Source of the DNA: Piromyces finnis finn
Taxonomy: Eukaryota; Fungi; Neocallimastigomycota
Length of the DNA: 64,000 nucleotides
NCBI GenBank assembly: GCA_002104945.1
Contig: MCFH01000050.1
Span: forward strand, 1-64,000
Direction: 5' to 3'
In this document: positions 1 through 64,000 of the stretch, in pieces
Layout: each line of letters starts with the position of its first letter
Numbering within the stretch: the stretch's first letter is position 1
Translations under genes and position numbers: made by a program
Notes under the pieces: generated by a model
What the model was told of the DNA's origin: nothing
Seen by the model: the letters and a program-made list of their open reading frames with translations, nothing else
The model's database searches: none

Positions 1-1796
1 AATAATAAAATTATAATATTACTAGTTGTGACTTTATTTTTTTATTATTACGCTTTTTTAACTTAATTTTTTCTTCTTCACGTTTTCTTTTAAACTTAAC
101 TATATATATTAAAGATTATAATAAGAAAGTCCATACATAAATATAAAGATTAATAAATATATTTAATATTTATGATCATAATTAAATATATAAATATAGA
201 TATATAACAATACCATTATCTTTATTTTTTTTATCACTAATTATCCTTGGTGTATAATATTTTAACCAATATATTAAACATTCTTCACACATTGTTTGAG
301 AAATACTATTTTCATCCGGAGTTATTTGAATGTGGCAATTAGAACATAAGATTTCTTCATATATCTTTTCTTCTTCGTCTTTTTTATTATTATTTTTATT
401 TATATTTTTGTTATTACTACTGTTATCTTTTTTTTTAATTTCAATTAATTTATTTTCATTTTCTATTTTATTCTCATTGTGTAATTCATTGTCCATATTT
501 TCGTTATTTCCAAAATTTTTTCTTTTTTCAATATCTGAAAATATTTTTCTATAAATCAATAAATAATAATAATATAATACAAAATATTTTTATATAAAAT
601 TATTGTTATTATTACAAAAAAAAAAAAAAAAAAAAAAAAATTAAAATTACATATAAATATATATATATAATTACCCCGGCCTATGAACTTTACAAAATTG
701 ATAATAAATTGATTTATATCTAGGCGTTTTTTTCCATATATAAAAATATTGAACAATGTCTTTTCTTCTTTTTGTTGGAACTTCTTGCTTCACATATTGA
801 AGTTCATGCCCATACTTCATCTTAATTTATAATATGAAAAAGCATAATGATAACAATTAAAATCAGAATTATATAATAAAAATCATAATATTATATAGCA
901 ACTTACAATTGCATTTTCAAATTGTTCTATTTCGGTTTTCGACCACGTTGGTAAATCTAAGTCTTTTAATGTTATATTTCTCATTATTGATAAAGATTTA
1001 TCAATATCATATTTGCTTTTATGTAATTCTAATAATGCACGATCAAATAAATCCATGTTTTTAATTTCTTGATGATATTCTTTAATATCTTTTACATATT
1101 TATTAACTTTTTCATCTTTCCATTCATCGGGTTTTGAATATACTAATTCATATTTACTTCCACGTAACACCACAGGTGTTTCCTCTACAATTATTTTTTA
1201 AATTTATAATAAATATATTATATTATATTTCTTATATATTATATATAATATTACTACAGTATATGTGTATATATAATAATATTATTAACATTAACCTTTA
1301 AATTTTGGTCGCTTTTTTTTTCCTTTATTTTTTGAATTACCATAATTTCGCTCTTGGCTTTCATTCTCTAATGATGCATCATATTTTTCAATTTCTTTAT
1401 CAATATTTATTTGTTTTTGTTCTTCAATCTCTTCTGGTGTGAGTAAATCTGGTATATCAGATTGATACTTTTTACCAATTCTACTACATGTCTTTGGATA
1501 AATGTCAGTTGGATCAATATTATCTTTTCATTATAATAACAATTACACATTTTAGTAATTGATAATTAATATATATTTGTATATTAATCAACTATTTTAA
1601 TTTATTTATTAACTTTAATTACCAGTTAAAAATGATTCTCTTCGAGAAATATCACCAAAATATATATATGGCCATTTTGGTTCTTCAAATTTATCTTTTT
1701 TTTTTTTTTTTGGATAATATAGTTAAAATATAAATGATTAATGAATGTATATATATATGTATATATGTATATATATTCATTTATTCATTTATTCAT

Positions 1797-1835
<39 letters not shown>

Positions 1836-3182
1836 TTCATACCTGCATTTGGCGGTATTAGATTTCTCTTTGGTGGTGGTTCATTTTTTTCTCTTTCTCG
1901 TTGTTCTTTTGCTTTCTGAACAATTTCTTCTAATTTTTTATTAACATTTTTAGAAACCTTTACAGGATAACTCCTAAATTCATCTAATTTCATTCCTGTT
2001 GTATCCTCGTTTTCACTTTCTTGCTCAAAATCTGCTATTGCTGATAAACACTCAGGACATACCCAACCATATCCTTTTGGTGGTTTCTTCGTTAAAGGTG
2101 GGTCGATACAATACATATGAAATTTTCTATGGCAATGTAAACAGTCTAATAGAACTTCGTTATCAACCCAGTTGCTACAAATAGTACATTCTCTTTTTTC
2201 AACAAAATCTGAAGCTTTTCCTTCGTCAACTACAATAAACTTATATGGATAAAATGCTTGAATTAAAGTATCTGATAAATTTCTAATATGTTCAATAGGA
2301 ATAACATCATATAATCTCTGGCTATATCTATCATACAACTTATTATAATAAAAAGTGTCTTCACGTTGTTTATAAGCTTCTAAATCATCAATAAGACTAC
2401 TATGTTTTATTATACATTTTCCTCTTATACTTGATATTGGGTTAATATCATAATGCATTGTTGCCACTATATTATTTCATTAATACAAATAATTATAACA
2501 ATAATTACAATAAATTACTTAATTTAGTATACTTTATAACTATTGAATTATAGAATTGTATTAATAATACAAATTAGAATTTAACATTAAATTTTTATAT
2601 GAAATTTCAAATATAATTATATTATTAATGAAATTTCAATAAATTTAATATATTAAATTATACAATAAAAATGGTATAAAATATATATAATTACATAATA
2701 ATCTTGGATGGAAACTTTTCTTCTTTCCTAATATATCTTTTGGTCTAAAATACCAAGCTATTTTTGCTTGAGTTATTGCACCATTCTGATCCTTTACGAA
2801 TTCCATTATTCGACCTAAGTAGTAAGCTTCATTTACATTTTCAGGACTATTTAATATTTAGAATATTAATATTTATAATAGCCATAATTAATATATTAAA
2901 TGAATTATTTTAAATAAAATATATGAATAACTATATTATGATTTATATAATAACTTACGCAAGATAAACAGTATCTAATAATAACAATTAATAAAATTTT
3001 AAATCCATCAATATTAAATAAAATCATATAAATTCAATAATTGAAAAATGTATATAATACAATACCATTTAATTCATACACTATATCTCCTTCTTTGACC
3101 TTTCTCACTAATAAAAATAATAAATATTAAATATATTAAATGTTATAATTTTAGCTTTTTATATTTGTACATGACCTGTCAT
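1..3182 (-). CDS. SNT2: SNT2-like chromatin E3 ligase (BAH-PHD-ELM2-SANT-Zn finger); multi-exon, 3' end runs off the left window edge
   Basis: Hand-spliced from ATG at 3182: MTVRKVKEGD..DTVYLAPENVNEAYYLGRIMEF..WYFRPKD..ATMHYDINPISSIRGKC (BAH); CTICS..CLHC..FHMYCIDPPLTKKPPKGYGWVCPEC (PHD); IYPKTCSRIGKKYQSDIP (ELM2); WSKTEIEQFENAI..KYGHEL..YFYIWKKT (SANT); CSNC..CEECLIYWLKY. GT-AG phases are consistent at the junctions checked; the last visible exon (~22-99) appears to end at a donor site. Confidence 0.9.
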
Positions 3183-3998
3183 TTAATATAACTAAAAAAA
3201 AAAAAAAATACCTTTTAATTCTTTATTCATTTAGTAATTATTACTTCCACTATAGTTATTATGTTACAAAATTAATAATTAAATAATTATTTAACTTATT
3301 TACTCTTGTTAATATAAATTTTATTTACATAAAATTTACATGAACAATGAAATTCAAAAATGCTTATTTTTTAGAAATATAATAAATAGGTTATCTTTAT
3401 GAATATAAAGAAAATATCTATTTTATAATATCATTATATTGAATAATTTAATTATTAAAAATAAAAAAAAATAAAAAATAGAAATTAAATTGAAAAAGAA
3501 AAATTAAATTATTTTATTATAAAATAATTTCTCACAATAATGGGTATATGAACAGTTAATGTTGAATTTATTTTATATTATAAAATAAATTCTTTCAAAA
3601 AATAATTATATTATAATTTATTATATTATAATTTTTTATTTTTAAAATATCTTCTTAAATTTATTTTGGTTTTAGTTTTATATTTATATTAATATGTTTT
3701 TGATACTGATAAGTTCTTTACACTTATTGATATTTTTCTCGTTTTTTCAATACTAACATTTTGTTAAAAAAAATAAAAAAAAAAAAAAAAAAAATTAATT
3801 TATTTTATGAGATGAGATTTTCTTATTCATAAGGGTTAAGTTTATTATTTTAATCCTTGGATTAGGTTTATTGTTTTTTAAAATTTATTTAATCTAATCA
3901 TAACCCATATATTGATTAATTTTTTATTATAATTTTGTTATTCTTTGAAATTTATTTATTTATTTTGTCCAAACTTTGAAAACTTGTTATTTAATATT

Positions 3999-4365
3999 TC
4001 AATATTTTATGATAATATAAACTTCATTGTTATTATATTATTATTAAATAATTATAAAATATTTAAAAATTAGCTTTATTTTATTTTGTTTTATTTAATA
4101 ATATTTTAAATGAATAATATTCTTACAAGCATGAATAATACCACATATATATAATCCTAATATTGTCAATAAAACATTAATCAAAAGATCTTTTCCACAT
4201 CCTCTATAATAGTTATTTTAGAAATGTTAATTTGTTTATTTATTCATATATTACAGAATCATCATAATATTTAATTATAAAGTATTACTTCTCAAGAAAT
4301 ACACCCAATGGTGGAAAAATTAGAGCAAAAATAAATTTAAAGATATCACTAAATGTTAAAGCCAT
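3999..4365 (-). CDS. PMP3: Pmp3/UPF0057 plasma-membrane proteolipid (3 exons, under 60 aa)
   Basis: Absent from the ORF track. Spliced product MALTFSDIFKFIFALIFPPLGVFLEK|GCGKDLLINVLLTILGLYICGIIHA|FYIIIKY*, ATG at 4365, TGA at 3999-4001, canonical GT-AG introns. Matches the Pmp3 pattern (FPPLGV..GCG.DL.IN.LLT.LG...G..HA). Confidence 0.93.
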
Positions 4366-5863
4366 TATATTTTCAAAAATAAAATATGCTTAAATGTAAA
4401 TTTAAATTATAATAATGAAATTAAAGAAAAATCAACTATATTTATATTTATATATTTTTTTCTTTATAATAAAAATTAAAATAAATAAGAATGAATATTA
4501 CAAAATAAATTTTAAAGTTAAAAAAAAAAGATATTAATTAAGAATTTAAATTTTATAGTATTCTTTAACAATAAAAAGTTTATTATTAAATATCTAATTA
4601 TTTCATCAAAAGCTATAAAATTTAGATTTTTTTTTTTTATATTATAGAAAGAAAATTAATTTAGTCTAAAAAGAAATTAGGCTTTTTGAAGTGCTAAAAA
4701 ATAAAATTAAGCATTAGATAATAACTTTTTATGAATTTGAATTTTATTTGAAAATAAAAGCTATTTTTTAATATGTGCCGTTTTTTTCTAAATAAGGTAT
4801 TTTTAAAATGATAATAATAAATATTAATGATATACGTATAATATATACTAATAATTATAAATGTATACATTAATATTATTTAATAGTGCTATTTAAAAAT
4901 TTGATACTTCTATCAGCATTATTTAATTTTAATAACAAGAACAACTATAATTATATATATTTTAATGATGAATGATTATTTAATTTGTCTAATTAACAAA
5001 ATTATTTAATTATAATCACAAGAAATAAATTATAACCCATTTCAAATTATATTTTACACTTTCTCTTTCAGTAAAAATTTATTATTTTATTACATAATAA
5101 ACACATTAAGCATCAACCAAAAGCAATTTATAATAAAATATATTACAATAATATTTAATTAATTATTTTTTTTTTTCAATATATTATTATATTACACAAA
5201 GATTTCACAAATACTTAATCACACACATTTTTTTAAAATAAAGTAATTATTGTATAAGTAAATAAACTTTATTATATATTAAAATAATTTTAACACATTT
5301 TTTTAAAAGATAAAATTTAAAACTGTTTCAAATTTTTTTTTTTATTAAACAATACAATATTGGGTAAACTATTTATTGCTATATATTCCTTTTTTATTAT
5401 ATATATAAGTAATATATATAAAAGAAGAAATAAATAGGTAGAAATGCATCTTAAGAACAAAGAATATATATACAAAAAAGTGAAATAAAAAGATATCAAT
5501 ATATCAATATATAATAAATAAAAAAGTTTATAAAAAGATATGGAATATTTTATAGGTTATACTTTTTATTAAATGTCATTAAAAAATATATTAATGTAAC
5601 ACCATAATTCAATATATTAAAGTATATTAATGGAAATTAAAATTTTAGTATTATTATAGTAATACTATAAAATTAAGATTTATACTTTTTATTTTATTTT
5701 ATTTTTATTTTTACTTTTTTTTTTTTTTTCTAAGATATAAAAGAAAGATATATATATATATATATTTTTTTTTACATATAGTTACAATTATTTATTAAAA
5801 CTGGAAAATTTTCTATTAATTTACAATTTAAATAAATTACTAATTGTAATAAATATAAATATA

Positions 5864-7362
5864 ATGAAATTGGAAAAGAAAGGTATATTATTATATATAT
5901 TAATATCTTATTTATGTGTATATTTAAAAAGAGAGTGAAACTATGATATTGATTAAAATGCTAAAAAAGTTATAAAGAGTTAATGCAACAAAAATTAAAA
6001 TTAATAGTAAAATTAATTTATTAGTTAAATTATAATTAATTAGTTTAAAATGAAATATTATGTTTTATTTAAAATGAAAATTGTTATATTAAACTAAATA
6101 TATTAATAATAATATATAAAGGTATAAAATGTACCATTTATCTTGATGAATTTTTTTGTAATAAAGATCCAAATTGTGGATGGTGCAATGAATTGAAATG
6201 TACACCAACTTTAGGAAAACCCATTTCTTCAATTTGCCCAACACGATCTAATTGTAATCCGACTTCTCAAAATTGTTATACAGGAAGATATGATAAAAAT
6301 GGTTGGAAATTTGACTCGAATCCAGATTGTACAAATTTAAAATGTTCTGGTTATTATTTATGTGGTTCAGATTGTCAAAACGCTATTAGTTCTCAATGGA
6401 CAGGTATGTAATAAGCAATATATTAAAATTAATACTAAAATAGCAAAGATATTAATATATTAATATATTAATATATATATTAATAATATGTAGTTGATAA
6501 TTCTGGAAAAAAGATAAATAATAAAAATAACAATAATAAGGTTTCAAATAATAATTCAAACAATAATATAAATAAGAATAAAAACAATAATAATATAAAC
6601 AATCGTCCAAGTAGTAATAATGGAAATAATGAAAATGCTATAAATAATAGTATAAATAATAGTGCTATTTCTTTTTCAAGTAACAATGATGCGAATAATA
6701 ACTTAAATGGTGTGAATGTGAATGTAAGTACAGCTACATCTATCAATTCTAATTCTAATACCGGATCCAATGTTAATATTAAATCTAATAATAGTAGTAA
6801 TAATACAAAAAGTAATCAATCAAATTTAAATTTAAATAGTAGTGGTAGTAGTAAGAATAATGAAAGAATAAAAATTAATAAGAATAATAATACCATCAAT
6901 ACTAATAATAATAATAATACAAATATATCTAGTAAAAATGGTCTTAATCAAAATACCGACAATTCATTTTATTCGTCAAATAATTTACTTAATTCAAATG
7001 AATTACCATTACCTACTTTAAATAATCCATCTATTTCAAATAATCCATTAACTGTTGATAATAATAATATTAATGATATCAATTCAAATCAATATTTAAA
7101 TATATCATCATCTTCAAATTCAAAGGAAGCAATTAAATACAATTCTAATAAATTTAACTATAGGAATTTAATACCAATAGCGGTTCCTATATTGTTCATT
7201 GCATTTTTTGGAATACTTTTTGTTAAGAAAAACAAGATAGCTAAATCTATAAGAAAAATATTTAAACCTTCAAAAGAAGATTTCAGTAGTAATTTTAATA
7301 TGAGGAAATTTACGGATGTTGGAAATAGTTTTACTTATTATCGATATTCCCGTCAATATTAA
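5864..7362 (+). CDS. Type I membrane protein: PSI-like Cys-rich ectodomain, Asn/Ser-rich stalk, one TM helix, short tail
   Basis: Exon ~6122-6405 encodes KCTIYLDEFFCNKDPNCGWCNELKC...CPTRSNC...C...C...C..CGSDCQ and splices in phase to exon 6494-7362 (N/S-rich, TM LIPIAVPILFIAFFGILFV, then KKNK). The start at 5864 (MKLEKKGILLYILISYLC, signal-like) is tentative. Confidence 0.7.
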
Positions 7363-7967
7363 AAAAAGTATATGCATATATGCATATATATATTTTGCAT
7401 TTACTTTTAATGTACATAAATTTTAAAAAAAGTTGTATTTTTTATTGAATATAGTTTTATTATTTATAGATTCATTTTGTTAAATAACATTAAGATTTTA
7501 TTGTCAAGTTAGAAATTATAATAAATAGAATAAAACAGAAAATCTAAGTAATAATTAAATAATTAAGATAATAAATAATAGAAAAACTAAAAAATAATTT
7601 TGTATATATAATGAAATGTTAATAATAAATATTAAAAAAAAAAAAAAATCAATATTTTAATTTTTATTAATCAATGTTGATATAAATTTTTATATTAATA
7701 ATTTTAAATAATATAAATTATAATACTTAATATTATATATATATTTTTCTCAAAGTTTACTTCTTAAATTTTCGTAAATTATATTCTCTTTTTTTTAATT
7801 AATGAGCTTTTATTTTATTGGCTAATATTAATGAAATTAAGAAAAATTAAATTTGTAATTAGTATTTTTATTATTTATAAAGCTTTTTTTTTTTAATTTT
7901 TTTTTATTTTATTTTTATATTTATTTTTTTCTTTTTCAATTAAAACTTCATAAAGAAAAAATAAAAG

Positions 7968-9243
7968 ATGTTTCCATCCACATCAACTTCTAACAACCTT
8001 GTTAAAAATGCTGTCATGAACGGTGCTCGCTTCTTATCTTCATCTATCAATCCAGCTACTACCGCTGTTTTTGTTTGTGATATTCAAGAAAATTTTAAGT
8101 ATGTTTATATTTTTATTTTTTTTAATGTATTATTCATTTTGTTAATTTAAATATATTTAACTTTTTTTTTTTTATTAAAATAATTTAAAAAGAAATCACA
8201 TTTATGGTTTTAAAAATATGGTTAATACTGCAAGCAAAATGGTACATATTATATTAACATATATAGTTATAAATTAAAAAATTTACATTAATTTATTATA
8301 AATTTAATATTAAATAAATATATATTATGTAAACACTTATAGTGCAGAATTGCTAATCAATTTGAAATTCCAATTATTGTAACTGAACAAGTAAAGTTGA
8401 AAAAAAATATTATTAGAATAAATTACTATTGATTTTTTCTAAATATATTATTTATTTTATATTATCTATAAATAATGATTTTATATATAAAATTATTTAT
8501 AAAAACTTTTTATAGCATCCAAAAGGTAAAACAGTAAAGTATAAATTTAAAGTTATTGTATTTAAATATTTACATTTCATTATTGCTTATTACCTTAGCA
8601 TTTGGAAAAACTGTTCAAGAAATTGATATTTCCAAGGCTGCTCTCGTTCAAGAAAAAAGCAAATTTTCCATGTTAACCCCAGAAATAAAAGATTTAATTC
8701 ATAACCGTTTCAAGACAAAGTCTGTTATTTTATGTGGTTTAGAAGTAATAATTGAAATAAATAAAAATAATTTATTAATAATAAATTATTCTTTTAACTA
8801 TTAATATAAAAAATATTTATATATTAATCTTTTGTCATATTCTATACCATAATTTATATAATAATAAAAGTCTCATGTTTGTATTCTTCAAACTACTCTT
8901 GATTTAATAAAAGAAGGTATTGATGTATATATTTTAGCTGATGGTGTATCTTCTATTAATAAATCTGAAATCGACATTGCTAGAAAGGTAGAAATAAAAA
9001 TAATACTATCTCAATAAATATTAATAAGCTTTTTATTTATATTAATAATTTCATTTAATAATATAACTTAAACAGAGATGTATGATGTCTGGTGCTTCTA
9101 TCACTAGTACTGAATCTCTTTTATTCCAACTTCTTGGTGATGCTAAAAATCCAAACTTTAAGTTTGCCAATAAATTAATTAAGGAAACTAAAGAAACTAC
9201 TAAGGAAGCAATGGATTGTTTTGTTAGAGATTTATACAAATAA
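7968..9243 (+). CDS. Isochorismatase-domain protein (ISOC1/ISOC2-like cysteine hydrolase)
   Basis: Spliced: [20 protein letters not shown]|HPK|[21 protein letters not shown]|[46 protein letters not shown]. Contains a 10-nt micro-exon (8517-8526). Stop at 9241-9243. Confidence 0.92.
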
Positions 9244-9900
9244 ATTTTTAGAAGAGAAAAAAAAGTTTAATTGAAATATATTAGTAAATTGTAACATTAT
9301 GTAAGAAAACTAATTCTTAAAAAAAAATCAATAATATAATAATTAAAACATTTCAATTTCATTAAATCAATAATAAGCTAAAAATAAAAAACAACAACAT
9401 CAAAAAAAATAATAATAATTAAAAAAAAAAAAAAAAGAAAAAAAGAAAACAAATAAAATTAAGTAACTAACAGAAACATAATTATTATTGTACAATAATG
9501 ATTTTTTTTTTTTTTTTTAGATTATATATATTAAAAAAAGTCAATAAAATAATAATAGTAATATAATAATAATAATAAACAAATTTAATGATTATTTACA
9601 ATAGGAATAAATTTAATTGAAAAATTTTTTATATATTTTATTCGAAAATATATTTTAATTAAAATAATAAAAATAAGTAATAATAATAAAAATTATAAAA
9701 TAGTAATGTATGTATATATATTATTTAATAATTATTATATTGTTTATTTAATTTTAATTATAGAAAATTAGAAAATTATTTTATTGTTTAATAACATAAA
9801 TTTATTTTTTATTTAATAATAAGCAGTAAATAATTTTTTATTTAATTTTAAATTTTTATTTAATTAAAATAAATCATCACAATGTAATATAATTCTAAAT

Positions 9901-13591
<3,691 letters not shown>

Positions 13592-14173
13592 AATTATTTT
13601 TCTCTTTTTATTAACTTAATTTAGATGACTTTCTTCTTCTTAATTATTAAAAAAAAACTATTATCAATAATCTATGTTATTACTCTTTATAATAAAATGA
13701 GGTAAGAATAAAAATAAAAATTTATAGAAAATGAATTTCAAATTTTAATAGAAATTATACTTTTTTTTTTTTTTTTTTTAAAAAAAAAACAATCTGAATA
13801 AATATTTTTTTTTATTTTAATTATCTTAATGAAATAATAATAGTAAATATATATTATTGATTTAGATTTAATTATTATCACTGTTATTAATATTGATGAT
13901 ACATCCTCTTAATTTAAAAAAGATAAATATATGTAATATATAGTTTTAATATCAAATTAAAATTTTAAGTTTATGATAGACAAATAATATTTAATTTAAA
14001 AATTGTAAAAAATAAAAAAAAAAAAATACATTAAAAATAATTATTATAAAATAAAACAATAACAATTTATATAAAAGTTTTAATATTTATAATATTTATA
14101 TATATTAAAGTATATATATATAAAGGATTTTTTCGATTTTATCAATTATTATTATTATTTTTAATTATTTTTA

Positions 14174-14220
<47 letters not shown>

Positions 14221-14452
14221 TTTTAATAATAAAATAAGAATTAAATTTTTATCTGTTGTTATTTATTTCATAATTTACTTTATTTATTATATATATTTTT
14301 AATTCTAATTATAGTTTTCAATGATATTGAAAAGTGTGTAATAAATTAAATTGTGAGGAAAAAAAAAAAAGGTTATTTTTTATCTTTTTTTTTATCTTTT
14401 TTTTTTTTTTTTTTTTTTTAAAGAATATAATGTTTATTATTTATCATCCCAT

Positions 14453-16355
14453 TTATTCTAAATCCATGTACTTTTTACAAAGTTCGTATATTACATAACT
14501 TATACTAGCTGATGGTACATTCTTAACTAATGTTGGAACTATACCATGATAAAAGCCTCTTATAGATTCACGAGCATATGTTTTTCTAATGACATCCAAA
14601 CTGTTTTTATATCTCATTGGGTGACCCACAGTACCTTGAGCTTGAAGTCTATTAATATCATCAAGATTAAATATAAATATATAAATGTAAATATAAAGTG
14701 TAAAAATAGTAATAATACATTTACTTATATTTTTATTGAATAGATAATAATATTTATTATATATACCTCGTTCTTACGAGAGCAAATGGATAGACCATTG
14801 AAACAGCACAAGCATTTGAAACCATACCAGCACCTAATAAATATATTGGATTAATTTTTGTAATTCTATCTCCTTTTATTCTATTACGATTGACGATATT
14901 TAAATATAATTTTTTTGATTGCTCGTATAAAGTAAAATCAGTAAGGTAGTATGGAAGAGCAGAGGCTACAGCAGGAGTTAATCCACGGAAAAAAGGTCTT
15001 ATTCCACCTTCTTTCCACATATCTTTAGCTATACGTAAAACTAAATTATTTTGCTTTCCTTGTATAGTAGATTTTGCAGTTGCTTTAGTTGTAGAATTAA
15101 CAACTGACTTAGATACTGAGGAAGATGAACTTGAAGCAACAGAATTTGGTGGTGCAAATTTTCCACGTTGAGTTTCACTCATAACACGAGTTTTTAAGGT
15201 TTCAATTGGGAAAATAAAAACTTGTGAAAGTAGACCACCAGCTGCACCAATAGAAATATCCTTTAATACTTTAAGACGTGGGTCTAATTCACCTTCTTTC
15301 TTTCCTTCTTTTAAAGTTTGTTTTAAATTTAAGGCAGGTTTATATGCTTCATATAAATAAAATTTAAGCATAGTTTGTGGTGCAATTTTTAAAACATTTA
15401 AACCATTACCACGCCAGAAAGAGGTTATACCACCATTTTCATAAATAAGCTTTACTCCATCCTTTACTGTTAGTTTTACACCTAAACGAGAATGAGTTTG
15501 GAAAAGAACTCTTAAACGATCTAATGGTGCCGTCATTGTACGACTGACACAACCAGAAATTGCACCTATAATATTCATTTATATTGTTATTATCGATTAT
15601 AAATATATCAAAAAGCAATTAGCTTATTTTATTTCATATATGTATTGATAATTTTATAATAGTTTAAAAATTGAGGGACATTTACTTGCTAAAAGATATT
15701 TTGGGTCTTTTTTATAAGTCTTCTTGTGATTTCTTGTATTATAATAATTATAAACATTTCTAATATTATTAATTTGTGGAGAAAGAATAAAATAATCTTT
15801 ATGATAAAATAATTATATAAATAAATATGTATCTTTAAATTGTCTTTTTTGAATATACTTTTTTTTTTATTTTGAATAATAATTTATTATATAAATTTTT
15901 TGCATACCTTTTAAATCATTGTATGTGATATATTCTTTTTTATTACCGATAGTTTTTATTAAACCTTTAAGATGGGTTTGCTTTATATTTTGGATTTCAG
16001 AATTTTGGAAAGCTTCATTTAAATTATTTAAAGTAATTCCGTTTTTTATTGGTGTTGCATTATTGATAATCTTATTTGAGGAAATAAGTTCATTGTATAA
16101 AGATAATAATTCTTTTTCTTGTTTATTTATAAATTTTGAAAAATCATTGTAGTTAATTTCAACATTATTATTAATATTCTTTGACATTAAATTTATTAAT
16201 TGTAAAGCTTGGCTTGAAGCTATTTTTTTTGGTAATTTATATTCGGTATTTAAATATTCTTCTAATGAACTCTTAGTAATAAAACCAAAGTTATTTTTAT
16301 CTATACTACTGAAAAGGGTTTTTATATTAGTATCATTTTCTTGTTTTTCCGCCAT
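14453..16355 (-). CDS. SAL1: Calcium-binding mitochondrial carrier (ATP-Mg/Pi carrier, SCaMC/Sal1 family)
   Basis: N-terminal EF-hand-like region plus three carrier repeats: GAISGCVSRTMTAPLDRLRV, FWRGNGLNVLKIAP, PIETLKTR, PFALVRTR|LQAQGT..HPMRY, GFYHGIVPTLVKNVPSASISYVIYE. Stop at 14453-14455. Confidence 0.93.
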
Positions 16356-17125
16356 TTTTTCTTATTTTTCTTATTTATTTGTTTTTATATATGTATTTTT
16401 TTTTTTTTTTTTATTTAAATTATTGTTTTTTTATATTAAGCAATAAAATTGCTTTTTAACAAAAGAGAGTAAAATTAATTTATTAATTTTTATAATTTAT
16501 TATTAATTATATTTAAATATTTTAAATTATGTTTTTAGTTAATAATGGAAACTATTAAAAATTACAATAATCATTTAACTTTTATATTTCTTTTTTTCTC
16601 TTTCTTTTTTTTTTTATCTACAAGTATTAGCAGTAATATAAAAATTTTATTTTTTTTAAAGTTTATAAAAATTTATCCAATCCAATATATTTTAAATATA
16701 TATTAAAAAATTTAAATAAAAATGTTGTATGATTTTTTAAATTGCACATTAATGTAATTACATAACATAAAAAGTTTACATTCTAATACATTGCAAATAT
16801 TTTTAAATATTGAACCTTTAAATTAATTAAAAGTATAATACACATTTCATATTTAAATATATATTATGCTTTTTTTTTATTTTTTATTTTATTTTATTTT
16901 TTATTTTATTTTTTATTTTATAATTTTATTATTATTATAAAAATAAATACTAAAAAAATAAATTTGTATTGAAATTTCATATGAAAATAAAATTATTTTT
17001 ATATGTACTGATTTTTCTATGAAATATTTAATAAATAAAAATAAAATTTTAATTTAAAAATGTATAGTTTATAATTAAATATGATTGATTTGTTTAGTCA
17101 TGTCATTATTATGGTAGCTAAGTTT

Positions 17126-18832
17126 TTACTTTTTTTTTCCGATAGTCTTTTAAGTTATTAATTTATAATTCATATATATATATTTTAAAAAACGAATTAA
17201 TAAAAATATGTATTACAATATATATATATATATAATATTTTACCTTTTCGAGGATTTCCAATGTCTTTTGCTTTTCAGCATTCATATCTCCAGTAGCTGA
17301 TTCATGATGTTTCTTAATACCTTGGTTTTTGATCTTTGGTTCATTCTTTAATTTTTTATCAAATCTTCCTAATGAAGCAGTAGAAGTTTTTGCGATAATT
17401 GATTTATTTAATAATTCTTGTTTTCTAGCTTCTCTTGGGTTAATGTTCTTTCTAACAGCTTCTGCTTCTTCTTGGTTTCTCTTTTGTCTCTTCTTATTGC
17501 TTTCAATACGTTCTTTCTTTTCATTAGCTCTCTTTTCATATTGATCTTCCATTGGGTCTTTTAATATCATAATGATTTATTTTTTTTCAACATATAATTT
17601 TTATATTAAATATAATTATTTAATAAAATACAAAAAATATATAATATGATTGAATCATTTTATTACTTACCAGCTCCTCTTGGAACTTCAATTAACCAAT
17701 CCTCTGGAATATCATCACTACTCTTAGTGTGGTCATAACCATAACGAGCCTTATATTCACCAGTTTTTTCATCATATTCAAATCTAGTTCTTTTCTTCTT
17801 TTGAATACCTTTAGCTTTAGCAAACTTTTCCCAACGAGTAAGAATCTTTTCTTTTGGAATCTTTATTATTAAAATAATAAAAATAATAAATATTAAAAAA
17901 ATACTTCTAGAATATTATAAATAATTTAAATATATATTATAAATATTTATGCTTTATTGTTTAATTAATATTATTATACTTACTGGTTTTTCTCTTGGTA
18001 TAATAGTGACTGGTTCTGGGAGAGTTGCAAAAACACCATCTTCACCTGATTTAGTTGGGAGATTAAATATTGCGTTCATAATTAATTGAGTATTATCTCT
18101 AGTTAATTGCTTTAATAAATTTTCCTTTCCTTTCCTTTTTTTTTTAAAAAAAATGTGTATAAATATGTACATTAATAGTAAGTATATATAATTGCATAGT
18201 AAATTTATATATCTCAATTGAATATATACTTTAAAGATTTTGGATCTATTGGATTAGTATCAAATGCAGCTAAATTACCTAAATCATATTCTAATGGAAT
18301 TGCTTTCTCAACTTCAGTTGATTTACTTATTTAATTTAATTTTAATAAATTTATATATTAAAATAAAATAAATTAGAATTTTATTTTAAAAAATTATTTA
18401 TTTATTATTATTTTTATAATTTATATAACATTTTAATTTTCCTGTTTTATTTTTTCTTTCTTTTACTGTTATTTTTTTTATTTTTTTTCCAAAAAAATTA
18501 TTGTTTTTAATATATTTAATTAATTTTTAATTTTTTAAACTTTTTTTTCTTTTCTTTTCTTTTTTCTTTTTTTTTTTCTTTCTTTTTTTTTTAAATATTA
18601 TAGAAAATACTTAAAATTGGATTACTGTATTAATTTCTAAATAAAAAAAAGTTTTATTTAATTTACAACAGTTATTTGAAATCAACTTTTCTAATTATAA
18701 ATGTTGGAAATATTTTCAATTGAAAGATACTAATACTACTATGTTTTATATAATTTTTAAAACCTATTTCCTGAATTGAATTAACAATTACAATTTAGAT
18801 TTTTCGCTTTCTAGTACAGACTGGACTTCCAT
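17126..18832 (-). CDS. RRS1: Ribosome biogenesis regulatory protein Rrs1
   Basis: Spliced: MEVQSVLESEKSKF|KSTEVEKAIPLEYDLGNLAAFDTNP..LTRDNTQLIMNAIFNLP..LPEPVTIIPREKP|IPKEKILTRWEKFAKAKGIQKKK..YDEKTGEYKARYGY..KTSTASLGRFDKKL..|TIGKKK*. Confidence 0.95.
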
Positions 18833-18943
18833 TTTTAATGTGCTATTATGATATTATAAAAAAATATAAGTAATTTTAATTTTTTTTTTTTAAAAATTTT
18901 ATTTTTTTAAAATATTTGTTAGATGATTGGATAAAATTCAAAT

Positions 18944-18945
18944 AA

Positions 18946-19040
<95 letters not shown>
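18944..19040. repeat. (TAAA)n microsatellite
   Basis: Uninterrupted TAAA array upstream of RRS1. Confidence 0.95.
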
Positions 19041-19091
19041 ACAAGTAAAAAGTATTTAAAAATTTTTATTTTTTTATGTTTAATAAATATA

Positions 19092-19099
19092 TCACGTGA
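19092..19099. promoter_or_regulatory. Candidate bHLH E-box (TCACGTGA, Cbf1/USF-type)
   Basis: Perfect palindrome 260 bp upstream of the RRS1 ATG in an almost GC-free background. Function is inferred only. Confidence 0.3.
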
Positions 19100-19178
19100 A
19101 TATATGATATAATAAAATAAAGTTAATTCAAATTTCAAATGTTTAATGATTACCTAAAGAAATGAAGTTAATGGCATA

Positions 19179-19216
19179 TAATAATAATAATAAACATAAT
19201 AATAAACATAATAAAC

Positions 19217-19284
<68 letters not shown>

Positions 19285-19285
19285 C

Positions 19286-19347
<62 letters not shown>

Positions 19348-19383
19348 CATAATAATAATAAACATAATAAACATAATAATTAT
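19179..19383. repeat. Compound (AAT)n / AAACAT microsatellite
   Basis: AAT runs interrupted by AAACAT units; source of the poly-N and poly-I ORFs in the track. Confidence 0.95.
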
Positions 19384-20922
19384 TATTATTATTTCATTAT
19401 TTGTTTAACTATTTTTATTTATTGTAACTATATATTATATATTCCATTAAAATATAAAAATTAATACACAAATAAGATAAAATAAATTTTAATGGAAGTT
19501 ATTTATGAATATATATTTTTATATATAATATATTATTTTATTATGAGAATAAAAATAAAAAATAATTAATTATTCATTTGATCATTTAAATAAAAAATAG
19601 TTTTTTTTTTAAAAAATATTTTGTATGTAGTATATTTTCTGTTTATAATAAATTTTATTAACACTTTTTAATATATTTTTATTAATAGTTCAATATATTG
19701 AGAATTAGTTTTAAAATATGATAAAATCATAAAAATCATAAAAATGAATAAAACCTTATTAATTAATAAAATTCTTATATTATTATCAAAATATCTTAAA
19801 ATGGAATGAATTTGTAATATTATTAACATAAATATTTTATAATGTAAACATGTCAAAAATTAAGAAATAATATACAAAAACTATTAAAAATATTTTTTTT
19901 TTTTCAAAAATATAAATAAAGTTTTTGTGTATAATTAATTATTTATACTTCTGAACAAAACATTTTTAATATATTTATAATATAGTTTTATAAAAAAAAT
20001 TAATAATGGATATTTTATACTATGCATTCATTTCAATTCTAATTTATAAGAAATAATGCTAATAAATATTCTTTTTAACTACAATTTAATTGATTTTGTT
20101 TTACTTTTTAATATAAATATTTTTAAATATTGCATTTTCTTTTTTTTTTTTTATAATAAAGATATAAAATAGTAATTTATTATTTCTTTAAAGTTTCATT
20201 AATGTTTCAATATATATTATTTTATAGGTAGTAAAGAGTAATAATAATAAAAATTTCCCCGTTTTTAATATAATTCTAATTATTATATACTTTAAAGTTA
20301 TATTACATTTTCATTAAAATATAAATGAAAATAAAGTTTTAATATTTTAATTAAATTAATATTAAATTAAAATCTTCAAAAATGTAAATTTAAATAAGTT
20401 ACAGTCAATATTTTCCAAAATTTTATTAAGATATACACAAATAATAGATAGTTGTCTTTTTATTTGGGTCACATTTGTGTAACCATATATAATATATTCC
20501 ATTATTTATATTGAGTATAACACCACATTGACTCTTATTACATAATGTGTATTTTAATAAAAAAAAAAACATATAAAACAATTAAATTTAATATTGATAA
20601 ATATTAATTTTTATTTTATATATATGCTTTTTTTAATTCCTCACAATTAAACAGCTCCAAAAAAAATTTTTGTTCCATAAAATTAAGATAATTATTTATA
20701 CTATATATATAACCTTTAAAGATTTTTAAATATATGTGTTAATATAATTATTTTACTAAAACATTAAAAGTGCATGTGTATAAATAAAAAAAAAATTAAT
20801 ATAATGTAATAATGATTAAATAATTAAATTATAAATATTATATGTATTTTCGAATTATTAATTATTAATAATATTAATATTAATATCAGTTTTTATATTC
20901 GTTTTATTTATTAAAATCTAAC

Positions 20923-21066
20923 TTTTTTTTTTTACAATTAATACTAATATTTATTATTTTTTTTTTACAATTAATACTAATATTTATTATTTTTTTTTAC
21001 AATTAATACTAATATTTATTATTATTTTTTTTTTACAATTAATACTAATATTTATTATTTTTTTTT
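20923..21066. repeat. Minisatellite, 4 copies of a ~33-bp unit
   Basis: Unit poly-T + ACAATTAATACTAATATTTATTAT, repeated four times head-to-tail with no spacers. Confidence 0.92.
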
Positions 21067-22208
21067 ATAAAATCTATTAAGTAAACAATATATATAAACT
21101 TCAAATTATATAATTTTTTAATTAAAATATATTTTTTATGGTAATAAAAAAATAAAGTAACTTTATAAAAATGTTTGCTAATAAATACTTAATAATCTTA
21201 ATAATAATTTATTTAATACAAAAATAAATCAAATAAATCAAATAATAATAAATAGAGAATTTTTTTATTTAAAAAAATAGTAAAAAGTATCTTTAAACTA
21301 ATTAAATAAAATAAGTAATCAATTAGTTGGGTTACTATATTTATATGGTTTTAATAATTAAAATTTAATTATATTTTTGATTTAACTTTGCCGTTTATTG
21401 GGTATTAAATTAATTGTGATTAGTGCAACATTAACATATAATATCTCGTTTTATTGTTGCACAAAATATATCAAAAACTTTTTTTTTATATTTATATTGT
21501 AAAAAATATAAAACAAGATTTTTTATTATGATTATCAATCAAAAAGATTATTATAAATGTAAGCTTTTTGAAATAATATTAAATATTTGATAATATGCGG
21601 ATATTAATTATATAAATTATATTGTATTGAAATATTAAACCATTCATTTTCATGGTATAAATTATATCGATATTTTTTTTATTTATTTTTAATATGTTTA
21701 ATAGAAAACTTTATTAAATAAAAAAAAGTTTAAATATATTAAATAAGTTAAGTATAAAGTTAATATATCAATAAATTAATTATAATATTAAAAAATTATA
21801 GAAATAAAATGAAAGAATTTTTTCATTTTCATTTTCATATTCTTTTTTTTTTTTTTTTTCATTAAAATAAAATAACATAAAAAAAAAAAAAAGAATTTTT
21901 ATGAATATATGAATATAGCTATATATGAAAATTAATTGAAAATAGAATAACAATAAAATAAATAACTGTTATTAAGAATATTGTTAATTTTTGAAATTTT
22001 GATATAGGTTTGAGAAGAATTAAATAACTTTTTTTTAATAAATATCAAAAATATATTCATAAAATAATAAACTATTTAGTAATGATAAATAAATTTAAAC
22101 TTCAATAAATATAAAATAAATAGAAGAATTTTGAAATATAATTATAAAACGAAATTATATATATTTTATAATTAAATAGAATATAGAAAATTTAAAATTT
22201 AAATAAAA

Positions 22209-25200
22209 ATGAGTAATTTTAATAATTTAAGTTTTTATCAATTATTTCAAATTGATAAGAATTTCAGTGAATCAGAATTAAAAAAGGCATATTACAGAGT
22301 ATGAATAATTTTATTTTATCATATTTATTCAACTTAAATATAAATATTATTTGGAAAATAATTATTAATTTAATAATATTTTTATAATTTTGTTGTAATT
22401 TATATTGATAGTTGTCCTTAAAATATCATCCAGATAAAAATTCAAAAATGGAGGATATGTTTAAATATATTAATAAAGCCTATGAAATATTAAATTCACC
22501 TCAAAAAAAGTAATATTAATCTAATTAAATAATATATTTTGTTAAAATAATTTAATAATTTTTTTTTTTAATAAATTTAAGGAAAGTATACGATGAATTC
22601 GGAATTTCAGCTTTTAATGGAATTGAAATTAAAAACGAATATAAAAAATTTAATAATTTAAAAAACAAAACTTCTCATAAAAAATTAAACGATTTTGAAG
22701 TTTCAGTTTTTGATGATCTCAATGAAAATTCATTATTTAGATATGATGGTATGTGTATTATTTTAAATATTTTATTATAATAATTATTATTATTGTATCA
22801 TTATTTTAAATATCTTTAAATTAATTATTTTTTTATATTAATATTTAATAATTTATATATTTTCCTAATGTAGAATCAAGTGATGATGAACTGTCAAGTG
22901 ATGTTTTGAATTATTCTTATTTAAGTAGTGGAGAAATGTTTTCAATAGAAGAAAAAAAGAATAATAAAAGCATTAAGAAAGAATACCCAAAGGAAAAGGA
23001 TTTTGTTAAAAAGAATATTTCTCAAAAAGAGAGTGTTCAAAAAGAAAATCAAAAAGGAAATATTCAAAAAGGAAATGTAAAAAATGAAATTAGTAAAAAG
23101 GAAAAAGAAATTATTCAAAAAGAAATTTTTCAAAAGGTATTTTATTTGCTATTTAGTATCTTATTTATAGTTTATTTATTAATTATATAAATTATTTATA
23201 ATAATATAATTTTATTTTATAATAAAAATTGAATAATGCATATAGAAACCAGATATTAAGATTGATGTTAGTTTAGAAGATCTATATACTGGTGTTGAAA
23301 AGCAAGTAAAAATTGAAAGAAAAGCTATATGCCCAAAATGTTTGGGGTAAATATCGCATATAATAATTTTAGTATTTAAAAAAAAATATTAATATAATAT
23401 TAATATTTAATAAAAATAAAGTCAACATCATACCTTTTTGGTTTGTGAAAATTGTTTAGGTAAATTTTAGTAATTAATGTATGATTATTAAAATATATAT
23501 TAAAATTAACATTATAAAACATTATAATAAATAGGAAATGGTTATTCATATAATGTTAATACTGAAAAAGAGGTTGTTTGTAAAGTATGTAATGGTATTG
23601 GAAAAAGAAAATCTGAGAAAAAAGAACAATGTAAGTTTCAATATATTAAATAATTAATATAATAAGTATTCATTTTTTATTAATGGATTGTATATATTAG
23701 GTTTAAGTTGCCATGGAAAGACTACAATTAATGAAACTAAAACATTGGTATGTATTATATACTTTGTGTCAAATCATTAACAAATAATTTTAATATTAAT
23801 ATTATATTTATTTATGGCTTAAAAAGATTGCACATATTTTACCTGGAATGAAACACAATGAAAAAATTATATTTAAATGTGAAGGGGATCAATCTCTAAA
23901 AGCTCCTCCAAAAGGTAAGAATTTCATTATTAATAATTAATATCTTCTATTTTCATATATAGAAAATATAATAATTATTATGTTTAAAAATTATAGATAT
24001 TATCGCAACCATTAATATATTACCACATCCAAATTTTACAATGAATGGTTATGATTTAATTACTAATGTGAATATATCTTTAAAGGAAGCCTTATGTGGT
24101 TTACGTAGAAGTATGAAAAATACAAAAGCTTTATTTTAATAATTAATTCATTATATATTCATTTTTTATCATAAATAGGAAGTAATTAATTATATATATT
24201 TATATTTGAATATTGATGTCTTTATTTTAAATTTATTTATATATAGGAATAAAGTTTTTAGATGGTTCATATTTAAATAGTATGTATTTTATATTTAAAA
24301 TATTATTCAATATTATAACATATAATGACTTTTTTTTTATTGGATAGTTATGACAAATCCAGGCGAAGTTATTACTCCATTTTCTGTTAAATACTATAAG
24401 AATAAAGGTTTTGTAAAGGTAATTATTAATTTTTTTTTAATGTTAAAAGATGATATTAATAATATTAATATATAATATTATAATAAAATATAATTAATAT
24501 TTTATTATATATCTTTATCGAATAATAGAATGTTGGTTCCAAAGAAAAAGGAAATCTAAAAATTAAATTTTTTGTTCAATTCCCTGAAAATAATTGGACA
24601 AATCTTGAAGATATAAAAGTAATAAATAAATAAAATAAAAATAAAAAAGTAAAATGTTTCATATTTTAATAAAAAATTAAATTTAAATATTAATAAAAAT
24701 TTAATAGATACTAGAAAAAATTCTAAGCAAAAAGAAGATAAATAATGAGAAATATATACCTCCTGAAGAATTAGCAAAAGAAGATATTGATATTAATTTG
24801 AATGAATATCCATCTCCAATATCTGTAAAGTCTAGTTTATCGTCTTCTGGAATGTTTCCTGAAAAATTATCTCCATCTGAAAGATTATCTCCAGAAGCAG
24901 TTAAATCTTCAACTCCATTTTTAAGTCCAAATACTGCTAGAATAACACCAAACAAGAAAAGTCCAATTGATCAATTTTATCTTTGTGATATTAATTCTAG
25001 TAATAATATTAACCCTAGAACCATATCTATTGCAGAGCCAATATTTAATATTGAGAATAACCCACCAAGAACAATATCTGTTATAGATTCTATGATTATG
25101 CCTGTTAAAGGAGAGGATATATATGATACATCTAGCTCTTTAAATGAAGACTCATATAAAAAAGAGATTGAAAAACAATCTCCGCCTATTAGAAGTGCGA

Positions 25201-25607
25201 GAAGACTTGAGGATAGTAAAAGGGGTTTTTCTGATGATGAAAACTTTAAAAATATTAAAGTAATTTCACCTAAATCCTTAAAATCTCCAAAAGAATTAGA
25301 ATTAATTGATAAAAATAAAAATGTGATAAGTAATAATAGAAATGATGTTAAACCTCCACCATTACCTCCATTTCCAAAAAACCAAAAACAAATAACTCAT
25401 TCCCGTAGTGTAAGTTTAGAACGTACAACTAAAAATACATTTAGTCCAATTCCAAAATCAAAGTTAATTCATAGTAATACCTTTAATGTAAGGAGGGAAC
25501 AAAGTCCAAAACCAATGAATTATGATATAAAATCCTTAAAATCTATCGATAGGGTAAATAACCCTTATGTTAAATATAATAGTAAGTATTTTGAAAAAAT
25601 GATTTAA
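22209..25607 (+). CDS. Type I J-domain (Hsp40/DnaJA-like) co-chaperone with a long C-terminal extension
   Basis: J domain (FYQLFQI..ELKKAYYR|VVLKYHPDKN..AYEILNSPQK|RKVYDEFG), four Zn motifs (CPKCLG, CENCLGNG, CKVCNGIG, CLSCHGK), and C-terminal domains (ILPGMKHNEKIIFKCEGDQ, HPNF..GYDL..NISLKEALCG, KGNLKIKFFVQFP). About 14 exons. Confidence 0.9.
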
Positions 25608-26344
25608 ATATATTAATATTTCATTTTATTAATGAAGATTAGTTTTGCTAATTTATATATATATATAATATAATATTTAATAGATATTTAAAAATTTAAC
25701 CAGAAAAAATTAAAAAATACTATTATAGATTTTAATTATATTTAAGAATTTATTTAAAACAACAATAATTATTATTATTTTTTACTATAAAATTCATAGT
25801 TTGAATTTGAAAGTTTTAATTTTTATTAATATATTTTAATTACTAATTAACAGTATTATAGTACATGATATATATATTTTATATTATTCAATGAATAGAC
25901 TAAAATAAGAAAAGATGTATTTATTTATTTTGTAAAATACTTCTTTATTATTATTTGTTTGAAACAAATATTTAATTTAAATTTAATTTAAGATAAACAT
26001 CCATAGAAAAAAAACAAAAGCAAAACTAAAACCAACCAAACAACAACCAAACAAAACAAAAAAACAGCAATAATAATACCAAATCTACAATTTAAATAAT
26101 ATTAATTCATTTAATCCAATAATACATAGTAATTTAAAAATTATAACTCATAAAATAATAGTAATTAATATAAAAAATAAAAAATATTAATTATTATTAT
26201 TGTTTATTAATTTTTTTTTTTTTGATAAAACAGCAATCATATTAAAAACAATGCTGTGAGATATTCCTAATAATATTTCTTTACTAATCAAAAAAGTGGT
26301 AATATTGGAAATATTTTATAATGAAGGTTTTATAAAAAATAATA

Positions 26345-26346
26345 AG

Positions 26347-26432
<86 letters not shown>
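26345..26432. repeat. (TAAA)n microsatellite
   Basis: Intergenic TAAA array. Confidence 0.95.
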
Positions 26433-26433
<1 letters not shown>

Positions 26434-27067
26434 AAACAATTTCAGTATTTTTCATTAATTGTATCATACATTACAAATAATTAATAAAATAGAAATATTA
26501 TTTAATTTTTAAAAAATTAAATTAATTTTTATTAATTAATTATTATTATATTTTTTTTTAAAGTATAAAAATGTTTAATTAATAATAATCATTTAATAAT
26601 TTTTCAAATAAATAATATTAATTAATTCTTATTGTAATAATCTAAATAATAAAAAGTATATTATTTTAATAATTTTTTTTTTTTAAAAAATAAAAAATAT
26701 ATATATATATATATTTTTTTTAAAAGGAAATTAATTATTAAAAAATTAAAAAAAATAAAAAAAGAAATCTACTATTAATATTACAATCAGGAACTTCTTT
26801 TCAACACTTAAAAAAGTTATTAAACAATAAATTTGTAAATATATATATTGATCATTTATAAAATATAATGTATATTATTGAAATAAATTTTCATAAACTT
26901 AAATCAAAGAATAAATCAAATTACATCTTATTGAAAAAAACATTACTAATTTTTAATTTTTAATTTATTTATAATAAAACACTTTTTTCCATTCAATACT
27001 TGAATAAATTAGAACAATTTCTTGATTTTTTTTTTTTTTTTAGTGAATAGTAAAATAAAATATCAAC

Positions 27068-29846
<2,779 letters not shown>

Positions 29847-30224
29847 GCAGAAAATGCTTACTATATAAGCATAAACTTTTTCTAAATCAAAAAAAAAAAA
29901 AAAAAAAATATTGTTGTAATTATCAAGAAAAATTAACATAATAAAAAAATTAAAACATAATAAAAATAATTAATAATTAAAAATAATTATTTTAACTAAT
30001 AGCATTAATAGCATTATATTATTAACCATCAATAAACATTTTTTCAAAAATAAAAATAACAAAAATAAAGTAAAAATATATAAAGGAAAAAACTAAATAA
30101 ACAATATCATTAAAAAAATAAATAAATAAAAAAAAATAAAAAATAAATAAATAAATAAAAATAAAACTACTAATATATTTAATATTTATATTATTTATTA
30201 GTTTGTTAAAATGAGAAAATAATA

Positions 30225-30467
<243 letters not shown>

Positions 30468-30682
30468 TAATATCATGAAATAGAATTAAAAGTAATAGAA
30501 TAAAAGAATAAGGATTAAGTTCAAAGTTATAAATTACGTTATAATACATATCATAATTTTAATGTAATTAAAAAAGTATGATTATTGGTAGTTCAAAAAT
30601 TTTTAAATTTTATTTTTTTTTTTTTTTATTTTTTAAATTTTGTGCTATTTTTATAAATTAATATTAATAATATTAAAACAAT

Positions 30683-31465
30683 ATGGCTAAATCAAGGTTT
30701 GAATATGTTAAAGGATTTGAAAACCATCCAATACTTCTCCCAAATACTTATATAGCTGTTCGTATTGATGGTAGAGGTTTTCACCAATTTTCAAAAGAAC
30801 ATAATTTTACAAAACCAAATGATGTTAGAGCTCTTAATTTAATGAATCAATGTGCTAAATCTGTTATGGAAGAATATACTGATATCGTAATTGGTTATGG
30901 GGAAAGTGATGAATTTAGTTTTATAATTTCAAAAAATTCTCAATTATATAAAAGAAGAGAATCCAAAATAATAAGTTGTATAGTTTCAAGATTTTCTTCT
31001 TCTTATGTATTTTATTGGAAAGATTTTATGGGTGATGTTTCTTTAAAATATCCTCCAGTTTTTGATGGTAGAGCTGTTTGTTATCCATCATTAGAAAATA
31101 TTAGAGATTATTTATCTTGGCGTCAAGCTGATACCCATATTAATAATTTATATAATACCTGTTTTTGGTTAATGGTTCAAGATCCTAGTCAAAAGTATAA
31201 ATCTGAAAAAGAAGTCGAAAATATTTTAAAGGATACCAATTCATCTCAAAAGAATGAACTTTTATTTTCTCAATATAATGTCAATTATGCTAAACTTCCA
31301 GAACAATTCCGTAAAGGTTCAGTTTTATATTCTGATAAAAGAAATGTTACAGAAATTGGTAAGAATGGTAAAGAAGTTGTTCGTTCAAGAAGAGTTATTG
31401 TTATTGATCATTGTGATATTATTGGTAAAGAATTTTGGGAAAAACACCCACATATTTTGAAATAA
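30683..31465 (+). CDS. THG1: tRNA(His) guanylyltransferase (intronless)
   Basis: MAKSRFEYVKGFE, RIDGRGFH, YGESDEFSF, RRESKI, FDGRAVCYP, YLSWRQADTHINNLYNT, KNELLF..NY..LP..FRKGS, DIIG..FW. Confidence 0.97.
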   Translation: MAKSRFEYVKGFENHPILLPNTYIAVRIDGRGFHQFSKEHNFTKPNDVRALNLMNQCAKSVMEEYTDIVIGYGESDEFSFIISKNSQLYKRRESKIISCIVSRFSSSYVFYWKDFMGDVSLKYPPVFDGRAVCYPSLENIRDYLSWRQADTHINNLYNTCFWLMVQDPSQKYKSEKEVENILKDTNSSQKNELLFSQYNVNYAKLPEQFRKGSVLYSDKRNVTEIGKNGKEVVRSRRVIVIDHCDIIGKEFWEKHPHILK

Positions 31466-32451
31466 GAGAATGATACTATGTTTTTTTGAATTAAAATTTT
31501 ACACATATTTTTAAAATTTATTGTAGATTCTTATTTTTTATATTTTGTTTTTAAAAAAAGACGCTATATTATAGATTGATTTTATTCGAAAAAAAATGGA
31601 AATATTCTTTTTGTTTAAATTTTAAATGCCCAATATTGTATAAAAAAATAAATAAAAAAGATAATTCAAAGAATTATTGTAATAATAAATAAATTTCAAT
31701 ATATAAATTGTATTTTTAAATTCTAAAATTTAAATGTAATAATGAAGCAATAAGATATAATAAAGAATTATTACTGTTTTAAATATCAAAATATAGAATA
31801 ATAATACAATATTTATCCAGGTCTGAGGCTTTGTCTAAATTTTCTAAAAATCTTGGATAAATAACAACCTTTTTTTTAATTTTCTAAAAAAAAAAAACAT
31901 TTAATTGTTAAAATACACATTTTTAAAATTAAACCTTTTATAGAATTAAATTGAATTTAAAAATAAGTTTGATCAAATAATTTATATATTATTTTTGACA
32001 TAAATTCTATTTATTATTTTTGATTTTGATCATATATTTTATATATTTTATATGTTACATTTAATTTAACTAATATATTATGTATATATATAAATTAAAT
32101 TTGTTAAATAGAGTATTGAAAGATGAATAATAAATACTTTTCTTTTTTCTTAATATCATTAAATATTAGAAAAAAAAATAGTAATTTTTAATATAAAATT
32201 CTATTTAGTAGCAAAAAAAAGGTATATTATAAGAGCTTTTAAAGATAAATAAATTTATGTTTATTATTAAATTGTCAAAAGTTTTTATTGTATAAACTCT
32301 TAAATTCTATTATAAAAATGCAGAAAGAAGTTGAATTAATCAATAATTCACAATAATTTTAATAACCTAAAATTAATGTATTATTTTTATTAATCATATA
32401 TATATTTTCTTTATCTCTTTTATAAATGGTAATGAAAAGAAAGAAAAAAAA

Positions 32452-32924
32452 ATGTCTGATATTATTGCAAGAGTTTTAACTAGTATTCAAACTAAAGAGT
32501 TTTATGTTGCTCTCCTTTGGATTGTTTTACATGTAGCTCATTACAATTTTACTGCTCAACTTGAACATAAAACAAGAATTTTTACTAAGGTATAAAATAA
32601 GTTATATCATTTATTAATTATTTTAATAAACTTTTATGTTTTAGAAATGTAATTTATAATTATTTAATCATATTTTTAAATATATTTCCATATTTTATTA
32701 TTTTAAAATTTATTCTATTTTTTTATTATTGAAAGATTATCGGTAAGAACGCTGTCTATTACTATGCAGTTTTACTTATTGTTTGGGCTTGTGTCAGAGA
32801 TTGTAAATTTTAATTTTAAAATAATATAATATATAAGTAAATTCATTTATATATATAAATTTTAAAAATAAGAATATAAGATTATTGATTATAATATTAT
32901 TAAACAAAATCAATCAATACCAAA

Positions 32925-32964
<40 letters not shown>

Positions 32965-33834
32965 AATAAAAAACAGGGTATATTATGAAAGCTATGGAAG
33001 TTGATGAAAATTCCGTGAGTATTTTTTTTTTTTTTGTATTTTAAATAAAATAAATAAATATAATTTCATAATTTTATTAAATATATTATATATAAATAAT
33101 ATATATTTTATATTTTAAAAATATAAATAGATTATGATTTTCCCAACTGGAGTTAACAAAATCGTTGGTGGTGTTGTTTCTCTTATTGGATTTGCTATAA
33201 ATTTATGGACTTTAAGTGCTTTAGGTGTTAAAGGTATTCAAAAGAATTTTTAATATATATATATATATTGATATCAATTTATAAAAAAAGAATGATTATA
33301 ATTACAATTATTTAATAAATATAAACAAAAATAGGAATGTATAACGGTGATAGTTTTGGATTTTTATTCGATGAACAAGTATATATTAATTATAATTTTA
33401 TATTAATTGGAACTCAGAAAAAAAAAAAAAAAAAACATTAAAATTAATAATTTTTAATTATTTTATTAGGTTACTACTGGTCCATACAAGTATATGAGTG
33501 ATCCACAATATGTTGGTACTTTCATTGCTGCTGTTGGTAGTGCTATTATGTATCAATCTATAGCTGGTTATGGTACGTACAAAATTATTTTTTAATTTTA
33601 TGAAAATTAAATATTGTTACTAAAATATTAATAATAATTTATAAAATTATAGTTCTTGCTTTAGCTGTTTATGTTGTCTTCTTAATTTCTGTCAAATTTG
33701 TTGAAGTAAATATATTATTTTTTAATATTTATATATTTAAGTTTATTTCATTAAAAATTAATTTTTATTAATTTAAATGTTAGGGTCCACACATGAGAAG
33801 ATTATATGCTGCTAAAGAAAAAAAAACTGAATAA
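32452..33834 (+). CDS. PEMT: Phospholipid N-methyltransferase (PEMT/Opi3 superfamily)
   Basis: Spliced ~200-aa membrane protein: HYNFTAQLEHKTRIFTK|IIGKNAVYYYAVLL..VRD|W..LWTLSALGVK|GMYNGDSFGFLFDEQ|VTTGPYKYMSDPQYVGT..VE|GPHMRRLYAAKEKKTE*. G.Y.GD.FG, P.Y.G and E.P..Y motifs fit PEMT; the C-terminal KKxx is an ER-retrieval-type signal. Confidence 0.85.
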
Positions 33835-34813
33835 AAAAATAATATAAATAAATAAAAAAATAAATTAATAAATAATTACTACAAAAAAAAAAAAAAAAAT
33901 AAATAATAAGTAGCAAAAATAGCTTATTAATTAAAACTTTTTTAATTTATTTAGTAAATAATGAAATAGTTAATTAATTATAAACTAAAAAGATTAAAAG
34001 AGAGAGAAAAAAAAATCAAATGCAAATAAATATTAATAAATAAATAATTAAAAAAAAAAAAAAAAAAAGAAAAATTGAAGTTGTATATATAACATATTCT
34101 TCTTATTATTTTTATATTCAATAAAAAAATATTTGTGTAAGAGTAGCATTATTATATATAATCCTAATTATTAAATAAATAGTTTTATGTTCTATTTCGA
34201 ATAAATATAGGTACATTCATTTATATTATATAACTATAAATATATATTTAAAAATTCATATAAACTTTATATGTATTTTTTATCAATTTTCATATTTACC
34301 AATTTTTGTTAAACCTTATTATATCATAAAAAATAAAAATTTAGAATAACCAAGGAGTAAATGTAATATTAATAATTAAAATTAAAAGATTTTAGATTTT
34401 AGAAAAAAAGGAATTTTAGGTTTCATAATTATATTACATTTGATTATTTATACCGAAAAAAAAAATGAATTCAATATATAAACTATTATAATAAATATTT
34501 ATCATAAATGATATAAAATGATTATTTAGTGAAACTCTATTATTTAGAATTAGAATAGTAAAAGGAAAAAGATATATTTATATTTTTACATTTTAAAATT
34601 TTTTTTTGTGGAATACTAATTTTATGTATATTTTTAAATTTATGTATAAATTATTAAATCTATTCTCAACCAACATTCTTTTAAAGAAAGAGTAAACTTG
34701 TAAATAGAAATAATATATAAATATACATAGAAGTTAAAAGTTACATTTAAAAAGAAAAGAAGAAGAAGCAATTAAATTGAATATATTAAAATAAGATAAT
34801 ATTTGCTAAAATA

Positions 34814-37800
34814 ATGGCAAAAAAAATAAATTTTAAATATTATTTTACATTATGTTTTATAACGAGTTATATAATATTTATTACAATATTAACATTAAAG
34901 GCTATACCAAATAAAAACTCGAATAACGACTTAGAGGGTATTAGATTATTTGATTTAATATTAACAATATAAATAAATATTTTTATTCATTCTTATTTTA
35001 ACGAAATTGTTTTTATAATAAATATAGGAGAATTACTGAAAAGAGATGATATTTCATATGATCTAAATGATATATATAATTCAGAAGAAAAATCAAAATA
35101 TTACAAACCGGATGATTATGGAAAAAATATAGTGAATGGACAATTTGCATTCATTCATATAATATGGGCTTCAATAGCTTCAGGTTTCAGAGCAATGTAT
35201 TCAATTTCTAAAAATGATTTAATTAGAATATCCGAAAGCGATTTTAAAAATCCTTCTGGAATTGTCCAAACCGCTTTAAATACTAAAGGATTAGTTGTAT
35301 ATATTAATTTATTATAATTTATATATTAATCATTAGTAATAGTTGTTATTTATATATATACATACATTGTGAATTGAAAATATAATTTATTAAAATATAT
35401 ATTATTATAATTATTATAATATAGTTATTATTTGTTGTTTTAGCTCTATTTGCTGTTTTCGCTTTATTACTAAATATAGTTTGCTTCCCATTATATATAT
35501 GCATTAATATATGTACAAAAACAAGATATACAACAAAAAATTATAAGAAAAGTAAAATATTGTGTGGAAGAATATTTTTTGGAATATTTAGTTTTCTTTT
35601 AACGTATGAAAGAACTTTAAATATTAAAATAATATCTATTATATATTATATAACTAAAAGTTCTTAAATTATATAAATATATTTAATCATTAAACATATA
35701 TAGTTTTTCTCCATTATTTGCATTGATGGGTTATCAATCAATTAGTAATTCAGTTGATACAATAACAAAGGGAAGCAAAACATTAATTTATGATATAGAT
35801 GAATTTGTTATTAATGCAGAAGATGGTAAATTATCAATAGTTAAAATTGGAAATAATTCGTAAATAAAAATAATAATATATTTTTCATTTTAAACTTTAG
35901 TGATTAAAAATAAAGCTACTAATATCGTCATTGATACTGTTCGTGGTAAATTTTAATATGAATTATTAAAAAAAAAAAAGAAAAACAAAAAACTATAAAA
36001 AAAAATTAAAATTAGAAATAAATTTATTATTAAATTAATGGTGTTGATTAAAAAAAAACTTTTTTTTATATTTTAATAGCTGAAGTAGTGGATCCAATTA
36101 AATATGAAATTGATATAAAAATCATTCAAAATGCCACTGTTATGTATGATAAGGCATTGGATACAATCAATGAAGTAATTCCTTTCATAAACGAAGTCAA
36201 AAATATTGTTTATGAAGATGGCTATCCAGTTATTAATAGTAAATATTTTATATTAATTGCTTTTTTAAACATTTATACATTTATATAAAATATAAAAATA
36301 TAATTCATAAAATGTAGTAATTATTGCTGATAAAATTAAAATTATTACAAAATCTCGAATAATTTATTAAATGCCAAAAGAGCTGTACAATTTAATTCAA
36401 GAATTAGAAGTTGATTATAACCAAGATCTTAGCAAATTAGAAACAGATGTTTTTGAAAAAAATACTACATTAAATGATGTATTAAATACACTTAATGAAT
36501 TTGAATCAGTAATGAGTGATACTAAACAAACATTAGATGATAATAATATACATGAAATATATAATAAAGCATTAAATACTATTGATGATGCATTTAAAAT
36601 GGGTAAATATTAATATATTAAACTTTATTTTAATTAAAAACAAATAAATCATATCAGTCATACTAACTAAATTTTATAAATGTATTAGTTGATGAATTTA
36701 CTTCTGAATTTACAAATATAGATTTATCAGATATTAGAACTATACTTCATGATGATGTTTATAATACAATCAATGACATTGAAGGATATAAAAGTGATAT
36801 AGATATCTTTAGCCCAAATTTATTTTATAAAACTTTATTTTTAATAATTACACTATTATCTGTGATTGTAATTTTATTTGCTATTTTAAGATTACATAAA
36901 GGAGTAAAAACGTAAATATAAAAAATATTTTATATTATTAATAATATTTTTTGATTATTAATGAAATAAAAATTAATTGTTTAGATTATTAATAACATGC
37001 ATACCTATTGGAGCTATTTTCTGGATTATTACAAGTATTAAAAATAAATTATAATAATTTTTTGCAATAACCGACTCATATATATACAATATTATAATTA
37101 AATATAATAACATAATATATTTATTAAATATAATAAACAAATAAATGAAAATGAATAGTTATATTTTTATTAATATCTGTATTGGTAAGCCAGACATGTA
37201 ATACAATCTACGAATTAGATTCAGAGACAGTTGCAACTATATATAAAAAAGTTGAAACTATATATGGAAATATAGAACAAAAGGAAAATGATGAAATATT
37301 AAATTCATTATCAAATTATAATTTTAAATTTGAAACTTTTTCAAAGCTGATATATTCATGTGCATCTGATAAAAATAATGATACTTCCATATGGAGTGTT
37401 CTTGAAAAAGAGGAATTTAACAGTTTAATAAAGACTACATGTAGTATTATTGAAGAAAATATTCAATTAGAAGAAATAAAAATTGAGTGCTCAGAGGTTA
37501 ATGGAAGAGATGATTTAATTAAGTCATTTGTTAAGGCTATTAATATAACAGGGAAAATAAGTGAAGAAGTTGATAAGATTGATATTTCTGAAATGTAATG
37601 AAGAACTATTTAAATTGTTATATATGTACACATTAAATTATCACTAAATTTCTGATAAAATTTATATATATATATATAAATGTATTTAAAATAAAAAGTT
37701 TGAGTGGAATAACTGATATACCAGAAATACCAACTGAAATTGAAATACCAGAAATCTCTATTGAAAGTTTAAAGAGTTCATTAAATGAAATTACGAGCAA

Positions 37801-39188
37801 CATAGATACAATTTGTCTTGGTTTAACATATAAAAATGGGTTTAAGCCACCATCAGGTAGATATTTTTTATTATATATTATTATAAGTAATTACCTGTGA
37901 TAATTAGTCTAAATTATAAAATGTTGAATTTTTAATATACATATTTATAATTATTAGCATGTACCGAGGAAAAGAAAGAAGAAAAAAAGATATACTATAA
38001 TAGTCAAGTAGAAGATATCAATAACCGCGTAAATAAATTAGATCAAAAGCTTCAAAGCAAAAAAGATGATATGGAGAACAAACTCATACCAAATATTGAA
38101 GTAAGTGATATATTTATATTTATTAGTTATATGAGTTTTGTATGAAGATAAATAATCAAACATTTTAACAATGACATATATTTAAAACCTAATAGAAAAT
38201 TAGTGATGAATTAAAAGAATTTTTAAATAATATTGGTGAGACAGCTCAAAATATTATTGATAGTTCAATAAATTCGGTAAATAAATCAATTTTTTTTATT
38301 ATTTTTATTATTGTAAAACTTACATTAGGAACTGATATTTTTAATAAAATAAAATAGATTAAAGCAAAAGAATTTAGTTTATTTAGCTCAATTATTGATA
38401 AAACCTTTTCTTTAGCTACAAAATGTCAATCGTGGAGTCAAGATATTTGGATATTGTCAAATTCTGTTTGTCATGGTATTCCGTAAGTATTATTATTATT
38501 ATAATGATAAATGTAATTGTTACAATTTCTCAAACATTATATATATAGAAATGGAATAGATGTAATATGGTGGTCATCTGTTATTATTGCGTTTTTATTA
38601 ACGTTTAATATATTTGGTGGAATTCAGTTAATGACTTATACTGTTGCAGCTCTTAAATATGATGGTAAAGATGTGGAAAGTGATAAAAAAAGTAGACCTG
38701 ATAAAAAAGTATCGATTAATGAAAAGCAATCAGGAAAGTCTAGAAGTGATGCATGTACAAGTGAAGGCTTACCACCTCAAAAAGATGTACTCAAAACTAA
38801 TGTTCTTGATGATTTTAATAATATCAGTAAATATAATGTTGAACTTGATGATGAAAATGTAGATAAAAAAAGAAATGATTTGAATAAAGAAGTTCTTAAA
38901 AAGCATGAATCAATGATTACTCCATCTAAAGAATTAAACGAATTATTAGAAAATGGTCCTAAGTCCAATTATCATCCAGATCCAATATTTAATAATAATG
39001 AAGATGAGATAAAAGAAGTAGAAGATAGTGATGATGATATTGACAATGAAAGAGTAGAGATAGAAGTGATAAATGATGATGATGATGAGGTAGTAGAAAT
39101 AGATGTAGTAAATGATAATGATGATATAGTAGAAATAGATGTAACAAATAATGATAATAATGACAATGATGATAATTTATATCAATAA
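34814..39188 (+). CDS. Prominin-like pentaspan membrane glycoprotein (~1000 aa, ~14 exons)
   Basis: Hand-spliced ORF: signal peptide, ~100-aa ectodomain, TM1 + Cys-rich loop (CFPLYICINIC) + TM2, ~250-aa helical loop, TM3 and TM4 (..VSQTC), ~300-aa loop, KC..SVCHGIPNGIDVIWW, TM5, acidic tail. Confidence 0.72.
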
Positions 39189-39401
39189 ACAATCCATTGA
39201 TATAAACTATTTAATACATTTTCTAACAATAGTTAAAAAAATATATATTTATTAAATACTAATGTAATAATTATTTTATATTTAATCTACATTATTTTAA
39301 TTTATTTATAAATATATTATTAAAATTATTTTTATTTGTACATATGTATATTAATATATTAATAAAATTGTTATTATAATATTATATATAATTTAATTTT
39401 T

Positions 39402-39432
<31 letters not shown>

Positions 39433-39490
39433 GTATTATTCTTAGATATTAATAAAAAATTAAAAGTATTTTAAATAATTTTTATTCTAA

Positions 39491-40344
39491 ATGTCATTAA
39501 TAGAATTACATGAACCAATAATAAAGTAATAATAAACGAAATAAAATATTTAACATAAAATAATAAATATTAAATTTAATATATATTAGATAATAAATTA
39601 AGTTGTATTGTATTTTTTGAACAATTTTTAGAGTTAGTTCAACTTATCAAAGAGATGTAAAAAATTTTGGTAAGCAATTTATGACTGATAATGATGATGA
39701 AACTTGTTGGAATTCTGATCAGGTATGTATTTTCTTTTCCCTCTCTCTCTCTCTCTCTCTATTTTTTTTTTTTATCAATTGAATATTATATTTCAATTTT
39801 AACTATTTATATGTTGATATTAAAAAAGGGTTCACCACAATCAATTTTAATTAATTTTGAAGAAAATGAAGTTTGTCCAAAAACTCTTATATGTATGTTT
39901 CAAGGTGGATTTGCAGGAAAGGAATGTGAAATTAAAGGTTTTATAAACGACACATGGGAAACTATAACTGAGTTTTATCCAGAAGATAGCAATAACTTAC
40001 AAATATCCTTTTTTTTTATTGTTATTATAATATTATATTATTGATATAGATATTATATTTTATTATTATTATTATTGGCTATAATACAGAATGAATTTTA
40101 AATTTTATTATTAATTTTAAAATCCATTATTATATATATCAATTAATATGTTTATATCTTTAACCGTTCCCCCCCCTCTCTCTCTTTTTTTTTTTTTATG
40201 TATTTGTTCGTGTTTGTGTTTGCGTGAATGTACAGCTTTCCACTTAATATGACCGAAGTGTGTAGTAAATTTAAGATAATTTTTAAATCTAGTACTGACT
40301 TTTATGGAAGAATTATTATATATAAATTGGATTTACAAGAATAA
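39491..40344 (+). CDS. NR2C2AP: NR2C2AP/TRA16-like galactose-binding-fold protein (IFT25-related family)
   Basis: MSLIELHEPIIK|VSSTYQRDVKNFGKQFMTDNDDETCWNSDQ|GSPQ..FQGGFAGK..EFYPEDSNNLQ|SFPL..IIFKSSTDFYGRIIIYKLDL* closely follows the NR2C2AP pattern (VSS..FGK..ETCWNSDQG..FQGGF..FYPED..LQ.FP..TDFFGRV.IY). Confidence 0.93.
40003..40233 (+). other. U12-type (minor spliceosome) AT-AC intron
   Basis: 5' end ATATCCTT; 3' end ..GTAC|AGC TTT CCA; TCTTTAAC branch-like motif at 40157-40164. Only this junction keeps the conserved LQ|xFP frame. Confidence 0.88.
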
Positions 40345-41592
40345 TGAAATTTAAATTGCAATTCATATGTTTTACTTTAATAATTAATTACATATTATAG
40401 AACTATCTGTATAACCAAATAAAATAAATAAAAAAAGGAAATTGAAAGCAAAAACAAAAAAAAAATTATAATATCATTTTTAATAGACAATAAAATTATA
40501 TATTAGGTATTTTATTATTTAGTAAAAAGATATAATAAATGAAGTTGAAATAAAAAAAAATATTATTTTATTGTTAAAAAGAAGTCTATATTAAATGTAA
40601 CAATTAATATATATATATATATATATTTGATATTTTCTTTTATTTATTTAAAGAAATATTAACTATCTTTTTCTATTCTAATAAGTTAATAAATAATTTT
40701 TATTTTTGATATAAAAATCCAAATGCAAACCTATATTACGATGGCAAATATCGTTTAATCAATAATTTTTTATAGTTAATATAGTTATTAATATAATGTT
40801 AATAATACATTGAATAATAAGATATTTTCAAAATTTAATAACAAAAATATATTTAAAAAAATTTAAATTTTTTGTGTATCTTTTAGATAAATTAAACAAT
40901 TTTTAAATTAATTTTATTGAATAAAAATAAGAATGTATATTTTAATAATTAAATAAAGTTATAATTTATTTTAATATTTATTTATTAAGATTAAGTAATA
41001 ATACAAAATTTGCAATTAAAAGAGCATTTAGGTTTTTTAATAAAACAATGAAATATGATATAAGATATCACTAACATATAAGCTAGGATACATAATAGTT
41101 TTCCTTAACTAGAAGAAAAAATTAGTTAAGATTTCTATATAGTATATGTATTAATCTAAAGTAAATGATAAATTTATATTTGATTATTGAATATTTTTGA
41201 ATTAATAATTTTTGTAATAATGTATATTGATAAATATATATATATATTTGATTATTATTATTATTATTATTATTATTTTTAAATTTAAATAAAATTACAA
41301 AAGTAAAAAAGATATACATTATGGGTAATTTTTTTTTAATAATTTCGAACATTTAATTTATATTATAAATTTATTTTTTTTATAATTAATAATAAAATTT
41401 AATAAAATATATCAAAAATATGTTATTTTTTTTCTTCTTTCCTTTTTTAAAATTTATTATAAATGATATCAAATATAATGTTAAATAGCAACTATACAAT
41501 TAAAAAAATTTAAGAATTAAAGAATTAATTATTATTAATAATATTATAATAATCATTTACATAATTCTTTAAATAAGAATAATATTTAATTA

Positions 41593-41593
<1 letters not shown>

Positions 41594-41667
<74 letters not shown>
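41594..41667. repeat. (AAT)n microsatellite
   Basis: AAT array upstream of UBP8; a related (AAC/AAT) array lies at ~55140-55200. Confidence 0.93.
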
Positions 41668-41952
41668 TATAATAATTGTAATAATAATTATATAGAATTA
41701 TAATAAAGAGTTTTTTTAATTAATATAATTCCTTTTTTCCTTTTTTTTAATATTCTTTTTTTTTTTTATATTATATAATTATATTTATTCTTTTTTTTCC
41801 TTTTTTTTCCTTTTTTTTTTTTTTATTATATTCAATAATTATTAACGTTAAATACAAAGCTAATATAAGAAGTATACCATTTAATTCAATATCATTAAAG
41901 TATTAAAATATTTAATATATTATTCAACAGTTATTAAAAAAAATCAATAAAA

Positions 41953-42650
41953 ATGGCTTCTGAAAATGTAACACCAGTATCTACTCCAAATCAATCAATG
42001 ATTGTTGATACTAATATTACTAACACAACAATCACTTCTACTCCGAAAATTTCAAATAATCCTACTGTAAAATCGACCTTTTCTATTTTTAGAACCGAAA
42101 ATCTTCATCCTGCATATCATGGATGTATTCATATATCTGCAAGAATTAATAACAATTTAATGGATAACTATAGAACATGTTGTCGTTACGCAATAAAATT
42201 TAGAAATAAATACATAGTAAAACAAGATGTTAAATCTAAAGCATTAGAAGCAAAGATTGCTGGTACAACCTCAACAAAAAAAACGTATGAAGAAAATCTT
42301 TTGAAATCTTTAAATAAGGTATTTTCATAATATTTTTAATATGTTATGTCTTATGTATTAATTATAATATTTCTAAATATTAAATAATATATTATATTTG
42401 TTAATTTAAAATAATTTTTAATTATATTAAATAAATTTAGCTACCATTACCATTTTGCCATGTTTGTGATAATCCTTTTGGTCGTTTGCATGTGTGTCTT
42501 TTGTGTGTATATTTTGGGTGTTGGAAGGAAGACCATATGAGAGCCCATTGTAAAGAAAAAGCTCATAATTTTGGTATAGAAAATTATTAATATAATACAA
42601 TATATAATAGTATATTTTAAAATTTGGAAGTCTTGCCCTAAACTTAAAAC

Positions 42651-42685
<35 letters not shown>

Positions 42686-45600
42686 GAAAATTAATTATGA
42701 TAGCTATGAATTTTCAAAACTGTTCGGTATATTGTTGTGAATGCGAAGATTATATTTATGATATAGAATTTGAAAAAATATATAAAATGGAACAAGATAA
42801 GTTTTACCAATTACTTTTACAGTCCCAAAGTAAATATTGCATTTTAAAGGAAATATATATATATTTTAAAATATTTCATTACCTAATTATTTTTTTTTTC
42901 TTTTAATTTTATTATTGCTTATTGCTATTTATAGATCCGAATATTAAGTATTTAAATTGTCCTGAATGGCTACCAACAGAAGATGAGGCTGAAAAAATAA
43001 GAAATAATTCATTACTTTTGAGATGTTCAGGTCTAAGGGGTTTACGAAACTTAGGATCGACATGCTTTATGAATGTTATTATACAATCTTTCATTCACAA
43101 TCCTTTACTTCGTGCTCATTTTTTGGGTGATCGTCATAATTATAAACTATGTAAAAATACATTATGCTTAGCATGTGAATTGGATAAATTATTTGCGCAG
43201 GTTAATCAACTATTAAAAAATATACTAATCAATATATATATGTATATATAGTACTCAAATATATAATTTTATTTTAAAAATAGTTTTATTCCGGTGATCA
43301 TACTCCTTTTGGACCATGCGAATTTCTTTATGTTGTATGGAAAACGGAAAAACATATGGCAGGATATCAACAACAAGATGCTCATGAATTTTTAATTTGT
43401 GCATTAGATCAATTACATCAAAGTTGTTGTATGTGTAAGTATTGAAATAAAAAGAAAAAATATATAAAATTTTAAAGTTTTGATCAAATCATTATTTTAA
43501 ATAATATTTTGGTTGCTATTATTATTATTATTATTATTATTATTCATTATTTATTATTGATTTATGAATGATAAATAGTAAAGAATAGAGATGATTCTTC
43601 AAAATGCAAATGCATTATACATCAAATTTTTTCCGGTTCTTTGAGATCTGATGTTACATGTACTAAATGCGGAACAGTGTCAGTTAAAGAAGATCTTTTT
43701 ATGGATTTATCGTTAGATATTAAAGATTCATCAATAAAAAAACCAAGCAGAAAACGTAAACATAAAAAAGATATAGATAATGATCATAACGATACCGATG
43801 ATTCAGTGGCAAATGAAGGTGAATATGTGTCATCATTGAACTCATCATTGAATGATGAATCGATAATAACACTTGCTGACTGTTTAAATAGGTATATAAA
43901 ATAGTTGTAGTAATATATAGTTAAATACTTAATATTTTTTTTTTTTTTTTTTTTTTTAAATTCAGTATTATTTATAAATTTTATATATATATATTTTCTT
44001 TATTTTAAATAGATTTACAATACCAGAAAAAATAAGTGAAAAATATATGTGTACAAATTGCAATTCATATCAAGTAATATTATTTAAATAGAGTTTCTTT
44101 TAAAATATCTATAAAATAATTTTAAAGAAATTAATATAGAAAATTTAATTTAAATGTTTTTTTTTTTAATAGGATGCTACAAAACAACTATCACTTAAAA
44201 CATTACCACCAGTATTATGTATATCATTAAAAGTAAGAATCAATATTAATAATAATAACATATTCTTTTTTTATATTAATATAACAAATACTCATAATTT
44301 ATTATTAATTATTATTAATAAGCGTTTTGAACATTCTCATATAACAAAAACAAAAATTGAAACTATGATTAAGATACCATGTGAACTTGATTTAACACCT
44401 TACACTTCACCTTCAATCATAGAGAATTCAAAAAGAGAAAAATATAATGAAGCCCATCCAAATAAAAAAATAGAAAGGTAAGTATAGAATATTTATTAAA
44501 ATAGTTTTTTTGTTAAATAAAAGTTAATAATTAATAAATATATTAAATAATTCATATGTTATTCGAATTTTCTTTTAAAAAAAATTGAAATATAATATTA
44601 GTGTTCCATTAAATCCAATTAATGTTTATCAATTATTTGCAGTAACAGTACATAATGGTGGTCTTGAAACAGGTCATTATACAGCATATGTAAAATGTCA
44701 TGGAGAAGTAAGTTTTATATAATTATATTATCATTAATATTTTATAATAAATATTTAAATTAAATATAATGTAGTGGTTTAAATTTGATGATCAAACGAT
44801 TACTTTAGCAACTGAGCAAGAAGTTTTAGCTAGCAATGTGTAATTGTTAAATAAATTGTTATTTTTTTTTTTAAAAAAATTATAGTAAATGATTAAAGTA
44901 TTATTAATCAAATACATATTACATATTTTTTTATAATTAGATATATGTGCTTTTATATTAGGAATGTAATGAATTATGGATCAATAGAAGATTCAGGAAT
45001 GATTCCAATTAATACTCCCAAATCTAAATTAGAAAATGAAAAATCCGAAAAGGCTCTTGCAAAAGAAAGGGAAAGAGAAGAAAAAGCTGCTCTAAAAAAA
45101 GCTAAAAAACTTAAAAAAGAAGCTGAAGCTCAAGCTAAAAAAAGAAAAAATAACCAATTACTATCAGATTCACCATCAAAAACTAAACATATTAAAATAA
45201 CGAACAGTGAAAGTAAAGAAAAATCAATTCATAAGCTTTCAAAAACTGAAAAATCTCTATCGAAAATAAGTAAACATAGTAAATATTTTTACATTTAATA
45301 GTAATGATTTTAACTATATAACAATGTAATTATCAATAATATTAAATATTATCCTATATATATATATATATATTTTTTTTTTTCAATATATAATTTTTAA
45401 AAGGTTCAAATGGTGGAAAAACTTTACCAAAAATTAAAAAAGATTATATTTCAAATAGTATTATATCAGATGATGATGATGAAGAAACCTATACAGTATT
45501 AGCTAGTGGTAAAGGTAGTTATACTTCTGAAGTTATTGGTAGTGGTTATAGTAACGGATCAATTCATAAATCTACTGGAGGTAAAGTTAAACCAGGCTCA

Positions 45601-45852
45601 ATAAGTCGTAGTAATAGTCATCATGGTTATGGAGCACCTGGAAATGGCCAAAAATTAATTAATTCTAAACAGAAAAAGAGTAGTATAGATGGATCAAAGA
45701 ATAAGTCTAATGATACAAATCATAATAAGAATTTACTTGATTCATTATTAACAGATGATGATGATGAAGATTTAGATGAAATTTCATCTCTTACTTCCAT
45801 ATCCTCTTCAGCCGATGAAGAAGTTGTTATTATGGCATCTGATCACATATAA
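41953..45852 (+). CDS. UBP8: SAGA deubiquitinase Ubp8/USP22 (ZnF-UBP + USP catalytic domain) with a C-terminal extension
   Basis: ZnF-UBP (CHVC..RLHVCLLCVYFGCW..H..H..H..CCECEDYIYD); Cys box GLRGLRNLGSTCFMNVIIQ; GYQQQDAHEFL; His box VHNGGLETGHYTAYVK..|WFKFDD. Stop at 45850-45852. Confidence 0.93.
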
Positions 45853-46508
45853 AAAAAATATTAAAAAACAAGCAAACCTTTTATTTATTAAAGTTATTTT
45901 AAAATAATAATTTTTTATTTCTATTATATTTTTTTCTTTTTTTCTTTTTTTTTTTTTTTCCTCTCTTTATTTTTATGATCTCCTTTTATATAAATTAATA
46001 ACAGTTATTATAATCATTGTTGTTGTTATCCAATATTTCATATTATATCCTTAATATTCTAATGTGCTTAGTTAATTATTTGTTAAATATTACTTTGTTT
46101 ATATATCATTATTACAGTGATATTAACACTACCATTATTTATTACTATTATTATTTTTTTTATCAATAATAAATATAAATAAACTTTTTGGGATTTAAAT
46201 CATTTTTATTATTAATATATATTTATAACTATCCATTTATGACAATGAAAAAAAAAACAAAAAGCATTTTAAAAAAATATAATTTTTTAATGATTATAAT
46301 TATTAAAATTTAATTTATTTATTTTGATATTGTTTTTGTATTGTTAATTTAAGATGGAATTAATGGTATATTCTTCAGTGTTAAAAAATATTAATAAAAA
46401 ATATATTTATTAAATATAAATAATTATAGTAATATATAAATAAAATATTTAAAAATTTAATAAATTAGTATTAACTTTATTCTCTATTTTCTAATTATTG
46501 TAATATTC

Positions 46509-46539
<31 letters not shown>

Positions 46540-46640
46540 ACTAATATTATAATTATGTAAATATAAAACAAATATAAATAAAAATCATAATAAAGGTATG
46601 ATGTATATAAATTTTAAATACTAAACTGAACTTTCATTTT

Positions 46641-49600
46641 TTATAATGAATCATAAATACTTAATGACTGGATTTTAGCTCTTTTAATCGCTTTATGTTG
46701 TTTAACACTATTTCTTCTTTTTTTACTTTTTTTATTGTTATTTAAAATGGAATTATTTTGTGAATTGCTACCTTCTTGTTTTGTAGGTGTAATTGGATCA
46801 TCATCATTTTTATTGTTTTGTTTATCATCATTTTCAGTATCATTTAAATATTTTGGACTAAAGGTATTTAATGATAATGGTGATGATGTAATATGATTAT
46901 TTTTATTTTCAGGAGAAGATTTCATTATCGGATGATTGAAAAAACTGTCACTTTTATAACCATTATTTTTAGTCTCCCTTAAGAAACGATGATTAATTTG
47001 AAAGTCTTTCTCATATAAATCTTCATAATACTTTATACTCTTTTTACTTTTTTTGCTTAAAATTTTTGATACAATACTAGCTGATGATGAATCAACATCA
47101 CTTTCAGATGCTATTTTTGAAGTTTTAGTAGAAGTATCTATTGGTGATACAATATTATCATTTGGAGAAGTAATAAGTGATTTTGGATTAACTAGACCTG
47201 AAATACTAGAATTACGAATTACATTATTTGTATTTTCTTCATAAAAATCATTACGCATATGTAATGAGGATGATATAAATGGTTTTGTTTTCCTATTATT
47301 AATAATTGCTTCAATGTAGTCATTTGTGATTTTTGATTTTGTATTTTTTAAATCCGAATGTCCTTGATTAATTGTAAATTGACTAATATGTAGTGGACGA
47401 TTAGTTGAAATATTATATTCTCCTTCAGAATCAGAATCAGAAGAATAGGAATTATTTGGAGATTCCATATATGAATATAACGATACATTATCAGAAGTGA
47501 TATTATCTATATCTGAGTAATAATTTTCATAATAATTTTCCATATTAGCATCTTCTTCAAAATAATCATTTTCATAGTCATTAGCAGAATTATCAGTATA
47601 ATATGAAAGATTATCTGAGTCATATTCACGATTATTTTCATCATTTTCTTTATTTTCAGTATCGTCATATAATGACTTTTCATTGTTTAATAATTGATTT
47701 TGGTTTTCTCCATTTATTTCTGTAGCTGGAGTGCTTGCTTCTGGTAGTGGTTGTGTATTCTCTTTAATATGTGTGTTAGGAATAGTAAGAGCAATTAATC
47801 TTAAAGGAACATGTGATGATTCATAATTATCATCTTCTGTGATAGATACTTCAATTAGATCCATTAATTTATTTTGGTATTCTATTCTTTTCTGTCTTTC
47901 TTTTTCGGTTTCTATTTTTTCTTTTTGATTTTCTTGCTGTTGTTGTATTTCAAACATTCTTTTTTCTTCTTCATTATCTGTTAATTGACCCTCTTCAGTT
48001 AATGAATCATTAATACTCATTTTTTCATCCTTTTCATTATCATTATCATTTAATACTTCCTTTTCAGTTATACATTCTTCATTTAATTCTATTTCTTGAG
48101 TATTTTCTTCATTGTTTTCATTTAGTTCCTCCTTATTTTGGTTAGTTATTTCTTCATCTTGTTTATTAATATCAGTCTTTATTATTTCGGATGCTATTTT
48201 ATTTTCTTTATTATCATCTAAATTATTATTTTCGCTTATTATATTATCATTATCAATATTATTTTCTTTTTCATTGTTTAATATTGCTTTATTATAATCA
48301 TCACCATTATTATTATCACCCTTTGTCTTTGATTTCTCTTCAATACCATTTTTCTTGCTATTCTTATTTTTCTTTTTTTTACTTAAACTTTTTATTACAA
48401 CATCATTATCAAAATTTACAATAAATTTACCACTATCAATTAAACGCCTTACCATCTCATAAATATAACGTTTTCGACGATGCTCTACCATAAAATTTGT
48501 ATTATAACCAAATGAATTTTTCATAATTGAAACAACCTTTTCACTGTTAACAACACTGTTCACTGGATAAATTTTCTTAATATGTTCTGCTAAATCATTA
48601 ACAACTTTTTTTTTTGAACTCAATATTGCTGAAATTTTTACACCAGTACTAAGAACCTTTTTCATTTCTTCCTTAAAATCAACAAAATCCTCATTAAAAG
48701 TAAGGTCTTTTATTCCATTATTAAATACTGGACGCATCATATTATCAACAGGACTTTCATTAATATTTCCTTTATCTTCTCCCTTTATTGTGCTTTCTGA
48801 CATGTTTTTGTGATTGCTTACTAATTGTTTTAATTTTTGTTTTAAAAACTGATTATAGTTTAAATTTTCGATATTTTTATTTTTATTAGTCTTTACTTTT
48901 AATGAATACTTTGCTAAAGATGGATTGTTTATTCTTTGCATTCTACGACTATTATTTTTAATATTATTGGATAAATTTAAAAAAAAGTCTTTTGAATTAT
49001 TTTGTTTTGTATAATCTTCAACACCTTTATATTTCTGTTCTGTAGGAGATGTTTCTGGTGTTGTAGAAATGATTGTGTGATCATCGATAAAGCTATGGCT
49101 GTTTTTTAAACTGGATGAGAAATTATTAGTGATGATTGGAGATACTCTAGCTTTTGATTGATGAATATTTGTTAGAAAAGCTGATGAGTTTGATGAAGTA
49201 GAATTGCTAGTATAATTTGAACTTAGATTTAAATTACTATACTTTTTATTTTTATATAGGCTATTTTGGTAAAGAGTATCTGATAATTTTAATTTTCTAT
49301 TCTTTTTTTTAGAAGTTTTTTTTCTTTGAACAGGTAGTTTATCTGGAAATGTTATAGGTGGCCTAACCATACGATTAAAGATAGCTAATCCCATAACAGC
49401 ATCTCTTGCTGAATAAATAATATCTTCCAATTTCATTACACGTTTATCAAATTTCATTTTCTTAATTCCACCATCTTTTTCTAATAATTGTCCTGTATAT
49501 ATATAAGATAAAGAACTTAAACTTTCGACTGGCAATTTCATACCATGAGCAATTAATTGTAAATCAATAACACCTTTCATTTCAAAATGATACCATTTTT

Positions 49601-50522
49601 TGAGAAGATCAGCATCACCTAATGAATTTACTCCTACTTTAATAATGGATTTTTTTGTTAATATATCTTTTAAATGATATGGAAATTGATCAATATTCCA
49701 TATCTTTTCATCCAATTCATTTTCATCATCATAATCTTGACTTTTTGAAGTTGTATTAGAACTAAAATAGTTATTATATTTTGTATAATCTTCATCAAAG
49801 AAGTATTCATTTCTGTTTAAGTTTGAAGTTGAATATTGTATAGAATTTTCTTTATTATTATTTATATCTATTGATTTATTTGTATTATTATTTGAAGGGT
49901 TACTACGATTTGGGAAAGCGCACATTCTATAAATCTGAAAGAGTAGACAAATATCTTCTGTTGGTGCAATTTGAATTAAACTGACTGCACCTTTCATATG
50001 ATTTCGAAAGATAGTAGTTTCTGTATCAAAGCCTAAAACTCGTATTTCTTTAAATTGTTTTAATATATTTGCTAATACATTGGCCTCTTCACAAGTTTGA
50101 GCCAAGTAAGTGCAAGGAACATCAGCTACTTTTTGAACACCACAATTTTTTAATAAATAATGTAAAGTTTTATGTGTTTCTGGATGAATAGTCGGAATTT
50201 GTGGCATAGTTTCTCCGAAATACGGAGAATTAAATGAGGGTGGTATTAAAGTAGTTAATTTTGGTAAAAACGATATAAATGAGGCATTGTATTCATTTGA
50301 ATTAACATCGTCTTTAAATGGTGTTTGAGAAGTGGTTATATTATTATATACATTAATTTCTTTATTAAAATTTTCATTTTTAGCAATTCTTTCTTCATAT
50401 GAAATTATTTTATTATTCATAAAAGTATAGTCTTTCATTGATAGATTATTACAATTTGAACTACAATTATTTAAATAATTAATTTCATTATGACTTTGAA
50501 TTTCCATATCAAACGAAACCAT
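46641..50522 (-). CDS. WRN/EXD-type DEDDy 3'-5' exonuclease-domain protein, intronless, ~1293 aa
   Basis: ExoI VLGFDTET..VSLIQIA..CLLFQI, ExoII IIKVGVNSLGDADLL..GVIDL, ExoIII IIYSARDAVMGLAIF. First ATG at 50522. The rest is largely low-complexity. Confidence 0.85.
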   Translation of the reverse strand: MVSFDMEIQSHNEINYLNNCSSNCNNLSMKDYTFMNNKIISYEERIAKNENFNKEINVYNNITTSQTPFKDDVNSNEYNASFISFLPKLTTLIPPSFNSPYFGETMPQIPTIHPETHKTLHYLLKNCGVQKVADVPCTYLAQTCEEANVLANILKQFKEIRVLGFDTETTIFRNHMKGAVSLIQIAPTEDICLLFQIYRMCAFPNRSNPSNNNTNKSIDINNNKENSIQYSTSNLNRNEYFFDEDYTKYNNYFSSNTTSKSQDYDDENELDEKIWNIDQFPYHLKDILTKKSIIKVGVNSLGDADLLKKWYHFEMKGVIDLQLIAHGMKLPVESLSSLSYIYTGQLLEKDGGIKKMKFDKRVMKLEDIIYSARDAVMGLAIFNRMVRPPITFPDKLPVQRKKTSKKKNRKLKLSDTLYQNSLYKNKKYSNLNLSSNYTSNSTSSNSSAFLTNIHQSKARVSPIITNNFSSSLKNSHSFIDDHTIISTTPETSPTEQKYKGVEDYTKQNNSKDFFLNLSNNIKNNSRRMQRINNPSLAKYSLKVKTNKNKNIENLNYNQFLKQKLKQLVSNHKNMSESTIKGEDKGNINESPVDNMMRPVFNNGIKDLTFNEDFVDFKEEMKKVLSTGVKISAILSSKKKVVNDLAEHIKKIYPVNSVVNSEKVVSIMKNSFGYNTNFMVEHRRKRYIYEMVRRLIDSGKFIVNFDNDVVIKSLSKKKKNKNSKKNGIEEKSKTKGDNNNGDDYNKAILNNEKENNIDNDNIISENNNLDDNKENKIASEIIKTDINKQDEEITNQNKEELNENNEENTQEIELNEECITEKEVLNDNDNEKDEKMSINDSLTEEGQLTDNEEEKRMFEIQQQQENQKEKIETEKERQKRIEYQNKLMDLIEVSITEDDNYESSHVPLRLIALTIPNTHIKENTQPLPEASTPATEINGENQNQLLNNEKSLYDDTENKENDENNREYDSDNLSYYTDNSANDYENDYFEEDANMENYYENYYSDIDNITSDNVSLYSYMESPNNSYSSDSDSEGEYNISTNRPLHISQFTINQGHSDLKNTKSKITNDYIEAIINNRKTKPFISSSLHMRNDFYEENTNNVIRNSSISGLVNPKSLITSPNDNIVSPIDTSTKTSKIASESDVDSSSASIVSKILSKKSKKSIKYYEDLYEKDFQINHRFLRETKNNGYKSDSFFNHPIMKSSPENKNNHITSSPLSLNTFSPKYLNDTENDDKQNNKNDDDPITPTKQEGSNSQNNSILNNNKKSKKRRNSVKQHKAIKRAKIQSLSIYDSL

Positions 50523-51315
50523 TTTAATTGAACAAGAAAAAAAAAACAAATTTTAAAAATTTAATTCATAATAATTACTAAGGTATATAACAAACAGATA
50601 ATAGTAACTCAATTTATATATAATTATAACTAAAATTTTATATTTTATATTAATAATAGATTTTATAAATTAACGAATTATTGATAATAATTATACCAAG
50701 TTTTTTAAAATTTAAAATAAAAGATAATTAAAATTAATAGAATAATACTAGAATTAATAATATTTTTTAAATCAAATAATTTATTTTATTGTTATAAAAT
50801 AAAGATATTTATAATTGTTTTTGTAAAAGAACAATTGATAAGTTTTATTTATTTATTTGTTTTAAATTAATTGCTTATTTGATTCTTTTGATAATTTATA
50901 TATATATATATAAATTATATTTAATTTACAAATTATTTTAAATTTTTATTTCTTAATTATTTTAAATATATATATATAATATATATCATTACTGTTATTA
51001 TTAAAAAAAAAAACACTCTTTATTATTTATTTACACAATATTGAATATAAAAAAATAAAGTCATTTTCATAAACCTTACATTTATTGAAAATATACAAAT
51101 TTTATAATATGATTAGATTATATAGTATATGAAATAATAAGAAAAAATATTTTTATTTTTTTTATAATTTTTCCAAACTTTAAATAATATCCAATCATCA
51201 TGGAATATTGATGTATTAATAAATACAAATTCTTTATAATATATATATATTTTAGTAATTCAATAGTAAATGTATAATTTCAAATATCGTTTAAAATATA
51301 TGAGAGAGAACGAGG

Positions 51316-51519
51316 ATGTCAATGGAATGCCATCTGGTTCCCAAAGAAGAAATCTTTAAAGACATCTATCCATCTTTTCCAAGCTACCTTTTTATTAGAG
51401 ACCAAAATTATGTTATTGATGAATTAATATATATCCTAGATTTTTGAAGGATTTATCCAGATATTTTAACCAGAAGAAATTTGAGTCCAGGCAAGATTTT
51501 AGTCAAAAAAATCATATGA
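51316..51519 (+). pseudogene. Coding-like fragment with one internal stop, unidentified
   Basis: GC-elevated island reading MSMECHLVPKEEIFKDIYPSFPSYLFIRDQNYVIDELIYILDF*RIYPDILTRRNLSPGKILVKKII*, with TGA at 51445-51447. It abuts the left arm of the inverted repeat. Confidence 0.4.
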
Positions 51520-52372
51520 TATAAAAATAATATGTGACTTGAACATATTATTATATTAGTAATTTTTCCTAATATTAAATTTATATAGTTTTATTATAAT
51601 ATTAATTATTTCTACAATGTATAAGAATATAATGTAAATGTACGACAAATGTAATATCATGTAATGTAAAAGAATAATGTAAATGAATGATCCATAGAGT
51701 TCTAGCCTTATAATTGGACAATTAATTATTAAGTAAGCCTCATTAGTATAAATAGACTAGAATAAATATTATTAAAAAAGGGCTTCTTGTTTTAAGTTAG
51801 AATTTTAAAATTTGACAACAACAGAACGTTTTAGTGTTTAGACAGAATAGAAATATTGGAACGTTATAAATAAAATTATTAATAAAATATATATTGATTA
51901 AAGTTTAATTCTTTCTACATAAAATTAACCCGTATCACATACACTATCATGTGAAAACACATGATAAAGTCTATTATACATGTTATGTTATTTTTATGTG
52001 GAAAGTGTTTAACTTTAAATATATATTTTATTAATAACGTTATTGATCATGTTTCAAAATTTCTATTCTCTCTAAATGCTTAAACGTATAAATATATATC
52101 CTGTCTTTAATTATTAATATTTAATTAAAAACAAAAAGTCATTTTAATAATTTTTTAAAATATTCTCTAATCTATTTATACAATACTTACATAATAATTA
52201 ATTGTCCAATTATAAGGCTAGAATTCTATAGATTATCTACAATATTCTTTTACATCAAATGTTCTTACATTTGTCATATATATATTTACATTACATTCTT
52301 ATACTATATAAATTTAATGTTAGGAAAAATTAACTATATTTTGTTTAAGTCACATATTATTTATATATTATC
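51518..52372. mobile_element. Long inverted-repeat (foldback/MITE-like) element
   Basis: Arms ~51518-51775 and ~52155-52372 are diverged reverse complements, with a perfect 32-bp core (51700-51731 vs 52192-52223). Spacer is ~380 bp. No TSD identified. Confidence 0.6.
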
Positions 52373-53335
52373 TAAAAAAAAAAAAGCTAATACAAATGTA
52401 TAAATATATGTAATACTTTAAAATGACAAACTAAAGAATCATTTATATAAAGATTACCTGTATATTTTAATATATATATTAAAATAAAATAAAATAAAAT
52501 AATAAAAAAAAATGTAAAAAGCAAATTTTAAAATGTATAATTTTTTTATAGACAAAATAAATAAACAAACAATTAAATAATTAAATTATCATCAAAATAA
52601 TCGAATTATCTTAAAGGATTGAAATTAAATATTATTTAAGCCACAATATTATAAAGCATAAAATAGATAAAAAAAAACATAAAAACTTAGCAATATAGAC
52701 AAGTGATTTAAAATTATATTTTATATTTTATATTAAACAAAAATATTATATTAATAGAAAAATACCTTAAATAACTAAATATCTGAAGAAGCTTTATATC
52801 AACCTTACATGAAAATTAATCAAGCTTTAGTTTCTAATTTAATGGAAAACTGTTGATAATAATAAATGAAAATAGTCATTAAATCACTAGAAATGAGAAA
52901 TGAATTATCAATTATCTGGAATTTTAAAGAGTAAATTTTTTTTTTTGTGTAGAATTTAAATACTAAAGGAATATAAATAAATTTAACTAATAGTTTATTA
53001 TATAATAATATGTGGTATAATTATTCAAGCCACAGCAAAAACTTTATTTATCATTTTAATCAAAATATATTTATGGAAGTAAATGTGGAAATAATTAAAA
53101 ATTATTAATTTAAAAACGATAATTCCTAGACATTTATATTGATATATATTATAATGTATTTATTAATATTAATGGATTCAACTGTCAATATATTCTATAT
53201 TAATTATTTTTTTTTATTAAAACCTTAACTTTATATTAAAAAAAAATGGGGTAGGTTTTATATATACTTCTTATTATAAATTAATTTATAATATATTATG
53301 AATAATCTTTTTAATTTATATATTTTTTTTTTTTT

Positions 53336-53347
53336 TGACAGCTGTCA
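53336..53347. promoter_or_regulatory. TGACAGCTGTCA palindrome (TALE-homeodomain dimer-type site)
   Basis: Perfect 12-bp palindrome at 50% GC in AT-rich intergenic DNA. Function is inferred only. Confidence 0.3.
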
Positions 53348-55161
53348 TAAATTTAATTTTAAGGTTGTTAATAAAACATTTATTATAATTTTGTTTTAAT
53401 ACATTTTAAAATATATTTTATTATTCATTGAAATTAGACTAAATTAAGATTAGTAAAAATAACCGGTTCTCAATAATATTTGATATATCAGTGTAATACA
53501 TTATTATTTAATATATTTCTTTTTAATAGCTATCATGGTTTATTATATTAATATATAAATAATGCTTTTAATAACAAACAATATATATCAATAATTTATA
53601 TAAAATTAGTTTTAACTATATTTATAGTTAACCATTTTATCAAATATAATTTATTTTATTAATTTCAATATCAAATCTACCTTTTGAATTATATAATATA
53701 TTCTTTTAATAAAACCTTTTTAAATTAATTATATAGTTAAAAATACATTATAATGGATTTATTTCGTATAATAATGTTGTATATAATTGAATTTTTTTTT
53801 TTTTCATTATGTATTCCATTTCATTATGAAATGTTAGAGGATTTTTAATGAACATTCGTAATACAATTATAATATATGTATCAATAAATTTAATAATATA
53901 TAAATATAATATATAATATATCCAAATTAAGTCATTTATTAATATGGTTTATTTACAATATATATAATTTATATACAATACTCAATATATTATACATATA
54001 TTAGTATGGTATGTTTTATACTATTTTAGTTATTTATATATAATCAATTAACTTTATAATAAATACGCACTAAATTTATTAAAATATTTTTGTTGAAAAA
54101 AAAATCTTGTGAAAATGATTTTTTTTTAATTAGGAAATATTACAGGAAAATTTTTTATTGAGGTTAACTGTCATGCAGATTAACTTTTTTTTTTTTTTTT
54201 TTATAAAACTATTATTTAAAAAACAAACAAAAACACACTATTGAGTAAAAAATAAATTTAATACATTGTATGTATAGTATATTTAAATAATATATTTAAA
54301 ATTTTAAAATTTGAAAACTTTTTATTTTGACCTTTAAATAAAATATATTGAGTAGAAAATATTATAATATAATTAATAATTTATAGTTCTTAAAAAATAA
54401 CTATATTTAAAACTTGTATATTTAATATTATATTGGATTATTGTAAATGTGTAAATGTAAATATAATATTAATATTTAAAATTTAATCAATATATATATT
54501 AATATTATAATAAATAATATATTAGAATCCTTTTTTTTTTTTTTTATATATATATATATTTATTTTTAAAACTTAATTTTATTTTTATTTATTTTCTAAT
54601 TTTGCTATTTCATTAATAATAATCTTGCAATTAATAATAAAAACATCATATATTTTTATTTCTTTTATTTCTTTTTTTCTTTATATTAAAAGGAAAAGAT
54701 AGAAAGAAAAGAGAAAAAAGGAAGGATATTTTATTTCAATATTAAATGAGATTTAGTTATAATAAAAATTTTGTATTATTATATCCAAATAATCAGTTTT
54801 GTTTAATATTAAACATTGTAAACTAATAGAGTAATCTTATATTAACAAATTATAATATATATATATATTTTTCATGTTAAATATTCATATTTTGTTATTT
54901 GATTTAAATTTGTTTTTCAAATATTATAAATTAAATAATTATTTAAAATTAATATCCCATATACCAAAATAAAGGATCAATAAGTAACTAAATATATATT
55001 TTTAGTAAATAATAATTTTATAAAAGTATGTTTTTTTTTTTAAAAAAGAAGGAATAATGAAAATCAAAAAAAGATAAAATAATAAATATAATAAAATCTA
55101 AAAGACATTTTATGTTACCATTAAAATTAGTATTCCTAATAATAACAATAATAACAATAAC

Positions 55162-55196
<35 letters not shown>

Positions 55197-56014
55197 TAAT
55201 AATTATATATAGAAATCTAATAAGAAAAAGAAAAAAGTCAATAATAATAAATTAAAAGAAAAAAAAAAAACTTTATCAGAAATTGTAAGAAGTTAAACAG
55301 AAGTATATTATTAATAAAATTTAAAATCATTACCATAATAACTTTGGGATAATAATTTATTGTATTTTTTTAATCTTATAATATGTTATATTTTTTTGTA
55401 GAATTATTTTACTTTAAATTTTATTCAAAAAATTAAAAAGAATACTAATATTAATATTTATTTATTTATTTATTAATAAACAGAAATATCGTAAAAGTAA
55501 ATTTATATCTCAAATCATTATTTATTATTTATAACAGATTTTATACAAATTATCAATCTAAATAATCAAAAAATAAATTTATATTTACAAATCAAATAAT
55601 ATTATATTCAAAATAAAATAAAAAGAAACAAGAACAAAAACAAAAACAAAAAACAATATTAATTTAACAATAATTAAAATAATTAATTTATGTGATTCTG
55701 ACAATTTTCTATTGAATACTTACTATTTTATTCAATCAACAAGTTATAAATAATCATACCATATTTCATAGATATATAATTATTTGATTGTCTGAAGTTT
55801 TTTTTGTTAACCATTATATTAAAACAAAATTTTGAAGAATTTTGAAATGTAAATATATGGTCTATTATTTTTATAATAACCAAACTATATTCGAAATAAA
55901 TAAAAATCAAATTTAAAAGAAATAATTTTATTTCTTTAAAACAAGTAGCAGTATAATATTTAATTATAAAATTAGATTCATAAGACCTTTAATATTTAGT
56001 ATATTTATTTAAAA

Positions 56015-59000
56015 ATGTTTTCATATGCTGTCACCTGTTTAATTTGGGGTGATAATCCAAATAATGTATTTTCAGTACTATTTTCAAAGAAAACTAGTAT
56101 ATCCGATATAAAGTTAAAAATATTGAAGATTTTGAATTTAAATAAAGATTTATTCGATAATATAAAATATTATAAAGTTAATGAGGAACTATATGTTGAT
56201 GACAAAAGATTTAACATAATAAAAGATAAAGAATCTTATAATTTAATATCACCCTCACAATTTTTTGAAATATCTGAAGTTAGTGATAAAAATTTAATAA
56301 TTGATTGTATAGAAACAGAGAGGTCTTTTAACTCAGAGGATTCAATAGGTGCTATTATTGTAATAGATGAAAATGCATTAAAATCAAGTAATGTGAAACA
56401 ATTCTATTCCCCTGTAGAAACAATTTCAATGAAAAATAAGTATTTAACAAAACAGGAATCTAAAGATATATTTAGTGAATTAAGAAATAAATTCAATGAA
56501 GATGATGAAAGTTATAATGGAGATTTTGAAGATGATTTTAGTGAATATGATAATGATCAAGCATATAAAAAATATAATGCAAAAAGTAGGAAAGAAAAGA
56601 CAAAAAAGAAGATTACAAAAGAAAATAAAGATATTATTAAAACAAAAATGAGAAATTCCGAAAAAATAAAGTGTAATTCACTAAAAAATGAAAGTTTTAT
56701 TGAAAATAAAGACACTCAATTTAACATAAACCAAAAAAGTTTAACCCCAAACGATATATCAACATCAACAGAAGATAAAATTAGTATAAATAATGAAAAA
56801 AATAAACTAGAAGCAATAACAACTATACAACAAATTATACCACAATCCACACAATTTTCACAAATTCAGGTTAATAATTTATTTAAAAACAAATCCAATA
56901 CTATCTCTAATAATTATATAAATTACAATATAAATAAAGTTTCATCTAACTTCTATTATAATATCGATACGAGTGAAGAAAAGTATAAAATATCAAGCAA
57001 TAAATTATCAAAAAAATCAACACAAGATATTACAGCTGTTGCTGCATCTAACAAGCAAGTGATAAAGTTAATTAATAACAATGAATTATTTAAAGAAACG
57101 ACAATTGAGGATAATTTTCATATATTAAATACAAAAGATATAAAGGTCCAAGGCACAGGTAATAAAAATCAAAACCGAAATTCAATAAATACTAATATTT
57201 ATGATCCACAAGTAACATCGTCAGTTTCAAATTTTAATATAAAACAAAATAACGATACCCCATCTAAACCAATTCTTAATACAGATTCACTACCTGTTGA
57301 AGAAACTATTCTTTCTGAAAATGAAAGTCAATTTATTCATCAAACTATGAATACATTAAATTATCCCATTACATCTATGAATAAATATAATAATGGCAAT
57401 AATAATAGATGTAATAATTTTGATCAATCATCTAATAAAAAGAATGAAAATGAAAATCAATATAATAATAATAACAAAATTTTCTCACGTCCTTATAGTA
57501 GAGTATATTATCCAAATAATGATATAGAAATAATGGAATTTTCCCAAGGTAATATTATACTAAATAAATTTAAAACTTAGATAATATAATAATAGTAATA
57601 TTGTTATTTATTTTTTTAGGTCTTGAGCCTTCAGCACCGTTGGAAAGTCAGATTAGTAACGATATAACAAATGTTAAAAACAATAATAACTCAAACTCTG
57701 ATTTATTATCAGTAACATCAACAGAACATAGTAATGATAAAGCTATAATAACATCATCAGTATCACCTAAAACAAGACCACCATCAATATCAAAATCTAT
57801 AATATTTGGTGTAGAGCAGTTTCCAACACCACCAGAAAATAATAATGAATTGGATATTACAGTTGTAAATCAGACACAGCAACCTCAATCACAAGCATTG
57901 CGTACTAATAATAATAAGCATAATAGTGCTGTAATTCATCAATATTATAAAAATGATTTAAATGATCAACCACCATCTTATGAAAACATCAATAATCATC
58001 AACCATCTGCACCAAATTTAACAGATTTTTCAAGTAATAACACAATGACAGCTCTAATTGATAGTAACAATCATAATGTAGAAATGGATGTATCAAATAG
58101 TTCAATTGAGATACCAAATACAAGTATTACCTCTTCTGAATCAAATATAAAGCATTTTAGTTGTTTTCCATGTAATACTTTGGATTCCTATCTTTCTAAA
58201 AAACTTCATATATCAATTAAAAGGATAAGAATATTGTAAAAATCATTTTAATAAATTGATTTAAATATTTTCGTTATTAATATAATATCAAAATAACTAA
58301 TATAAAAAGTACTTACTAATTTATTAACTAATATATTATTAATTTAGAAAAATATTATTTATTTTATTGTTGTTATTGCTTTCAATCAGTATTGTTTTGC
58401 TTCTCATATTTTTATCTCAGCCCCATAGTAGCAGTAGACAATTGGATTATTCAATTTATACCATAACTAGAACATCAACAATAATAAGTGGAACGAATAC
58501 TATAACAAAAACATTAATTCATAGACCAGTAACAATATCAGAACAAGATTTTTCTGCAGAACCAACATCAAGATCTATTACCAGTAATACAAATGAAGAA
58601 GGTGATTTAATTATAGAATCCGATGGAAAAGGTAGCGATGAAGGTTCAATTAAATGGACAATTAAAGAATTAATTAACCCATATTTAGTTGTAAGTTATT
58701 TTAAGAAAGGAAGTGATATACGTAATGACGATTTGGCATCAGAATCATTTAAATTTGGTATAAATCGAATTGTAGAAATAAATGATACAATTAATGTAAA
58801 TGATAGTGAGAGCTATTTTGAATTAAAAGCAACAAAAGGAGATTTAAATTTTGAATTTTTCACAATAAATGACATTAAAACAAATATTGATATATTTAAG
58901 TTTTCAGAATATTTTGGAGTTGATTCAAATAAATTAAATGTCACTTTAAACTATTTATTTACAACTCAGAGTATAAGCACTAGCGATCCAGATTATGCTA

Positions 59001-59575
59001 TTTTAAATCCTCAAGCTGCACGATGCTTTTTAGAAATTGAAAATTGGAATTATAAATATGATAATTCAAAATTAGTTATACAAAGTAATATTATATCAGC
59101 AGATTTGATTTGGTCAGTAAAAGAAGAAAATGTCATTAATTTAAACAACTCAGAAGGAAAAATTATATTAATTGATGGCGTTAAAACCGCAAGGATTGAT
59201 AATACAAGGAATGCTACCTTATCTCTTTATGAAGATATAGTAGAATTTGAAGAGGATGAAGGTGCAGTAAATGTTGATTTTCTTGTATCAGATGTTCAAA
59301 AATCAAAATATTTACTGGTAGATTTTGAAGTATTATTAAGATCATATATATTAGATATAATGACCGAAGAGTATGCTCAAAGTGTTAATTCAGTTACATC
59401 ATCAACTTCCCCACAATATATGAATTATCAATATTCCTTAAAAAAGATAATTTTTAACTTACCTTTATTCAACAATAGATTTTATTCAATTCAAACACTA
59501 TTTGATTCTAGCCATTTGAAAATACTATCAATATTTATAAGTTTCTTAATACAATTAATCATTATTAGTATTTAA
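56015..59575 (+). CDS. Membrane protein: Crinkler-like Ubl N-terminus, disordered region with PSAP/PPxY, TM helix, lumenal beta-rich domain, hydrophobic C-terminus (~1130 aa, 3 exons)
   Basis: In-phase junctions ..TCC CAA G|GT CTT GAG (exon 2 from ~57620) and ..ATA TT|A AAA ATA (intron 58236-58347). ORF 58367-59575 has no early ATG of its own, so it needs the upstream exons. Confidence 0.75.
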
Positions 59576-59888
59576 CAATTTTTAAGATTTAGTTAATAAT
59601 AGTAATAAAAATAATTACGAGTAAGAAAATCAAAAAAGTAATAAAAAAGGATACATTAAATATTAATATAATATTTAAAATCTTTATTAATAAATAAATG
59701 AATAAAATATAATATAAAAATAAAAAGATAAAGAGACGTTTTTAAGTAATTATTTAAATACTTTTATATTTTAATATTTATATATAAAATACAAATGGAA
59801 AGTTATAGTTATTAATTGACTCTAGAATTTTAAGTATTTCTATCTTTGAAATATTTTAGAAAATTAAAAAATATCAATTATGTAACAA

Positions 59889-59935
<47 letters not shown>

Positions 59936-60216
59936 TACATATATTTAAGTGTGTATTTAAGGATTATTATTTTATTTTATTTAATTTTATTTACAATCAT
60001 AGTAATCTATATAATTTATGTAAATAATAATGTTTGAATTATAATAATATAAATTAACATTAAAATTAAAATTGAACTTTAATGCTATAAAAATATTAAT
60101 TTTGAATGTTTGATTAATGAGATAAAAGAAAAAAAAAAAAAATTATATATGAAATTAGTTTAAAAAAGTTATTTCAATATATTGATTCTATTTATATGAA
60201 TTTTAAAAAAAATCTT

Positions 60217-62518
60217 TTATGTATTTATTTTTTTTTTCGTTTTCTGAAGATATTCTATTAGGGATGTATCAGGTTTACAATTTTGAGGATTTGTTGGAAA
60301 GTTATCTATTTCATCTAATTTAGTATTACTTGAAAGATGATTTAATGATGATATTCCAAATTGTCTTTTACAATATAATCTTGACGATGAGAATAAAGAA
60401 GAAGGATCCTTTTTTTTTAATTTTTTATAAAATAGAATGTTTTAAAATTTTAATATAAGAAAAGTTAATGTAAATATAAAAGATTTATATTTTATATAAT
60501 ATAAAATTTAAATTATATTACATCGTTTAGCTTGGTTTCATTTTCATAATATTTATTACTTATTAATCCATTACAATTTTTGTTTCCTTTAGTATATCCA
60601 TCATCAAACATATAATCACAAATAAATGGTTTTTTTAATTGTTCCTCAACCTTTTTACTTTCTTTATTATCTCTGTATCTATTCATCATCATTATAATAA
60701 TACAAATTTAAAATAAGGTTATTATATATATATGAAAACTAAATTTATTAAATTTTGAGTAAAACAGTTACTTATCCATTGTTTCACTAATATAATCGTC
60801 TGGATCATTTTTAATTGGAATATATGGTAATCCACTGTATAATTTATTATCATCTGAACTACTTTTATCAACATTAATTTTTAGTTTATCATAAACATTT
60901 GTAGGTTTAAATGTATAATCAGATTGAGTAACTCTAAATATGTTTTATAATGATTATAATATTTATATTAATATAAAATTATCAACATTCTCATTCTTTA
61001 TATATATATATATATTACGTTTTAAATTGTTCAAATGATTTTTTATTATTGAGAGTTGGAAAATTTATATTTTTTTTCTTTTTCTATTATGTTAATGAAA
61101 ATTTTACATATTAATATATTATGTATTATTATTATTATTATTATTATTACTATTTTTTTGTAAAATTTATATTTATAAATATCAATATTTATATACATTA
61201 TCCTCTTCAAATTTTGGTGCAAAATCCATATATCTTTTTATAATACCGGTTCTTGTATATCCATCTTTTTTAAAATTATAAATATAATAATAATAGTATA
61301 TAATATAATATATATATTAATTTTTTTTTCTTTTTTTTTTCTTTTAATTTGTAATTACCATCTTCTATATAAGTAGGGAAAATATTTCGATTATAAAACT
61401 AATATTTAATATTTATTATATTTATTATATAATACATAAAATATAAAAGTAATATTAGTATAATTCATAATAATTTATTAATATAATTATATATATATAT
61501 TTACCCAATCTATTTTTTTATCTATAATTTATATAAAATAAAAAATAAAATATATTACAATAGTTATTTTTTTTTCTTTATATTAATATAATTAACAATA
61601 TAATGAAATAATGAATTATAATTTATATTATCATTAACCTTTATCCATATCGTTATAATCATCATTAACATAGTCCGCTAAATCATTGTATGTATGAAGT
61701 TTGCATGCATTTTTACCATATCCTGAATTCATTTCTATTATATTATCTTTTTGTTGAATATCTCTATTGTTTATTTTTTCGGTATAATCTTTTTTTGTTA
61801 CAGAAATATTATCCTAAATATTCAAAAAATAAAAAATTAAAAAATTATTATATATATTATTTAATAATATTTTATTAATAATGACAAATATATTTTATAT
61901 AAAATAAGTATTTTTTATTGTTTTATAAATAGTAGTTACATCTTTTGTATGAAGACTTGGATCAAATAATTTATTTATTCCTCTAGTATATCCATCATCA
62001 ACAATCGTGTAAATATTATTTCCTTTATCTTTATATTTTGGGGTTTTAAATTTTTCATTGTAGGTAGTTAACCAGTGATAGTCATCTCTTTTTATATTTA
62101 TATTAATCATCATATGAAAATAATGAATAAGAATCAATTATACTATTTTTCTTTAATTAAAATATGATGCAATTTTTACATTATTTAATTAAAAAAATAT
62201 TCACCTAAAGTCATCATTTTCATCGATAGATTTATCATAAACAACAAATGGGTTTTTATTATTAGAAAATCCTGTTTTACTTTCTTCTTTTGGTGCAAAT
62301 TTTAATAAACTACGAATATATGATTGATTATTTTCATCATTATTATTTGATTTCTTACAATGAATACAATCATCTCCGTTATAATATTTTCGGCATGGAC
62401 ATTTTGGTTTCTCTCTTTCATAAATTCGATTATAATTGTTATGAGTTGTTGAATTTTGACTTATATAAAAATGTAATGGCACTTTATCAGGTCCACTTGA
62501 ATATTCAATATCAGTCAT
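60217..62518 (-). CDS. SAXO4/PPP1R32 (IIIG9)-like axonemal microtubule inner protein
   Basis: N-terminal SSGPDKVPLHFYISQNSTTH..KTGFSNNKNPFVVYDKSIDE resembles PPP1R32 (SSGG..PLKFY....T.Y..TGY.SN..P.V....SL). Repeated DGYTRG/SGYGKN/DGYTKG motifs and SVTKKDY/VTQSDY. About 6-7 exons; some boundaries are approximate. Confidence 0.65.
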
Positions 62519-63265
62519 TATCTCTATTTACTTATACTTTATTATATATATGTATGTATGAAAATCTTTACAATTTTTAAAAATTAATATACTTATGTAT
62601 ATAATCTATATATTATACATATGTATATTTCTATTTTTATTATTTTTTTTATTTATTGAAAATATCTGTTTTTCTATTTAGATTTAATTATTTAAATTAA
62701 ATAAATATTTAATTATAGAATGGAAGAATAATTATTATATTTTTTCTTTTAGCTTAATATAAATACAAGCTTTCTTATATTTATTTAATCATATAGAGAA
62801 ACAAAAAATACAACAACTCATAATAATTAAGTAAAATAAAAAAAAAAAGGATTTCGGATAAAAATTTTATTTTATTTTATTTTTTTTTTTTTTGAAAAAA
62901 TAATATATATTTAAATTTAAATTTTGAAATATAATAAATTAAAAGGTAATCAAAAATTTTTATAAAAACATTATTTATACATTTTTTTGATAATTTATAT
63001 TAATCAATATAAAAATTTAAAAAATTGGTTTAAAAAGAAAGTTTTTTGACTTTGTTTTTGGAAATTTTGATTAATTATAATATTTTATTTATTATTTATA
63101 TTTCTTTTTTAAATGTTTAAACAGTAGTATAATTTTACATTTTAATAATCATTATATAAATTATTAATTTAAAGAAATAGATTTATCTTAATATAGTTAT
63201 TTTAAAAAATAAATTATTGCTCTATAAAAATATTTATAAAATTATTTAATAAATAAATATAAAAA

Positions 63266-64000
63266 ATGTCAGACGAAAATGAAATTAATAACAATGCTGG
63301 TGACAGTACTATTGCTGAATATGCTACTTATGAAGATTATTTGGATAGCCAAATTACACCTTTGGATATGTATTATTTAGAAGTAAATAAATATTATTTA
63401 ATTTTTTATATTTCTATAAAAAATATATATAAAGATTTTCTTAAAATTATTATAGGATAAGGAACTAGCTAGACAACTTGTTGAACTTGGTTATAGAGGT
63501 ACTGGAGAACCTTTAAAACGTGAGGAATTTACAAGCAAAAAAAAGGCAGCTGAAATGTTTAGGCTTTCTAAACATAATGCTACTAAGGTTTTATGTAGTC
63601 AAGATAAAGATTTAACTGGTTATCCATTTTTAAAAGCATTAGCAGAAAGAGAAGAATCTAATCGTAATGGAAAGTTAATGGTATATTTAATTTATATTTG
63701 GAAAATATAGTGCTAAGAAAATTAAATATTTAAATAATTAGTTTTAGTATATTTTAAAAATAGTAAAAAACTTAATTAATATATTCAATAATATAGTCTA
63801 TTATATTTATAAGAACACATAATAGTAAAGGACAAGAAATAAGTGGTTATATTGATTATGCTCATCGTCTGAAGATTGAATCATTTGAACAATATTTTTC
63901 TAGAAAAAAGACGTTATTACCAAGACCTTCTGATATGTCATTTTATAACTGGGAAACTCAAACATGTACTTGTAATGCAACTCCAAACTTCCAAGTTATT
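63266..64000 (+). CDS. CFAP299: Cilia- and flagella-associated protein 299 (C4orf22 family), runs off the right edge
   Basis: F/[21 protein letters not shown]|[38 protein letters not shown]|[45 protein letters not shown]. Confidence 0.96.

Follow-up and report, generated by a model that had tools for sequence, protein, structure and literature searches.

Residues 1–118 of an 1125-residue protein of Piromyces finnis are a divergent Crinkler-N (PF20147) β-grasp header, a known domain placed in a new architecture: the header is followed by a linker of ~600 residues, one transmembrane helix, an ecto domain of ~325 residues and a hydrophobic C-terminal tail. The gene occupies positions 56015–59575 of the window, which is the whole stretch of 64,000 nucleotides analyzed (contig MCFH01000050.1); the gene and all features described below lie on its forward (+) strand.

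The gene consists of three exons, all of which were found together on single spliced RNA contigs from two studies. As defined by the open reading frames (ORFs), the splice joints, the RNA contigs and the public protein sequence, the coding part of exon 1 (56015–57548) specifies residues 1–511 and the first base of codon 512, exon 2 (57620–58235) the region of residues 512–717 within the disordered cytosolic linker, and exon 3 (58348–59575) the C-terminal portion including the stop codon. The exons are separated by GT..AG introns of 71 nt (57549–57619; joint 57546/57618, cut +2, in three RNA runs) and 112 nt (58236–58347; joint 58235/58348, in four RNA runs). The spliced RNA contigs thus show that both introns assumed in the original prediction, which had been made from the DNA sequence alone, are real, and that exon 1 is not transcribed apart from the exon encoding the transmembrane helix, as it had also supposed. 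M1 is the earliest ATG in the frame of the ORF at 56015, and a stop lies five codons upstream. The RNA contigs of both studies cover position 55900 onward, giving a 5′ UTR of 55900–56014 as a minimum extent, with the contig continuing ~100 nt upstream; the 3′ UTR extends from 59576 to the RNA contig end at 59651. The joined exon model is identical in sequence to the 1125-residue public protein BCR36DRAFT_360511 (P0047). Public databases list this entry as ‘uncharacterized’.

The header (residues 1–118; 56015–56368) was identified by Pfam and profile searches, alignment, AF2 modeling and structure matches. Its residues 7–74 matched PF20147 with an E-value of 7e-4 and a score of 20.7 bits, under the curated gathering cut-off of 24.6 bits; the expected resemblance to the Pfam Crinkler-N model was borne out by the match itself but not at the curated threshold. 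Six of eight family members matched the model at E ≤ 1. All 12 canonical Crinkler-N domains used for comparison also matched it (best E-value, 1.4e-28). When a profile built from orthologues only was compared with these 12 domains by hhalign, the probability was 96.4% and the E-value 1.1e-9, over the first 54 columns. The header also proved to be 31% identical (E 2e-7) to that of a paralogue in the same genome, P0012, which itself clears the Pfam cut-off (31.1 bits), as do the tail-anchored P0016 (29.1 bits) and P0029 (29.7 bits). A mixed header profile retrieved canonical tandem headers among 1.84 billion proteins, with E-values down to 3e-11. Like canonical Crinkler-N domains, with which it aligns end to end, the header stands at the very start of the protein with no signal peptide, has the β-grasp fold (see below) and carries the signature xxCLxxGDxxxxxFxVxx...IxxLKxxI...KV...IIV. 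The closing motif, in contrast, was only partly as had been envisaged: the last strand is kept (residues 113–117) and reads IGAIIVID, whereas both histidines and the trailing proline of the canonical HxHV(I/V)V-P end (HLHVIVKAP) are missing from it in the alignment with canonical headers.

AF2 predicted a β-grasp fold for the header, in agreement with the original prediction. The model, for which the folding alignment included canonical headers, had a pLDDT of 81.1 and a pTM of 0.77, with the order β-β-α-β...β-β, and its best 50 PDB structure matches were all β-grasp domains. Ras-association (RA) domains and ubiquitin-like domains (Ubls) are mixed among the leading PDB matches, the topmost being the RA domain of RGL1 (TM by target 0.77). 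In the ESM Atlas, the three closest shapes were Crinkler-N clusters, one of the domain by itself, one in which it is joined to a kinase and one in which it is joined to an HNH nuclease (TM 0.69–0.73), which ranked ahead of RA domains and USP7 Ubls. Together with the hhalign and paralogue matches, this ranking upholds the Crinkler-type nature of the N-terminal Ubl.

From its sequence, the protein is predicted to have two hydrophobic segments and to hold the header on the cytosolic side. KD hydropathy placed the transmembrane helix at residues 719–739 (58352–58414), and its flanking charges indicate an N-in orientation: in four orthologues, three to six K/R residues are present on the N-terminal side versus zero or one on the C-terminal side, as the positive-inside pattern has it. 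N-glycosylation sequons are conserved at four of five positions in the ecto portion versus one of ten in the cytosolic portion. The orphan ecto, or lumenal, domain (residues ~742–1065; 58421–59392) is predicted to be mostly β and is 62–65% identical among orthologues. The conserved C-terminal tail (residues ~1105–1125; 59510–59572), hydrophobic by hydropathy, is a candidate second membrane segment or GPI-type signal; small residues next to it vary among the orthologues. The header is thus joined to an integral membrane protein, as had been proposed, whereas the length of ~1130 residues beyond the header was not borne out: 1125 residues make up the whole protein, header included. The protein is not polytopic; hydropathy gives one transmembrane helix plus one C-terminal hydrophobic tail.

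Beyond the header, no significant Pfam match was obtained with exons 1–3 or with full-length orthologues, and no domain of a toxin or enzyme type (REase, kinase, NTPase, HNH or peptidase) was found, consistent with the earlier view that what comes after the header is not a nuclease or kinase effector domain. The ecto domain had no match to PDB sequences at E ≤ 10, its best feature-based score in the ESM Atlas (0.84) was under the usable level, and no relatives of it were found in prokaryote species genomes. Its AF2 model, computed from eight sequences, was unusable (pLDDT 35).

The cytosolic linker between the header and the transmembrane helix is disordered, of low complexity and rich in N, S and P, with islands of conservation that include two PSAP motifs, PPSYENI, FPxPP and YYPxxDIE. 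Among five orthologues, 47 of the 235 columns of exon 2 (20%) are invariant, and the only invariant runs of at least four residues are PSAP, SISK, PPSYENI and QPSAP, a pattern that indicates selective constraint on the PSAP and PPSY motifs. The first PSAP (residues 515–518; 57628–57639) is a candidate ESCRT-I UEV-binding motif; the second (residues 640–643; 58003–58014) lies in the QPSAP island. PPSY (residues 629–632; 57970–57981), within PPSYENI, is a candidate Rsp5/Nedd4 WW-binding PY motif. All three are N-terminal to the N-in helix and would therefore face the cytosol. Upstream of them, YPNNDI (residues 499–504; 57509–57526), within the conserved block YYPxxDIE[IV]ME[FL], is a candidate YPx(n)L/I motif of the Bro1/ALIX type (YPx3I). 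FPTPP (residues 579–583; 57820–57834) is found inside a conserved SISKSIIFGVEQFPTPP block that is common to the paralogue group, and an acidic island, YNGDFEDD (residues 167–174; 56513–56536), is identical in at least six of seven orthologues. A weak Pfam WBP-1 match across the PPSY region was not significant (E 0.83). The P. finnis genome encodes UEV and WW domains; the UEV domain is interrupted by introns in the genome, with 74 of 121 profile positions in one open frame. Conservation of short motifs in such an N/S/P-rich linker can have other causes, phosphorylation for example.

Orthologues of the 1125-residue protein are present in the anaerobic gut fungi Piromyces, Neocallimastix and Orpinomyces; the gene is single-copy, and the orthologues are 60–68% conserved across genera. 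The idea that the same architecture recurs in other fungi holds in full for Neocallimastix and Orpinomyces, and a protein of the chytrid Nowakowskiella has the header followed by PPPY. A search of the P. finnis genome with the header profile detected three copies, one of them in the 1125-residue protein; a search of the genome with PF03106, for a header fused to a WRKY/GCM1 domain, gave no match. The second copy belongs to a paralogue whose layout is the same and whose homology is distant. This paralogue group retains the header, two to three copies of FPxPP and, in every member, a PPxY ahead of the transmembrane segment, and its C-terminus has a Ser-rich stretch, then a spacer, then a hydrophobic tail. 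The ecto domains of the two groups proved to be distantly homologous in a profile comparison (hhalign 80%, E 1.4e-5); BLASTP between them gave no significant match. The third copy is in a tail-anchored protein of ~250 residues, which has no ecto domain and no PY or PSAP motif. All three proteins are predicted to be membrane-tethered, with the header in the cytosol.

We tentatively favor, at a probability somewhat short of even, the explanation that the header acts in the cytosol as an interaction or sorting module of a protein trafficked by ESCRT and Rsp5, and not as a device for effector delivery. The cytosolic tail would recruit ESCRT-I (PSAP to the Vps23 UEV), Rsp5 (whose WW domains would bind PPSY) and possibly Bro1 (through YPx3I). 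The Ubl at the N-terminus could then serve as a built-in, non-removable ubiquitin-like signal read by ubiquitin receptors, with the outcome that the protein would be constitutively sorted into multivesicular-body or budding vesicles, or would nucleate that machinery, and would display its ecto domain on the vesicle surface. Such a trafficking or ubiquitin-mimic role, which the original prediction had raised, fits with the header being cytosolic, with PSAP, PPSY and YPx3I being conserved after it and with the other two headers being membrane-tethered. The role of the header cannot, however, rest on the PY and PSAP motifs, because the tail-anchored paralogue has neither.

Cytosolic PPxY motifs beside a transmembrane segment are typical of the Rsp5/Nedd4 PY adaptors Bsd2, Ear1, Ssh4, Sna3, Ndfip1/2 and WBP1, which are small and have neither a Ubl nor a PSAP. 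In the endosomal trafficking regulator LITAF/SIMPLE, PSAP and PPSY, its predicted TSG101 and NEDD4 sites, adjoin the membrane anchor (PMC3656027). Closely spaced P(S/T)AP and PPxY on the cytosolic face are common to LITAF/SIMPLE, ARRDC1 and retroviral and filoviral late-domain proteins, and are present here as candidate motifs; those proteins, unlike the 1125-residue protein, have no Ubl or ecto domain, and their sequences are not homologous to it.

An alternative that we consider unlikely, though credible, is receptor-like signaling, in which the ecto domain would sense a cue, the header would dock a kinase or small GTPase, much as the related SSK1/Mcs4 Ubl docks MAPKKKs or RA domains bind Ras, and the PY and PSAP motifs would act only in ligand-dependent down-regulation. 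Receptors typically have such a bitopic layout and a conserved ecto domain, kinases often come after canonical headers, and the RGL1 RA domain is the best PDB match; this RA match is, however, equaled by many Ubl matches, the protein has no kinase, GEF or other signaling domain in Pfam, and the tail-anchored paralogue, having no ecto domain, has nothing to sense with. Zhang et al. 2016, as summarized in PMC5289972, found Ubls of this type in housekeeping proteins too, namely SSK1/Mcs4; the Crinkler Ubl is reported there to be significantly related to the N-terminal domain of SSK1/Mcs4, which contacts a MAPKKK heteromer. By description in that source, the SSK1/Mcs4 Ubl is, like the header may be, a cytosolic protein-docking module of a non-effector, with the difference that SSK1/Mcs4 is a soluble two-component response regulator whereas the header is on a membrane protein.

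Less probable still is that the protein is an ER-membrane quality-control factor, whose tethered cytosolic Ubl would recruit the proteasome or ERAD machinery. The ERAD proteins Herp/HERPUD1, Usa1 and TMUB1 do have a membrane-tethered, N-terminal cytosolic Ubl, and a Ubl of that placement with a membrane anchor is found in all three paralogue groups here, including the minimal tail-anchored form. However, their Ubl family and membrane topology are different and they have no late-domain motifs. The header Ubl is of the Crinkler type, related to the Herp/TMUB1 Ubls in fold only and not in sequence; PSAP and PPxY are indicative of the endosomal machinery and not of that of the ER; and such factors are without a large, apparently glycosylated ecto domain.

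We regard as very improbable the reading of the protein as a genuine Crinkler/CR effector, whose header would carry the C-terminal region, a new toxin or a domain that acts on a host, out of the cell. Variable C-terminal toxin domains normally follow Crinkler headers, as stated in the account of PMC5289972 and seen in the ESM-Atlas clusters, and the C-terminal domain here has no known function. In place of the nuclease, kinase or NTPase toxin domain of Crinkler effectors, however, a linker, a transmembrane helix and an ecto domain come after the header; the helix, with its positive-inside flanks, parts the header from the C-terminal domain, and a hydrophobic tail ends the protein. Whereas Crinkler genes form an expanded, recombining family, this gene is single-copy and conserved across genera, and the canonical HxHVxV-P junction motif has been lost. 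Furthermore, P. finnis is a commensal, the original prediction having correctly taken its source to be a non-pathogenic gut fungus. That a generic Ubl resembles Crinkler-N by chance has the least to recommend it, since the subthreshold Pfam score and the restriction of the hhalign match to 54 columns are set against the E-values of 1.1e-9 in that match and 2e-7 to a paralogue above the cut-off, the end-to-end alignment with canonical headers and the Crinkler clusters as nearest ESM-Atlas shapes.

Because the same Ubl type is found in housekeeping SSK1/Mcs4 proteins, as far as the account in PMC5289972 goes, the direction of evolution implied by the term ‘domesticated’ header is not established. 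A broader conjecture, which we consider distinctly doubtful, is that the Crinkler-type header is fundamentally a ubiquitin-like signal by which proteins are directed to ESCRT-dependent vesicle budding. The membrane-tethered proteins of gut fungi, with header, PSAP, PPxY and YPxnI, would then exhibit the ancestral pathway, and the signal-peptide-less Crinkler effectors of oomycetes, chytrids and mycorrhizal fungi would exploit it to exit in extracellular vesicles.

In the account of PMC5289972, the export and delivery of Crinkler/CR effectors without a signal peptide are unresolved, the header being assumed responsible and its cellular partner not known. The P. finnis proteins offer a natural experiment in this regard: in a non-pathogen, three separate gene families have a Crinkler-type header that is free of any toxin and predicted to lie on the cytosolic face of membranes, and two of these families have conserved candidate motifs of the ESCRT/Rsp5 type next to it. 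The position of the header beside these conserved sorting motifs suggests a testable cellular role for it, and a conserved, Neocallimastigomycota-specific family that has been without annotation in public databases now gains one.

The open reading frame starts at 56015 (+), in a window of about 18% G+C (contig C179 of the 56.46-Mb, 232-contig genome of the anaerobic gut fungus Piromyces finnis). It crosses GT..AG introns at 57549-57619 (+) and 58236-58347 (+) before reaching a stop codon at 59573-59575 (+). The splicing across both introns assumed in the original prediction was borne out by four public runs, drawn from three studies, whose Logan contigs contained exactly these two joints (57546/57618 and 58235/58348). 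In each of two runs, from different studies, one unbroken contig spanned all three exons, from 55900 to 57546, 57618 to 58235 and 58348 to 59651. Exon 1 is therefore not transcribed apart from the exon encoding the transmembrane (TM) helix, since single contigs cross all three exons. The library type of the runs is not on record, and their RNA-derived content was read from the fact that the contigs are spliced. A contig of run X4 begins within intron 1 at 57598 (window 57598-57619) and is then spliced across exons 2-3; this lone contig may stem from precursor RNA not yet spliced or from a start within the gene. The spliced translation, 1125 aa, was identical letter for letter to BCR36DRAFT_360511, a public model labelled "uncharacterized protein", for which no Pfam domain is recorded; the exons were searched one by one and joined solely for this comparison.

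Downstream of the gene, about 250 nt from its 3′ end, two long homopolymer tracts meet, one of about 28 T and then one of about 14 A (59895-59935). Two short ORFs at 63266-63710 (+) matched Pfam DUF4464 at profile positions 2-29 and 64-105, with 24.7 and 28.6 bits against a cut-off of 27 bits, and are probably exons of one gene. We take DUF4464 to be the cilia/flagella-associated CFAP299 family, an identity that, if true, would suit a zoosporic fungus. On the minus strand, ORFs at 60513-60692 and 61895-62137 had a common DDGYT[KR]G motif, and a Cys-rich ORF at 62201-62518 gave a weak, sub-threshold match to EGF_laminin (E 0.006); all three may belong, as exons, to a single gene with repeats.

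Residues 1-125 matched the Pfam Crinkler effector N-terminal domain (PF20147; E 7e-4), as anticipated, but at 20.7 bits the match stayed under the cut-off of 24.6 bits. A paralogue encoded on contig C146 of the same genome, whose N-terminus shares 31% identity with the header (E 2e-7), clears this cut-off with 36.7 bits as a six-frame match and 31.1 bits as a protein. By hhalign, a profile built from the window's orthologues only aligned with 12 canonical fungal Crinkler-N domains, all 12 of which match PF20147 (best E 1.4e-28), with a probability of 96.4% (E 1.1e-9), covering the first three strands and the helix between the second and third. AlphaFold2, run on a 28-sequence alignment that included canonical headers, towards which the model may be drawn, gave a model with pLDDT 81.1 and pTM 0.77 (b1 4-10, b2 19-23, a1 29-39, b3 50-55, b4 86-88, b5 113-117). 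The beta-grasp fold foreseen for the header was recovered: the best 50 Foldseek matches in the PDB were all beta-grasp domains, including RA domains, TBCE, USP4/15, ubiquilin, ubiquitin, SUMO and NEDD8. The three ESM-Atlas clusters nearest in shape were Crinkler-N families, one in which the domain stands by itself, one pairing it with a kinase and one pairing it with an HNH nuclease (TM by query 0.69-0.73, rmsd 2.5-2.8), ranking above RA and USP7 Ubls. The 28-sequence alignment was colinear throughout. Its final strand, predicted to end in an H(I/V)(I/L)V-type motif, is present, but reads IGAIIVID against the canonical HLHVIVKAP, the terminal His-x-His and Pro being missing. The paralogue, the profile comparison and the ESM-Atlas clusters uphold the proposed Crinkler-type ubiquitin-like N-terminus, and the header belongs to the Crinkler-N superfamily as a divergent member.

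Neither a hydrophobic segment nor a signal peptide was found in exon 1, and hydrophobic stretches occur at just two places in the protein, aa 719-739 and about aa 1105-1125. Around the TM helix (aa 719-739), the four full-length orthologues carry 3-6 Lys/Arg on the N-side versus 0-1 on the C-side, a charge bias that puts the first 717 residues on the cytosolic side of a predicted N-in bitopic protein. Of the N-x-S/T sequons, 4/5 past the TM helix were kept in all four orthologues versus 1/10 in the cytosolic part, consistent with a glycosylated lumenal or extracellular domain. The header (60-68% identity to the orthologues) and the ecto domain (62-65%) are better conserved than the linkers (31-48%), which marks them, as judged from conservation, as the two folded, constrained modules. 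The ecto domain had no relative by Pfam, PDB sequence, ESM-Atlas features or a prokaryote-genome search, and AlphaFold2 gave no usable model of it (pLDDT 35). The hydrophobic tail at the C-terminus may serve either as a second span of the membrane or as a GPI-type signal. Pfam searches of the exons and full-length orthologues found no nuclease, kinase or other toxin family anywhere in the protein, in agreement with the predicted membrane protein lacking an effector domain. Taken as a whole, the protein does not class as a Crinkler/CR effector, since tests for the toxin domain that defines the class and for the junction motif found neither.

Classical "late-domain" ligands are P(S/T)AP, bound by the ESCRT-I UEV domain, PPxY, bound by Nedd4/Rsp5 WW domains, and YPx(n)L/I, bound by ALIX/Bro1. 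We aligned exon 2 of five orthologues (the window, Piromyces sp. E2 and three metagenome loci that share the three-exon layout). Of 235 columns, 47 were invariant, and the invariant runs of at least four residues were PSAP, SISK, PPSYENI and QPSAP, SISK running on into IFGVxQFPxPP. Exon 1 contains an acidic island, YNGDFEDD, and ends in a conserved block, YYPxxDIE[IV]ME[FL], that includes YPx3I. YPx3I and FPxPP are the least secure of these candidate assignments. UEV and WW domains are encoded in the P. finnis genome. The endosomal trafficking regulator LITAF/SIMPLE similarly has PSAP and PPSY next to its membrane anchor, as predicted TSG101 and NEDD4 sites (PMC3656027); in the window protein PSAP and PPSY lie in the cytosolic linker, N-terminal to the TM helix.

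Run with HMMER against the whole protein library, the header profile had only 29 hits at E<=1e-3. One group comprises the window's orthologues, from Piromyces sp. E2, Neocallimastix lanati, Orpinomyces and rumen metagenomes. Proteins of a second group, of about 800 aa and including the C146 paralogue (G000:C146:628507-631014, minus strand; L005:3507-6014), have the layout of the window protein: header, two to three FPxPP, PPxY, TM helix, ecto domain and hydrophobic tail. Their ecto domain is a distant homologue of the window's by hhalign (80%, E 1.4e-5), with nothing significant by BLASTP. The C146 gene appears as a single 835-aa open frame only because no stop codon interrupts its short intron; the spliced public model has 802 aa. 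The third group consists of tail-anchored proteins of about 250 aa in which a C-terminal TM helix comes after the header; the P. finnis member is encoded at G000:C171:248234-248590 (minus strand; L006:4705-5654). Exon 1 of this gene (217 aa, the sole part in the ORF list) encodes the header and a short linker, and exon 2, past a GTAAGT...AG intron, encodes K-N-K-K-V-R and then the TM helix. Since this paralogue has neither PY nor PSAP motifs, header binding, whatever the partner, is independent of them. Outside the gut fungi, a protein of the chytrid Nowakowskiella sp. JEL0078 (KAJ1568608.1), possibly incomplete on its 2.6-kb contig, combines a Crinkler-N header above the PF20147 cut-off (29.7 bits) with a downstream PPPY. 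The remaining hits were canonical Crinkler-N domains, many in tandem, as in Galerina. The 28-sequence profile detected exactly three headers in the P. finnis genome, a number to be read as a lower bound: one per group, all membrane-tethered on the cytosolic side and none joined to a toxin.

We regard header homology and fold, transcript structure, the bitopic N-in architecture, motif conservation and the paralogous family as established, and infer that the header is a cytosolic interaction module. Our preferred mechanism, held tentatively and a little short of even confidence, is ESCRT/Rsp5-dependent sorting or vesicle budding, in which the linker motifs would draw in Vps23 and Rsp5, perhaps also Bro1, and the header would provide a built-in ubiquitin-like signal. 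The main alternative, which we consider less likely, is a receptor-like protein whose header docks a kinase or GTPase; the best PDB match of the header model is an RA domain, and the related Ubl of SSK1/Mcs4 is reported to contact MAPKKKs (PMC5289972). A membrane Ubl of the ERAD type, a true effector carrying a new toxin domain and a chance resemblance of the header to Crinkler-N are minor possibilities.

Non-effector use of this Ubl type has already been reported for SSK1/Mcs4 (PMC5289972), and one paralogue, that on C146, is automatically annotated in UniRef as a Crinkler N-terminal domain-containing protein. Our literature search found no paper tying Crinkler domains to Neocallimastigomycota proteins. 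What appears to be new, as read from the sequences, is an architecture, conserved in gut fungi, in which a header, a late-domain-type linker, a TM helix and an ecto domain follow one another, together with the apparent membrane tethering of every detectable P. finnis header. The family provides a practical way into the question of what Crinkler headers bind in the cell.
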